This document shows, piece after piece, positions 1 to 64,000 of a DNA stretch of 64,000 nucleotides. Numbering within the stretch: the first letter of the stretch is position 1; every line of letters starts with the position of its first letter. This DNA comes from an uncultured delta proteobacterium (GTDB lineage: Bacteria > Desulfobacterota > Desulfuromonadia > Geobacterales > DSM-12255), in contig CAWBBV010000016.1 in assembly GCA_963787125.1 (NCBI GenBank), positions 21,679 through 85,678 of the forward strand, given 5' to 3'. The notes below the pieces were generated by a model, which was given only the letters and a program-made list of their open reading frames with translations, made no database searches and had not been told where the DNA came from. Position numbers and translations under genes: made by a program.

Positions 1-3000
1 TCACACCCTCTCTTAGTCCGGTCACACTGCAGCTCCACGTAGTCGGAGTAGTAAATGATACCGGACCCGCAACAGTGCCCGGGTCGACAGCTATGGTGAC
101 AATTGCCCCGGCGTCGGTTGTCCCGCTGATAGTCTGGAAATTCAGATTTGTGGGTGTTACGCCGGGATTGACTAATAATCCGGGCGGAGTCGTGACAATT
201 GAAATATCCGCTATAATTGTATTGCTGTAGGCTTGCGACCAGTTACCCACAGCATCCTTGAACCGTGCATAGACGGTCTTTATTCCCATCTCTCCACTCA
301 AGATCCAGTTCTTGCTGTTCGTATATGGTTCAGGGGCAGACCAACCGTCATTATCGTTGCTGAACTGCATTTCTGTAACACCGGAAATATCAACAGCGGC
401 AAAGCTTAACAAAACAGCAGAAGACGTTGTCACCGTTGCACCATTGTTGATAAACAGCCCGTTGCCGTTTACAATCGGCACAACAGTCGGGATTTCGCTG
501 AATTGAGTTATTCCATCGGCAAATAAACCGCTCCAACTATCCCCCCAGCCCCATAGAGATCCGTCGTCTTTTATTACCAACGAACTACTCCCTTTAATGT
601 CAGCAAGCGAAGATACGTTGGTCACTTTTGATTTTACCGGTGCTGTACCACTTTGATCCATGCTGTCAATCTGCTGACCACAATAATCCCCTCCCCAACA
701 CCAAAGGGTCCTGTCTTTTTTCAGAGCGATTACACGCCCCCACCCGGCAGAAACTGCATTCCAGTTAGTATCCAAACCAATTTGTATCGGGACTAATGTG
801 CCTTCCGGATCAACATCTCCTAGCTGACCGGATTCATTTGTCCCCCATCCCCAAAGGGTGCCATTAGATTTTATGGCCATTGTAAAATCGTTACCTGCTG
901 TTATTGACTGCCAATCAGTGTCAGTGCCGATTTTCGTCGGAAGAAATTTACTTTCTCTAGTTCCATCACCTAATTGTCCAGAATAATTATTTCCCCACGT
1001 CCAAAGTGAGCCGTCTGACTTTAAAGCCACTATATAGGCATCACCGCCAGCGGCTATTGCCAACCAATCGCTATCCGTGCCAATCCGGGAAGGCACTAAC
1101 TTGGGCTCTGTTGTCTCATCACCCAACGTACCGTAATCATTGCTGCCCCACCCCCACAATGTGCCATCTTTTTTCAGGGCAAATGAGTTATTCCCACCTG
1201 CGGCTAAGGCACGCCAGTCATTGTCCTGCCCAATCTTGACTGGAACCAGTTTATCCTCGGTGGTTCCGTCTCCCAGCCGGCCTGAGTAATTTGACCCCCA
1301 AGCCCAGAGGCTGCCATCTTTTTTCAGCGCCAAAGTATGAACGAACCCAGCAATTACCTCAGACCAATCCACATCGGTTCCTATTCGTACCGGGGACAAT
1401 TTGTCCTCTGTAGTGCCATCACCGACCTGCCCACTAGCATTCCAGCCCCAGGACCAGAGGCTGCCGTCCTTGAGCACGGCAACAGTATGGGCATATGAAG
1501 AGACACTTATTACCGGGCTTACAAGGATTGGCGAGGTTAAATCGACGACAAAACTCCGCTCTGCATAGCCCATATTCCCAGCTACATCCGTGGCTTCGAT
1601 GCGCACTGTATGCATTCCGTCCGTCAGGTGATCAAGATAGTCGCCGGATGATTTTGCTACAACTACTCCGTCTACTTTGACGACTACTGTGCCGACGTTG
1701 GCTGTAAATGTCAGCAGAGGGACCGCATTAGAGGTAAACCCTGATTGGGGAGCAGTAATGATCACTTTAAGTATCTCGGTCAAAGAGATCGATGCACTCT
1801 GCTCAATAGACCAGTTTCCCGCTGCATCACCATATTTAACGAAGAGCTGTTTCATCCCGTCACCGGATGCAAAAGTCCACAACCTTGCTGAAGAATATTC
1901 CTCAGGAAACGTCCAGTTGGAGCGGTCAGTGCTGAATTTCATGCGAGTAACGCCGGTATCATCACTTGCGTTTAGAGTCAGTTGAACAGTCGTTACGCCG
2001 GTTATCTCCGCACCGCTGTTGATGGTGATTGAACCAGTCGGGGAAATAATGTCATAGACTATAGAGGCAGTAGCATTGCCACTGTTACCGGCTGCATTGA
2101 CGGCGGTTACAGTGATGTCATTGCCGTTGGCATTGAAGCCGCTGACCACCACACTCCAAGTTGTGGCAGAACGATAGATAACTTTACCGACAAAGGCTGT
2201 CGCGCAATTGACAGTAATCATTGCGCCGGAGTCTCTTGTGCCGGTAATCGTCTGCCTATTCTGATTGGTCGGGCTTATTACTGTGTCTATGGCAACTGCC
2301 GGCGCTGTAATGTCGTAGATGACATTGCGCTGGACAGAAGTAATTTCTTCACCAACTGCATTAGTCGCAGAAACGTAGACTGCATAATCCCTTTTTTCAT
2401 AGCCATTCTCACCTCCTACAGGGAAATACAAGATCTGTTCAAATGCGCCGTCGACAACCTGCGGAGTATACAACCATCCATTCACGTAAATATTGATACC
2501 AGCCACAGACTGTGGATCTACTGTTCCCTTTATTATATTTTTGCCTGTCAGAATGTCCTGCCCAGGGTCGGTTATCGCCAGCGACGGTTTCTGAGCGTCG
2601 AAAAACAGTGTCCGCTTCGCATTATTCTGCTTTCCTGTAAGATCGGTGGCGGTTATTTCGATCGTGTTCCATCCGGGAAGTAGAGATAACGCTACAGTGA
2701 AGACAGAACCACTCATTTCGGCTATCTGAACATTTTCGCCCAGTTTGACTTGTACAGTCGTGCCTTCAGTTACAGTACCGGTGATAGATATAAGCGGAGT
2801 TGCAGAGTTACTGTTGTCAGCCGGTGCGGTGATAGTCAGCACAGGGGCTGCTTGATCAAAAATTATCGTACGTGTTTCTGTTACTTTATGCCCCAGAGCA
2901 TCGAGCACAGTTACTGTCACATCATTGCTCCCCTCCTGTAGCAACAGCGCATGACTGAAGCTGCTGTCGAAATTAACCGGCACCTGAATGCCATTGATAA

Positions 3001-6000
3001 TTATTGATTTATCGAGGTCGAACATGCTTGTTGCGTTGCCGGCAATATTTAATGTCTGGTTATTGGTAACTGCGCCGTTTGCCAGGGTGGAAAGCAGCAA
3101 CGACGGTGGCGGTGTGGCCATCACATTAAACCGAGTCAAAGCAAGAGGGGGGGCAGTGTCACGGAGAGGGTCATAATACCAACCATCTGCTGGAACGGAG
3201 ATGCGAAGCGCAGCGAGATAATTTCGCTCATTCAAGGAAGTTGTCGGCAAGTTGATATTGCCACTAAATGTGCCCTGCTGGGAGAAGGTAACCAGTCTTG
3301 TAGATTGAGCCATGACCTCATATGTATCTGGGTTAATCGCTTGTACAACGATGAATCGCTCCATATGCTCATTACCATTATTGACAAGAGTGACAGCAAA
3401 AACCTCGTCAACACTCTGATAGACTGAATTAATTGTTGGCGCAATAGTGCCAGCCAACTCAGTTCTTGTATACGCAGAGGAGCGGATGTAAAAATATTCT
3501 TCGCTTGTGGCAAGAACAACTCCACCTGCTTCCACTTCAAGCCTGACGTAGTAAGCTCCTTCGGGATGACTACCGCTGTTCCAGTACCTGCTAAATGTAT
3601 ATGATCGTCCCGCGTCGAGCGTTGGCAATATAAACCGGTCGGCAAAAAACACTTCTCCTGAACTGTTGGATATCAGCACTTTTGCAGTCAGGCTCTCGAC
3701 ATTTAAACCAACATCCAGACAGGTTACAGTTGCGGCAACGGCAACCGGCTTGTTGGCATCGTAGACAAATTTGTCTGTAACCGCCTTCACATTAACTTTG
3801 GCAACCTGTTTGGGAGCCGTGTAAACGACACTCTTTGTTAATTGCAGTGCAAGATCTCCGGAAATATTAAAAGTATTGATTTTATTGGCCGTGATTTGTT
3901 GCTGATATTGCAATGTTTTGGTCTGTCCAGCCGGAATAATCACCGTTTCCACTATTGAGTTAACTGAGTTGGCAACGGAAACCACAGCAGCAATCCTGCT
4001 GCTGTTTACCAAAGTGAGCGTCAAGGTAAACGGGTCGCTACCGGCACTTTCCGGCCCATTTAAGGTTGCAGTCACCTTCGGGCTGACTACTTCATAATAA
4101 TCGGCTACTGAAGCCAGAGTTGCAGCACTCTGTATAATAGTCGCCGTCAAGTTAACCAGTCCGTCTGTTCCTGCTATGGTAGTCACCTTGAAAGGATGGC
4201 TGGAACCGGCAGGGATGGAAAAGGTATCCTGCAGGAGGTTCTCGCTCACGGCAAAGACCCTTGCCTTGACTGTCAGAGACAGGTTAGCCGCCTCTATGGT
4301 AGCCAGGTTGGTAACTTCACCGCTGATGGTGACGGTTTCACCCGGTTTGTACATTTTCCTGTCCGGGTTGATGCTGAAGAGCGTGTCACCCTGGACGACA
4401 TAGAACGGATACTCCGCTGTGGCAAAGGCCTGGCCAGTGTTTGCAGTGAGAGTTCCTTGCAGATAATATTTGCCGATCTGGCCGATTGCGCCAATGAGGT
4501 TGTTCGGGTCTGCAAGAACTCCTTGCGCCAGATTTACTGGGATATCGGTCTGCCAGAATATATCTCCGGGTTTATGTTCACGACTGACGGTAATATCACG
4601 CAGAACCGGAGTGACAGCTCTATCAGTAGTGGACAGGGTTCCCTCCACTTCGATCCAGCGACCTTTTGGACTCGTAATCTGCGAACCGCTTGCCGTTAGA
4701 TAACTGCTCCATGTGGCCTCGGCCAAGTCTGCTTCCGTCTCAGCAGTGCGTGTCCTGAACTTCATGGCTGTACCGTTAGGCATATCTCCATTAAAAGTCA
4801 GCTTGTCCCAAGTCTCCGAATTGGCGGCGCTGTCATACTTAAGGTTCAGTGTCCCGGAATCAGGATACGTCTGGGTGGTGACAAGGAAATTATCGTATTG
4901 AACATTGCTGTTACCAGTGGGACCAAAGTTGAGCAACGACAGGTATGCCGGACCGCTTATTGGCTCTCCACCATAGCTCATCATATTATCCCAGTTTGAG
5001 CCGTTCCAAAAGTACAGGTCTAAACTACTGCCGACACGTTTGATCCGGAACTTGCCGTTAAGTAAGACCGGGCCGGTATTGCGGTATTGACCGTACGAAT
5101 CGATGACCCCATATGTTGGCGATGAGCCCCAAACATCAATCCGGGCGCTCCAACCGCCAACAGAGACCATCATGCCTGCCGGATGATTATTAGACGCTGG
5201 TTGCCAGGGACTGACGATGTTGTAATCTACCATAGCGTCAAAATCGCCTGTCAGCGGCGCTCTTGTGGTAGCCGATGTTCCGTTCCAACCACCGGTTGAC
5301 CAGGGGAGATCCAGCAAAAAGTAGCCGTTCTCCTCCATAGGCAGAGGCCCATTCGGGGCAGATCCCAACGACCATCTATCAATATCAAGGACGCCATCAT
5401 TGAAATTGTCCGAGAAGGCAAGCAGGGTTACAGCGTCAACTGTTTCGATTGTGTCGACTCCGTTTCGCGTCCCTTGCTGAAAATCAGCCTGGCTGGTCCA
5501 GGTTTGCTGTTTATTACTGCCGGTTGCGCTGGTCACCTGAAGATGAAGATTCCCATCCTGTAAGGCTATGCCGCTATTGGTAATACTGCTCAGGCTATTA
5601 ATCCCTTCCGTTGTCAGATAATTCTGCTTGCCGGTCTGTACCGTAAGAGACCCTTTAACACCGCTTATTGTAAGTGGGTGAGTAACGGTCTCTTCCTTGC
5701 CAGTGGTAAGGTCTTTGAAATTGATCACCAGATTGTAGCTGCCATCCACTGCGCCAGCCGGTATTACCAGTGCCGGTGAGAGTGATCCTCCGGCCATTAC
5801 CGTTACACTGTCATTTTTAGCGGCAACAGGCATCCCTTTGGCATCATAAAGACGCAAACTGAGCTCTAATGGCGAGTCAACGCCACCGCTGTTGCTTATG
5901 ACATGATTGATGGTATCACCAGCGTTATATTTACCGGGCAATGGCATCAGCGTTAGAACCGCCTCGAAAATCACCAGCTTGGTCCCTTTGGTCGCGGACG

Positions 6001-9000
6001 AATTGCTTGGGAGCGTAACAGTCGCGATGACATTATGCTCTCCAGAGGTGAAGTATTCACGGATCTGAACCCGATAGAGAAACGTGCTGCCGTTGGCGCT
6101 GCCAACAGCCGGTGCCGAAGAAAGGGTCTCAGTCATGGACATGTTAGCATCTGGCACTGTTACCGTAACTGACGTTCCGGCATCCAGGTTAAATCTTCCG
6201 GTGTTATTCAACCTGAGTGTCAGCCCGGCAGTACTTCTGACCCGGTGGGAGTTACTGTCAAAGGTGGCATCAATTGCTAAAGTGTTGGGGAGAGCTATTG
6301 ATGTAGCCATTCCGTTTCTGGTCTCGTCACTCTGCGAGTAGTCAAGGGTATAAGTGCCGAATTTAAGCGGCGGGACAGTTATGGTGGTAGAGAGCGTTTT
6401 GCTCTCCCCTACGTTCAAACTGAAAGGCTGTTCAGCGGTTGCTACCGACTGCCCATCCGGATCTTTCAAGGTCACGGTGAGGTTGCCGGAGGCTATGGGG
6501 AGAGTGCCGCTGTTGGCAAGGTTGAAGCTTATGGAATTAGGACCGCTGGAAAATGCCGCGGGAAGCAGCGGATTTACGGTTATCCGGCTGACTGCCACGC
6601 CGAAGCTTTGTGTAGCGCTGCCTATCCAGATGCCGGTCGCGTCATACATGTTTGCTGTGACAGTGTAGTTCCCGCCCAGAGCGGACAAGGGGAGCGGAAA
6701 GCTCTGGTTGAGGGTCAGGCTGCCGTCAGCGGCCAGGTTCGCTGGACTACTTGTGTCGTAAACAGTCATGCCGTTTGGGTCAATCACCTCAAGTCGTAAG
6801 GTTGCTGCCAACTCTATTGACTGGGGGTTTTGCAGGGCAGCGGATATGTTGATTGTCTCACCTTTGGAGTAAACGGTCTTGTCGGTCTGTACAGCTACAG
6901 AAACCGTTGGGGAAAGGTTGTTAAAGAGGGTCGGGCTGAAGATCAGTATCCCCCCCGGTTCCAGGGAAGCGGTGAAACTGGCCGGGAAATAGCCGGCTCG
7001 CGCAGTGGCGGCTGTGACAGTGACCAGGCCGGGGGTGACGTTATCCAGGCTGTAAACCCCTTCGCTGGTGGAGGCGGTCTGATTGTCCCCACCTCCTCTT
7101 GCCAAGATTACGGCATCGGCAAAGGGGAGATTGGTCATGCCGTCCGTCACCGTTCCTCTTATTGTGGCAGGCAGCGGGTTCGAAGACAGAGGGATGCTGC
7201 CGGCGTTATTGACCATGCCCGGCAATATTGCTGTGGTCAGGGTGCGCAAGGAGTAACCGCTCAGCGAGATGGTGACCTGCTGCACCCCCTTTGGCAAGGC
7301 AGCAAAGGTGAATATGCCACTGCTGTCTGTTGTCACGCTCACAGCAGGGTCGGCAATTGTTGTCAGGGCGACTCCTGCAAGCGGCTGCCCCGAAACAGCA
7401 TCAACCACTATTCCACTAAGACTTCCTTTGGTCTCCAGGGGAGTAAGAGCAACATCCAACTGCTGTGTCCACATCGCGGCTTTGCCACCAGGCTGTTTCA
7501 AAATGATGGTTCTACCTACATAGCCGCTGGCAGCAATCTTGACCGTAAATCCCATCTCCTTGATGTCGGCAACAACATAAGTTCCGGCAAAGTCGGTACG
7601 GGCAGTGAGATTGGAGCCAACGACCATGATTTCGGCAGCAGTGATTGGCAGCCTGGTGAGGCTGTCGGTCACCATGCCGGTAAGGGTTATGGTGTTGGCA
7701 GACATGACGAGGCGGATTGTTCCCAGATCGGTGGTGACGCCGGGAGTGATGACCAAGCGGAAGGTCTGGCTGATAAAACCGCTCATACCCACTGTCACCT
7801 GGTAGGTATTAGGAGCCAGCCCCTCGAAAGTGAATTTGCCGCCGTCGTCAGGGTTGGGGTCTACAAATGCGCCGCCGGAGATGGTGACTCTTACCCCCTG
7901 CTCTCCCAGCAGGTGGTCGATAGGCAGTCCCCACAGGTCGCCGACAACCCGGCCAATAATGGTACCGGTGGTGATCGTTGAAGGGGTGGCACTGAGTCGC
8001 GGGGAGATAGCAAGAGTGGTACGAGCGTAGACCCTTCCCGTGCCGCTGAAGCTCAGGTAGCCGGTTTTGGTTGCCGTGATGGTGACGTCACCGGGGGTGA
8101 CATAGCTGAAGGAGAAGGCACCGTCTGCCCCGGTCAAGGCGTTGCCGCTCCAGGCGCCGCTGACTGCGATGGCGACTTCTGGCAGAGGCTTTCCTGACGG
8201 ATCCAGAATGGTGCCGCTGATAGTGCCGGTGGTGTAGGCGGAGGTTATGGCAACTATTCCGAGGCTGACGCTGGTGTCAGCTATTGAGGTGGCGGAAGCA
8301 GATGCAGATAAATAGCCGGAAAGAGTAAAAACAATCTTCTGTGCGCCTGGCGGCACATCCGCAAGGGTGAAGTTGCCGGAGGCATCGGTGACTGTGTTGA
8401 TCACAGGGTTGTTCTCCAGGACAACAGCCACTCCATTGACCCCTTGGCGGGTTATAGTGTCAAGCAGAGTCCCTGTGATTTTACCGGCAGATGGTGGTGC
8501 AGGGGGTGGCGCGGGGCGGTTTTCAAAGAGGTATATTGCTTTTATGGCAAGCGCCGTGGCATAGGGATCGTCGTTCCAGGAGCCATTCAAGGACTGGGCT
8601 CCTGTCAAAAAGTTAATTGCATTTTGTAGAGGCAAGTCTTGTGTTTGCCCATTACCTACCAGAGCGATGAACGCTAGGGCGGTTTCGTAGGCGGTGCCGA
8701 AACCACCGTCCAGGTTCTGGTGAGCAAGGAGATAGGTCGTGGCTCTGTTTACGGCGGTGGCGATGCTGATCATCTGCGGGAACTGTTGCAGAGTGGCGGA
8801 GACGATGGCGGTCAGGTAGATGTTGCTGTCATCGCCAACTGAGAAGCCCCAGCCGCCGTCGGGGTTCTGGCTGCTGGTGAGGTAGGCGAGAGCGTTGTTG
8901 ATGATAGTGATGTCGGAGAAGTTGGTGGCTTTTAGGGCCTGAAGGGCAAGGGAAGTGTCAAGAGAGTTGACAAAATATCCTTCATCCCCTCCCCAGGCTC

Positions 9001-9361
9001 CTTTGGATGGATCGATAAGGGGTAAAAGAGCATTGATGCTATTGCCGGTAAGACTCAGGACGCGGATTTGGTCAGCGAGGGTATCAACGGAAAGCGGCGT
9101 CTGCCCTTGCAGCCAGGAAGCGCCGGTGGTATAGGAGGTTCCGGCGGTCTGGTTCAGGAGTTTGAGAGTTTCCAGTGCGCCAACCGTGACAGCGGTGGTC
9201 TCAACCGGAGTGGTACTGGTCTCCCAGGTGCCATCAGGGTTTTGGGATGCGGAGAGGTAGCCAAGGCCGCTTGCTATCTGCGGTAGCTGGGCGTGAGCCG
9301 CCATGGTGAATATCAATGAGCAGAACATCGCCAAAATAATGAACAACTGCCGTCTATGCAT
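1..9361 (-). CDS. Giant secreted/cell-surface multidomain protein; N-terminal >3,100 codons, C-terminus beyond the left window edge
   Basis: Missing from the ORF track because it has no in-window stop. Minus-strand frame opens at ATG 9361..9359 (AGGAGG 5 nt upstream); no other minus ORF is listed in that frame down to nt 1. My translation: MHRRQLFIILAMFCSLIFTMAAHAQ (signal peptide). SQNPDGTW/SQNPDGGWG/HQNLDGGFG/AQSLNGSWN repeats, prenyltransferase/terpene-cyclase-like (~8530-9290). Many carboxypeptidase-regulatory-like beta-sandwich repeats (~6800-8500). Ig-like modules. A ConA/LamG-like segment (~4900-5460: FSDNFNDGVLDIDRWS...GKFRIKRVGSSLDLYFWNGSNW). RCC1-type propeller repeats (~540-1490: KDGSLWSWGWNASGQVGDG, KDGSLWAWGSNYSGRLGDG, SDGSLWTWGNNYSGQLGDG). 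Confidence 0.85.
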   Translation of the reverse strand, partial: MHRRQLFIILAMFCSLIFTMAAHAQLPQIASGLGYLSASQNPDGTWETSTTPVETTAVTVGALETLKLLNQTAGTSYTTGASWLQGQTPLSVDTLADQIRVLSLTGNSINALLPLIDPSKGAWGGDEGYFVNSLDTSLALQALKATNFSDITIINNALAYLTSSQNPDGGWGFSVGDDSNIYLTAIVSATLQQFPQMISIATAVNRATTYLLAHQNLDGGFGTAYETALAFIALVGNGQTQDLPLQNAINFLTGAQSLNGSWNDDPYATALAIKAIYLFENRPAPPPAPPSAGKITGTLLDTITRQGVNGVAVVLENNPVINTVTDASGNFTLADVPPGAQKIVFTLSGYLSASASATSIADTSVSLGIVAITSAYTTGTISGTILDPSGKPLPEVAIAVSGAWSGNALTGADGAFSFSYVTPGDVTITATKTGYLSFSGTGRVYARTTLAISPRLSATPSTITTGTIIGRVVGDLWGLPIDHLLGEQGVRVTISGGAFVDPNPDDGGKFTFEGLAPNTYQVTVGMSGFISQTFRLVITPGVTTDLGTIRLVMSANTITLTGMVTDSLTRLPITAAEIMVVGSNLTARTDFAGTYVVADIKEMGFTVKIAASGYVGRTIILKQPGGKAAMWTQQLDVALTPLETKGSLSGIVVDAVSGQPLAGVALTTIADPAVSVTTDSSGIFTFAALPKGVQQVTISLSGYSLRTLTTAILPGMVNNAGSIPLSSNPLPATIRGTVTDGMTNLPFADAVILARGGGDNQTASTSEGVYSLDNVTPGLVTVTAATARAGYFPASFTASLEPGGILIFSPTLFNNLSPTVSVAVQTDKTVYSKGETINISAALQNPQSIELAATLRLEVIDPNGMTVYDTSSPANLAADGSLTLNQSFPLPLSALGGNYTVTANMYDATGIWIGSATQSFGVAVSRITVNPLLPAAFSSGPNSISFNLANSGTLPIASGNLTVTLKDPDGQSVATAEQPFSLNVGESKTLSTTITVPPLKFGTYTLDYSQSDETRNGMATSIALPNTLAIDATFDSNSHRVRSTAGLTLRLNNTGRFNLDAGTSVTVTVPDANMSMTETLSSAPAVGSANGSTFLYRVQIREYFTSGEHNVIATVTLPSNSSATKGTKLVIFEAVLTLMPLPGKYNAGDTINHVISNSGGVDSPLELSLRLYDAKGMPVAAKNDSVTVMAGGSLSPALVIPAGAVDGSYNLVINFKDLTTGKEETVTHPLTISGVKGSLTVQTGKQNYLTTEGINSLSSITNSGIALQDGNLHLQVTSATGSNKQQTWTSQADFQQGTRNGVDTIETVDAVTLLAFSDNFNDGVLDIDRWSLGSAPNGPLPMEENGYFLLDLPWSTGGWNGTSATTRAPLTGDFDAMVDYNIVSPWQPASNNHPAGMMVSVGGWSARIDVWGSSPTYGVIDSYGQYRNTGPVLLNGKFRIKRVGSSLDLYFWNGSNWDNMMSYGGEPISGPAYLSLLNFGPTGNSNVQYDNFLVTTQTYPDSGTLNLKYDSAANSETWDKLTFNGDMPNGTAMKFRTRTAETEADLAEATWSSYLTASGSQITSPKGRWIEVEGTLSTTDRAVTPVLRDITVSREHKPGDIFWQTDIPVNLAQGVLADPNNLIGAIGQIGKYYLQGTLTANTGQAFATAEYPFYVVQGDTLFSINPDRKMYKPGETVTISGEVTNLATIEAANLSLTVKARVFAVSENLLQDTFSIPAGSSHPFKVTTIAGTDGLVNLTATIIQSAATLASVADYYEVVSPKVTATLNGPESAGSDPFTLTLTLVNSSRIAAVVSVANSVNSIVETVIIPAGQTKTLQYQQQITANKINTFNISGDLALQLTKSVVYTAPKQVAKVNVKAVTDKFVYDANKPVAVAATVTCLDVGLNVESLTAKVLISNSSGEVFFADRFILPTLDAGRSYTFSRYWNSGSHPEGAYYVRLEVEAGGVVLATSEEYFYIRSSAYTRTELAGTIAPTINSVYQSVDEVFAVTLVNNGNEHMERFIVVQAINPDTYEVMAQSTRLVTFSQQGTFSGNINLPTTSLNERNYLAALRISVPADGWYYDPLRDTAPPLALTRFNVMATPPPSLLLSTLANGAVTNNQTLNIAGNATSMFDLDKSIIINGIQVPVNFDSSFSHALLLQEGSNDVTVTVLDALGHKVTETRTIIFDQAAPVLTITAPADNSNSATPLISITGTVTEGTTVQVKLGENVQIAEMSGSVFTVALSLLPGWNTIEITATDLTGKQNNAKRTLFFDAQKPSLAITDPGQDILTGKNIIKGTVDPQSVAGINIYVNGWLYTPQVVDGAFEQILYFPVGGENGYEKRDYAVYVSATNAVGEEITSVQRNVIYDITAPAVAIDTVISPTNQNRQTITGTRDSGAMITVNCATAFVGKVIYRSATTWSVVVSGFNANGNDITVTAVNAAGNSGNATASIVYDIISPTGSITINSGAEITGVTTVQLTLNASDDTGVTRMKFSTDRSNWTFPEEYSSARLWTFASGDGMKQLFVKYGDAAGNWSIEQSASISLTEILKVIITAPQSGFTSNAVPLLTFTANVGTVVVKVDGVVVAKSSGDYLDHLTDGMHTVRIEATDVAGNMGYAERSFVVDLTSPILVSPVISVSSYAHTVAVLKDGSLWSWGWNASGQVGDGTTEDKLSPVRIGTDVDWSEVIAGFVHTLALKKDGSLWAWGSNYSGRLGDGTTEDKLVPVKIGQDNDWRALAAGGNNSFALKKDGTLWGWGSNDYGTLGDETTEPKLVPSRIGTDSDWLAIAAGGDAYIVALKSDGSLWTWGNNYSGQLGDGTRESKFLPTKIGTDTDWQSITAGNDFTMAIKSNGTLWGWGTNESGQLGDVDPEGTLVPIQIGLDTNWNAVSAGWGRVIALKKDRTLWCWGGDYCGQQIDSMDQSGTAPVKSKVTNVSSLADIKGSSSLVIKDDGSLWGWGDSWSGLFADGITQFSEIPTVVPIVNGNGLFINNGATVTTSSAVLLSFAAVDISGVTEMQFSNDNDGWSAPEPYTNSKNWILSGEMGIKTVYARFKDAVGNWSQAYSNTIIADISIVTTPPGLLVNPGVTPTNLNFQTISGTTDAGAIVTIAVDPGTVAGPVSFTTPTTWSCSVTGLREGV

Positions 9362-9396
9362 AAAATCCTCCTAATTATAAAAAGGGCACTATCAAT

Positions 9397-9837
9397 TCAT
9401 TTACTTGTGGCTATTTCATTTACCCTACGTATTAAATCAGCTGCTTGTGAAATAAACTTTAATTCTATTCTATTGCTATCAAACTCAATAATAATACATC
9501 CACGTTTTGCATCTGTTATAGATATATTTGATAAATTAGATAACGGTATTATATTAATAATCCTATCCATTTTCATAAATGAGTCATATTTCGGCATATC
9601 AAGCTCAATTCTATCATTATATAATGTTATTGCTTGACTGGAACTTTTACATAATAAAAGTAGAAGTATTAGTAAAATAATAGATATAGCTATAAATAAC
9701 CATGCCATTAAATATATTTTACTTACATATAAAACTATTGAAATAGATGTAATTACACACCACGTGAAAGCTAGATATATCACAATATTAATCTTAGAAA
9801 ATGACTTATTGTAAAATAATATATTGCAATTATTCAT
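9397..9837 (-). CDS. Small AT-rich membrane protein (2 predicted TM helices + ~75-aa soluble tail); candidate cognate partner/immunity gene of paralogue A
   Basis: 146-aa ORF. Hydrophobic stretches IVIYLAFTWCVITSISIVLYV and WLFIAISIILLILLLLL. My hand count of a 60-nt sample (9421-9480) gives 30% GC. Removing the IS1380 element makes its ATG overlap the stop of paralogue A (ATGA). Confidence 0.7.
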   Translation of the reverse strand: MNNCNILFYNKSFSKINIVIYLAFTWCVITSISIVLYVSKIYLMAWLFIAISIILLILLLLLCKSSSQAITLYNDRIELDMPKYDSFMKMDRIINIIPLSNLSNISITDAKRGCIIIEFDSNRIELKFISQAADLIRRVNEIATSK

Positions 9838-9857
9838 ACTGTCTCCTCTCGTTTAAT

Positions 9858-11530
9858 CCCGAATCCGCAAACCTTTGCCGGACACATTCATACAGGGTGA
9901 TTTCGGAGGTATTTTTTTGAGTGAGACCCCATTGAGGGGAGTCGAAATCACAGTTTTCAGCAAATTTCAAAAAGTGACGAGCTATTTTCCTCTTCAGGCG
10001 GTGTTTTTGCCGAATTAGGGACGAACTGCCACCTTGATCTTGTTTTTTGCTCTTTGACAATCTTGTTTTCAGTGTTTCCTTTAGCCGGTTACCGGCTGGA
10101 GCCTGCTGATTCTCGCCTGTATTCTGTCAGGGCGAAGCTTCTCCAGCCACCAGCCGTTGACTTTTAGCAGGTTCTTGCGAGCATGATTGACCACGATTGC
10201 CGCACTACGCAGCAGATAATCCTGAATGGTCTTGATCCGCCGCCGCACTGGTGTTGCCTGACTGTCCGTCTCTATATCACCAGTTTCATCCCGCCACTGC
10301 TGGCCCAGCAAAATTAGCAGATTGTAGGCCATGGTTCCCAATGTAAGGAATACTTCGTTGACACTGAAGGTCTGGGAGGGAAACCGTTCCAGGTCCAGAT
10401 CGTGCTTAAGCTCTTTGTTTGCCTCCTCTGCCGCTCCACGTCCCCGATAGAGTTCGAATGCTCGCTGCGGGGTAACATCTTTGGGCAGGTTGGTGGCCAG
10501 TACGTGATAGCGGACATCATTGATCAGCAGTGGCTCCCCTTTTTCGTCTACAGACTTGATCTGAACGCAGAAGACGAAGCGGCGTGGAATCTTCCAGCCG
10601 CTTGGGGTGTACTCGAATTCTCCGTAGAACTCACCACCGAAGTCCGTGACTTTGAGGCTCATAACGTCTACATCGAGATTCTCGTTTACCACCCGGTCCA
10701 AAGCGCCACTGGTTCGGGCCTTGACCAGATAGTACGCCCCGGCATCTTCGCTGGCCTGGACAGTTTTGATGCTATAGAGCCCGGCATCGTAGCGAAAGAG
10801 GAGCTTGTTTCGATCTATCTTCTCAGGGAGCAGCTCTGCCGTTTCCCTGATAAAATCGTCAATCCGTTCGACAGCTTTCTCTCGTCCTGGCAACAGCCAG
10901 TGATTGATGCAGAACCGTTCGCGACCTACAACAGCAAATACGGGGGTATAGCAGAGTTTGCCGTTGTATGTGGTTTGAGCACCTTCTCGTTTGGGCGCAA
11001 ACTGCTCAAAAATACTTGGATCAATATCGCAAGGGATGTAACCTTCAGCTCCCGGTTCAGCAGTGATGGTTGCCTGGGAAACAATCTTTGCTCCGACCCG
11101 CTTGAGACCAGTGATCTGCTCTTTGCCATATTTTTCAAGATGCGTGGCAACAGCCCGTTCTTTTGGGAGTTTGTTAAAGCCAAGCGACTTCTTGAGCAGT
11201 TTTTCTTCCCGAGCGAGCCAGGCAAGATCAGTGTAACTAGTCCGGCGTAGGGAAATGTTTAGTAACAGCGGGATCAGATGTTCCTCTTCCCGGAAGCCGT
11301 AGTCGATCTTCTTGACCCGCACCTCGCTTCTGATTGCTCGAATCAAATCGAGACGGCGTATGAGGGTGGTGAGCAACTCCAATCCTGCTACGGAAGTTAG
11401 TGTCTGTCGGGCTGCTACATACTGGAAACCAAGATTGTCTTTCACCATTCGGGTGAACTCCTTCACTGCAATTATGTGAAGGATTATAGCATGTTACGTT
11501 ACATTAGCCCAATAGTTTTGCGGATTGGGG
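9858..11530 (-). mobile_element. IS1380-family insertion sequence (1,673 bp) with 5-bp TTAAT target duplication
   Basis: Terminal inverted repeats CCCGAATCCGCAAACCT (9858->) and CCCCAATCCGCAAAACT (11530<-) match 15/17. They are flanked by direct TTAAT at 9853-9857 and 11531-11535. Length, CC-starting IRs and a single ~455-aa DDE transposase fit IS1380-family characteristics. Confidence 0.8.
10081..11448 (-). CDS. IS1380/IS4-like DDE transposase
   Basis: ORF track 10081..11466 starts at GTG. ATG at 11448 (MVKDNLGF...) has GAAGGAG upstream. C-terminal ...YRGRGAAEEANKELKHDLDLERFPSQTFSVNEVFLTLGTMAYNL is the Y-(2)-R-(3)-E-(6)-K style signature region of IS4/IS1380-type DDE transposases. Confidence 0.85.
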   Translation of the reverse strand: MVKDNLGFQYVAARQTLTSVAGLELLTTLIRRLDLIRAIRSEVRVKKIDYGFREEEHLIPLLLNISLRRTSYTDLAWLAREEKLLKKSLGFNKLPKERAVATHLEKYGKEQITGLKRVGAKIVSQATITAEPGAEGYIPCDIDPSIFEQFAPKREGAQTTYNGKLCYTPVFAVVGRERFCINHWLLPGREKAVERIDDFIRETAELLPEKIDRNKLLFRYDAGLYSIKTVQASEDAGAYYLVKARTSGALDRVVNENLDVDVMSLKVTDFGGEFYGEFEYTPSGWKIPRRFVFCVQIKSVDEKGEPLLINDVRYHVLATNLPKDVTPQRAFELYRGRGAAEEANKELKHDLDLERFPSQTFSVNEVFLTLGTMAYNLLILLGQQWRDETGDIETDSQATPVRRRIKTIQDYLLRSAAIVVNHARKNLLKVNGWWLEKLRPDRIQARISRLQPVTG

Positions 11531-11910
11531 TTAATAAATTCAATCAATGCTATATTTATTAACATTTGACCAACTGTTAATAGTGCAACCAATAATATTC
11601 CAAGGCCAATGATGGCTAAGCCAAATGGTGTTGCAGCAATTAATGTAGTTAATGCAGTCCCCATATAACCTGATAAAATATAGCCTAATACACTTGTTCC
11701 ACCAGTCCCTAGTAGAGATGAAAATAAAGTTTTCCCAAGGTTAAAATCAGTGTTATTTATGAGTGAGTCTAATGTTGAAATTAGAAATGAAGACAACACT
11801 GTAACTACCAAAGCCGCTACGCCTAAACCTGACAATGCTAGCAGTACTGATATCAATGTAAATGCTCCCCATAAAAGGTCTTTCCCTAAATTAACCGCAC
11901 ACCCACTAGC
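11494..11910 (-). other. Variable C-terminal module CT-A (138 aa, multi-helix hydrophobic, Gly/Ala/Ser-rich)
   Basis: Similarity to paralogues B/C ends after GYMISGG. Sequence ASGCAVNLGKDLLWGAFTLISVLLALSGLGVAALVV...GLAIIGLGILLVALLTVG. My hand count of 11541-11600 gives 27% GC, against 58% for 13201-13260 in the conserved body. Confidence 0.75.
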
Positions 11911-14541
11911 CCCCCCGCTAATCATATACCCGCCAGCCCCAGTCTCCGGATTGGTAATGATATAACCACACCCATTCCACCCATTGAAGTTGATGTTGGT
12001 CTTGGAAACAGTAACAACTTTTCCGGCATTGACGGCATTGGCGATGTCGTCCTTTGTTTGCTGGTCTACCTGCAACTGCGGCATTACTGTAGCAATATTT
12101 GACTGGTTGATTGTATAGATCGGTATCCCCTGGTCATTGGCAATCTTGAGCGCCTTGACCGTGCTGATTCCTTGCACTGAGTTACTTGGCGTGGAGAAGA
12201 GCTTCTCCGGCACATTGTGCTCCAGCGCCGAGGAAGTCATGCCGCTGGAGAGCATATACTGCTTGGCGGTCTCGCTGTTGCCGTCTTTTGCCTTTACTAC
12301 CTGCATCAGATAATCAGCATCCATATTGAGTCCGCCGGAACTGATATAGCGCGGTATTCCCCAAAGACACATTACTTTGAGCTTGGTGGCGAAGATGGTT
12401 TCTGACGGTACGGTGATGGCGTTGACGTTCATGGTTTTTGCGGCAATGTAGTTCATGGTGCCGAGTTCGGCATGATAGGCCATGGCGGTGGTGTAGAGGA
12501 GATCACCGATCAGATCATCTTTGGTCATGCCGGCGAAGTCGTTGTTCTGCAGTTTTGCTTTGGTAGCTTCCAGTTTTGCTTTGAGCCCGGTTAACTGCTC
12601 GGCGCTGATTCGCCCCAGGTTGAGCCCGATTGCCTGGTACACCCCGGCGTCAATGTAGTTGGTTATCTGGCTTGAGCCGTAAGCCGGGTCGCTGAAGGTC
12701 ATGGTGGAGATGTTGGTGCCGCCAAGGCCTACCGGCGCTCCGGTGGCCACTACCTGACCGTCAATCCTGAGTTCCGGTTTGACGTTGATCAGATACGCCG
12801 GTAGTTGGCTGGGCAGTTCGCTTGGCTGTATGGGGGTGCCGTCTGCATGCGGGCTTGGCAGGTAGGAATTGATGACTGCTTCATCCTGGGCGGTTGCCGG
12901 ACTGTAGCTGAGGGTAATCTTTTTGCCTGCCAGTTCTGCGAGGCTTTTGGTTATGCTCAGTGAGTTGTCCACCGGTGCCGGTGCTTCGGGATCAATGAAG
13001 GTGTTGGATGCTTCGTTCTCTACCCTGAAGGAGAGCTTGTGCCGCAAGCTGTCTGGGATGCTTGCAAACGTGCTCCCCTTGACGGCGGTGCGGTACGGCA
13101 GGGTACCGAGGAGATGGCGGTATTCTTTTTTGATGATCTCTTTTTTGCCGAGGACGTCGCCGACAGTGGCGTTGGCGTGGTTCTGCTGGATGTAGCTCTG
13201 TACCCGTGCCTGGTAGTCTTGCATGGTCTGCTGGGTGAGGATGGAGTTGATGCCGGTGACGTAGCCTTGAGTTTCGTTGATAGTGGCGGTGGCCTTGATC
13301 TGGTCGAGGAACGCTTGAGCGTCGAAGGGGACTGCTGTCTTGATGTCGATGCCCTGGGTGAAGTTGTACTGCTTGTAGCTCGGATCAAGAGGTATCCAGG
13401 TGTCACCCTTGCCGCTTATATGCTTTGCGCCACGGGAGGGGATGTAGTTGATGAAAGCTTCGACCGAGACATGTTCAAAACGGGCAGCAACGATCTTGCC
13501 GCCGCTAACCAGTCCCTTGGTGGGAATGCCGCCGCTGGACATGAAATCGAGGGCGGACAGTGGGTCGGTGAAGCCTCCGGCCCAGTTCATGACTTTATCA
13601 ATGGGGAGTTCTACTGTGCCGGTGACATAGCGGGCATTGATCCCGGCAGCTCGCAGCAGAGCGATGAGGAGGGAACTTGTATCAAAGGAGTTGCCCTGCC
13701 TGGTGAGCAGGGTCATCTGCGCCCCCTGGATGGAGCCCCAGGTGGGGACGAACTCGACGTTGTTCCGTACCCACTCGTAAATCTTTACCGGATTATTCCC
13801 CAGCTCCAGAGCCTTGGCCTTTATTTCGGGGGTGAGCTGGACTTCTATGTTTTCTGCCAGATCATCGGCAGGCAGCAGGCCGGCAACTGAGCCGTTGGCG
13901 GCAACCATGATCCGCTTGGCGCTCTTCCAGGCATGTTTGTCTTTTTTGAAATCCTTGTCGAAGTCTTCTTTCTTCAGCCGCGGTTCGCGTTTTTGAGCTT
14001 TGGGCTGGCGGTGAGGGAGGTTGTTCGGGTCGAGCTTCTGGTGGCGGGAGGGGGCTTTGGCCCGCTCAAGATGCTGGCGGGTCTTGTCAATGGCAGCTTG
14101 CAGCTCGGCATCGTTCTTTGCCGTTGCCGCCCGCTCAAGGTTCCCTTTCAGTTCAGTCAGGTTGTCATCGTAATGTTTGACGAACTTCTGATGCCGCGCC
14201 AAGATCTCGGGCGACATGCCAGAAGCCTTCAGTTTCTTCTCAGTGGCGGCGAGTTCGCTGCGGATGGCGGTGTCATGGGCGTCCAGCTCCGCTCTGGCAG
14301 CGCTCAGCCGCTGTTTTTTGTGATCATGGCCGGTTTTGGGATCTTGGAGATCGGCAGTCAGCTCCTCAGTAAGCTTGGCGAAGCGCTCTTCCGCCCCCTC
14401 GCTCTTCCTGGTCGGAGTTTCCTGGTTCCCCTTTTTAACGGCATCCACCGCCCCGTGGGCAAGGCTAAAGACACCACCTGATGTCCAGGTGAAGAATGAC
14501 AGTACAACTGCGGCAATGACTCTTGAGTACTTGCGAAACAT
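11494..14541 (-). CDS. Paralogue A: exported transglutaminase-fold protein with variable hydrophobic C-terminal module (last ~12 codons supplied by IS1380)
   Basis: 1015 aa. Signal peptide MFRKYSRVIAAVVLSFFTWTSGGVFSLAHG. K/E-rich coiled coil. Transglutaminase-like core GNSFDTSSLLIALLRAAGINARYVTG...FEHVSVEAFINY...WIPLDPS. Body ends NFNGWNGCGYIITNPETGAGGYMISGG. RBS GGAGA before ATG 14541. Confidence 0.9.
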   Translation of the reverse strand: MFRKYSRVIAAVVLSFFTWTSGGVFSLAHGAVDAVKKGNQETPTRKSEGAEERFAKLTEELTADLQDPKTGHDHKKQRLSAARAELDAHDTAIRSELAATEKKLKASGMSPEILARHQKFVKHYDDNLTELKGNLERAATAKNDAELQAAIDKTRQHLERAKAPSRHQKLDPNNLPHRQPKAQKREPRLKKEDFDKDFKKDKHAWKSAKRIMVAANGSVAGLLPADDLAENIEVQLTPEIKAKALELGNNPVKIYEWVRNNVEFVPTWGSIQGAQMTLLTRQGNSFDTSSLLIALLRAAGINARYVTGTVELPIDKVMNWAGGFTDPLSALDFMSSGGIPTKGLVSGGKIVAARFEHVSVEAFINYIPSRGAKHISGKGDTWIPLDPSYKQYNFTQGIDIKTAVPFDAQAFLDQIKATATINETQGYVTGINSILTQQTMQDYQARVQSYIQQNHANATVGDVLGKKEIIKKEYRHLLGTLPYRTAVKGSTFASIPDSLRHKLSFRVENEASNTFIDPEAPAPVDNSLSITKSLAELAGKKITLSYSPATAQDEAVINSYLPSPHADGTPIQPSELPSQLPAYLINVKPELRIDGQVVATGAPVGLGGTNISTMTFSDPAYGSSQITNYIDAGVYQAIGLNLGRISAEQLTGLKAKLEATKAKLQNNDFAGMTKDDLIGDLLYTTAMAYHAELGTMNYIAAKTMNVNAITVPSETIFATKLKVMCLWGIPRYISSGGLNMDADYLMQVVKAKDGNSETAKQYMLSSGMTSSALEHNVPEKLFSTPSNSVQGISTVKALKIANDQGIPIYTINQSNIATVMPQLQVDQQTKDDIANAVNAGKVVTVSKTNINFNGWNGCGYIITNPETGAGGYMISGGASGCAVNLGKDLLWGAFTLISVLLALSGLGVAALVVTVLSSFLISTLDSLINNTDFNLGKTLFSSLLGTGGTSVLGYILSGYMGTALTTLIAATPFGLAIIGLGILLVALLTVGQMLINIALIEFINPNPQNYWANVT

Positions 14542-14799
14542 TTATGTCTCCAAAATTACCGTAATTGATTTCCAGAAGTCGGGGCTCAGATCCGTCGGGC
14601 AATCGCCAGGAGCCTTAATCTTGAGAGAAGCGAGAATCTGCCCTTCTTCGGGATCGGTGAAGTCAATATCGTCACCCATCTCGACAAAACAATCCGTATC
14701 TTCCGGCAACCTGATCATTTGCAGCAGAGCATAACGGACCTGATAGAGATAGCCGAGGGCCTGTTTGCCTGCGGAGAAATTGTCGGTTGTGTCAGCCAT
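14542..14799 (-). pseudogene. 85-codon fragment resembling the N-terminus of DUF4297/Cap4-type dsDNA-nuclease (defence-effector) proteins; apparently truncated
   Basis: MADTTDNFSAGKQALGYLYQVRYALLQM...VEMGDDIDF...TDLSPDFWKSI resembles the G-(F/Y)-x-Y-Q ... E-x-x-D-D-I ... W-K N-terminal pattern of that family (recognised from memory, not searched). The ORF stops (TAA) directly abutting the ATG of paralogue A, at about a third or less of normal family length. Confidence 0.4.
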
Positions 14800-14904
14800 G
14801 AGATATCACCTTTAAATTCAAAGAAATGATAGTCCATGGTTATTGACCCTCCTAAAGAACATATGGCCGTTTCTCCTTTCTCACCAATGTAGACCAGAAT
14901 AAAT

Positions 14905-15333
14905 TTAATTGGTTACCAACCAAAAAAGCCCAACAATGTTAGTTGCGATTATTATTATTATTATTTGCCAACCATAAACCCCTGTTTTAAGAGTTGAAAT
15001 TCTAGGGCATGACTTCGAGTAAATTATATCTAAAGGCTCTTTCTTTAATTTCTTATAAAGAGCATCATGTTCAAGTTCATCAATTGTATTATAAATTGGA
15101 TTCATAAAACTTATCCTGGTTCCAATGTGTTTATCACTATCCACCGTGTACTCATATTTGATATTAACTGAGACAAAACGTGCCTTTTGCACTTTCAATT
15201 CAATTATATTCCCTGTAGCATGAGGCCAATTTTTTGAAGTTAAGCCTAAATATACAACTAATAATAAATAACTAGTCGAGCAAATCATAATAAGCATAAG
15301 CAGCACTGAAAATGCATCCATTTTGCACCTCAC
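14905..15333 (-). CDS. Small AT-rich membrane protein, DUF3592-like (TM - beta domain - TM); candidate partner/immunity gene of paralogue B
   Basis: 142 aa. N-terminal TM FSVLLMLIMICSTSYLLLVVYLGL, then WPHATGNIIELKVQK...VNIKYEYTVDSDKHIGTRISF (pattern typical of DUF3592), then C-terminal TM WQIIIIIIATNIVGLFWLV. Lies 65 nt downstream of paralogue B. Confidence 0.7.
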   Translation of the reverse strand: MRCKMDAFSVLLMLIMICSTSYLLLVVYLGLTSKNWPHATGNIIELKVQKARFVSVNIKYEYTVDSDKHIGTRISFMNPIYNTIDELEHDALYKKLKKEPLDIIYSKSCPRISTLKTGVYGWQIIIIIIATNIVGLFWLVTN

Positions 15334-15398
15334 ACAAAAGTCTAATTTAAAATTTAGATCATAATTTATGGCGAGTATTTATATAGAGTTATCTATAA

Positions 15399-15758
15399 TC
15401 ATACTATTTGTCTTTTTATTCCAAACCTATTAATTGCATAGAGCGCTACACGCAAATCGAGATAAGCAGCTAATGCAATCATAATGTATAAAGCTATTGC
15501 TCCTGCTGGTGCTAATATCAAAGCCGAGCTAAGAGTCACTTGTATTACGAAATTCGCAAAAATGGCACTCCAATTATGATCAATCGACAAACCTTCAGCT
15601 CCATCGACAATTCCTGATCCTATTAGACTTATAGCTGTTGCAAGAAAAGTAGTTATTGCAACTCCACCAATTTCACCGATCATCAACAATAAACCTATTT
15701 CTGGCCCAAAAGTTAAAACTAGCATGAATAATACAGACCACATCGCAATTATTAAGTA
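15399..15758 (-). other. Variable C-terminal module CT-B (119 aa, multi-helix hydrophobic)
   Basis: Identity with paralogue C ends after GYMISGGSNGG. Then YLIIAMWSVLFMLVLTFGPEIGLLLMIGEIGGVAITTFLATAISLIGSGIV...ALILAPAGAIALYIMIALAAYL; visibly AT-rich. Confidence 0.75.
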
Positions 15759-17450
15759 TCCACCATTCGACCCCCCACTAATCATGTACCCACCAGCCCC
15801 GGTATCCGGGTTAGTGATAATATAACCACACCCAATCCAGCCATTGAAGTTGATGTTGGTCTTGGAAACAGTAACAACCTTCCCTGCGTTGACGGCGTTT
15901 AGAATATCGTCCTTCACCTGCTGATCGACCTCCAACTGCCACATTACAGTTCCGATGTTCGCCTGATTAACCGTGTAGATCGGTATCCCCTGGTCATTAG
16001 CAATTTTTAGCGCCTTGACCGTGCTGATCCCTTCGGCTTTGTTGTCCGGTGTGGAGAAGAGCTGTTCCGGGACGCTGTGCTCCAGCGCCGAGGAAGTCAT
16101 GCCGCTGGAGAGCATATACTGCTTGGCGGTCTCGCTGTTGCCGTCTTTTGCCTTTACTACCTGCATCAGATAATCAGCATCCATGTTGAGTCCGCCGGAA
16201 CTGATATAGCGCGGTATTCCCCAGAGACACATTACCTTGAGCTTGGTGGCGAAGATGGTTTCTGACGGTACGGTGATGGCGTTGACGTTCATGGTTTTTG
16301 CCGTGATGTAGTTCATGGTGCCGAGTTCTGCATGATAGGCCATGGCGGTGGTGTAGAGGAGGTCACCGATCAGATCATCTTTGGTCATGCCGGCGAAGTC
16401 GTTGTTCTGCAGTTTTGCTTTGGTAGCTTCCAGTTTTGCTTTGAGCCCGGTTAACTGCTCGGCGCTGATTCGCCCTAGATTGAGGCCGATGGCCTGATAG
16501 ACCCCGGCGTCAATGTAGTTGGTGATCTGGCTTGAGCCGTAGGCAGGGTCGCTGAAGGTCATGGTGGAGATGTTGGTGCCGCCCAGACCTACCGGTGCTC
16601 CGGTGGCTACTACCTGCCCGTCAATTCTGAGTTCGGGTTTGACGTTGATGAGGTATGCCGGGAGCTGGCTGGGCAGTTCGCTTGGCTGTATGGGGGTGCC
16701 GTCGGCATGCGGGCTTGGCAGATAGGCGTTGATGATAGCTTCGTCCTGAGGGGTGGCCGGGGAGTAGCTTAAGGTTATCTTCTTGCCTGCCAGTTCTGCG
16801 AGGCTTTTGGTTATGCTCAGTGTGTTGTCCACCGGTGACGGTGCATCAGGATCGACGAAGGTGTTTGAGGCTTCGTTCTCTACCCTGAAGGAGAGCTTGT
16901 GCCGCAAGCTGTCGGGGATGGTGGTGAATGTTGCCCCCTTGACAGCGGTGCGGTACGGCAATGTGCCGAGAAGATGGCGGTACTCTTTTTTGATGATCTC
17001 TTTCTTGCCAAGAACATCGCCGACAGTGGCATTGGCGTGGTTCTGCTGGATATAGCTCTGTACCCGTGCCTGGTAGTCCTGCATGGTCTGCTGGGTGAGG
17101 ATGGAGTTGATGCCGGTGACGTACCCTTGTGTTTCATCAATAGTGGCGCTGGCCTTGATCTGATCAAGGAACCCCTGGGCGTCGAAGGGGACTGCTGTCT
17201 TGATGTCGATTCCCTGGGTAAAGTTGTACTGCTTGTAGCTCGGATCAAGAGGTATCCAGGTGTCACCCTTGCCGTTTACATGCTTTGCTCCACGGGAGGG
17301 GATGTAGTTGATGAAGGCTTCGACCGAGACATGCTCAAAGCGGGCAGCAACGATCTTGCCTCCGGCAACCAGACCTTTGGTGTGAAGTGGTTGCGCTTTA
17401 TGAGACATGTGTGTAAGCAATGAACCTCCCTATTTCAAAAGGAGAGTTCA

Positions 17451-17759
17451 ATGCAACAACATCGTACACGTCACAGCGCAGCTTTTAAGGCCAAGGTCGC
17501 TTTGGCCGCCTTATCAGAGTCAAAGACTCTGGCAGAGCTTGCAACCGAGTACCAGGTTCACCCGACCCAGATCACCCGTTGGAAGCAGGATCTGATTGCA
17601 AATGCTTCTGACCTTTTTGGCAAGGGCAAAAAGAAAGAAGTCAACCATGAGGGCGAAGTGGCCGAGCTTCACCGCCTGATCGGCAAGCTCAAGGTTGAGA
17701 ATGATTTTTTGTCACATCTGCCCGGGCTGAACTTGGCCGGGCGCAGAAACAACAAGTGA
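17451..17759 (+). CDS. IS3-family transposase OrfA (HTH)
   Basis: 102 aa; HSAAFKAKVALAALSESKTLAELATEYQVHPTQITRWKQDL is a helix-turn-helix followed by a leucine-zipper-like LHRLIGKLKVEND. Confidence 0.9.
   Translation: MQQHRTRHSAAFKAKVALAALSESKTLAELATEYQVHPTQITRWKQDLIANASDLFGKGKKKEVNHEGEVAELHRLIGKLKVENDFLSHLPGLNLAGRRNNK
17705..17711 (+). promoter_or_regulatory. Candidate -1 programmed ribosomal frameshift heptamer T-TTT-TTG
   Basis: In the orfA frame the codons read gaT TTT TTG (D-F-L), an X-XXY-YYZ slippery motif. Shifting -1 here reads on without a stop into the orfB frame (FFVTSARAELGRAQKQQVIATGHP...). Confidence 0.6.
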
Positions 17760-18592
17760 TCGCCACCGGTCATCCTGAAGTTTCTGTTGAACGCCGCTGC
17801 CAGCTTCTGGGTCTGCCTCGTTCCAGCTATTACCGTGGCCCTGCTTCCGGTCTTCGTTCCGGTGACCTGGAAATGATGCAGCGGATCGACAAACTCTACA
17901 TGGAGCAGCCCTGGATGGGGAGCCGCTCACTGGCCAACCACCTCACGACACCTGAAGCACCCTTGGGACGAGATCGTGCCCGTCGCTTGATGCTCATCAT
18001 GGGTATTGAATCCCTGGCTCCTCAGCCGGGCACCAGCAAGCGGCAACCGAAGCATCCGGTCTATCCCTATCTGCTGCGGGGAATGACCATTGACAAGCCC
18101 AATCAGGTCTGGGCGACTGATATCACCTACATCCCCATGGCACGGGGATTCATGTACCTGATAGCGATCATGGACTGGGCCACCAGAAAGGTTCTGTCCT
18201 GGCGTCTGTCCAATACGCTGGATACCCGATTCTGCGTCGAGGCGCTCAAAGAAGCTCTGTTCAAATACGGTGCCCCGGAGATCTTCAACACCGACCAGGG
18301 CTGCCAGTTTACCAGCGAAGCATTCACGTCAGTGCTCAAAACCTGGAACATCAAAATCAGCATGGACGGCAAAGGTCGTTTCAGGGACAACATCTTCGTC
18401 GAACGGCTCTGGCGCACGCTGAAGTATGAGAGAATCTACCTGAACGTTTATGAAACGGGAACCGAACTTTCCAAAGACATGACATACTGGTTCAACTGGT
18501 ACAACGTAACCAGAAAACATACATCTCTTGACAAACTGACACCGGATGAGGCTTATTTCCAAGGACTTGAAAAACTGAAACTGGCAGCCTGA
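17756..18592 (+). CDS. IS3-family transposase OrfB (DDE/rve integrase core); probably made as an OrfAB fusion
   Basis: 278 aa. WATDITYIPM..., NTDQGCQFTS..., ERLWRTLKYE match the DDE(35)E rve catalytic regions. It lies in the -1 frame relative to orfA. Confidence 0.9.
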   Translation: MIATGHPEVSVERRCQLLGLPRSSYYRGPASGLRSGDLEMMQRIDKLYMEQPWMGSRSLANHLTTPEAPLGRDRARRLMLIMGIESLAPQPGTSKRQPKHPVYPYLLRGMTIDKPNQVWATDITYIPMARGFMYLIAIMDWATRKVLSWRLSNTLDTRFCVEALKEALFKYGAPEIFNTDQGCQFTSEAFTSVLKTWNIKISMDGKGRFRDNIFVERLWRTLKYERIYLNVYETGTELSKDMTYWFNWYNVTRKHTSLDKLTPDEAYFQGLEKLKLAA

Positions 18593-19781
18593 AGCCAGAA
18601 AACCACAACAACCAAGGGACATTGCTTATTTCACCCTTCAGGCTGTCTCACTAAGCCCGGCCACCTCAGTGGGAATGCCACCGCTGGACATGAAATCGAG
18701 GGCGGACAGTGGGTCGGTGAAGCCTCCGGCCAAGTTCATGACTTTATCAATGGGGAGTTCTACTGTGCCGGTAACATAGCGGGCATTGATCCCGGCAGCT
18801 CTGAGCAGGGCAATGAGGAGGGAACTTGTGTCAAATGAGTTCCCCTGTCTGGTCAAGAGCGTCATCTGCGCCCCCTGGATGGAGCCCCAGGTGGGGACAA
18901 ACTCGACGTTGTTACGCACCCACTCGTAGATCTTTACCGGATTGTTCCCCAGCTCCAGAGCTTTGGCCTTTATTTCGGGGGTGAGCTGTACTTCTATGTT
19001 TTCTACGAGATCATCGGCAGCCAGTAGGCCGGCAACTGAGCCGTTGGCGGCAACCATGATCCGCTTGGCGCTCTTCCAGGCATGTTTGTCTTTTTTGAAA
19101 TCCTTGTCGAAGTCTTCTTTCTTCAGCCGCGGTTCGCGTTTTTGAGCTTTGGGCTGGCGGTGAGGGAGGTTGTTCGGGTCGAGCTTATGATGGCGGGAGG
19201 GGGCCTTGACCTTTGCCAGGTGCTGACGGGTCTTTTCAAACTCAGCCTCTACATCGGTTTTGCTTTTCGCTTTCTCAACACGATCAATGTTCCCCTTCAG
19301 CTCGGCAAGGTTGTCGTCGTAGTGTTTGACGAACTTTTGGTGACGGGTCAGGATCTCTGGCGGCAGTTTGGCGTTCTTGAGCTTCTTTTCGGTGGCAGCA
19401 AACTCGCTGCGGATGTCGGCGTCAAGGGTGTCTAGCTCAATTTTGGCCGCTAGCAGCTTGTCCCGTTTGGCTCCATGAGCCAGTTTTGAATCGGCCAGTG
19501 TCTCCCGCAACTCCTCAGTGAGTTTGGCCAGCTTCTCTTCCGCTCCTTCGGCCTTTTGCGCCGGAACTGCGGTCTTGGCCTTTTTCGCACCATCAACCGC
19601 TGCATGGGCAGCGCTGAAAACTCCGCCGGATGTCCAGGTGAAGATGAAGAGAACCAGTGTGGCAGTTATTTTTGTGAAGCTATGGGGCATTTTTATCCCA
19701 TCTGCCATCTGAATTTATCTGCTAAGGTAATGTAAAGTCAAGTTGATGCTATTTCTGTAAAAACAAATTATTTATCAGCAG

Positions 19782-20372
19782 TTAGGATATTTCTTTGTAT
19801 AGTACACCATGCCTATTTAATACATCTCTTATCGATTGAACGTCAGCTTCATTTAAATGATGTCCTGTAATAGCGAATACTGAAATTCCATAGTTATTTA
19901 CACATCTGGGTATTATTCCTTTTGTCCGAATGTATAAATAGAATTTTTTTCTTTCATCGCTACCAATTTTCAATAATGATTGGAGCTCATATATGGAATA
20001 AAATTCAATATCAGCCCATTTCTCAGCTATTAATCTGTATATTGGTACTCTAGCGAGAAATTTATTTGGATATAGGGCAATTCCATTGTTTGTGATTATA
20101 AGCTTCATATTTCTTGAATAATTAATATAATATGCTGGCAGCATAACAATAAGTAATATTAACAGTTCAATAACAACCAAACTGATTATACTAAATCTGA
20201 TTATCAATAAATGTGAATATAAAGCATCATAAGTAAATACTAGCAAAACAATAACATTTAGTAAGACTTCTTTGTATGTTATGTATTTGCTTGCCTTTGG
20301 TTTATAAATTGAATCAAATTTACAACATATATCTGCACTTACAATATATTCGTATTTATTTTGTGTTTTCAT
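19782..20372 (-). CDS. Small AT-rich membrane protein (2 TM + ~100-aa C-terminal domain); candidate partner/immunity gene of paralogue C
   Basis: 196 aa. TM stretches LLNVIVLLVFTYDALYSHLLII and FSIISLVVIELLILLIVMLPAYY. The ATG is 7 nt after the stop of paralogue C, with AGGA overlapping that stop (tAGGAtaattATG). Confidence 0.7.
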   Translation of the reverse strand: MKTQNKYEYIVSADICCKFDSIYKPKASKYITYKEVLLNVIVLLVFTYDALYSHLLIIRFSIISLVVIELLILLIVMLPAYYINYSRNMKLIITNNGIALYPNKFLARVPIYRLIAEKWADIEFYSIYELQSLLKIGSDERKKFYLYIRTKGIIPRCVNNYGISVFAITGHHLNEADVQSIRDVLNRHGVLYKEIS

Positions 20373-20379
20373 AATTATC

Positions 20380-20760
20380 CTATAAAAAGAAATATGCTAT
20401 TAAATCAACAAAATATGCACAATAAGCAACAAGGTATTGCACAAGCTGTATTTCAACTGATTGCGGTACTCCTCCACTAAAAGGACTAGGCATGCCTCTT
20501 AGTAAAAATCCTAACGCTATCTGACCTATAATATCCATAATTGCCCCAGATCCTGTAATAATAGTCAAATCAGTCAGGCCATAACTTCTTCCAAATACTG
20601 TTTGTATAGTATTTGCAATTACCACTTGAATAACTGTCGTCAATATAGGAACCATAACTATTCCAAGAGGCGTTGTGAATGTCAAACCAAGTGCAATTGA
20701 TAATAGCAATATCGAAAAGTATGATACCCACATTGCAGATGCGTATGGAAATAATAAATC
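20380..20760 (-). other. Variable C-terminal module CT-C (126 aa, multi-helix hydrophobic)
   Basis: After GYMISGGSNGG: DLLFPYASAMWVSYFSILLLSIALGLTFTTPLGIVMVPILTTVIQVVIA...GAIMDIIGQIALGFLL...LVQYLVAYCAYFVDLIAYFFL. No alignment to CT-A or CT-B; AT-rich. Confidence 0.75.
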
Positions 20761-23403
20761 TCCTCCATTCGACCCCCCACTGATCATATACCCACCAGCC
20801 CCGGTCTCCGGGTTAGTGATAATATACCCACACCCAATCCAGCCATTGAAGTTGATGTTGGTCTTGGAGACGGTAACAACCTTTCCGGCATTGACTGCAT
20901 TAGCGATGTCGTCTTTTGTCTGCTGGTCTAGCTGTAGTTCCCAATATAATGTTCCAAAGTTTTCTTTATTGACCGTGTAGATCGGTATCCCCTGGTCGTT
21001 GGCAATCTTGAGCGCCTTGACGGTGCTAATGGCCTGTGCCGGTGCGTCGGGAGTGGAGAAGAGCTGCTCCGGAACGCTGTGCTCCAGCGCTGATGAGGTC
21101 ATGCCGCTGGAGAGCATGTACTGCCTGGCTGTCTCGCTGTTGCCGTCTTTTGCCTTTACCACTTGCATCAGATAATCAGCATCCATGTTGAGTCCGCCGG
21201 AAGCGATATAGCGCGGTATTCCCCAGAGACACATTACTTTGAGCTTGGTGGCAAAGATGGTTTCTGACGGTACGGTGATGGCGTTGACGTTCATGGTTTT
21301 TGCCGTGATGTAGTTCATGGTGCCGAGTTCTGCATGATAGGCCATGGCGGTGGTGTAGAGGAGGTCACCTATCAGATCATCTTTGGTCATGCCGGCAAAG
21401 TCGTTGTTCTGCAGTTTTGCTTTGGTAGCTTCCAGTTTTGCTTTGAGCCCGGTTAACTGCTCGGCGCTGATTCGTCCCAGGTTGAGGCCGATGGCCTGGT
21501 ACACTCCGGCGTCAATGTAGTTGGTGATCTGGCTTGAGCCGTAAGCCGGGTCAGAGAAGGTCATGGTGGAGATGTTGGTGCCGCCCAGGCCTACCTGTGC
21601 TCCGGTGGCTACTACCTGGCCATCAATTCTGAGTTCCGGCTTTACGTTGATGAGGTAGGCCGGGAGCTGGCTGGGGAGTTCGCTTGGTTGTATGGGGGTG
21701 CCGTCGGCATGCGGGCTTGGCAGATAGGCGTTGATGATAGCTTCGTCCTGAGGGGTGGCCGGGGAGTAGCTTAAGGTTATCTTCTTGCCTGCCAGTTCTG
21801 CGAGGCTTTTGGTTATGCTCAGTGTGTTGTCCACCGGTGACGGTGCATCAGGATCGACGAAGGTGTTTGAGGCTTCGTTCTCTACCCTGAAGGAGAGCTT
21901 GTGCCGCAAGCTGTCGGGGATGGTGGTGAATGTTGCCCCCTTGACAGCGGTGCGGTACGGCAATGTGCCGAGAAGATGGCGGTACTCTTTTTTGATGATC
22001 TCTTTCTTGCCAAGAACATCGCCGACAGTGGCATTGGCGTGGTTCTGCTGGATGTAGCTCTGCACCCGTGCCTGATAGTCCTGCATGGTCTGCTGGGTGA
22101 GGATGGAGTTGATGCCGGTGACGTACCCTTGTGTTTCATCAATAGTGGCGCTGGCCTTGATCTGATCAAGGAACCCCTGGGCGTCGAAGGGGACTGCTGT
22201 CTTGATGTCGATTCCCTGGGTAAAGTTGTACTGCTTGTAGCTCGGATCAAGAGGTATCCAGGTGTCACCCTTGCCGTTTACATGCTTTGCTCCACGGGAG
22301 GGGATGTAGTTGATGAAGGCTTCGACCGAGACATGCTCAAAGCGGGCAGCAACGATCTTGCCTCCGGCAACCAGACCTTTGGTGGGAATGCCGCCACTGG
22401 ACATGAAGTCGAGGGCGGACAATGGGTCGGTGAAGCCTCCGGTCCAGTTCATGATTTTGTCAATGGGGAGTTCTACTGTGCCGGTGACATAACGGGCATT
22501 GATCCCGGCAGCCCTAAGCAGGGCAATGAGGAGGGAACTTGTATCAAAGGAGTTGCCCTGCCTGGTCAGGAGCGTCATCTGCGCCCCCTGGATGGAACCC
22601 CAGGTGGGGACGAATTCGATGTTATTCCTCACCCACTCGTAAATCTTGACCGGATTATTCCCCAGCTCCAGTGCCTTGGCCCTGATCTCCGGGGTGAGCT
22701 GTACTTCTATGGTTTCGGCCAGATCATCGGCAGGAAGCAGTCCGGCAACTGAGCCATTTGCAGCGACCATGATCCGCTTGGCGCTCTTCCAGGCATGCTT
22801 GTTCTTCTTGAGATCCTTGTCGAACTCTTCTTTCTTGAGCCGTGGTTCGCGCTTTAGGGCTTTGGGCTGCCGATGGGGAAGATTGTTCGGATCCAGTTTA
22901 TTGTGATGGGACGGAGCTTTGACCTTTGCCAGGTGCTGGCGAGTCTTCTCAATCTCAGTCTCGACTTCATCCTTGCCTTTCGCTTTCTCAACACGGTCAA
23001 TGTTCCCCTTCAGCTCGGCAAGGTTGTCGTCGTAGTGTTTGACGAACTTCTGGTGACGGGTCAGGATCTCAGACGGGAGTTTGGCGTTCTTGAGCTTCTT
23101 CTCGGTTTCAGCAAACTGCTTGCGGATGTCGGCGTCAAGGGTGTCCAGCTCACCCTTGCGGGACGTCAGCCGCTGTTTCTTGTGCTCATGACTCGTTTTC
23201 GAGTCGAGAAGTTCTGTTGTCAGTTCCTCAGTCAGCTTCGCAAACCGTTCCTCAGCCCCTTCGCTCTTCTTTGCCGGAGCCTCGGTCTTGGCCTTCTTCA
23301 CGGCAGTTGTTGCTGCATGAGCAACGCTGAACACCCCCCCTGAGGTCCAGGTGAAGAAAGACAATACAACTGCGGCGATTATCCTTGAGTGTTTGCGAAA
23401 CAT
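20380..23403 (-). CDS. Paralogue C: intact exported transglutaminase-fold protein with variable hydrophobic C-terminal module
   Basis: ORF track 20380..23424. I prefer ATG 23403 (MFRKHSRIIAAVVLSFFTWTSGG, colinear with paralogue A, GGAGGA 6 nt upstream). Same architecture as A; near-identical to the 3' part of B over ~1.6 kb. Confidence 0.9.
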   Translation of the reverse strand: MFRKHSRIIAAVVLSFFTWTSGGVFSVAHAATTAVKKAKTEAPAKKSEGAEERFAKLTEELTTELLDSKTSHEHKKQRLTSRKGELDTLDADIRKQFAETEKKLKNAKLPSEILTRHQKFVKHYDDNLAELKGNIDRVEKAKGKDEVETEIEKTRQHLAKVKAPSHHNKLDPNNLPHRQPKALKREPRLKKEEFDKDLKKNKHAWKSAKRIMVAANGSVAGLLPADDLAETIEVQLTPEIRAKALELGNNPVKIYEWVRNNIEFVPTWGSIQGAQMTLLTRQGNSFDTSSLLIALLRAAGINARYVTGTVELPIDKIMNWTGGFTDPLSALDFMSSGGIPTKGLVAGGKIVAARFEHVSVEAFINYIPSRGAKHVNGKGDTWIPLDPSYKQYNFTQGIDIKTAVPFDAQGFLDQIKASATIDETQGYVTGINSILTQQTMQDYQARVQSYIQQNHANATVGDVLGKKEIIKKEYRHLLGTLPYRTAVKGATFTTIPDSLRHKLSFRVENEASNTFVDPDAPSPVDNTLSITKSLAELAGKKITLSYSPATPQDEAIINAYLPSPHADGTPIQPSELPSQLPAYLINVKPELRIDGQVVATGAQVGLGGTNISTMTFSDPAYGSSQITNYIDAGVYQAIGLNLGRISAEQLTGLKAKLEATKAKLQNNDFAGMTKDDLIGDLLYTTAMAYHAELGTMNYITAKTMNVNAITVPSETIFATKLKVMCLWGIPRYIASGGLNMDADYLMQVVKAKDGNSETARQYMLSSGMTSSALEHSVPEQLFSTPDAPAQAISTVKALKIANDQGIPIYTVNKENFGTLYWELQLDQQTKDDIANAVNAGKVVTVSKTNINFNGWIGCGYIITNPETGAGGYMISGGSNGGDLLFPYASAMWVSYFSILLLSIALGLTFTTPLGIVMVPILTTVIQVVIANTIQTVFGRSYGLTDLTIITGSGAIMDIIGQIALGFLLRGMPSPFSGGVPQSVEIQLVQYLVAYCAYFVDLIAYFFL

Positions 23404-23467
23404 TCTGTTCCTCCATGAAATCAAAATTCAGTTTTACCGCCATTACAACCCCCTATATTGTAGACAC

Positions 23468-23508
23468 AAAAAAACCGCTCCATCAGCCTAAAGCTGACCC
23501 GAGCGGTT
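23468..23508 (-). terminator. Rho-independent terminator downstream of the tns operon
   Basis: The minus strand reads AACCGCTCGGGTCAGCtttagGCTGATGGAGCGGTT followed by TTTTTTT. It is ~180 nt after the stop of the TnsE-position gene. Confidence 0.7.
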
Positions 23509-23689
23509 CTTGATCACAATATATACGGACTCCACAAAGTGGCGCAAATTCACCCCTGCAAATATAAACATAATGCAATGAAGGCATGTTCAATACACTG
23601 TTCTAATATTTGTGTCAATAAAAACAGACAAAAATACGTTTAGAACCCAGACAGCTAACGAGAATCCGGGCCGGGATTGCATATTCAGA

Positions 23690-25342
23690 TTACTTCGACA
23701 TCCTTTCCTTTAATCTCCTGACCCACATCTCGACATAATCCATATCCCCTGCCCGCTCGGTCATCCGTAGCAGTTTCGGCAGACGCTTGACCGCTACCCA
23801 TTTCGGAAGCGTGCGTTCGGCCTCCTTGTCCCAACTGCCATAGCGGTCAACCATGGTATCGAGCAATTGTTTGATATGCTGGTCCATTTCGTCAAGCTGG
23901 CAGAAGAGGTCATAGCGAAGCATCAGCCCAGACAGATCGCCTGCCAGCTCGCTGTGGTCGATATCAAGCACCACGAAAGGTGGCCTGACAGGCGAGGTGA
24001 ACACCGCCACTAAGCAAATGCGGCGGCCCTGTGGAGTCCGCGAAACAGACTGTCCCGGCTTGAGGAAAACCAGCGATACTGTCAGGGTCAGGTCAGGCTG
24101 GGACTGCTCGATCAGTTTCAAGGTTTCGATCAATAAGCCAAGATCTCCGATGGCCTCAAAACTTGCTGGTTCGAGCGTCAACACCTCCAGCGGGGACAAC
24201 CCTCCGGTGACGGATTCCTCCCCCAAACTGACTGTTTTAGAGACGATTTTGACTGGCAGTGCCGGATCAACCGGCCGTCCGGTGTCAGAGCGGGATTTGC
24301 GCGGCACCGGTTCCTGATCTCCGGTTTCCTTAACGGTCTGTCTTGCGCGGGGGGGAGAGAGAATTCTGACGACCCTGGCAGGGGAAGTGAACATACCTCG
24401 CTTACCGCCCAGCAGGATCATATCTTGGTTTATGTCCTTTTGACTATCGGCTTCCTCATCGACTTCATGCTCACGGACATGTACGGGACGGGCTGGACGG
24501 AGTAAGTCATCTTCCTCGTTCTTGGCGACGGTTGTTCTCTCCGGCCCTGTGTTTTTCTCGCAGACCGAAGGATGTGTCCAGTTAATTACCGGGGCTGGCA
24601 GGGCACGACCGGATAGTGCGTTAATCTCCAGAACAAGCCAAGTCTGAGCCTTTGCCACACCGCGGAACTCAATCCTGCAATTTTTCAGGGGCGGTGGTTC
24701 CAAGATCAAGGTCCGTTGTCCCGAACTCAAACGCCGGACGCTGTCCCAGGCAGCTCGCCCTTCCGGATGGACCGCCGCCCAGGCGAACTCCTGAACGAAC
24801 TCAGGGCGCATCAAGGCGCGGGGCGTGTTTTGATGGAATTCGATTAGAATTTCGGGATAAAAGTCAGGAACGGGAGTAAGTGCGAGATTCATCAGCCCCA
24901 TCGGCTCAAGCAGGGCCTTGGCCATTACTTTGCTGTGCAGGAAAAGGAATCGAACCAGTTCCATCGCCGGGATCAGGATGGTCCAACCACGGGAGTGATA
25001 ACGCAAGACACTATGGTCACCACCGAAATGCCCCCCCAGATCATAATGATCACGGGTGAAGGCCTTGATGGCCGGGATGACCTCCATTTGCGACAGATCC
25101 GGAATCACTGCCCAGCCGCTCTTCCCTCCCTTGCGAGAGGTCAGCACCTCTCCACTGGATATCACCAGGCCCGGCATCAGAAAAGGCAGTGTCCCATAGG
25201 GTAGCCGCCAAAAAAAAGTACTGCCGTTTTTCTGGCGGAAAAACGTATCAACACAAAGTTTGCCATCAGTTGTTTTTCCGACTCCCTTCAACCACCGCAG
25301 TTCAAGGTCGTCGGTATAATTGGCCAGCGAGGAAATCTTCAT
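23690..25342 (-). CDS. TnsE-position protein of the Tn7-like element (putative alternative target selector)
   Basis: 550 aa, last gene of the tns operon; its start overlaps the tnsD stop (ATGA). Size and position match TnsE of Tn7 (538 aa). Homology not verified here. Confidence 0.55.
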   Translation of the reverse strand: MKISSLANYTDDLELRWLKGVGKTTDGKLCVDTFFRQKNGSTFFWRLPYGTLPFLMPGLVISSGEVLTSRKGGKSGWAVIPDLSQMEVIPAIKAFTRDHYDLGGHFGGDHSVLRYHSRGWTILIPAMELVRFLFLHSKVMAKALLEPMGLMNLALTPVPDFYPEILIEFHQNTPRALMRPEFVQEFAWAAVHPEGRAAWDSVRRLSSGQRTLILEPPPLKNCRIEFRGVAKAQTWLVLEINALSGRALPAPVINWTHPSVCEKNTGPERTTVAKNEEDDLLRPARPVHVREHEVDEEADSQKDINQDMILLGGKRGMFTSPARVVRILSPPRARQTVKETGDQEPVPRKSRSDTGRPVDPALPVKIVSKTVSLGEESVTGGLSPLEVLTLEPASFEAIGDLGLLIETLKLIEQSQPDLTLTVSLVFLKPGQSVSRTPQGRRICLVAVFTSPVRPPFVVLDIDHSELAGDLSGLMLRYDLFCQLDEMDQHIKQLLDTMVDRYGSWDKEAERTLPKWVAVKRLPKLLRMTERAGDMDYVEMWVRRLKERMSK

Positions 25343-27156
25343 GCCGCCCGGTCCTCCGTCGCCAACATAACAGCTTCAACGCCAGGTGCGCATCGGTCCG
25401 GTAGCCCGGCCAAACGCCTCAGCCGCCAGACCTGAACCGGCTTGTCCTCCTGGCGCAGTTCCTCCGCCGCCCAGGTTATACGGCGGCACTGAAACTCTTC
25501 TACACTTTCAGCAAGCTCGGCCAGCGCTGCAGCGCACAGCGGGAGTTTGTAAAGGCGTTTTCCCAGCCAGCCGGGCTGTCCCAAAGCGCGTTCCAAGGCA
25601 AGGCGGGTAATCTGCAGGGGCGGGGTTAGGGCGCGTAGCCTTGCGACTTCTTGCCGCAGGGCTCTCGCCGTCGTCGCATCGATATCGGCCCAGTCAAAGC
25701 GGGATTTGGTGGGAATTGGGAGTATGGCGGTGGGCGGTTGCGCCTCCAACCAGTTGCGGTCATGGCGATAAAGCCATGTGTATACCGCCGGAATCTGGTG
25801 TCGCAGATGTTGCCGGGTCAGGGTTGGGTTGGCAGTGTGTATTTCGCTCCAGGCAGCGCGCATCACATCCCGTTCGATTTGTGGCCGCTTGGCCCGCTCT
25901 GGCCGGGCCTTCCACGGCGTTTCCAGCCCCAAAAGGGCAACATACCGCAATACCGTCTTGGGATCGACAAACAGAGCTTTGGCAGTGCTGCGTAGACTGG
26001 CCCCAATAGCGACAAAGTCGCGTAACCGGTTCTCAAACAACGGGCCAAGATCGAGGAGTTTGGCGCGGCTGCCTGGCTCCGGCGCAGTGCTGAAGACATA
26101 CCCGCAGGAACAATGAAAAACTCCAATCGTCCTACCACCTTCATCATGCAGTCGGTAATCCGTGACGACCGGTAGGCCATGATGATCGGCAAGCGGATTG
26201 CGGCAGGGCCAGGGGCCGGGTCCGAAGGGGTTGAACCTTTCGAACAGCGGCAGCGCGTCCAACAACAACTGCATCAGAACATGGCGCAAGGGGGCAAAAC
26301 TCTTCCGATGTTTGCGGGCCATCGACACCAGCCAGCCGTCCGGCGCAGCGTCCGGCAGGATGTCGATCATCGGGCCAAAGTGTGTCAGATAGGCATCCAA
26401 CAGCGCTCGTTGGTCCACCTGAGCATCCCCTCGGGCAAAACCGCGCGCAAACAGAGCAGCGCGAATGTAATCGCTCCACGCCACCAGCTTACGAGCCGCA
26501 GGCGGGTTGGTAAGCAAGGCGGCGCTAGCGATAGCAATATCGCGCAGATGCTTGAGCGTTTCCGGTTGATCTATCCAGGCGGGCTGCGGCGGATCGGCAG
26601 GGCAATTGTCCTGGTCTGCTGCGCTGAAGCCGTGCTGGCCGGTACATGGGAGAACGATCCGACTGTCAGCCAGAGGCACGCCGTGAGTCAGGCAAACGAG
26701 GACGCCAGGCAGTTGATGGTCGCGCCGCCAATAGAGCTCCCCATGTCGGGTGAGCATCTCGGCGCGACACGTCGGGCAGTAGCGCAAAGCTGAAGGCAGG
26801 CGGACCTTGCTGGCCGCCAACCCAAGTTTGACATGAAGGGCATCGGCACCATCATTCTCGGCTGTTATCGCTGCCAAAGCCCAGTCACGTGCCTCCTGCG
26901 GCTGAAAGGCCGTAACATAGTTCAGGATGGTGTTCTCTAGCGCGAGCCTGTGTGCCGTGAGTTCCCTTGCTGGCGGTAGGTTTGTCGCCAGCCGACCCAG
27001 TTCTGTCTGCAGAAACGCTCCCGCCCGGACATTGCGGCTGCCGAATGCCTCGTCCAGCATCTGTTTCGGACTGTGCCACCCGCTATGGCGGCAAGTACGC
27101 GCCAACAGGCTGTAGACAAGCTCGTCTCGATAGAGTGCCGGTAGGTAAGGCAGCAT
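25339..27156 (-). CDS. tnsD: TnsD/TniQ-family target-selection protein
   Basis: 605 aa. TniQ-type N-terminus MLPYLPALYRDELVYSLLARTCRHSG and Zn-finger-like region LRYCPTCRAEMLTRHGELYWRRDHQLPGVLVCLTHG. Starts 2 nt after the tnsC exon-2 stop. Confidence 0.85.
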   Translation of the reverse strand: MLPYLPALYRDELVYSLLARTCRHSGWHSPKQMLDEAFGSRNVRAGAFLQTELGRLATNLPPARELTAHRLALENTILNYVTAFQPQEARDWALAAITAENDGADALHVKLGLAASKVRLPSALRYCPTCRAEMLTRHGELYWRRDHQLPGVLVCLTHGVPLADSRIVLPCTGQHGFSAADQDNCPADPPQPAWIDQPETLKHLRDIAIASAALLTNPPAARKLVAWSDYIRAALFARGFARGDAQVDQRALLDAYLTHFGPMIDILPDAAPDGWLVSMARKHRKSFAPLRHVLMQLLLDALPLFERFNPFGPGPWPCRNPLADHHGLPVVTDYRLHDEGGRTIGVFHCSCGYVFSTAPEPGSRAKLLDLGPLFENRLRDFVAIGASLRSTAKALFVDPKTVLRYVALLGLETPWKARPERAKRPQIERDVMRAAWSEIHTANPTLTRQHLRHQIPAVYTWLYRHDRNWLEAQPPTAILPIPTKSRFDWADIDATTARALRQEVARLRALTPPLQITRLALERALGQPGWLGKRLYKLPLCAAALAELAESVEEFQCRRITWAAEELRQEDKPVQVWRLRRLAGLPDRCAPGVEAVMLATEDRAA

Positions 27157-27158
27157 GG

Positions 27159-27258
27159 TTACACCGGTCCGAATCTGGGTGGGCGAACCAGCCCGGCAGC
27201 GGCCAAAGACTCCTCGGCGGTCAGTCCGCGTTCACTGCCCTTAATGGCGATTTTGGAC
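27159..27258 (-). CDS. tnsC: tnsC exon 2 (C-terminal 33 codons + stop)
   Basis: Encodes (L)SKIAIKGSERGLTAEESLAAAGLVRPPRFGPV*. It is in frame with exon 1 once the 1,895-nt intron is removed, and the stop is 2 nt before the tnsD ATG. Confidence 0.7.
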
Positions 27259-29153
27259 AATCGGGTAGCCGGGGGTTTTTCTCCCCCAGCCCCCACACCA
27301 CCGGACATGCGGGTCCGCATCCGGCGGTTCGATAGAATTACCGGGCCGTAGCCGGGTAGTGAAGCTTCACCCACAGTTCTTTGACAGATAATAAGCCTTG
27401 ATCCTTCAGACATTTGTTGGTCAAACCGGTATGAGCAGCCAATCTTCGGGACATGGCCCACGGGCCACTTCTATTCAGGCCCGCTCGGATGGCGGTGAAT
27501 TTCTCCGTCCCCAACTTGAGCAGCTCCCGAATTTTGGTACGACACCAGCGCCACTGTTTCCAGTAACAGAGCCGTATCCTGCGCCTTATCCAACCGTCTA
27601 TTTCCGGAATTTCACGGTAATACTCCGATATTCCGAAGTACCCCATCCAGCCACGGAGATATTGAGCCAGTTTATACAACCGGTACTTCATGGAGACCCG
27701 CCAGCTTCTTCCGGTATACTGTTTGACGCGGCGTCTGAATTCCTTGTATGCCTTGTCAGACCAGATGATGCGGGTGCCACTGAAGATAAAACCAAGGAAG
27801 TCGATGCGGGATGTTCTTGCTACCGCACTCTTGGTTTCATTGACGTTAAGCTTGAGTTTGCTGGTCAGGAAGGTTTTCATCCCTTCCATTACCCGGTCGC
27901 CGGCGCGCTGGCTTTTGACGAGGATGACGAAGTCGTCTGCATAGCGGACGAACTTGTGACCGCGTTTCTCAAGTTCTTTGTCCAGTGTGTCGAGCAGGAT
28001 ATTGGCAAGAAGCGGCGAGAGGGGGCCACCCTGGGGAACACCCAGTCTGGTCTTTTCAAGACGCCCGTTTACCTTTACACCTGCCCGTAAGTACGTGCCG
28101 ATCAGGGCTAGTACCCGCTTGTCGTGAACTTTCTTGCTCACAAGGTGCATGAGCAGATCATGGTTGACCGTGTCGAAGAACTTGGCAAGGTCAATATCCA
28201 CGGCAATCCGGTATCCCTGCTGGATGTACTCCCGCACCTTTCGGACAGCATCTTTTGCTGACCGACGGGGACGGAAACCGAAGCTCGATGCGGAGAAGTC
28301 CGGATCGAAGATCGGTGTCAACACTTGGGCAATGGACTGTTGGATCAGCCGGTCAAGTACAGTGGGTATCCCCAGCGGACGGGTTCCACCCGTTGCTTTG
28401 GGAATCTCTACCCGCTTTACCGGCAAAGGTTGGTAACTGCCTGTCATTAGCGATTCGCGAATAGTGTTCCAGTGAGAACGGGTATGGTCGGGGAATTGTT
28501 CGATGGTGATGCCATCGACGCCGGGTGCGCCCTTATTGGCTTTGACCCGTTTCCACGCTTGCTCCATGTTCGCACTGGAGAGTATCCGCTCCAGTAGGTG
28601 CTGCTCAGGGGTTGGCTGATCAATGACGCGCTCCATAGGCATTCCCCCGGACGGGTTCTTTATGTCATGAAAGCTCATTGGTGCTACTCCCCTTTCTTCG
28701 TTCGGCCCTTCGGCGGGGTAAGGCTTCCCGGACTCTGCCGGGCTTGTTTCCAGTTGCCGGATCGCTTGCGGCAACGTCTCGCGCCTACTATGGCTTCTGC
28801 TGACTTCTGTCCGATACCCGGCATGTTGCCATGCAGAGCGCAGCCCCACGTATCTGGAACGGCAATTCGGACAGATCTCCCCGGATAAGAACGTGAACTG
28901 TGGCTACACAACCGCAGCATTTACCATTTCTCCTGAACCCATGGGACTTCGTCATGTTGTGCTGACTTGCCCGGATGATGGCCTTGTATGCTGTTTCTGT
29001 TCGTCGGCTCATAGCTTTGCGCTCCGGCTTCCTCCAGACCCCTCCTCGCGGAGACGCCCTTGCCTTCGGCTAGTACTTGGTTTACGCTGTCTCGCGACAG
29101 TGTTGGATTCACCGTACAGGGGACTTGCACCCCATAAGTTCACGCCCATGACG
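27259..29153 (-). mobile_element. Group II intron (~1,895 nt) inserted in sense orientation in the 3' part of tnsC
   Basis: Contains an RT/maturase ORF. 5' end GTGTACGCCCG (consensus GUGYG, so one mismatch). Downstream of the ORF there is a domain-V-like hairpin with a 2-nt 3'-side bulge (~27296-27330: AACCGCCGGAUGCG-GACC-CGCAU-GU-CCGGUGGU). A domain-VI-like stem with a bulged A follows (~27262-27295: GGGGGCUGGGGG-AGAAAAA-CCCCCGGCUACCC). The boundaries are ambiguous within a shared ATTG at both junctions. Confidence 0.8.
27338..28678 (-). CDS. Group II intron reverse transcriptase/maturase
   Basis: RT motifs KANKGAPGVDG, TGGTRPLGIPTVLDRLIQQ, VDIDLAKFFDTVNHDLL, GVPQGGPLSPLLANILL, FVRYADDFVIL, plus the maturase X domain (YLRGWMGYF). 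No obvious C-terminal HNH endonuclease. Start chosen at MSFHD (AAGGGGAG upstream); the track ORF extends to 28849 through intron RNA. Confidence 0.93.
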   Translation of the reverse strand: MSFHDIKNPSGGMPMERVIDQPTPEQHLLERILSSANMEQAWKRVKANKGAPGVDGITIEQFPDHTRSHWNTIRESLMTGSYQPLPVKRVEIPKATGGTRPLGIPTVLDRLIQQSIAQVLTPIFDPDFSASSFGFRPRRSAKDAVRKVREYIQQGYRIAVDIDLAKFFDTVNHDLLMHLVSKKVHDKRVLALIGTYLRAGVKVNGRLEKTRLGVPQGGPLSPLLANILLDTLDKELEKRGHKFVRYADDFVILVKSQRAGDRVMEGMKTFLTSKLKLNVNETKSAVARTSRIDFLGFIFSGTRIIWSDKAYKEFRRRVKQYTGRSWRVSMKYRLYKLAQYLRGWMGYFGISEYYREIPEIDGWIRRRIRLCYWKQWRWCRTKIRELLKLGTEKFTAIRAGLNRSGPWAMSRRLAAHTGLTNKCLKDQGLLSVKELWVKLHYPATAR

Positions 29154-30685
29154 GGCGTACACAATGACACTGGCGACTGACGCGCCTTGTCCTGTCGCGG
29201 GGCTCGCTTCGGTTTCTTCTTGGCAGTCTCCGGCCCACGATCCCGTAACATGCCGGAAATATGACCGATTAATTCAAAGTTCGAGGCGTTGGGGTACAGC
29301 GCACGCGCTTTTTCCGCCATCAGAGAAGCGATGTCTTGGGCCAAGCCAACCTGGACCAGCGCGGCGATGAGTTGGTCGGCCCAATTATCTTCGGCGGGTG
29401 GATCATACTGGTCGGGGGGTGAGTCTTGCCGCAACATAGGCTCAGATTGCAGCATTGCATTCTGGAAAATCTGACAGACATGGTTTTCCAGCGGCTTCAG
29501 ATCATCATATTTATCGATTTCCTTCTCATTTTTGGTCTTGAGCGCGGTCATCATCGGCTCGATTACCTTGAAATGCTGGGAGGCCGTCTCGCGGAACAAC
29601 TGGGCGTCCATCACTTCGGGGGTGTTGCGGATGGAGCTCTGTTCCATTACCTGAAGCTGGGTCAGCATGAACAACTTGATAAGCACGTCGATGATACCTT
29701 GGCTTTCATCATAGAGCACGTTGCGGATATCATCAGTCAGCGGAGTTTCCTGAAGGGTCCACTGGAACTTCCACAGGACGTCGACAAAATGGTTCCATAC
29801 TGGTCCAGGCTGTAACCGCTCCCAGACGGCACACCCAAGACCATTGGCACGACGCGCCTGTCGGAAATCGCCTTGAAACAACGGCAGCGCTCCCATGGTC
29901 CCAACAGTGATGACCGGAATACCTATGGTGTTGACCAGAGTGACCAGGAAATTCAACATAGCATCTTGTCCCACCCCATCGGCCAAGGTCAGATGCTGGA
30001 TCTCGTCAATGACCAGAACCCCCAAGGCGTGGCGATTCGCCAACTGCGCCATTTCTGCCATCATCAAATCGATGGAATTTTTGTTTTTTCCAAACTGGGC
30101 GAAGCTCCGTGTCCCCAATATCAGGTCCAGTTCGCGGAAAAAATGTCTGCAGAGCTGATTTGCAGAACCCTTGTAAGGGCAGTCGAGCTTTAGCCAAACT
30201 ACTTGCTGGAGGCTAAAGGGTTGGAGATGTTCGATAGTCTGCGGATAATATTCCAGAAGCCTGTTGATTGCCGTACTTTTGCCCGCCCCCGAGGTGCCCA
30301 ACAGAGTAAATCCCTCGGCCGTTCCCCTTACATAATGGCGGCCCGCGTTCAAATCACGGTTGATGATCCGTTCATGCCCGTCCTGCAGCCGCCGAATATA
30401 GTCGGTGGTCAGAGGATTGCGGCTGACATAGCCTTGCCGTAAGAGTGTCGAGAAGGCGGTTTCCAACCGCAGGTGATGATCAAGTGGTTCGAAGAAACGG
30501 CGCAAACGATACAAGCAATTAATCCGGATATGGAAAGGATAGTTTCGTTCTTCCGGTTTAAAATATGGAGGATCGGACAGGAATTTCAAGGCGTCGCGCT
30601 GGGAAAGCTGCGGAGGCAGTTGATTAATGAAGGGGTTGCTACTAAACTCGGGGAGGAGGGCGATATCGGTCTGAGGCTGGTCCAT
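29154..30685 (-). CDS. tnsC: tnsC exon 1 (AAA+ ATPase regulator of Tn7-type transposition)
   Basis: Walker A LLGTSGAGKSTAINRLL and Walker B-like LGVLVIDEIQHL. The track ORF (29009..30685) continues 48 codons into the intron (…CTPVMGVNLWGASPLYGESN…). Spliced product ~543 aa (Tn7 TnsC is 555 aa). Confidence 0.88.
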
Positions 30686-30691
30686 GATGGC

Positions 30692-32839
30692 TTACTCCTC
30701 CTCTTGATCATCTTTGCGAAATTTTCGTAACATCTCGGTGATGTCTGGCAGGCTGTAGTCTTTCTTTGCCGGTATGCCGGGAAAGGGAACGACATCTGCG
30801 GGTCGCGCCGTTTGTTTACGCTCAGGTCGCAGTGCATCACGCTTCTGCAAAGCTGTCCGCTCCACCTGACGATTGGGGCGGATTTCCTTGGTGCGTTGCC
30901 GGCTCGACGCAGGTGATCTGTTGGCCAGCGCGGATTGGGCCTCGGTCACAATCTGCTGAATCTGCTCTATCAGGTTGATGCGACCCGTAGTTTCCTCGGG
31001 TTGCTGCATGCGGGCAACACTCTTGGCCTCCTGTCGTAACTGATCAATTTCCCACAAAGTTTTGCCGACATGTTCGCGGCTCTGCCCCATCAGTGTACAG
31101 GGAATGAAATGCGGCTGACCGCTTTCGCCTTGTAGCCATATGTCGTCCATGCATCGTGGATCATAAGAAACGACGATCCGCCAGTTTCTGACCTGCCGGG
31201 CGCGCTCGAACCAGTGTTCCTTGATGGCCAGCGTGCAGGAATAGTAGAGCCCGAAAAGACGGATGCCCCGCTCTGTTACGGTCGCGTTGTCATGCGGCAG
31301 CAGACTGAGACGGACCAGATCAGCTGGATATTGCCGCAACCGTCCGCTTCGGTTAGCGATGCCCCAATTCCATAACTCAACTGGGACGGCGGGAACTCGA
31401 TCGCGAATCATCTCGGGACTGAGCGGGTACTCCTTCAACCGGTGCTGGATGTTATAGTATCGGACACAGACAAGTAGAATTTTTGTGAATTGATCGATAT
31501 TCAGTGTCGCGTCAAGGCGATAGTCATTGCCACCGCGCTGCTGATAATCTTCCTGAATATAGCCGGGGGTATATGCCTTGAATCGCGCTGGGAGCAGGCG
31601 GAATTGTTGTTCCACCACCCCTTTCCAATCGGCGCGATAGGGAGCGGAGTTTTCTATCCTGACGGCAAAGGCCTTAATCAGCGTTTCTACCATCTGCCCG
31701 ACCATTTCCCCCCGGTCGCCCATAATAGCTTCCGGCATGCCCTGGCAGGGCCATTGGTCGCTACTGAAGCTGACGCCAAACCGGTCGCAATAAGGCCCCT
31801 TGTCCAATATGGCATTGCTCAGCGCCTGCATGGCTCCCACCCAGCTTGGTCCCTCGAACCCGACATGCAGGCCGGTAATCATTCTGCTGAAAACGTCTAT
31901 GATGACGTAGACAACTGGACGGCCAACGATCTTGTCCGAGAAATAACGGGAGACGAGATAAACATCGGCAATGGTTGCGTCGATCAGGTAGCGGGAGCCG
32001 GGACCGATGGTCTCCGCCGTGGCTGTGCCGGTCAATGCCCGCATGTCCTTGTCATAGACACGCGGTGAGACCCGCCGCCGCTTCAATTCGAAGATGTCGT
32101 TGTCCTTTTGATACCAGTAACGGAACTGCCACCAACTGGGCGCATCTGGACGTAAAATCAGTTCCTGCTGGCTGGTTTCCGTATTGATCACCGAGTCGGA
32201 AAAGAAAGATCCCAGCATGGCATGATAACACTCGGTCAGTTCAAAGACCGAATGCATGGCATAATATTTGGTGATGGCCACCTTGAAGATTAGGCGTGTT
32301 TCTACGGTAACATTGGCCGAGGGCTCGTTGTTTTTCGGCGGTCGCCCCCGTGGCTTTCCTGTGGCGGGACGCTCCTTCCCCCTCCCACCGCAATAGTCAT
32401 AGTCTGGCAGCAGGGCATTGGGAGTCATGCCACGCTGCCAGTAGCGACGTAGCAACCGCAACAGGCTGTGGCAGCTTTCGCCATGAGCCGTGACGGTTTC
32501 GGCGATAATCTGCCCCCGCTTGCGGAGGTCGAAAATCTCTGGTTGCCGGGCGAGCAGCGGTGCGATTCGAGCATAGTTCTCATCACGAATGACGCGTTGG
32601 GCGGGTGAGAGCTGATCCTCGATCACCATGATCAGGAAGGGATCATCTGCTCGCAGATGAATCGCCTCCTCGCTCTGCAACCGGATCACATCTTCATGCC
32701 GTCGATAGGCCGGATTGGCCCGTTCCGCCAGGATATCGATGACAACATATCCTGGGTCCAGGGTATCGAACCATAGCACCCGTTCGGTGTGACCGTCTTC
32801 GGTAAATTCCAACAGCTGGTTCAGGGTCAGGAGGGTCAT
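30692..32839 (-). CDS. tnsB: TnsB, Mu/retroviral-integrase-type DDE transposase
   Basis: 715 aa. rve-type core (YLIDATIADVYLV..., VIIDVFSRMITGLHVGF..., MGDRGEM...). The position between tnsA and tnsC is typical. Confidence 0.9.
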   Translation of the reverse strand: MTLLTLNQLLEFTEDGHTERVLWFDTLDPGYVVIDILAERANPAYRRHEDVIRLQSEEAIHLRADDPFLIMVIEDQLSPAQRVIRDENYARIAPLLARQPEIFDLRKRGQIIAETVTAHGESCHSLLRLLRRYWQRGMTPNALLPDYDYCGGRGKERPATGKPRGRPPKNNEPSANVTVETRLIFKVAITKYYAMHSVFELTECYHAMLGSFFSDSVINTETSQQELILRPDAPSWWQFRYWYQKDNDIFELKRRRVSPRVYDKDMRALTGTATAETIGPGSRYLIDATIADVYLVSRYFSDKIVGRPVVYVIIDVFSRMITGLHVGFEGPSWVGAMQALSNAILDKGPYCDRFGVSFSSDQWPCQGMPEAIMGDRGEMVGQMVETLIKAFAVRIENSAPYRADWKGVVEQQFRLLPARFKAYTPGYIQEDYQQRGGNDYRLDATLNIDQFTKILLVCVRYYNIQHRLKEYPLSPEMIRDRVPAVPVELWNWGIANRSGRLRQYPADLVRLSLLPHDNATVTERGIRLFGLYYSCTLAIKEHWFERARQVRNWRIVVSYDPRCMDDIWLQGESGQPHFIPCTLMGQSREHVGKTLWEIDQLRQEAKSVARMQQPEETTGRINLIEQIQQIVTEAQSALANRSPASSRQRTKEIRPNRQVERTALQKRDALRPERKQTARPADVVPFPGIPAKKDYSLPDITEMLRKFRKDDQEEE

Positions 32840-33675
32840 GCTCGCTTCTCCATATAGCTGGAAAGTGGCATCTGAAACGATGCCATGGTCAGTCGGTCGC
32901 TCAGCGTCAGGGTCTCCATGTCGCAGATGATCGACTTAGTGGCCAGGAGATGGCGGAACAGCATCAGCCCATCACCATCGATTAGCTCTAGGCGGGCCTC
33001 CATGTCGGAGCAGAACTGGCGTAAAGTCTGCCACGGTGAGGCCATAACCTGTGCCAGCATCCTTCGGGCTGCGTCCTGGTAAAATCCGGGATGTGGTTCG
33101 ATAAGATCATTCAATCGATAGAAACTGTGAACCCATTCGATATTGCGAATCAGGCAGGTGGGAAGAACTGCCGGGGTGACGATGCTCCAGTCAACCGCCT
33201 TGGTGCCCCAGTAAATCCTTTCTATTTCAAGCTTTTCTCTTGTCCGGGGAACGTCGAGATCCTTGCCAAGCTTGACCGCATAGGCCACTTGGGCCAGGCA
33301 TCCGTCTTTCCAGACATCGACCAGAAAGTCAGTGGTCATGACCATCGGCGTGGACATGCCGGGAAAGCGGGGAGGTTGGATATTACAGGTCTGAGCGATG
33401 AGGGTTGTTGCGGACCGGTCGAGGGGGAATTGTTCCCGGATATCGGCGACTGACTCTTCCCATTCCAGCCAGTAGAACAAGCTACGTTCAATATCAGAAA
33501 GAAGATGGTGTATTCGGCCAGTATGAATGCCCATAGGGCGCGTGCTGCGCCCTATCGAGGGGACATCTTGAACGGTTAGCCAGGGCTTGTAGTCATTCTT
33601 GTTTCCCTTTCCCCGTCCTTCCTTTTCGAACAGGGCAATCCGTTGTTCGTCAATGACATATCGGCGTCGTGCCAT
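32836..33675 (-). CDS. tnsA: TnsA, restriction-endonuclease-like transposase subunit
   Basis: 279 aa. HLLSDIERSLFYWLEWEESVADIREQFPL and MTTDFLVDV match the TnsA N-terminal catalytic-domain pattern. First gene inside the right end; its stop overlaps the tnsB start. Confidence 0.88.
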   Translation of the reverse strand: MARRRYVIDEQRIALFEKEGRGKGNKNDYKPWLTVQDVPSIGRSTRPMGIHTGRIHHLLSDIERSLFYWLEWEESVADIREQFPLDRSATTLIAQTCNIQPPRFPGMSTPMVMTTDFLVDVWKDGCLAQVAYAVKLGKDLDVPRTREKLEIERIYWGTKAVDWSIVTPAVLPTCLIRNIEWVHSFYRLNDLIEPHPGFYQDAARRMLAQVMASPWQTLRQFCSDMEARLELIDGDGLMLFRHLLATKSIICDMETLTLSDRLTMASFQMPLSSYMEKRA

Positions 33676-33744
33676 GGCACCCCTCCGGGAATAAGATCAT
33701 CCTAATGACAGAATACACCGATACCCGAAGAAAGCAATGGTCAG

Positions 33745-33809
33745 GACCAAACTTTATTCATCACGAGCAAACTATTTTACCCATGAGCAAACTTTATTAC
33801 ATCTGGACA
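33745..33809. repeat. Tn7-like right end: three abutting ~20-bp TnsB-type binding repeats ending in terminal ...ACA (5'-TGT on the element strand)
   Basis: GACCAAACTTTATTCATCAC / GAGCAAACTATTTTACCCAT / GAGCAAACTTTATTACATCTGGACA. The terminal ACA is at 33807-33809. There are 24 nt (33810-33833) to the glmS stop codon. Confidence 0.75.
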
Positions 33810-33833
33810 AAGGAGTCTTCGGCAAAGCTCAGA

Positions 33834-35669
33834 TCATTCGACTGTAACGCTTTTTGCCAGGTTCCTCGGCTGATCCACATCGGTCCCTTTCATGACTGCA
33901 ATGTGGTAGGCAAGGAGTTGCATCGGGATGGAGAGGAGCAGTGGCAGCAGCTCTTCGGCAGCAGGGGGAATCTCGATGACCGCCTCGACTTTCCCTCGGA
34001 CATCCTGGTCTCCTTGTGTGCAGACAGCAATCACCCTGCCGCCCCTGGCAATGACCTCCTCCATATTGGAGGCGACCTTATCGTAGGTGCTGTTTTTCGG
34101 CACAAGCACCACGACCGGCATGTTCTCATCAATCAGGGCTATCGGGCCATGCTTCATTTCACCTGCCGGATATCCTTCGGCATGGATGTACGAAATTTCT
34201 TTCAGTTTAAGCGCCCCTTCAAGGGCTATGGGGTAGTTCATGCCGCGCCCCAGGTAGAGGAAGTCGCGAGCGTTCATATAGCGCCTGGCGATCTTCTCGA
34301 CAGTTGCATCAAGCGTGAGTGTCTCCTCCATCAGTGAGGACACCTGCAGGAGTCCTTTAGTCAGGACGATTCCTTTTGCCTTGTCTATTCTGCCGATTCC
34401 CCGGCCAAAACGGATAGTCAGCAGATAAAGGGCGACCAACTGGGTAACGAATGCTTTTGTCGAAGCAACGCCGATTTCAGGGCCGGCGTGGGTATAAATA
34501 ACGCCATCCGCCTCTCTGGCAATCGAGGAATCAACGACGTTGCAGATAGCAACGGCTTTTGCCCCACGCGAGCGCGCTTCCCTCATGGCTGCCAGAGTAT
34601 CGGCGGTTTCACCGGACTGGGAGATCAGCACCATCAGCGTCCGTTCATTGACAACGGGATTGCGGTAACGAAACTCCGAGGCAATATCCACCTCAACCGG
34701 CAGGCGACAGTGCTCTTCCAGAAGGAACTTGCCGACAAGTCCCGAATGCCAGGAGGTGCCGCAGGCAACGATGCAGATCCTGTCTATTTTTGCCAGCGCT
34801 TCATCGTCAAGGTTGAAATCTTCGAGGAAAACATCCCCCTCCTCCTCCAGCAGGCGGCCGGAAATTGTATCCCGTATGGCTCTTGGCTGTTCATAAATCT
34901 CCTTGAGCATGAAATGCTTGTAGCCCCCCTTTTCGGCCATAAGAGGTGACCAGTCGATATGCCTGGACTGCTTGACCAGTTTCTCGCCGGCAAGGGTCGA
35001 AAATTCAGGCTCCGTGGCTAACGCCCGGAACAGCACGAACTCGCCATCCTCCATAAAAACCATTTGTCTGGTATGGGCAAGGATGGCCGGGATGTCTGAA
35101 GCTACAAAAAATTCGGAATCGCCGAGACCAACGACCATGGGAGAGCCCTGTTTGGAGGCGATCAGCACCCCTGGCTCGTCCTCGCAGAGGATGCAGACTG
35201 CATATGCGCCTCTCACCTTCGAGAGCGCCTGACGTACCGCAGACTCAAAGCCGCAGCCGGATTCAAGCTCCTCTTCAACAAGATGGGATATTACCTCGGT
35301 GTCGGTCTCGGATAAGAAGCGATGGCCGATGCTGCGCAGATTCTCTCTAAGCTGAAGATAGTTCTCAATGATGCCGTTATGGACAACTATCACACTGCCT
35401 GCCTTGTGTGGGTGGGCATTGACAACCGAAGGTCTGCCGTGGGTAGCCCAGCGGGTATGCCCGATGCCTATGGAGCCTGGCAGCGGCATGTCGGCAAGAA
35501 TTTTTTCCAGATTCACCAGTTTTCCTTCACTTCTAGCCATAACTGCCGAGCCGTTTACGATTGTACAGATCCCGGCAGAGTCATAACCGCGGTACTCAAG
35601 CTTTTTGAGCCCTTCAAGGATGACAGGAGTCGCCTGCTGATTGCCAATATAACCTACAATTCCGCACAT
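33834..35669 (-). CDS. glmS: Glutamine--fructose-6-phosphate aminotransferase
   Basis: 611 aa; [10 protein letters not shown]-terminal nucleophile and two SIS domains; C-terminal ...[13 protein letters not shown]. Confidence 0.98.
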
Positions 35670-35725
35670 AAAAGTCTCCGTTCAAAATTCATGAATTCAC
35701 TCGACAACTACACTAATAAAAGCGT

Positions 35726-37096
35726 CTATTTCTTCTTCAAAATCCAGCCGTCCTTGTTAACCTGCGGAGTCCGGGCGATTGCCAGTGAATCCGGCGGGAC
35801 ATCTTTAGTGATAGTAGTTCCGGCAGCTATCAGTGAGTTGCTGCCGACTGTCACCGGAGCAACCAGCTGGACATCGCTGCCGACAAAGACATTGTCGCCG
35901 ATAATCGTCCGATGTTTTTTAACGCCGTCATAATTGCAGGTGATTGTGCCGCAGCCGATATTGACATCTTTCCCTATATCCGCATCGCCAAGATAGGTGA
36001 GATGTGACGCCTTTGACCCCGCCCCCATGACGATCTTCTTGGTTTCGACAAAATTACCGATCTTCACATGGTCGCCAAGGTTGGAGCCGGGTCTTAAGTG
36101 AGCCATCGGGCCGATGGAGACTTCATTCCCGAGCACTGACTCCGCCAGCACTGAGCCTGTCTTGATGGTTACACTTTCACCTATCCTGCAATCACGGATC
36201 ACTGCACCGGACTCAAGCAGACAGTTGGCGCCGATAACAGTACTGCCTGAAATATGAACGTTCGGATAAATAATTGTGTCTCTGCCGATGGAGACCCCTG
36301 CTTCGATATAGGTAGTTGCCGGATCGATCAGGGTTACTCCGGAAAGCATCAGCTCCCGGTTGATACGACTACGCTGGATTGTCGCCGCAGCCGCAAGCTG
36401 CACCCGGTCATTGACGCCCATGACTTCATCCGGATCAGCGGTGGGAAATGCCAGGCAGAGGCGGTTCTGCTCGGCGGCAATCCTGACGATATCAGTCAGG
36501 TAGTATTCCCCTTGGGCATTGTCGCACTTCAGCCCGGACAGAGCATCGAAAAGGAACTCGGCGGACACACAATATATGCCTGAATTAATTTCCGTAATTT
36601 CCTGCTCTTCAGAATTTGCATCCTTCTCTTCGACAATTCTGCTGATTCTTCCACCTTCACGTTTGACAATCCGGCCATAGCCGAAAGGGTTGTCAAGGTG
36701 GGTTGTCAATACAGACACTGCCGCGCCCCGTTTTTCATGATTGGCAAGCATGGCAAGCAGCGTTTCATGGCGAAGGAGCGGCACATCGCCGCAAAGGATT
36801 AAAATAGTCCCGTTGAAACCTTCAAGTGCTGCACGCGCGCAAGCGGCAGCATGACCTGTACCAAGCTGTTCCTCCTGAGTTGCAAAGGTTATTGAATCGT
36901 CCGCGGCAAAGAGCTCCCTTACCCTGTCAGCCTGATGCCCCACCACAATCGTAACTCGCCCGGCACCGGCAGCCTTGGCTGCCAGAACCGACCAGGAGAT
37001 CATCGGCTTACCCCCCACACCGTGCATAATTTTTAACAGGCCGGACTTCATCCGTGTTCCCATACCTGCTGCAAGAATTACCGCTGCGACACTCAT
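35726..37096 (-). CDS. glmU: Bifunctional UDP-GlcNAc pyrophosphorylase / GlcN-1-P acetyltransferase
   Basis: 456 aa; AVILAAGMGTRMKS nucleotidyltransferase motif and C-terminal left-handed beta-helix hexapeptide repeats. Confidence 0.96.
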   Translation of the reverse strand: MSVAAVILAAGMGTRMKSGLLKIMHGVGGKPMISWSVLAAKAAGAGRVTIVVGHQADRVRELFAADDSITFATQEEQLGTGHAAACARAALEGFNGTILILCGDVPLLRHETLLAMLANHEKRGAAVSVLTTHLDNPFGYGRIVKREGGRISRIVEEKDANSEEQEITEINSGIYCVSAEFLFDALSGLKCDNAQGEYYLTDIVRIAAEQNRLCLAFPTADPDEVMGVNDRVQLAAAATIQRSRINRELMLSGVTLIDPATTYIEAGVSIGRDTIIYPNVHISGSTVIGANCLLESGAVIRDCRIGESVTIKTGSVLAESVLGNEVSIGPMAHLRPGSNLGDHVKIGNFVETKKIVMGAGSKASHLTYLGDADIGKDVNIGCGTITCNYDGVKKHRTIIGDNVFVGSDVQLVAPVTVGSNSLIAAGTTITKDVPPDSLAIARTPQVNKDGWILKKK

Positions 37097-37273
37097 AATG
37101 ATATGACCTCCAATTCACGACACTCGGCCAATTTTACCCACTAAATCAGATTTGACACTTTAGACGATACTGCTTGCCATCGTCAAGAAATTAAGCCTTT
37201 TACATAATCCTGGGACCTCGTTTTGACTTTACACAAAGCAGTGATGCGTTTATATTCTCTAACCGGAGAAACC

Positions 37274-37840
37274 ATGGCAATACTGGATGACATAGCCTTT
37301 CTCGAAGGTAATATTGCGGAGCTGATCATCAAATATGAACAGTACTTCCTCGGCATTGAAAAAAGGGAACCGCAAAACCTCTGCGAAGATATAGAGCGCT
37401 TCATCAGGCGCTACAATACCGCCTCGATTGTCAATACAATGCACAAATTCAAGTTTAACACGCTCGTCGGCAAGTTCAACAGCTACAAACAGTACTGGAC
37501 ACGGACAAACCGGCTCATTGAAGAGGGGAAATATTCGCGCGACCGTTTCAAGATGGCACGCCACCTGACTGAAGGTGGGGCTCGTTCACCGCTGGAAACT
37601 CATGAAAGATCCCATGAAAACGACGTGGAAATTGTCTTCCAGCACTATCTTGAGGCGCGCAGGAAGTGTAACCTCCCCACTGAAAATCTCAGCAGAGAGA
37701 CAATGTTCGCTGCGATTGAAAAGCAACGTGAAGCGCTCAAAAGCAAACATCACTGTGCTGATGTCGAGTTTAGGGTGGTAATCGAAGACGGGGCGCCCAA
37801 ACTCAAGGCTAGACCGGCCAAAATTTCTGTGAGCCGTTGA
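37274..37840 (+). CDS. Conserved hypothetical protein (alpha-helical, cytoplasmic)
   Basis: ORF track 37223..37840. ATG 37274 (MAILDDIAFLEG...) has GGAGA upstream. No motif I can name confidently. Confidence 0.6.
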   Translation: MAILDDIAFLEGNIAELIIKYEQYFLGIEKREPQNLCEDIERFIRRYNTASIVNTMHKFKFNTLVGKFNSYKQYWTRTNRLIEEGKYSRDRFKMARHLTEGGARSPLETHERSHENDVEIVFQHYLEARRKCNLPTENLSRETMFAAIEKQREALKSKHHCADVEFRVVIEDGAPKLKARPAKISVSR

Positions 37841-37842
37841 AA

Positions 37843-39729
37843 ATGCCCGTCACCAAAACGCTCAGGATAACTCTTGTCTCAATCCATCCGCTAAAATCTC
37901 CCCAATCCGTCCCACTTGCGGGCGCTTTTCTTGCAGCAGCCCTAAAAGCCGCACCCGACCTTGCCGGGCAGGTGGCTGTAACCGTCATAAACCTGTATGC
38001 AGAGCAGACAGCTGCAGAGTGTGCGGCCGCTGTCAGAGCTACAATGCCGGATATGGCCGGTTTTTCAATCTACGCCTGGAACCGGGCGCTAAGCGTAGCG
38101 ACCGCGAAACTCCTCAAAACAACTAATCCGGAAGTGACCTTATTTTGCGGCGGCGCAGAAGCAACTGCGGATCAGTTCCGACTCCTTTGTGAAGCGCCCT
38201 TTAGCTTTCTGATTCATGGCGAGGGCGAAGCGACCTTGACCAGAGTGGTAAAGCTTCTTTGCCAGGGGGGCAAGATCAGCGGGACTCCAGGCACGGCAGT
38301 CCTTGAAAACGGTAGCTTGAAATCATCTCCGGCACCGGCAGTGCTTGACCTTGAAACCCTCCCCTCGCCACTTCTCAGTAGAGAGATCGACCCTGCAGAT
38401 TACTCCGGGATGCTCTGGCAGATTGCCCGCGGCTGCAGCTTTGCCTGCGATTTCTGTTTTGACGGCGGCGGCAGCCGCAAAGTCAGGCGTTTTCCTCTGG
38501 AACGGATTGCAGCAGAACTACGCTGGTTTGCCACTAACAGGGTCGCCCAGGTCTTTGTGCTCGACTCCACTTTCAATAGCGACCGGGAGCGGGCAGTCAA
38601 AATCCTCAAACTGATCAAAAAAATCGCCCCACAGATTCATTTCCATTTCGAGGTCAGAAGCGAATTCATTGACAGGCAGCAGGCAGAGCTGTTTGCAGCA
38701 ATTACCTGTTCGCTGCAGATAGGGCTGCAGAGTGCCGATGCAGCAGTGCTGAAGCAGTCGGGCAGAAACTTCAGCAAAGCTGATTTTGCTGCCAAAATAG
38801 CCCTGCTCAATGAGACCGGGGCGGTATTCGGCTTCGATCTTATCTACGGACTCCCCGGTGATACTCTTGACGGTTTCAGAAACAGTGTGGATTTTGCCCT
38901 TGGACTCTACCCTAACCATCTCGACATCTTTCCACTGGCACTGCTCCCCGGCACCGTACTTGCGGCACGCAGCGCTGAGCTGCAACTGGCGCACCAGCCC
39001 GCCCCCCCCTACACCCTGACAGCGTCGCCTGCTTTTCCGGAAAAAGATCTGGCCATAGCCGCCAAACTCGCTACTGGCTGCGACACCTTTTACAGCCGCG
39101 GGAAAGCCGTCCCCTGGTTCTTGAGCGCACTTCATCCTCTCACGCTTAGGCCGAGCCGGTTTCTGGAAGATTTTTGCGAATACGTCGAAAAGAGGGGGAT
39201 AAAGCCAAAAGATATCGAAGGATTGAGCGAGGAGAGTATTTTTGACCTTCAGTGCAGCTTCATCTCGGCACTCTTCAGGGCGAAGCGGCTGATAAAGCTA
39301 CTGCCGGCAGCTCTGGACATGATTACCTATAACTATCACTATGCTGCCGCACTGATGGCAACGCCACCGGCGTTGCCTCATCAAGCGCAACTTGAAAAGA
39401 TTGATCCGGCCAAACTACCGCTCAAACTCGCCGGGTCAGCCCGCCTGGCCACTTTCAACTACGAGGTATTGGAAATCCTGGAGTCGGGGATCGCTGATCT
39501 GCGGGAACTGACGGCAACCCTTTCACCGACAGGGTCAACGGCTGTCATCTACCCGAAAGCCGGCGAAGTCCTGACGGAATCACTTTTCGCGGTTTACGCC
39601 AAGCTTCTTGAGCAGCTCGATGGAAGGGAGCAAGCCGGTGTGCATGCAGCAAAACTCGGCATCCCGCCCGAAGATACGGCGGCGTTTCTGGAGTTTGCCA
39701 TGTTAGAGGGGATAGTGACTCAAGAGTAA
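37843..39729 (+). CDS. B12-binding-domain radical SAM protein
   Basis: Track ORF starts at TTG 37837; ATG is at 37843. CxxxCxxC cluster motif ARGCSFACDFC. The N-terminal Rossmann-like region is typical of class B radical SAM enzymes. Confidence 0.8.
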   Translation: MPVTKTLRITLVSIHPLKSPQSVPLAGAFLAAALKAAPDLAGQVAVTVINLYAEQTAAECAAAVRATMPDMAGFSIYAWNRALSVATAKLLKTTNPEVTLFCGGAEATADQFRLLCEAPFSFLIHGEGEATLTRVVKLLCQGGKISGTPGTAVLENGSLKSSPAPAVLDLETLPSPLLSREIDPADYSGMLWQIARGCSFACDFCFDGGGSRKVRRFPLERIAAELRWFATNRVAQVFVLDSTFNSDRERAVKILKLIKKIAPQIHFHFEVRSEFIDRQQAELFAAITCSLQIGLQSADAAVLKQSGRNFSKADFAAKIALLNETGAVFGFDLIYGLPGDTLDGFRNSVDFALGLYPNHLDIFPLALLPGTVLAARSAELQLAHQPAPPYTLTASPAFPEKDLAIAAKLATGCDTFYSRGKAVPWFLSALHPLTLRPSRFLEDFCEYVEKRGIKPKDIEGLSEESIFDLQCSFISALFRAKRLIKLLPAALDMITYNYHYAAALMATPPALPHQAQLEKIDPAKLPLKLAGSARLATFNYEVLEILESGIADLRELTATLSPTGSTAVIYPKAGEVLTESLFAVYAKLLEQLDGREQAGVHAAKLGIPPEDTAAFLEFAMLEGIVTQE

Positions 39730-39753
39730 CAAAAGAACTATTCAATAAACAGT

Positions 39754-41280
39754 TCAAAGCGGCAGTGTAAAAGTAACCCTGGTGCCTTCCTGCTGACGGC
39801 TTTTCAAATTTATTTCTCCGCCATGACCTTCGACAATGTCCCGTACAATACAGAGACCGATCCCCAGTCCACCTGGGGCAGTATTTGATGAATCGGCACG
39901 GAAGAACTTGTCAAAGACGCGACGCACTTCAGTCTCACTCATGCCTATCCCCTGATCACTGACGCAAAAACTCACCATCGCACCGGCCAGTCGAATCTCC
40001 AATGTTACTGTGCCACCTTGCGGTGAATACTTGATGGCATTACAGAGCAGATTCTCCAGCACCTGGATGATCCGCCCGCCGTCACATGAAATTTTTTCAG
40101 GAAGATCCGGGCCGCAGGAGAGTTCCACTACATGCTGCGGCGCACTCCGGCTGAAATAACCAATAACGCGTTCCACCAGCGGCAATAGAGCAATCTTTTG
40201 CCGCACCATCTTCAGCCTGCGGCCAACCTGAATAAGGCTTAAATCGTGCAGATCGTCTATTAAACGCGACATGCTTTCACCATGGGCAGAGATCTCCCGG
40301 GCGAACATTTGCTGACTGTTCAAGTCCGTTCCTTCTTCGGCAAACAGCTCCGCATACCCCATAATGGCTGTCAGGGGGGTGCGGAGCTCATGGGCGGCAA
40401 TAGAGATGAATTCGTCCTTGGCCCGGTCCAGGTCTTGCAGAAACTGCTGACTCCGTTTGTAGGTTATGGCAATGGCAGTCAGCGAAGCGGCTGAAGTGAT
40501 CAGGTCAAGTTCGTCTGGTTGCGGTTCGCGCGGGGTATCGTAGTAGATGGCAAAACTGCCGAGCAGGCTGCCGTCTCCGGCAATAATCGGCTCGGACCAG
40601 CAGGCGCGCATAGGTGTACGGGAAACGAGCCGCCGTGCCCTTTCCCAGTAAGGATGATTCAGAATGTCGGCAACAACTACCCGCTCACGGCGGTATGCAG
40701 CTGTACCGCAGGAGCCGACACCATCACCGATGCGCATCCCCTCAATAGCGTCGCTATAAAAATCAGGAAGACTTGGCGCCGCAGCCTTATGCAGTGTACC
40801 GCGCTCGGCATCCAGTGTCAGAATTGAACAGCGCATCCCCTCGCCAAGTGTCTCAATATAGCGGACTATCGTTTCACAAATCTCGGGGAGACTGTTATCG
40901 TTATAGAGGAGTTCCAGAACCTTCGCGCGCCCTTTTTGGATCTGCTGCTCGAGGTGATCGCTGGTCTGGTCGCGAACCTGAAGAATAAAATTGTCAGCGG
41001 AGTTATCAGTGGATTCGAGTGAAAGAGTACAGGTGTCACCCCAACACAACTGACCGTCACTGGAGAGATAGCGGAGACGAGCCGAAGCATCTGCTTTCGG
41101 GAGTGAATCGTCGGGATGAAGCAGTGTGGAAAGAGGAAGCCCTTCAAGCTGTTGCTCCGAATACCGGGTAAACCGCGTAAAAGCTTGATTAACTCTGGTG
41201 ATACAACCGTTAACATTGACCACTGCATGACCGACCAGAGGGGTGTGAAAGAGGCTGTTAGAGATGTTATTGACTGGCAT
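39754..41280 (-). CDS. PAS-GAF sensor histidine kinase
   Basis: 508 aa; H-box FISIAAHELRTPLTAI, N-box LENLLCNAIKYSP, G-boxes DQGIGM / GGLGIGL. Confidence 0.9.
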   Translation of the reverse strand: MPVNNISNSLFHTPLVGHAVVNVNGCITRVNQAFTRFTRYSEQQLEGLPLSTLLHPDDSLPKADASARLRYLSSDGQLCWGDTCTLSLESTDNSADNFILQVRDQTSDHLEQQIQKGRAKVLELLYNDNSLPEICETIVRYIETLGEGMRCSILTLDAERGTLHKAAAPSLPDFYSDAIEGMRIGDGVGSCGTAAYRRERVVVADILNHPYWERARRLVSRTPMRACWSEPIIAGDGSLLGSFAIYYDTPREPQPDELDLITSAASLTAIAITYKRSQQFLQDLDRAKDEFISIAAHELRTPLTAIMGYAELFAEEGTDLNSQQMFAREISAHGESMSRLIDDLHDLSLIQVGRRLKMVRQKIALLPLVERVIGYFSRSAPQHVVELSCGPDLPEKISCDGGRIIQVLENLLCNAIKYSPQGGTVTLEIRLAGAMVSFCVSDQGIGMSETEVRRVFDKFFRADSSNTAPGGLGIGLCIVRDIVEGHGGEINLKSRQQEGTRVTFTLPL

Positions 41281-41563
41281 CAGAGCAATTTCCTTGTAAA
41301 TGACAGCGGCCTGAATAACATCAAAACATTGTTATTGCTCTAATTAAAAGCAAATTGTGTGCCGACCTCACTGCAGATTTCCAGTCCTGCCACAGACGTA
41401 TCATCAATGAATTTATTCCAGAACCAATAAAGTAGTCGCGTCTCCTTAACCTCTCCAACGAATTACCCTAACTCATCCAGCGGCTTAAGCGCGCTGAAAT
41501 TTGAGACCCGATTTCCAACAGCTGATTGTCCGCACAAGCTATGCTGAAGCTCCTGGATAAGCG

Positions 41564-42643
41564 TCACTGATACTGGATATAAACCGGCTTCGGATTAAGT
41601 TTGAGCAGATCCTGCGGTGTCATGAGCGGATCACCTTTTTTCGTATCGTTATGATAGAAGAGCTTGAAGCCGGTGTACTGCACCGGTTCGGCGACAACAT
41701 ACGCCTTGTAAGAGTCCCGCTTGAGCCAGGGGGCGCCCCAACCGTCCATATGCATGACAATCTGCACTTCCGGCCGCAGGGCAATGTTTTTGGAGTTGGT
41801 TACGCCGTTTTTGGTAAAGCGGTGCACCGTAAAGACCTTTGGCGGCAGGTTGTACTTTTTAACCAGCCCCTGCAGATAACCCGCTGCAAAATTTATATCC
41901 GCGGCATCATAGGTGCCGATCTTGGTTCCCGGTTTCTTGCCGCTGGCAATAAGGTTGAATTCCGGATCCATGCCGAGATGCACGTCAGGATTTTTCAGGA
42001 TCCATTCAAAGCGGGGAAGGAGCGTACGGATATCTTCGTGACCGGTCTGAATGTCGATAAAAAGCAGCGCATTAGCCTCTTTCGCCCAGCCATAAATCTG
42101 ATTAATAGTCGCGTCAGGCATGATCATCCGGTACTTACCGGCTTTGCCGGGCGCCCCTTGGGCGACAACCGCGATCAGATGGAGTGCCGGCTGCACCGGC
42201 AGTGCCGGATCAGCGGCCTGCCAGCGCGCCACCTCGACCTTGAGACGGCTCAGCATCTCATCCTTTGGGTATTCACCTAAAGCACCCATCTTTTTGGAAA
42301 GAGGATTGCCATAATAGGCAACAATCCTTTTTGCCGGCAGGATGGAGCCGGGGAGCAGTGCCGGACTCTTTGGCGGCCAGCCGCTCTGGGTGGCAAATTC
42401 AGGGTCTTCGCCGGCATTGTACCTGATTTTCGGGGCTGCAGCCTTTTTCGTGCCGGCAGAGCTGTGAACATTCAGAACCGCGCTGCTCGCCAGCTTAAAG
42501 GCGGCCGGAGCTTTATTTACCGGAGCTGCCGCTTGCGAGCCGGTTCCGGTCGATTGCTGACAACCGGACGCAAGAATTAAAAAAAGCCCCGATAGGGCCA
42601 GTGTTTGCATTTTTCGACTTTCAAACAGATCTCTTTTCTTCAA
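41564..42643 (-). CDS. Putative lipoprotein, function unknown
   Basis: 359 aa; lipobox LFLILASGC. The start may be the internal MQTLAL. Confidence 0.65.
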   Translation of the reverse strand: MKKRDLFESRKMQTLALSGLFLILASGCQQSTGTGSQAAAPVNKAPAAFKLASSAVLNVHSSAGTKKAAAPKIRYNAGEDPEFATQSGWPPKSPALLPGSILPAKRIVAYYGNPLSKKMGALGEYPKDEMLSRLKVEVARWQAADPALPVQPALHLIAVVAQGAPGKAGKYRMIMPDATINQIYGWAKEANALLFIDIQTGHEDIRTLLPRFEWILKNPDVHLGMDPEFNLIASGKKPGTKIGTYDAADINFAAGYLQGLVKKYNLPPKVFTVHRFTKNGVTNSKNIALRPEVQIVMHMDGWGAPWLKRDSYKAYVVAEPVQYTGFKLFYHNDTKKGDPLMTPQDLLKLNPKPVYIQYQ

Positions 42644-42676
42644 AATTTCCCCTTCATTATTTTCTGTTTTCTGCAG

Positions 42677-43261
42677 TTAAGCCTTGAATTTACTTTCCGT
42701 CCCCTCTTTTAGTCTGTTGATATTCTCGCGATGTTTCCAGACAACCAGCAGCGCCACAATAGCCGTCATTACCACAATCGCCGGCCTTGAATCAAAAACC
42801 GCCACCATCCCCGGCATCGCCACAGCCGCTGAAATCGAACCGAGGGAGATATAGCGCCACTTCCAGACAACCGCGATAAAAATCAGCACTGCAGCGCCAA
42901 CAGCGATCGGAGAGACCGCCAGAAAGACGCCGAGAGCGGTTGCAACCCCTTTGCCCCCTTTGAAACCAAGGAAGATCGTGTAAACATGCCCCAAAAACGC
43001 GGCAAGACCGACTGCCGCAATCCAGGCAGCGCTCATTCCCAGATAGCCGGCGGCAACGACGGGGAGCGCCCCTTTGAGGCAGTCGCCAACAAGGGTCAGG
43101 ATGCCGACCGTTCTGCCGAGAGTCCGGTAAACGTTTGTCGCACCGATGTTGCCGCTGCCGCTGCTCCTTATGTCAACCCCGGCAGCCTTTGCCAGCAAAA
43201 GACCGGTCGGTATCGAGCCGAGCAGGTATGCCGTGATTAGCAGCACTATTTCTCTGGTCAT
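42677..43261 (-). CDS. plsY: Glycerol-3-phosphate acyltransferase PlsY
   Basis: 194 aa; GSGNIGATNVYR and FKGGKGVAT motifs. Confidence 0.92.
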   Translation of the reverse strand: MTREIVLLITAYLLGSIPTGLLLAKAAGVDIRSSGSGNIGATNVYRTLGRTVGILTLVGDCLKGALPVVAAGYLGMSAAWIAAVGLAAFLGHVYTIFLGFKGGKGVATALGVFLAVSPIAVGAAVLIFIAVVWKWRYISLGSISAAVAMPGMVAVFDSRPAIVVMTAIVALLVVWKHRENINRLKEGTESKFKA

Positions 43262-43373
43262 TGATTTGTTCCTGAATTTAATCCCGCTGAGGTCAGCATA
43301 TTATGCCGATTATTACACTCCGATGCAAGCGTGCAATCAGTTCCAGCAAACAGTGCCAGGAATTAACCACGAA

Positions 43374-44579
43374 TTACAGATTACTCTTCAGCCGGTCGTG
43401 CTGCAAAAGCTGCGGGAAAAAACGCATCCAGAAAAGCACCACCAGCAGCGTACCCAGACCGCCGAGCAGCACCGCCGGGACAGCCCCGAACAAGGCGGCA
43501 GTCAAGCCGGACTCGAATTCGCCCAACTCGTTGGAGGTGCCGATGAAGATAGCGTTGATAGCACTCACCCTCCCCCGCATGGCATCCGGTGTTTCCAACT
43601 GCACCAGAGTGGAGCGGATGACCACGCTTATCATGTCCGAGCCACCCAGGATGACCAGCAGCAAAAAGGAGAGCGGCAACCAGCTGGAGAGCGCAAAGCC
43701 GATCGTTGCCAGGCCAAAAACCGTGACAGCCAGATAGAGCGCTTTGCCGACACGCTGCCTGAGCGGATTACGCGCCATCCAGAGTGAAGCCAATAGCGCC
43801 CCGACAGCCGGGCCGGCCCTTAAGAGGCCAAGCCCCCAGGCGCCGGTCTGGAGAATATCCTTGGCATAAACCGGTAACAGAGCGGTGGCGCCACCGAGAA
43901 GAACGGCAAAAAGGTCAAGGGAGATGGCTCCGAAGATCACTGGCCGCTGCCTGATAAAGCTGATTCCAGCAAAAAATGTTGCCAAAGCAAACGGCTCCGG
44001 GGTGCGTGAACGGTGCTGAATCTTCAGCAGAAAGATCATCCCGGCGGAGAAGAGAAAGAGCACGGCACTTGTCAGGTAGACAGTCGCTGCGCCGGCAAGG
44101 TAGAGAAATCCGCCTAGTAGCGGTCCGGAGATGACCGCTGCCTGGCGGACTGAGCCGGCAAGGGCAAGCGCCCGGGGAAGGCTTTCGTTGTCTACCAGAG
44201 ATGGGAGCAGCGTCTGCAGGGTTGTAAATTCAAAAGAGCGGGCTATGCCGACAAAAAACAGCAGAATGAGGATAATGTCCCGGTTCAACCAGCCGCCGCT
44301 GCTCCCCAGGGCTAAGAGGCCCAGAATCAGCGCCATAGCTGTCTGGGCGAAACTGACGATTATCCTGCGGTTGTAGCGGTCAGCGGCATGGCCGACATAG
44401 AGGGCAAGAAAGAGGGCGGGGAGGAACTGCACCAGACCAACCAGGCCGAGATCAAGCACCCGGCCGGTAAGGGCGTAGATATGCCAGCCTACAGCCACTC
44501 CTGTCATCTGGAAAGCGACGGTACCGGCTGCACGGGCAATGATAAATCTGAAAAAAGAGCCCGGCAGAGGCATGTTCAT
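43374..44579 (-). CDS. MFS transporter
   Basis: 401 aa, ~12 predicted TM helices; GHAADRYNRR loop motif between TM2 and TM3. Confidence 0.85.
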   Translation of the reverse strand: MNMPLPGSFFRFIIARAAGTVAFQMTGVAVGWHIYALTGRVLDLGLVGLVQFLPALFLALYVGHAADRYNRRIIVSFAQTAMALILGLLALGSSGGWLNRDIILILLFFVGIARSFEFTTLQTLLPSLVDNESLPRALALAGSVRQAAVISGPLLGGFLYLAGAATVYLTSAVLFLFSAGMIFLLKIQHRSRTPEPFALATFFAGISFIRQRPVIFGAISLDLFAVLLGGATALLPVYAKDILQTGAWGLGLLRAGPAVGALLASLWMARNPLRQRVGKALYLAVTVFGLATIGFALSSWLPLSFLLLVILGGSDMISVVIRSTLVQLETPDAMRGRVSAINAIFIGTSNELGEFESGLTAALFGAVPAVLLGGLGTLLVVLFWMRFFPQLLQHDRLKSNL

Positions 44580-45631
44580 GCTTTTGGTTCATGCAGCTGC
44601 AGCAGTTCCCTCATTTCGGCAGTACAGACCTTCATAACCGCAGCAGTCGGAATCGCCAGAATTATCCCCCAGAAACCCATAAGTTCACCCATTGCCATAA
44701 CTGCAAAGATGACGGCCAGCGGATTGAGCTGTAACGTGTGCCTCATGACCAGCGGCTTTATCAGGTTCCCTTCTATAATGACATTGATAGTGAAGTAGGC
44801 GGCGCAGACCTTGGGAATAATCCAGATATCGCCGCTATTGGCATAGCCGATGAGCGCAGGGGGGATCACCGCTACAACCGCCCCGAGAAACGGTACAATC
44901 GAAGCAAACCCGGCAAAAAAGCCGTTGAGAATCGGGAATTCTATACCAAGCATTGCCAAAGCTATGGAGGTAAGAATGGCAACAATCAGGCAGTCGAAGA
45001 ACATGCCGACAAGGAAACGCTCAAGACTTCTGTTAAGCTCCCGGCCAAGCTCGACAAGATGTTGCCGTTCGTTGTGATGGAACATCCTTCGGACAAAATC
45101 TTTGGCGTGCTGCTTGTAAAGGAGCATGAAAAAAACCAGAATAGGCGCCAAAATAATATTGAATCCAGCATAGAATACTTTTTTAATCTGTCCGAAACTA
45201 AAGTTGGAGATGTAAATCGTCGCCTGTTCGATTGCGTCGGTCATCCGGGAGAGCACCCACGCCCCCTCTTCGCCGCCGTAATAACCGGACATCTGCGTCT
45301 GCCACTTTTCAATAACGGCCTGAAGGCTCCTTATATACACTGGGAGAGCCTTGACAAGGGCATCGATCTGATGGCCGAGATACGGTACGAGCACGAAGGA
45401 GGCCAGAAAAACAGCACATAAAGCCAGGCCGTAAACAAACAGCAGGGCTGTCAAGCGGTCAAAGCCTCTTTTTTCGATCAACTTGAGCGTTGGGTTAACG
45501 AGATAGGCAATAACGAGGGAGGTGAGGATTGCTGAAAAGGTGTGGGCCATAAAATAGCCTGCACCGATAAGAGCCGCAACGGTAAACAGTATGGCGAAAA
45601 ATATCCTGTTTCGCTCTCTTTCGCCTGACAC
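44576..45631 (-). CDS. AI-2E (PerM/YhhT) family transporter
   Basis: 351 aa polytopic membrane protein; conserved C-terminal LNPLAVIFAVMAMGELMGFWGIILAIP. Confidence 0.85.
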   Translation of the reverse strand: MSGERERNRIFFAILFTVAALIGAGYFMAHTFSAILTSLVIAYLVNPTLKLIEKRGFDRLTALLFVYGLALCAVFLASFVLVPYLGHQIDALVKALPVYIRSLQAVIEKWQTQMSGYYGGEEGAWVLSRMTDAIEQATIYISNFSFGQIKKVFYAGFNIILAPILVFFMLLYKQHAKDFVRRMFHHNERQHLVELGRELNRSLERFLVGMFFDCLIVAILTSIALAMLGIEFPILNGFFAGFASIVPFLGAVVAVIPPALIGYANSGDIWIIPKVCAAYFTINVIIEGNLIKPLVMRHTLQLNPLAVIFAVMAMGELMGFWGIILAIPTAAVMKVCTAEMRELLQLHEPKA

Positions 45632-45633
45632 AA

Positions 45634-46683
45634 CTACTCCTTTACAGCAAAATCACCGCGCCGCCAGTGAATGGAGAGTATCTTCAAGGCCGCGGCGATG
45701 GGAATAGCCAGCAATATCCCCCAAAAGCCCATCATTTCACCAAAAGCCATGACGACAATGATGGTCATGAGCGGATTAAGGTTCATCGACTCTTTGAAGA
45801 TCAGCGGTTTTACCAGATAGCCTTCAAGAAAATAGATGGCGGCAAATGCGCCGATAACTTTGAGAATGATTGCCCCGTTCTGGAACTTGATATAGGCAAA
45901 AAAGAGCGGCGGGAGCGTTGCCAGGAAAACCCCTATGAACGGGAGGATCGAGGCGGCTCCGGCAAAAATACCGTTTAGTAACGCATAATCAACATCGAGG
46001 ATGAACAGGGCGATTGTTGAGAATACCGCAACAATGGCTGAAACTATCAGCTGCCCACGGAGATAACCGCCAATGCTGTCGTTTATCTCAACTCCGATTT
46101 TGATGATATGCTCTTTGTGTCTTGGCGGTAGCCAGACTTTCACCCAGTCGATAATCTGCTGCTTGTAGTGAAGCATGAAAAAAACCAGGATCGGCGCCAA
46201 AACCAGGTTGAACAGGTTGAAGGCCAGACTGGAGGCGGCCAGGTAGACCCCTGAGCCAAGCTTGCCGGAAGCGCTGTCAAGCTTGCTGTAGGCAGAGTTA
46301 AGCAGCCAGTCCCACTCGGCAAATGCCGGCGATGAAATAAGCTGACCATGCTGGGCGACAATCAGCTCTTTAGTTTTTTGCAGATAGACAGGGAGAGTCT
46401 GGAGGAGCGAGGTCCAGCGTTCAGCGATAAAGGGAACGATAAAGAAGACCGCAAAAAATGAGAGAACGCCTAGAACCGCATATAGGATTATGAGCGCGTA
46501 GTCCCTTTTGAGCTGGCGTTTCTCCATGATGACCAGAAGGGGATCGAGCAGATAGGCAATCACAAAGGACAACAAAAAACAGGATACCGTATGTTTTATT
46601 GCATAGCCGCCGGCGGCGATCGCAGCAATGACCAGCAAAACGGCGATTGTCCTGAAAAGCGTATGATTCTGATTATCTGCCAT
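45634..46683 (-). CDS. AI-2E (PerM/YhhT) family transporter, tandem paralogue
   Basis: Track ORF runs to 46731; ATG 46683 (MADNQNH) avoids overlap with the upstream gene. LNPLMTIIVVMAFGEMMGFWGILLAIP. Confidence 0.85.
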   Translation of the reverse strand: MADNQNHTLFRTIAVLLVIAAIAAGGYAIKHTVSCFLLSFVIAYLLDPLLVIMEKRQLKRDYALIILYAVLGVLSFFAVFFIVPFIAERWTSLLQTLPVYLQKTKELIVAQHGQLISSPAFAEWDWLLNSAYSKLDSASGKLGSGVYLAASSLAFNLFNLVLAPILVFFMLHYKQQIIDWVKVWLPPRHKEHIIKIGVEINDSIGGYLRGQLIVSAIVAVFSTIALFILDVDYALLNGIFAGAASILPFIGVFLATLPPLFFAYIKFQNGAIILKVIGAFAAIYFLEGYLVKPLIFKESMNLNPLMTIIVVMAFGEMMGFWGILLAIPIAAALKILSIHWRRGDFAVKE

Positions 46684-46690
46684 GGAGTCC

Positions 46691-47128
46691 CTAAAGCAAT
46701 GAACCTGGTGCGTAAATATCATGCTCTTCAAGCCAGGACCTGATCCGGGTATTGAGCATCTCGTCCTTTAATGCGTAGTAGGTTTCCAGTTCATCCGGGT
46801 AAAAGGAGAGGATCTCTTCGGCTTTTCCGTAAGAGTTTTTTCCGGCAAAGGTCCGGTTCAGAACAGCTTTTAGTGTCGAATCAGGGAGACTTTTGATGAA
46901 TTCATGCAGGAACAGTCGCTCCTGTTCATAATCAAAAGAGGGAATCTGCACAAACTGATCACCGCTTGAGTCTATCTGTTGCCAGAAAGCCTCGTCCTCA
47001 TAATCTTCAGGCACAAAAAAGATCTCACCGTTGGCTCTGTCGAGAAAGTAGACCAGTTCAGTTTCCTGATTAAGGAAAGCGTCAATCAACTCATCCCAGA
47101 CAATCTCCATTTCTCGTGCTACCGCCAT
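46691..47128 (-). CDS. Hypothetical cytoplasmic protein (possibly UPF0158-like)
   Basis: Track ORF runs to 47212; ATG 47128 (MAVAREMEIVWDEL) has GAGG upstream. Family assignment is from memory only. Confidence 0.5.
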   Translation of the reverse strand: MAVAREMEIVWDELIDAFLNQETELVYFLDRANGEIFFVPEDYEDEAFWQQIDSSGDQFVQIPSFDYEQERLFLHEFIKSLPDSTLKAVLNRTFAGKNSYGKAEEILSFYPDELETYYALKDEMLNTRIRSWLEEHDIYAPGSLL

Positions 47129-47182
47129 CCAAACCTCACAACCTGCTAGACCTTGGGACATTTTTGCACTATTATTCTGCTC

Positions 47183-47905
47183 ATGCATACAATATTCATT
47201 GCCGACGCCCACTTAAGAAGTCCGGATGACCGAAATTACCGGCTGATGCTCCGCTTTCTTGAGGAAATTCCAGGTAAAGCTGACATGCTGGTAATTGCCG
47301 GTGACTTCTTTGAATTCTGGCTTGGCGATTCACCCGGGGCGTTCCCCCATTACCAGCCGCTGCTGGATGCACTTGCACGAGTGACCTCGCAAGGGGTGAA
47401 ACTTCTCTTTTTTGAAGGCAACCACGACTTCCATCTGGGCAGCTATTTCCGCACCGCTTTCAATGCCGAGGTATACCCTGACTCCGCTGCAATTACCATC
47501 GATGGCAGGCGGCTGTTCATCTGCCATGGCGACCTGATAAACAGGTCTGATTCCGGCTATCTGGCGTTGCGCTTCATCTTCCGCAACCCGCTCACCCGTC
47601 TGCTGGCAAAGATACTCCCTGCTTCAGTGCCGGCCTTTATAGCTGCCAGACTTGGCAAACATTCCAAAGGCAAGCATTCAGCGACTTCTGCCAGGTGGGA
47701 TGTTAGAACGCTGGTCAGAGATTTTGCCGCAGAGCGTTTTGCCGCCGGTTTCGACACTGTCGTGACCGCCCACTACCACCGCCCCTTTCTGGAAAAGAGC
47801 GGCGCACAGACTCTCCTTGCTCTGGGAGACTGGATCACCCAGTTCTCTTACGCTGAATTGATCGATGGCGACCTGACGCTAAAAACATATGAAGAGCCTA
47901 TCTGA
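47183..47905 (+). CDS. lpxH: UDP-2,3-diacylglucosamine hydrolase-like metallophosphoesterase
   Basis: MHTIFIADAHL (D-x-H), IAGDFFEFW (GD), FFEGNHDF (GNHD), CHGD motifs of calcineurin-like phosphoesterases in the LpxH arrangement. Confidence 0.8.
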   Translation: MHTIFIADAHLRSPDDRNYRLMLRFLEEIPGKADMLVIAGDFFEFWLGDSPGAFPHYQPLLDALARVTSQGVKLLFFEGNHDFHLGSYFRTAFNAEVYPDSAAITIDGRRLFICHGDLINRSDSGYLALRFIFRNPLTRLLAKILPASVPAFIAARLGKHSKGKHSATSARWDVRTLVRDFAAERFAAGFDTVVTAHYHRPFLEKSGAQTLLALGDWITQFSYAELIDGDLTLKTYEEPI

Positions 47906-49250
47906 AAAAAGCTTCCAACGCCTTCTCTCCCACATGAGACGCTTTCACACTCCACTTTCCCTGATTCACCACCAGCGCCACCAGCGCTATCTGCGGGTCC
48001 TCCATCGGCGCATAGGCAGCAAACCAGCTGTACTGCCCATCCGGATCTTTACCGTCTATTGAGCCGGTTTTTGCAGCGATGTTCAGCTTCGCCAGGAGCG
48101 CCCTGCCTCTGCGGTCGTGAAATGCGCGCCGTGAAGTCCCTTTGTTCACCGTAGTCGAGAGTGTCTTGGCCAGTTTCAGTGAAGTCTCCTCGGAAAGCAG
48201 CCGACGGAGTTCAAGTGGTGCCGCCGAAAAAAGTAACTCGCCGGTACCGCTGGTTACCTTGTCAGCCAACAGCGGAGTCATCATGAGGCCGCGATTTGCC
48301 ACAGCCCCCATGAGTGCGGCGGCGTGAATCGGCGAGATCTTGACCTCGCGGCCAAGTCCGGCGCCCATAAGCTTGAGCTCTGCATCATTCTGAGGAGAGA
48401 CAGTTGTACTCTGGACAATTGAAGTGCCTGGAAAGAGTGCCTGATTAAAACCGAATTTATTCGCCTCCAGCAGCAGTTGTTCCTTCCCCACATAAGAGCT
48501 GGCAATCCGCCCGAATATCGGATTGACCGATTTTCCCATGGCATCAGTCACGGTCATCTCCGGACTGCGGCGGCCGCGTGGATCCCAGTAGCGCGGATTT
48601 ACCGAAGTCAGTTTCCCGTTGAAGGCGATGACCGTATCAGGGGTAACTTTATTCTGTTCAAGAGCCGCAGAGGCGGTAATGATCTTAAAGAGCGACGCCA
48701 TGGGGTAGATCTGGTAGCAGGCTTTTTTCTGCCACTCTCTGTCAACAGTTGAATGGCTGACCATGCCGAGTACCCTGCCGCTCTTCGGCTCAATTGCGAC
48801 CAAAACAGCATAAGGAACCCGTCTCTCAGCCAGATAGTGCGAAACCCTCTCCTGCAGCACCGGGTCAAGATTGTAGAGCACCGAGCCACCATCCGGCAAG
48901 GATGATTCCAGCTTGTCGCCGACCACCCGCGCTGAAGGAATAAGGTCTGCTGAAAACTGCAACGACTGGAACCGGTCGAGGGGTAGGAGTTTTGGAATCG
49001 CCGGAACAGACGGTTTTGCGTCAGCTTTCTGCACTGGTGAAAGCTGTGCAAATATGGGGGAGATGAGGTTGTAGAGCGGCCACAGCGCCAGAACAACGGC
49101 AATAACCGGCAGGAGTACCCGGAGACGATGCTTCTTGCGCGGGGACTCGGCAAGTTGCCGTCTATGGTTGGCATTCCGGCTTTTACGCCCTTTCAAGAGT
49201 CGCTTCAGAAAGCTCTCTTTTGTTTTTGTGAGATGTTTGATATCCAGCAT
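47898..49250 (-). CDS. Penicillin-binding protein, transpeptidase domain
   Basis: 450 aa; N-terminal TM anchor, SLFK (SxxK) and KTGS (KTG) motifs. Confidence 0.85.
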   Translation of the reverse strand: MLDIKHLTKTKESFLKRLLKGRKSRNANHRRQLAESPRKKHRLRVLLPVIAVVLALWPLYNLISPIFAQLSPVQKADAKPSVPAIPKLLPLDRFQSLQFSADLIPSARVVGDKLESSLPDGGSVLYNLDPVLQERVSHYLAERRVPYAVLVAIEPKSGRVLGMVSHSTVDREWQKKACYQIYPMASLFKIITASAALEQNKVTPDTVIAFNGKLTSVNPRYWDPRGRRSPEMTVTDAMGKSVNPIFGRIASSYVGKEQLLLEANKFGFNQALFPGTSIVQSTTVSPQNDAELKLMGAGLGREVKISPIHAAALMGAVANRGLMMTPLLADKVTSGTGELLFSAAPLELRRLLSEETSLKLAKTLSTTVNKGTSRRAFHDRRGRALLAKLNIAAKTGSIDGKDPDGQYSWFAAYAPMEDPQIALVALVVNQGKWSVKASHVGEKALEAFFR

Positions 49251-49307
49251 ATTGGTTGGCGCACTATATTTGAAAGGGGGGCGCTTGTCAATGAGCGGCG
49301 CAGCTCT

Positions 49308-50639
49308 TCAAGAAGCTAACTTCACTACAACCTCTTTCACGGAGATGCCGGCCAAGCGCTCAGAGCTGTCCCGCTCCGCCTTTGCAAGAAGATCCGCAAA
49401 ATATGATTCGCCGCTTGTCAAAGATTGTGGTTGCCATCCGCCCGAAGATTCGCGTAGAGCGTTAAGAACTTCGCTGACCATTATATGTTCAGGCTCTCTG
49501 GCCAGTCTATAGACAGGAATAGTATCATTAGTGGCGGCGATAAAACCGTCAGTCAGCAGCTTGTCGAGCAGCTCCTTAAGAGTTCTCTCCGGTAGATCGA
49601 AAGTCTCGCCAAGCTGTTCGCATGTCCACCCTTGCGCACCTCTGGCAGCGGCCAGGGCCATATCCTGCAAAATGGCCAGTGACACCAGTTCACGCACTTT
49701 CTGATTGACTGGGCCGCTTCTGATTTCTCTTTTCAGCGACTTGATATTTTGATGGGCGTGCACGACCTCAACGCCAAAGAGGAGAATCAGCCAACTGACA
49801 TATATCCAGATCATGAATGTGGGCAACGCCGCCATGGTCCCGTAGATAGCATTATTTTTGGCAACGCCGAACTGGAAATGGACATACAACCACTGGGCGA
49901 GCTGCCAAAGGGTGCCGGCCAGAAAAGCCCCTGCGAATGCGGATCCAGTGCGGACTTTCGTGTTTGGCACGAGCTTATAGAGAAAAGCAAGGGCAAGGCA
50001 GACAACCAGGTACGGAATAAGATGCAGTAAATACGGCAGAATATCACCCAAGTGCGATGTCGCCAGGAACCAGTGGAATATTGACTGCCCCTCAAGAAAA
50101 GTCGTCATGCTCAGAGCGGTAAATATCAGAATCGGCATACTGATAATGAGGATTATGTAACCGCCAATCTTATTATTAAGGGCTCGAGTCTCCTTGACAA
50201 CCCATATTTCGTTGAATGAACCCTCAACGCTATCCAGCAGCATTATGACAGTGAAAACAAGGCCGGCAAAGCCGAAGCTCCCCAACGAAGTCATATTGGT
50301 ATTGTCGATGTATCTGATGAGTCTGACAGCTACATCCTGAGATCCGGCAGAGAGCTGTTCGAGTAGAAACGGGGCAACCTGATTCTGAACCCCAAGACCT
50401 TTAAGCACCGAGAAAAGAATTGCCAAAAAAGGGATCAGGGAAAGCAGGGTTGTGAAGGCAAGGGCGGATGCGCGCAAAAATGACTGATTACGCCATGAAT
50501 TGCGCAAGACAATGACAAGGAACTGGAGAAAGATCAGCCGATAGCGACGCAAACCATTGCAATTTTCCGGCACTGCTTCCCAGAGAGTTTTCTCGAAATA
50601 GTTCTTGATCGATTTTATTGTTGTTTTTTCAGCAAGCAT
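49308..50639 (-). CDS. YihY/BrkB-family inner-membrane protein with C-terminal winged-helix-like extension
   Basis: Track ORF starts at 50675, but that N-terminus overlaps the terminator hairpin; ATG 50639 (MLAEKTTIK) is preferred. Polytopic membrane core ...FTTLLSLIPFLAILFSVL... Confidence 0.8.
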   Translation of the reverse strand: MLAEKTTIKSIKNYFEKTLWEAVPENCNGLRRYRLIFLQFLVIVLRNSWRNQSFLRASALAFTTLLSLIPFLAILFSVLKGLGVQNQVAPFLLEQLSAGSQDVAVRLIRYIDNTNMTSLGSFGFAGLVFTVIMLLDSVEGSFNEIWVVKETRALNNKIGGYIILIISMPILIFTALSMTTFLEGQSIFHWFLATSHLGDILPYLLHLIPYLVVCLALAFLYKLVPNTKVRTGSAFAGAFLAGTLWQLAQWLYVHFQFGVAKNNAIYGTMAALPTFMIWIYVSWLILLFGVEVVHAHQNIKSLKREIRSGPVNQKVRELVSLAILQDMALAAARGAQGWTCEQLGETFDLPERTLKELLDKLLTDGFIAATNDTIPVYRLAREPEHIMVSEVLNALRESSGGWQPQSLTSGESYFADLLAKAERDSSERLAGISVKEVVVKLAS

Positions 50640-50650
50640 CAATAAAGTCC

Positions 50651-50682
50651 AAAAAAAGGGGCGCACGTCGTGCACCCCTTTT
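50651..50682 (-). terminator. Rho-independent terminator after the ytxH-like gene
   Basis: The minus strand reads GGGGTGCAC-gac-GTGCGCCCC followed by TTTTTTT. Confidence 0.75.
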
Positions 50683-50717
50683 GCGGTTAACAGCTTAGAT
50701 TAAAAAGGCGCAGACGG

Positions 50718-51032
50718 TCAGATACTTTTCAGTTTCTCTTTTTCCCGCTCAATCGCCTCTTTTCCTGCTTCTATAGCGGAAGTCAGTATGCTTTTCTTCT
50801 CGTTGATAATATCTTTGCCATCTTCAATGGTAGACTTTATCTTTTCCTGTGCTTCGCTGGTGTACTCCTTGATTTTGTCGATTGCATCATCGGCAAGGCC
50901 CTTGATCTTACCGCGAATCTCTTCGCCAGTCTTGGGCGCAACCAGAAGGGCTACCCCGGCGCCGACAGCTGCCCCGGCAAGAAACGAGAGAATTACTGCG
51001 CCTGCACCTGCTCCATTATCATTATCAGACAT
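50718..51032 (-). CDS. YtxH-domain protein
   Basis: 104 aa; AGAAVGAGVALLVAPKTGEEIRGKIK then a helical K/E-rich tail. Confidence 0.8.
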   Translation of the reverse strand: MSDNDNGAGAGAVILSFLAGAAVGAGVALLVAPKTGEEIRGKIKGLADDAIDKIKEYTSEAQEKIKSTIEDGKDIINEKKSILTSAIEAGKEAIEREKEKLKSI

Positions 51033-51038
51033 AACTAT

Positions 51039-51428
51039 TTACCTCCTTTTTTTGGTAAATCTATCCAACACAAATGTACCGGCTACCTTTGCTCCAGTGA
51101 CCCATAATGACGACTTTGTCAGTACGTTTGCGGCACTGCCAACAACACCGCCAATTGTTCTGAGCCCTCTACCTGTCTCACCAATGACACTCATAAAGTT
51201 TTTTACGTCCTCTACTTTGTCGGCGGCTCCAGCCGTTATCACATTCAGGTCAGCCAAAACATCTTGCAACTCCTTGATAGTCGGCACTATCTCCGTGTCA
51301 AGCTTTACCGTCAGCTCCCTGACAGCAACAGCAGCGGCTTTCAGCTCCCGAATCAGCGGGATGAGTGCGACAACCAGCGCAACAGCGGCAATCGCAACCA
51401 CAAGCGCTGCAATATTAATAATTATCAT
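51039..51428 (-). CDS. DUF948-domain membrane-anchored protein
   Basis: 129 aa; N-terminal TM IIINIAALVVAIAAVALVVALIPLI followed by a coiled-coil, as in DUF948. Confidence 0.75.
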   Translation of the reverse strand: MIIINIAALVVAIAAVALVVALIPLIRELKAAAVAVRELTVKLDTEIVPTIKELQDVLADLNVITAGAADKVEDVKNFMSVIGETGRGLRTIGGVVGSAANVLTKSSLWVTGAKVAGTFVLDRFTKKRR

Positions 51429-51536
51429 GATAGAGGCCTCCGACTTTTTCTGGAAAATCCAGTCAGGTTAGAATTATATCTTTATTCCACTGTAATGCAA
51501 CTTTTAGCCAGGGAAAAGTTATCATGCTGATTAAAC

Positions 51537-51725
51537 TCATGATTTTTTTTCATCATCCTCTTTACCTGACTTGATAACGATCTCTTCCTTGCCGTCTGAA
51601 GCACGCTTGAAATTTCTGATGCTCTTGCCGAGTGCGCCACCTATTTCCGGCAACTTGCCTGCGCCAAAAACTACCAGTACTATCACCAGAACAACTATCA
51701 TCTCCGGCATGCCGAATCCAAACAT
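51537..51725 (-). CDS. tatA: Twin-arginine translocase subunit TatA/E
   Basis: [42 protein letters not shown]. The track ORF extends to 51791; GGGGGA precedes ATG 51725. Confidence 0.88.
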
Positions 51726-51837
51726 AAATCCCCCCATCTGCATCATTGAAGCCAAGTCTGGCAATAATACACTCAGGTGAGAAAAAATCAAGCTGACTTC
51801 GCATTACAAAGCTTTCCGTTCATGCTATAAATCATCT

Positions 51838-53832
51838 ATGCCAATATTCACCCTGAAATCCGACTATCAACCGCGTGGTGACCAGCCGCAGGCGATCTCT
51901 GAACTCGTCGCCGGGCTGCGGCGCGGAGACAGGCACCAGGTTCTGCTGGGGGTGACCGGCTCCGGCAAGACCTTCACCATGGCCAATGTCATCGCGGCAA
52001 CTGATCGCCCGGCCCTCATTCTTGCCCCCAACAAGACCCTTGCAGCCCAGCTCTACGGCGAGTTCAAAGAGCTTTTCCCTGACAATGCCGTGGAATATTT
52101 TGTCTCCTATTACGATTACTACCAACCCGAAGCCTATATCCCGACAACAGATACTTTTATTGAAAAAGATTCCGCCATAAACGACGAGATCGACAAACTG
52201 CGCCACTCGGCAACCCGAAGTCTTTTGACGAGGCACGACGTCATCATAGTCGCGTCGGTCTCCTGTATCTACGGCATCGGCTCACCGGCTGAATACGAGG
52301 CGATGCATATTTTTTTCAATCTGGGCGATGATTACGGCAGAGACAATCTCCTTCGCAAACTGGTTGAAATCCAGTACGAACGGAATGATGTTGATTTTCA
52401 TCGCGGCACGTTCCGGGTTCGCGGTGACAATATCGAAATCTTTCCTGCCCACGATGACGAGAAGGCGATCAGGGTCGAATTTTTTGGTGATAACATCGAA
52501 TCAATCTGCGAAATCGATCCACTGCGGGGCATCATCCTCAATCGTATCACAAAATGTGCAATCTACCCGGCGTCACACTATGTTGCCACCAAGGAGACGC
52601 TCGAACGCGCCATTGAAGAGATCAGAAATGACCTGCGAGAGCGCCTGCAGTGGTTCCGCGCCGAAAATATGCTGGTGGAAGCGCAGCGACTGGAACAGCG
52701 GGTCATGTTTGACCTGGAGATGATGGAAGAGATGGGGTTTTGTCAGGGGATTGAAAACTACTCCCGCTACTTTGACAACAGAGAGGTGGGGGAGCCGCCA
52801 TTCACTTTGATTGACTACTTTCCCGCTGATTTCATCCTTTTTGTGGATGAATCCCACATCACCAATTCCCAGGTCGGCGCTATGTACCGGGGAGACAGAA
52901 GCCGGAAAGATACTCTTGTCAACTTCGGCTTCCGCCTGCCGGCAGCCCTTGACAACCGCCCGCTTAACTTCACCGAATTTGAAGCAAAACTGCGGCAGAC
53001 AATTCATGTCTCTGCCACTCCGGCTGATTATGAGCTGCAGCAGGCAGAGGGGGTGGTGGTTGAACAGGTGATTCGTCCTACCGGGCTCCTCGACCCTATG
53101 ATTGAGGTTCGCCCGGCCACCCTGCAGGTCGATGACCTTTTGCTGGAAATCCGTAAGACTGTTGAAAAAGGAGAGCGGATTCTGGTCACCACCCTCACAA
53201 AACGGATGTCTGAAGAGCTGACAGAGTACTACCGGAACATCGGTGTCCGGGTAAAATATCTCCACTCGGACATTGACACCATCCAGAGGATGGAGATCAT
53301 CCGCTCACTGCGACTGGGTGAATTTGACGTCCTTGTGGGAATAAACCTGCTCAGGGAGGGGCTCGATCTACCAGAAGTCTCTCTGGTAGCCATCATGGAT
53401 GCCGACAAGGAAGGGTTCCTCCGCTCACAGCGCTCCCTGATCCAGACCTGCGGCAGAGCCGCCAGAAATATAAACGGTCGGGTGATCATGTACGCCGACA
53501 TCATTACCCGTTCCATGCAGGCGTGCCTTGATGAGACAAACAGGCGCAGGAAACTGCAGGAAGAATACAACCGCGCCAACAACATTACCCCCCGGACTGT
53601 ACGCAAAGGGATTCGCACCATCCTTGAATCAATTGAGGAAAAGGATTACTACGAACTGCCACTTGCGGCTGAAGCGCAGGAAGAGTATCTGCCTCCAAAA
53701 GAACTTGCCCGACTGGTTAAAAAACTGCGTAAAGAGATGCTGGATGCAGCCAAGGAGCTTGATTTTGAGAAAGCAGCGGCTTTGCGTGATCGGGTTCGCA
53801 AGCTGGAATCTATGGAGTTGAAGCTTCGATGA
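51838..53832 (+). CDS. uvrB: Excinuclease ABC subunit B
   Basis: 664 aa; GVTGSGKTF Walker A, DESH box, C-terminal UVR domain ...[16 protein letters not shown]. Confidence 0.98.
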
Positions 53833-54575
53833 AAACCGAGTCTTTAAACCTGAAAAGGCTCCTGGTACCGATTATAAATCTGTTTTTCCCGCCAGTTTGT
53901 CATCTCTGCAAGGAGTTCATTCCGGACGCAGGCGAGGTGAAGCTCTGCTTGAGCTGCCTGGCTAAAGCACCGCCGCTGGCGTCCCCCAAATGCTACTGCT
54001 GCAGTCAGCCGTTTGCAACGGTTGGCGGAATTGACCACCTCTGCGGCCTCTGCAGCGCTGACCCGCCCCCCTTTTCTACCGCCCGTGCCCCTCTTCTCTT
54101 TCAAGACACCACCAGAGAGCTTATCCACCAGTTCAAATACGGCAAAAGAGTTATGCTCCGCAAACCGCTTGGCCTCCTTGCCGCAGCTTATCTGGACAAT
54201 TTTGCCGGCGAATTCGGCGCGGACCTTATTCTGCCCGTGCCGCTGCATGTCAAAAGACTCCGGCAGCGAGGCTTTAATCAGGCGATTCTGCTGGGAGAGA
54301 TTTTTTCCAAAAGATGGGGGGTGGCGCTGTCAAGGAACAATCTGAGGAGGACAAGATGGACGGAACCACAGGTGAATCTGGGGGCAGCAGAGCGGGCAGC
54401 CAATGTAAAAGGGGCATTTGCGATTACGGCTACGACGGAAATAGCCGGCAAGAAAATTTTTCTGGTTGACGATGTCTACACAACCGGCAGCACAGCCAAA
54501 GAGTGCTGCCGCATTCTTATGAAAGCGGGCGCTGCCGAAGTAGCGGTGCTGACGATTGCCAGAAGCGCAAGCTGA
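53829..54575 (+). CDS. ComF-family phosphoribosyltransferase-like protein
   Basis: 248 aa; N-terminal Cys-rich Zn-finger (CHLC...CLSC...CYCC...CGLC) and PRT motif [13 protein letters not shown]. Confidence 0.85.
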
Positions 54576-54599
54576 TACTTTGCTGGTGCTACTTCAGCC

Positions 54600-55157
54600 T
54601 TAATATACGCTAAGCACATTCGGCGATTTTACACCCTTGAAATCCACATAGTACACATCTACCTGCATTGAATTTCTGTTAATGTTGACAACAACAGTTC
54701 CCTTGGCATTAGCATTGGTTACATAGCTCGCGTAAGGATATTGGGTGTTATTGTAACTGATGAAAATAGCGGGGTTCTTGAATGCAGCGGTAATTGAAGT
54801 CGAATTAAGAACTACCTTACTGTTTGAGAACGGGTTCTTGTGTCCGTAAGAGTTTGAATTGGTTAAACCCTTTTCCCAGATCTCCAGAAGCGCGGCATTC
54901 AGGTAGGCAGAGTTGTACTTCCCTTTAACTTTGGCCGTTGTAGTATAGCGGTGCGCAAGGTCAAAATTGCCGTTTATGCCGGAGACTTCCTGATGAAGAT
55001 ATCTCATCATTGCTGTGAGCTTTACGATTTTAGCCCTCTCGATATACTTGCCCATTGTCAGCATCGCGACCGATGAAAGAATTGCAATTATTCCAATCGT
55101 AACGAGCAGTTCTACCAGGGTAAACCCGGCCTTCGCATAATTTCGGTTTCTGTTCAT
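54600..55157 (-). CDS. Prepilin-type N-terminal cleavage/methylation domain protein (pseudopilin/pilin)
   Basis: 185 aa; KAGFTLVELLVTIGIIAILSSVA class III signal. Confidence 0.85.
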   Translation of the reverse strand: MNRNRNYAKAGFTLVELLVTIGIIAILSSVAMLTMGKYIERAKIVKLTAMMRYLHQEVSGINGNFDLAHRYTTTAKVKGKYNSAYLNAALLEIWEKGLTNSNSYGHKNPFSNSKVVLNSTSITAAFKNPAIFISYNNTQYPYASYVTNANAKGTVVVNINRNSMQVDVYYVDFKGVKSPNVLSVY

Positions 55158-55858
55158 TGGATCACCTCCGGCGCGTTTTCCCCAACGACTCTCAATACCT
55201 TTAAGGGCGGGTCATGACGCTCAGGTGTCGGACATGAAATAATCCTTGCTGAACCTGCTGAACTGAATTTGTACGTTTCTCCACTGACAGGACAAAGCAG
55301 CTCAGGTTTACTCGAAATTTTTCCCATAAAAAACAGCTGATATTCGACCAGATTCCCCATACAGAGAGCTGTGTCCCTTGGCTGCCCAGGGAATGGATCT
55401 GCTGCTTCCTTCAGAGGCCTAGTCAGTTTGAACATTGAGTACGCATTAAAGCCTATTACCCCAATGGCAAGCACAAGCACCAGAATCAAAAATACTGTTG
55501 CAGCTGTACTCCGTTTTTTTTCCATCTTTTTATGCACAACCCCTAGTTTGTCTTCGATAATACTCTGCTGAAGAACAGGGTCTGCAAGATGCAGGGTTTT
55601 TATGAGCCCTTGTAATTTCTCTCCAAACTTCTCAGTCTCATCCTCATCTAACCTGATAAAGGGCTTATTTGTGACCGACGGATTCATTTCCAGAAAGATA
55701 ATTCCATCACAATCAGAGAGCTGCTCATCGCTGACTGAACGTTCATAGGCACAGATGGAGTAGGTAAGAGTTTTCAGCTGAATCTCTTTTTCCAGAAGTT
55801 CGTATAGTTTACTCCAAACTTCGCTGCCAGGATCCATCCCGACTACATTGATCTTCAT
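55154..55858 (-). CDS. Hypothetical single-pass membrane protein
   Basis: 234 aa; central TM ATVFLILVLVLAIGVIGF. Translationally coupled between the ATPase and pseudopilin genes. Confidence 0.6.
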   Translation of the reverse strand: MKINVVGMDPGSEVWSKLYELLEKEIQLKTLTYSICAYERSVSDEQLSDCDGIIFLEMNPSVTNKPFIRLDEDETEKFGEKLQGLIKTLHLADPVLQQSIIEDKLGVVHKKMEKKRSTAATVFLILVLVLAIGVIGFNAYSMFKLTRPLKEAADPFPGQPRDTALCMGNLVEYQLFFMGKISSKPELLCPVSGETYKFSSAGSARIISCPTPERHDPPLKVLRVVGENAPEVIQ

Positions 55859-55890
55859 AATTTCCTCTCCGTCGATGTAATATTAGAGCC

Positions 55891-57828
55891 TCACTTAATG
55901 CATACTCTCCGTATTTCATGGATATCGGTCAACCCCTGCATCACCTTCAGGATTCCGTCTTGCTTAAGAGTTGTCATTCCGCCATCTATGGACTGCGCCC
56001 GGATAACATCTGTCGATACTTTGGCCTTTATGGAAATTTTCATGGCATCACTTGTCACCAGAAGTTCGTGGATGCCGAGTCTGCCCCTGTAGCCACTGGA
56101 ATTGCAGTTATCACAACCACAAGCCTTTGCCAATTGCACTCTGTCTCGGTCTACACCAGACAAGGTAAATGCCTCGAAACCATATTCATTGACAAGCTCA
56201 CTCCACTCATCGTCATCAGGGGTGTACTTTACTTTGCATTTATCGCAAAGCCTGCGCGTAAGGCGCTGGGCGAGGATGCAAAGGAGTGAATCGGCAAAGC
56301 CGAACGGATCTATTCCCATTTCCAGCAGACGGGTTAGTGTCTCAGGAGCAGAGTTCGTGTGCAGCGTTGAAAAGACAAGATGCCCTGTAAGAGATGATTC
56401 TACTGCGATGGCAGCGGTTTCTTCATCTCTCATCTCACCGACCATTATGACATCAGGATCGAGTCTCAGAAAAGATCGGAGAGCTGCTGCAAAGGTAAGT
56501 CCTATCCTGTGATTCACCTGGACCTGTCGAAGACCCAGCTGTGTTATCTCCACAGGGTCTTCGACTGTCCAGATCTTAACTTTCGGAGTATTTATCGTGG
56601 CAATTGCCGAATGGAGAGTCGTAGTTTTTCCTGAACCAGTCGGGCCTACCACAAGAATCAGCCCATAAGGCTGATGGATGGCATTGTCAAACTCACGCAG
56701 ATTTCGATCAGTCAAGCCGAGATGCTTGTACTCAACCGGATCAGAGTTGTTCAAAAGCCTCAAGACCACATCCTCCATACCTCCGACGGTGGGCATGGTG
56801 GCAAGTCTCAATTCAATGTCTGCGGGTCCGAATTTCTTGAAATCTATCTTCCCATCCTGCGGTTTGCGTCTTTCCGAGATATCAAGATCAGCCATTATCT
56901 TGAGTCGTGACGGAATTGAGTATTTGTACCTGGACGGAATCTTATCATAGACCTCACAGCAGCCATCAACTCTCATCCTGACGATCATATCCCCTTTTTC
57001 TGGTGACGGCTCGATATGAATATCTGACGCCCGCCTGGTCCAGGCATCATAAATTATTTTATTGATCATTTTTGCAACCAGACTGTCCGTCTCGGTTACA
57101 ACCCTGGTATCTTTCTCTTCTTCAGGGGCTTCCACCTCTCCCGCCACAAGCTCCTGTATCGAGTTAGCCAGAGTCGCTCTATTTCCTTTAACAGGAGTCG
57201 AGGTCACTTCAGGAGTCACTGTGGCGGAATAAAGCTGCTGTGTTTTAATAATCTCGTCTTCGGGGGCAATGACGATTTCCACCTTCAGCTTCAAATGGTC
57301 TTCAAGCCGAAGCAGCTCCTTCGGCTCTAAAGGCCTGGACATTGCGATGGTAACTTTCCGGCCATCAAGGGCAACCGGGACAAGCTTCCGATCACCGATC
57401 ACAAAAGAGATGATGGATTTGGCAAGACCGATTTTGATGTCAGGAAGATTGCCGCTCAAGTGAATAAATGGAAGCCCGGAGTAGATAGAAATTGCCTTTG
57501 CAAGCGATTCCGAATTAAGGAAATCCAGGTTAAGCAACACCTTGAAGAGTGAAATGTGCTCACTCAGACTCATATCGTAGGCAAGATCCAACTCATCATT
57601 GGTAACAAACTTGTAGTTAAGCAGGACTTCTCCAAATTTTTGCCGTCTTTCGTATTGATCAAGAGCCATTTGGAGGGCCGGCTCCTTCAGATAACCGAGA
57701 CTGATGAGAATAGCGCCAAGCTTATCATTCGCTCTCGAGTCTCTCTGTATTGCGAGCGCTTCGTTTAGCTGCTCATCAGTAATCATCCTGAATTCAAGCA
57801 GGATTTCGCCCAACAGCCTCTGTTTCAT
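55891..57828 (-). CDS. GspE/PilB-family secretion ATPase with tandem N-terminal T2SSE_N/MshEN-like domains
   Basis: 645 aa; Walker A GPTGSGKTT, Asp/His boxes, tetracysteine CDKC...CDNC. Confidence 0.92.
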   Translation of the reverse strand: MKQRLLGEILLEFRMITDEQLNEALAIQRDSRANDKLGAILISLGYLKEPALQMALDQYERRQKFGEVLLNYKFVTNDELDLAYDMSLSEHISLFKVLLNLDFLNSESLAKAISIYSGLPFIHLSGNLPDIKIGLAKSIISFVIGDRKLVPVALDGRKVTIAMSRPLEPKELLRLEDHLKLKVEIVIAPEDEIIKTQQLYSATVTPEVTSTPVKGNRATLANSIQELVAGEVEAPEEEKDTRVVTETDSLVAKMINKIIYDAWTRRASDIHIEPSPEKGDMIVRMRVDGCCEVYDKIPSRYKYSIPSRLKIMADLDISERRKPQDGKIDFKKFGPADIELRLATMPTVGGMEDVVLRLLNNSDPVEYKHLGLTDRNLREFDNAIHQPYGLILVVGPTGSGKTTTLHSAIATINTPKVKIWTVEDPVEITQLGLRQVQVNHRIGLTFAAALRSFLRLDPDVIMVGEMRDEETAAIAVESSLTGHLVFSTLHTNSAPETLTRLLEMGIDPFGFADSLLCILAQRLTRRLCDKCKVKYTPDDDEWSELVNEYGFEAFTLSGVDRDRVQLAKACGCDNCNSSGYRGRLGIHELLVTSDAMKISIKAKVSTDVIRAQSIDGGMTTLKQDGILKVMQGLTDIHEIRRVCIK

Positions 57829-57868
57829 CTCACTTTCCCTTTATGCACAAAATATTTATTCGCCATTA

Positions 57869-58249
57869 CTATAATTGCTGTGCTGATGCTTCAGGGGTAT
57901 TCTCGTTGAGCCTCGCAAGCATATACTCGAAAGCGTTCACACGTGAAGCCATGACAACAATCTTCTGATCAGCCCGAGTCATGGTAAAGAGTTTTTGCAC
58001 GTTGTCCCTGAGCCCGCAGCAAACAAGTTTGCCTGAGCAGGCGGCCAAATCTCTGGCGGTGGAGATGCATAGTCCAAGGCCGGAGCTGTCGACGAAATCA
58101 ACTCTGGAGAGGTCAAAAACTATATAGATGTACTTTTTGTCAACAAGCTTCTGCACCTGGCTCTTAAGCTCCTCAAGTGTGCTTGCTACGAGACTCCCCA
58201 CCAGTTTCAGAAAAATGATGTCACTATCAACTTCAACTTTAATCTCCAT
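57869..58249 (-). CDS. STAS-domain anti-sigma-factor antagonist
   Basis: 126 aa; FVDSSGLGL phosphorylatable-Ser motif. Confidence 0.85.
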   Translation of the reverse strand: MEIKVEVDSDIIFLKLVGSLVASTLEELKSQVQKLVDKKYIYIVFDLSRVDFVDSSGLGLCISTARDLAACSGKLVCCGLRDNVQKLFTMTRADQKIVVMASRVNAFEYMLARLNENTPEASAQQL

Positions 58250-58257
58250 AAGTCCCC

Positions 58258-58680
58258 CTATCTTTCTGTTGAAAATAGTTTTGCAACGACTGTAACATTC
58301 TTGCCATCCTGGAATTTATAACTGAACTCATCTGAAAGCTGTTCTATGATTGCAAGCCCATAGCCACCCTCAGGAAGATCATCTTTTTCGTCAAAATCCG
58401 GCATTTTTGCTTTTCTGGCAGTCGGATCGAACGCCACCCCGTCAGTCTTCAGGGTAAACAGAGCCTTAGCAGCTTCCAGCTTGAGTTCACCTTCTATGCA
58501 GACGCAACGACCATGCTCAACAGCATTATTGACAAGCTCGCTGACAACCTGGCAAAACTCGTCAATCCTCGAGTCTTCACCTGAACCAAGCCTTATCGCA
58601 AGCTCTTCTTTAACTTTTTTACGAATAATTTCGGTACTGCTGAACTCTGGCTTTATGGAGAACAGGACTTTATTTTCCAT
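58258..58680 (-). CDS. RsbW/SpoIIAB-like anti-sigma factor serine kinase
   Basis: N-box ELVNNAVEHG, G-box GGYGLAI. Start chosen at MENKVLF (58680); the track ORF runs to 58725. Confidence 0.8.
   Translation of the reverse strand: MENKVLFSIKPEFSSTEIIRKKVKEELAIRLGSGEDSRIDEFCQVVSELVNNAVEHGRCVCIEGELKLEAAKALFTLKTDGVAFDPTARKAKMPDFDEKDDLPEGGYGLAIIEQLSDEFSYKFQDGKNVTVVAKLFSTER

Positions 58681-64000: not shown

Follow-up and report, generated by a model that had tools for sequence, protein, structure and literature searches.

A group II intron assigned to class C interrupts tnsC of a Tn7-like element beside glmS in an uncultured delta proteobacterium

The window, a 64,000-nt stretch of an uncultured delta proteobacterium genome (GenBank assembly GCA_963787125.1, contig CAWBBV010000016.1, positions 21,679 to 85,678), carries a Tn7-like element whose genes, in the order tnsA-B-C-D, adjoin glmS (Table 1). 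As in Tn7-like elements generally, the gene between tnsB and tnsD/tniQ encodes an AAA+ ATPase of the TniB type; a homologue of this TnsC aligns with TnsC of E. coli Tn7 (7.6e-93), and the homologue profile aligns with residues 16-516 of the Tn7 protein (7.7e-133). The left-end repeats lie outside the window (contig C16:15410-15560), and the left end starts with TGA.. and not TGT.., so that the element may already be impaired for other reasons. The element is approximately 40 kb long and carries a toxin. No close tnsC was present among 60 relatives of this genome (best identity 39%), which marks the Tn7-like element as a foreign acquisition; those genomes offered no orthologous empty site.

Table 1. 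Features of the tnsABCD region and of the intron within tnsC, with positions in the window.
Feature	Position	Strand	Description and basis
tnsD	25339..27156	-	605 aa, begins 2 nt past the tnsC stop; Pfam TnsD 6.8e-73, TniQ 2e-20
tnsC exon 2	27159..27259	-	2 nt, 32 codons and TAA, encodes (L)SKIAIKGSERGLTAEESLAAAGLVRPPRFGPV; translation, tail kept in homologues
Group II intron, assigned to class C	27260..29160	-	1901 nt, 5'-GUACG...CCCGAU-3'; Rfam matches, 8 full genomic copies
Domains V and VI	27260..27329	-	RF00029 at 49 bits over the whole model (1-77), which ends at 27260; above gathering score
Intron-encoded protein	27338..28678	-	446 aa, reverse transcriptase and maturase (X) domain; intact ORF
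EBS1 (ACAA)	28957..28960	-	Loop of hairpin GUCA-GCACAACA-UGAC (28966-28951); loop present in RF02001 alignment
IBS1 (TTGT)	29161..29164	-	Final 4 nt of exon 1, from Leu-Leu codons TTG T/TG; complementary to EBS1 loop
5'-exon stem-loop	29161..29195	-	Weak and imperfect, extending to the splice site, with GGCG..CGCC as its core; RNAfold
tnsC exon 1	29161..30685	-	508 codons and 1 nt, AAA+ TniB/TnsC core then basic linker ...KKKPKRAPRQDKARQSPVSL; ORF, Pfam AAA_22 and TniB
tnsB	30692..32839	-	Intact; Pfam Mu-transpos_C
tnsA	32836..33675	-	Intact; Pfam TnsA N- and C-terminal domains
Right end of element	33745..33809	.	Three TnsB-site-like repeats of about 20 bp, terminal TGT, 24 nt from the glmS stop

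Rfam matches and an open reading frame revealed that tnsC is interrupted by a complete group II intron on the minus strand, in the same orientation as the gene, as an earlier reading of the sequence alone had proposed. Besides the domain V and VI hairpins, which that reading had placed at the 3' end of the intron, the covariance models RF02001 (D1-D4; 29055-28890, 127 bits) and RF01998 (28839-28783, 43 bits) matched above their gathering scores. The RNA has six domains, with a conserved domain V, a domain VI in which the branch-site A (27266) is bulged, a final U at 27260, and an intact reverse transcriptase (RT)/maturase reading frame in domain IV. The intron-encoded protein (IEP) has the Pfam domains RVT_1 (1.5e-41) and GIIM (1.3e-14), and an endonuclease (HNH/En) domain was absent by Pfam. 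A scan for an outward promoter resembling Pout of IIC-attC introns gave nothing convincing.

The relatives of the IEP among solved structures are group II RTs throughout, led by the GsI-IIC RT (6ar1; 1e-140), with the RTs of the IIC introns of E. rectale (1e-107) and R. intestinalis likewise among the best matches and LtrA (IIA; 5e-42) and the 562-aa maturase RT 6me0 (1e-35) scoring far lower. From this ranking, the missing En domain and an IBS1 of only 4 nt, the intron is assigned to class C (IIC). The short IBS1-EBS1 pairing (ACAA with UUGU) and the hairpins before its sister copies in this genome agree with the way in which class C introns pair with a short IBS1 and use a 5'-exon stem-loop. 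Like the class C introns that follow terminators, it would lack EBS2, have a CGC-type domain V and align in its 5' numbering with O.i.I1.

The boundaries of the intron follow from the pairing of EBS1 with UUGU, the four terminal bases of exon 1, and from the predicted IBS3, the T at 27259 that opens exon 2. A 74%-identical intron copy shows a compensatory change, having the loop ACGU and an exon ending in CGU. An intron in a class 1 integron of an E. coli plasmid, whose IEP is 55% identical, combines ACAA with TTGT and ends in cttgt/GTACG...CCCGAT/t, and the published target of IIC-attC introns is TTGT/T (PMC7923331). The same TTGT/T at the tnsC site is a chance product of two leucine codons (TTG TTG). 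On this sequence evidence the predicted cut is ...TCATTGT/GTACG...CCCGAT/TGTCC, i.e. 29160..27260, and the ligated exons would read TCATTGTTGTCC, i.e. ...GTGTCATTGT/TGTCCAAAATC.

The sequence-only reading had set the junctions at ...TCATT/GTGTACG...CCCGATT/GTCC, which would give an intron of 1904 nt (29162..27259) running 5'-GUGUA...GAUU-3', a ligated junction of TCATTGTCC (...TCATT/GTCC), and a TnsC of 540 aa containing ...PVSLSKIA.... All copies share the GT that precedes GTACG and the T that follows CCCGAT, so that the longest shared block is indeed 1904 nt, and both boundary models restore the same tnsC frame, the 1901-nt model adding one leucine; an empty dfrA16 attC site in plasmids (gcgcttgttaac) fits both equally and does not discriminate between them. 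The three flanking bases are instead explained as conserved target bases (IBS1 and IBS3). Placing them in the intron makes it begin with GUGUA, which is non-canonical, and finish in UU where the Rfam domain VI model ends in AU at 27260, leaves the EBS1 ACAA unmatched to CAUU, GCUU and the other 5'-exon ends, does not account for the ACGU/CGU covariation, and conflicts with the published TTGT/T target. It also requires that TnsC lack one residue precisely where the exons meet, a deletion seen in none of 22 homologues. We therefore consider the 1904-nt boundaries very improbable. With the 5' junction moved by 2 nt, the GUGUA that had been read as a departure from GUGYG becomes an artefact of a splice site set too far upstream, the intron starting with GUACG; the exon-1 TTG codon assigned to 29155-53 lies at 29164-29162; and the ATTG noted at both junctions has no meaning of its own, being the TTGT/T target beside the first G of the intron. 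A 1903-nt variant (GAT/T with a GTGTACG start), in which splicing would shift the tnsC frame, was rejected once the 5' boundary had been fixed at GTACG.

Removal of the intron restores the C-terminus of TnsC in frame, as had been claimed, with a 33-codon tail that also ends the intron-less homologues. These are 536-545 aa long and up to 77% identical, two of them (P0003 and P0004) being 76-77% identical, and the leucine, glycine and proline residues of the tail are nearly invariant among them. Spliced at the corrected sites the protein reads ...PVSLLSKIAIKG..., and only with the 1901-nt boundaries does it align without a gap to the 22 homologues, so the comparison that the earlier reading had suggested supplies counterparts for the exon-2 peptide. 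The compact tnsC-tnsD junction described there was likewise found, with the stop codon TAA at 27161-27159 and the tnsD ATG at 27156. A metagenome search with exon 1 as query returned no matches, and an alignment-based search (A1) returned 80 metagenomic tnsC loci of at most 61% identity, a distance at which an empty site cannot be read base by base. The spliced TnsC is collinear past residue 530 in 52 of these loci, and an RT was found in none of the 80.

The genome holds eight full copies of the intron that are 95-99.8% identical, each with an intact IEP reading frame. Six of the other seven follow attC-like hairpins (-17 to -33 kcal/mol) and one, on contig C18, follows a true terminator; a hairpin precedes all seven, as well as all three partial copies. 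The junctions of the sister copies rebuild RYYYAAC-like boxes, with GTTRRRY-like boxes approximately 50 nt away. Two integron integrase genes scored above the curated cut-off (contigs C4 and C23), both on contigs with introns, and three of the six copies at attC-like sites share a contig with such a gene; those on C4 lie on the strand opposite to that expected for cassettes. The tnsC copy differs from the copy on contig C3 by three substitutions, and its insertion is therefore recent, as well as ectopic. A resident, active class C intron family, whose usual homes are attC-like hairpins and terminators, thus placed a recent copy in tnsC.

Because the genome is a 30-contig draft, and the C3 and C18 copies sit at contig ends where the repeat breaks the assembly, it might be asked whether a multi-copy 1.9-kb repeat was misplaced into tnsC when contigs were joined. 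Such an artefact is extremely improbable: both junctions meet at a single point in tnsC and rebuild a perfect TTGT/T target together with a frame that matches the homologues, which a chimeric join would not do, and the tnsC copy carries three substitutions of its own.

In several respects the intron resembles the IIC-attC introns (S.ma.I2, G.s.I1, N.e.I1 and plasmid class 1 integron copies such as NZ_LT985250), namely in an RT/maturase of approximately 446 aa without an En domain, the termini GUACG...CCCGAU, EBS1 ACAA and the target TTGT/T. The sister copies share their insertion habit too, following bulged attC-like hairpins, in some cases on contigs with intI, and in one case a terminator (PMC3001079, PMC7923331); like IIC-attC introns, they enter TTGT/T within the bottom-strand R'' box of attC, antisense to the cassettes. 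The intron appears to behave as a member of this lineage, a clade placement based on insertion habit, identical termini and IEP identity, the plasmid-borne IIC-attC IEPs being only approximately 55% identical to that of the tnsC intron. All that the tnsC copy has in common with the IIC-attC target is the TTGT/T core. Whereas IIC-attC introns normally lie antisense in attC sites (PMC3001079, PMC7923331) or after terminators, this copy is inserted in sense within a protein-coding gene, at a site that lacks a strong hairpin, which makes its splicing important to the host gene.

The terminal 60 nt of tnsC exon 1 folded at -15.2 kcal/mol in RNAfold, vs -27 to -33 kcal/mol for six of the seven attC-like-site flanks (C5a, -16.7 kcal/mol). 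Equal stability was reached at 23% of 1500 random TTGTT sites, so the tnsC stem-loop is ordinary. B.h.I1, another class C intron, required the 5'-exon stem-loop to ligate its exons in vitro (PMC1702495).

Under the account that we favour, and consider somewhat probable, transcripts of tnsABCD would include the intron, and the RT/maturase, provided in cis or by any of the seven other intact copies, would aid splicing at ...UCAUUGU/GUACG...CCCGAU/UGUCC to yield a TnsC of 541 aa, the last 33 or so residues of which are the conserved tail. An unspliced mRNA would instead add 50 unrelated residues read from the intron, giving a protein of 558 aa with its stop at 29009, which would keep the AAA+ ring and basic linker and lose the extreme C-terminus, and it would also lose translational coupling into tnsD. 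In Tn7, TnsA is bound by TnsC residues 504-555, which follow a basic segment (bioRxiv 10.1101/2021.05.24.445525). Neither the exon-2 peptide nor the homologue profile matched these residues in solved structures, and a TnsA-binding role for the tail is suggested by its position and conservation. Since the read-through protein would lack this C-terminus, transposition of the Tn7-like element would depend on splicing. Because class C introns use the 5'-exon hairpin to hold the exon and this hairpin is weak here, exon ligation would probably be inefficient, and the element would be throttled rather than freely active. From the anatomy of the locus we infer, on sound grounds, that splicing would gate transposition.

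Since the 5'-exon structure is ordinary, exon ligation may fail altogether. In that case the insertion would be a plain inactivation in which hydrolytic 5' cleavage occurs and the exon is lost, as in B.h.I1 copies without a good stem-loop; tnsC would amount to a newly formed pseudogene, leaving the 40-kb element immobile unless complemented in trans. In keeping with this, the hairpin at the tnsC site is weak, B.h.I1(X) and a terminator-deleted construct gave no ligated exons (PMC1702495), IIC-attC introns are normally antisense to genes and hence not selected for clean splicing (PMC3001079, PMC7923331), and an insertion only three substitutions old has left no time for selection. Against it, IBS1 and IBS3 are perfectly matched at the tnsC site, and the ribozyme and maturase are intact and nearly identical to recently mobile copies. 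Group II maturases, moreover, usually rescue in vivo what fails in vitro. We regard plain inactivation as a less probable but serious account. A bolder form of splicing dependence, in our view improbable, is that an IIC-attC intron would serve as a true sense intron of tnsC that splices accurately despite its poor hairpin, making TnsA-TnsC assembly, and hence transposition, conditional on the maturase, while the tnsABCD promoter would turn this copy into the master source of new intron copies, transcribed better than any other. Four sequencing runs (two RNA and two probably DNA; contigs) covered only 27243-29186 and contained relatives of the intron in other contexts, the best run covering 55% of the query words, all within the intron. 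They showed no tnsC or tnsD flank, no exon-exon joint and no empty site, and because the exons lay outside their coverage the lack of spliced reads does not bear on splicing.

Introns nested in the genes of other mobile elements are known. Ll.LtrB interrupts ltrB, which encodes the relaxase of conjugative elements in lactococci, and their conjugation needs intron splicing; this IIA intron has an En domain, pairs through long EBS/IBS stretches and homes to a conserved site, and it is stably associated with several elements, in contrast to the single recent ectopic insertion in tnsC. The idea that an intron limits its host element has been published for RmInt1 in the transposase gene of ISRm2011-2 of Sinorhizobium meliloti, where splicing efficiency was proposed to limit the spread of the IS (PMC4238363). 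The tnsC case likewise nests a group II intron in a transposition gene of another mobile element. It differs in that RmInt1 is IIB3/class D and homes specifically to the IS, whereas the tnsC intron is assigned to class C and is ectopic, and in that tnsC is a Tn7-like regulator gene, not a transposase gene, seen here in a single genome. Similarities to the class C introns that follow terminators (B.h.I1, GsI-IIC and O.i.I1) include the closest solved RT (6ar1), the short IBS1 and the C18 copy after a terminator; those introns sit downstream of genes and leave reading frames whole, whereas this one splits a frame.

An element of a well-described kind has inserted here once, and recently. The case provides a natural test of whether a class C, attC-targeting intron can splice productively from a reading frame that offers IBS1 and IBS3 and no strong stem-loop, and of whether TnsC's extreme C-terminus is needed for transposition in this branch of Tn7. 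For annotation, the 558-aa tnsC reading frame is an artefact of read-through, the real protein being expected to have 541 aa. One genome here shows an active intron family moving among attC-like sites of the chromosome, a terminator and a transposon.

The tnsC gene of the Tn7-like element is interrupted by a real, complete and sense-oriented group II intron, as the sequence-only reading had held: the covariance models RF02001, RF01998 and RF00029 all match the tnsC strand, and an ORF for a 446-aa intron-encoded reverse transcriptase (RT)/maturase (IEP) with RVT_1 and GIIM domains lies between them. A domain search found no endonuclease domain in the IEP, and its nearest solved relatives are the GsI-IIC RT (1e-140) and the Eubacterium rectale and Roseburia IIC RTs, with LtrA (IIA) and a 562-aa maturase RT (6me0) scoring far below. 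The last 50 residues of the annotated tnsC product are translated intron domain I (29009-29160, minus strand), and in the protein database this sequence comes from the source genome alone; gene callers will give tnsC as a 558-aa protein.

Features of the Tn7-like element and of the intron family (C3, C4, C5, C18 and C23 are contigs of the source genome; intI, integron integrase gene, scored with NCBIfam; other positions are those of the window)
Feature	Position	Strand	Details
Gene order		minus	glmU, glmS, 24 nt, right end, tnsA, tnsB, tnsC, tnsD, 550-aa ORF
Right end	33745-33809		three ~20-bp repeats and terminal TGT; 24 nt past glmS
tnsA	32836-33675	minus	intact
tnsB	30692-32839	minus	intact
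tnsC, annotated ORF	30685-29009	minus	558 aa; genuine TnsC, then unrelated residues
RF02001	29055-28890	minus	Rfam, 127 bits, over gathering score
RF01998	28839-28783	minus	Rfam, 43 bits, over gathering score
IEP ORF	28678-27338	minus	446 aa; RVT_1 and GIIM
RF00029, domains V/VI	27329-27260	minus	Rfam, 49 bits, over gathering score
tnsD	25339-27156	minus	intact
550-aa ORF, TnsE position	23690-25342	minus	overlaps tnsD stop
Full intron copies (three)	C4:126150-143728
Full intron copies (two)	C5:29492-36827
Full intron copy	C3:1-1895
Full intron copy	C18:77288-79187
intI	C4:161732-162667		341 bits, above TIGR02249 cut-off
intI	C23:106715-107650		338 bits, above TIGR02249 cut-off

All intron copies in the genome share GT-GTACG on the 5' side and CCCGAT-T on the 3' side, and the 1904-nt block originally proposed (29162..27259) thus resembles an intron. 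The outer GT and T are conserved target bases, not intron. Removal of 1904 nt leaves a one-residue deletion exactly at the TnsC junction that is absent from 22 of 22 homologues, and the ends of this block clash with the domain VI model, the loop described below and the target; it was rejected. Removal of 1901 nt (29160..27260) gives a spliced protein (...PVSLLSKIAIKG...) that aligns gap-free with the 22 homologues and has a predicted length of 541 aa, vs 540 aa under the 1904-nt model. The Rfam domain VI model ends in AU at 27261-27260, and the EBS1 loop of a hairpin at 28966-28951 (GUCA-GCACAACA-UGAC) holds ACAA; its complement UUGU makes up the final four bases of exon 1 if the intron is 1901 nt. 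A 74%-identical relative has ACGU in this loop and an exon ending in ..CGU, a compensatory change at -3, and an E. coli plasmid intron, located in a class 1 integron beside and antisense to qacEdelta1, has the same ends as the tnsC intron (cttgt/GTACG...CCCGAT/t) and likewise pairs ACAA with TTGT. For IIC-attC introns, class C introns targeting attC sites, the target consensus in the literature is TTGT/T, i.e. IBS1/IBS3 (PMC7923331). The intron is therefore 5'-GUACG...CCCGAU-3', with exon 1 ending at 29161 and exon 2 beginning at 27259. The 5' GUGUA anomaly and the ATTG shared by both junctions, reported earlier, vanish with this correction, and the main point of that reading, that precise removal restores the frame, survives since it holds under both models.

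The 33 codons ahead of the tnsD ATG (27156) encode SKIAIKGSERGLTAEESLAAAGLVRPPRFGPV followed by the tnsC stop (TAA, 27161-27159), a junction as compact as had been described. A search with exon 1 returned >2000 homologues. The close TnsC homologues among them (identity up to 77%) measure 536-545 aa and finish in ...PVSLLSDIAEKGREAGQSAEESLTAAGLVRPPRFG.., so uninterrupted tnsC genes clearly encode an equivalent of the exon-2 peptide. The refuting condition given with the sequence-only reading, an exon-2 peptide with no such equivalent, thus does not apply. None of the 80 metagenomic tnsC loci fetched contained an RT, and spliced TnsC is collinear past residue 530 in 52 of them.

Eight full-length copies of the intron (95-99.8% identical, IEP ORF intact in all) are present in the genome, together with fragments and the 74%-identical relative. 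They form three subfamilies with 2-3, 22-27 and 53-112 base differences, and from this differing divergence the family looks active. Of the other seven full copies, six lie 3' of GC-rich imperfect, attC-like hairpins (five at -27 to -33 kcal/mol; one of the C5 copies at -16.7 kcal/mol) and the seventh, on C18, lies 3' of a canonical terminator. With GT and T returned to the target, their junctions show RYYYAAC-like boxes; on the other strand, ~50 nt off, are boxes resembling GTTRRRY, among them GTTGAAC and GTTGGAC. The three C4 introns are 18-35 kb from intI and on the other strand from that expected for cassettes, and the divergent intron (C23:103137-105076) is 1.6 kb from intI. Group IIC-attC introns have been described as behaving in this way (PMC3001079; PMC7923331; reviewed in PMC4424553), and by behaviour, termini and target the family probably belongs to that lineage. 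The divergent C23 intron appears to lie on the expected cassette strand, vs the usual antisense habit. A remnant at C14:40124-40676 has its first ~527 nt joined to the CCCGAT end via CTA microhomology, the deletion having taken the ORF and domains V-VI. Two 5' fragments of ~120-130 nt (98-99% identical) at C16:255654-255775 and 256809-256937, about 233976-235259 in window numbering, each follow an attC-like hairpin and break off sharply, perhaps as products of aborted insertion or of deletion within another cassette array.

The tnsC copy differs from the C3 copy by three substitutions; the insertion is thus recent and took place in this lineage. Its site is a perfect TTGT/T formed by two Leu codons. 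The upstream 60 nt fold at -15.2 kcal/mol, a stability matched by 23% of 1500 TTGTT sites drawn at random from this genome; no more than 0.7% get to -26 kcal/mol, a value slightly less stable than the weakest of the five strong attC-like hairpins (-26.8). Given 9364 TTGTT sites in the genome and this ordinary upstream structure, the insertion is best read as ectopic retrotransposition, not homing. Bacteria commonly carry group II introns nested inside other mobile elements (PMC4424553), and a literature search, judged mainly by title and abstract, found none published in tnsC among the matches listed; the tnsC intron is an atypically placed example of an already described type.

Unspliced mRNA would yield 508 genuine TnsC residues plus 50 intron-encoded ones, a product lacking the conserved extreme C-terminus that directly follows the basic segment KKKPKRAPRQDKAR. 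In E. coli Tn7 TnsC, a basic segment (495-509) precedes residues 504-555, which bind TnsA (bioRxiv 10.1101/2021.05.24.445525). No sequence similarity was found between the two tails, so a TnsA-binding role here is suggested by position and conservation. The tightness of the tnsC-tnsD junction suggests that the two genes are translationally coupled, and a failure to splice would abolish this. With the C-terminus missing and this coupling lost, transposition should need splicing; that splicing can restrict an intron's host element has been proposed for another group II intron, RmInt1 in ISRm2011-2 (PMC4238363). Matches in sequencing runs covered the intron only. We consider it somewhat probable that the intron splices at least partly and that the element is throttled. 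Effective inactivation of tnsC by the intron is rather unlikely: in vitro, the IIC intron B.h.I1 yielded no ligated exons from copies or constructs lacking a good 5'-exon stem-loop (PMC1702495), but at the tnsC site IBS1 and IBS3 are perfect, and eight loci can supply an intact maturase.

The 550-aa ORF has no Pfam match and may be an alternative target selector. Left-end repeats lie beyond the window at C16:15410-15560, making the element ~40 kb, and the left end terminates in TGA.. (TGAATAG) rather than TGT. At C16:15321-15560 this left end, with three AATAAAGTTTACTC repeats, adjoins four GTATCCAACTTTATT repeats, a different TnsB-site type in right-end orientation, an arrangement that suggests another Tn7-like element in tandem or what is left of one.
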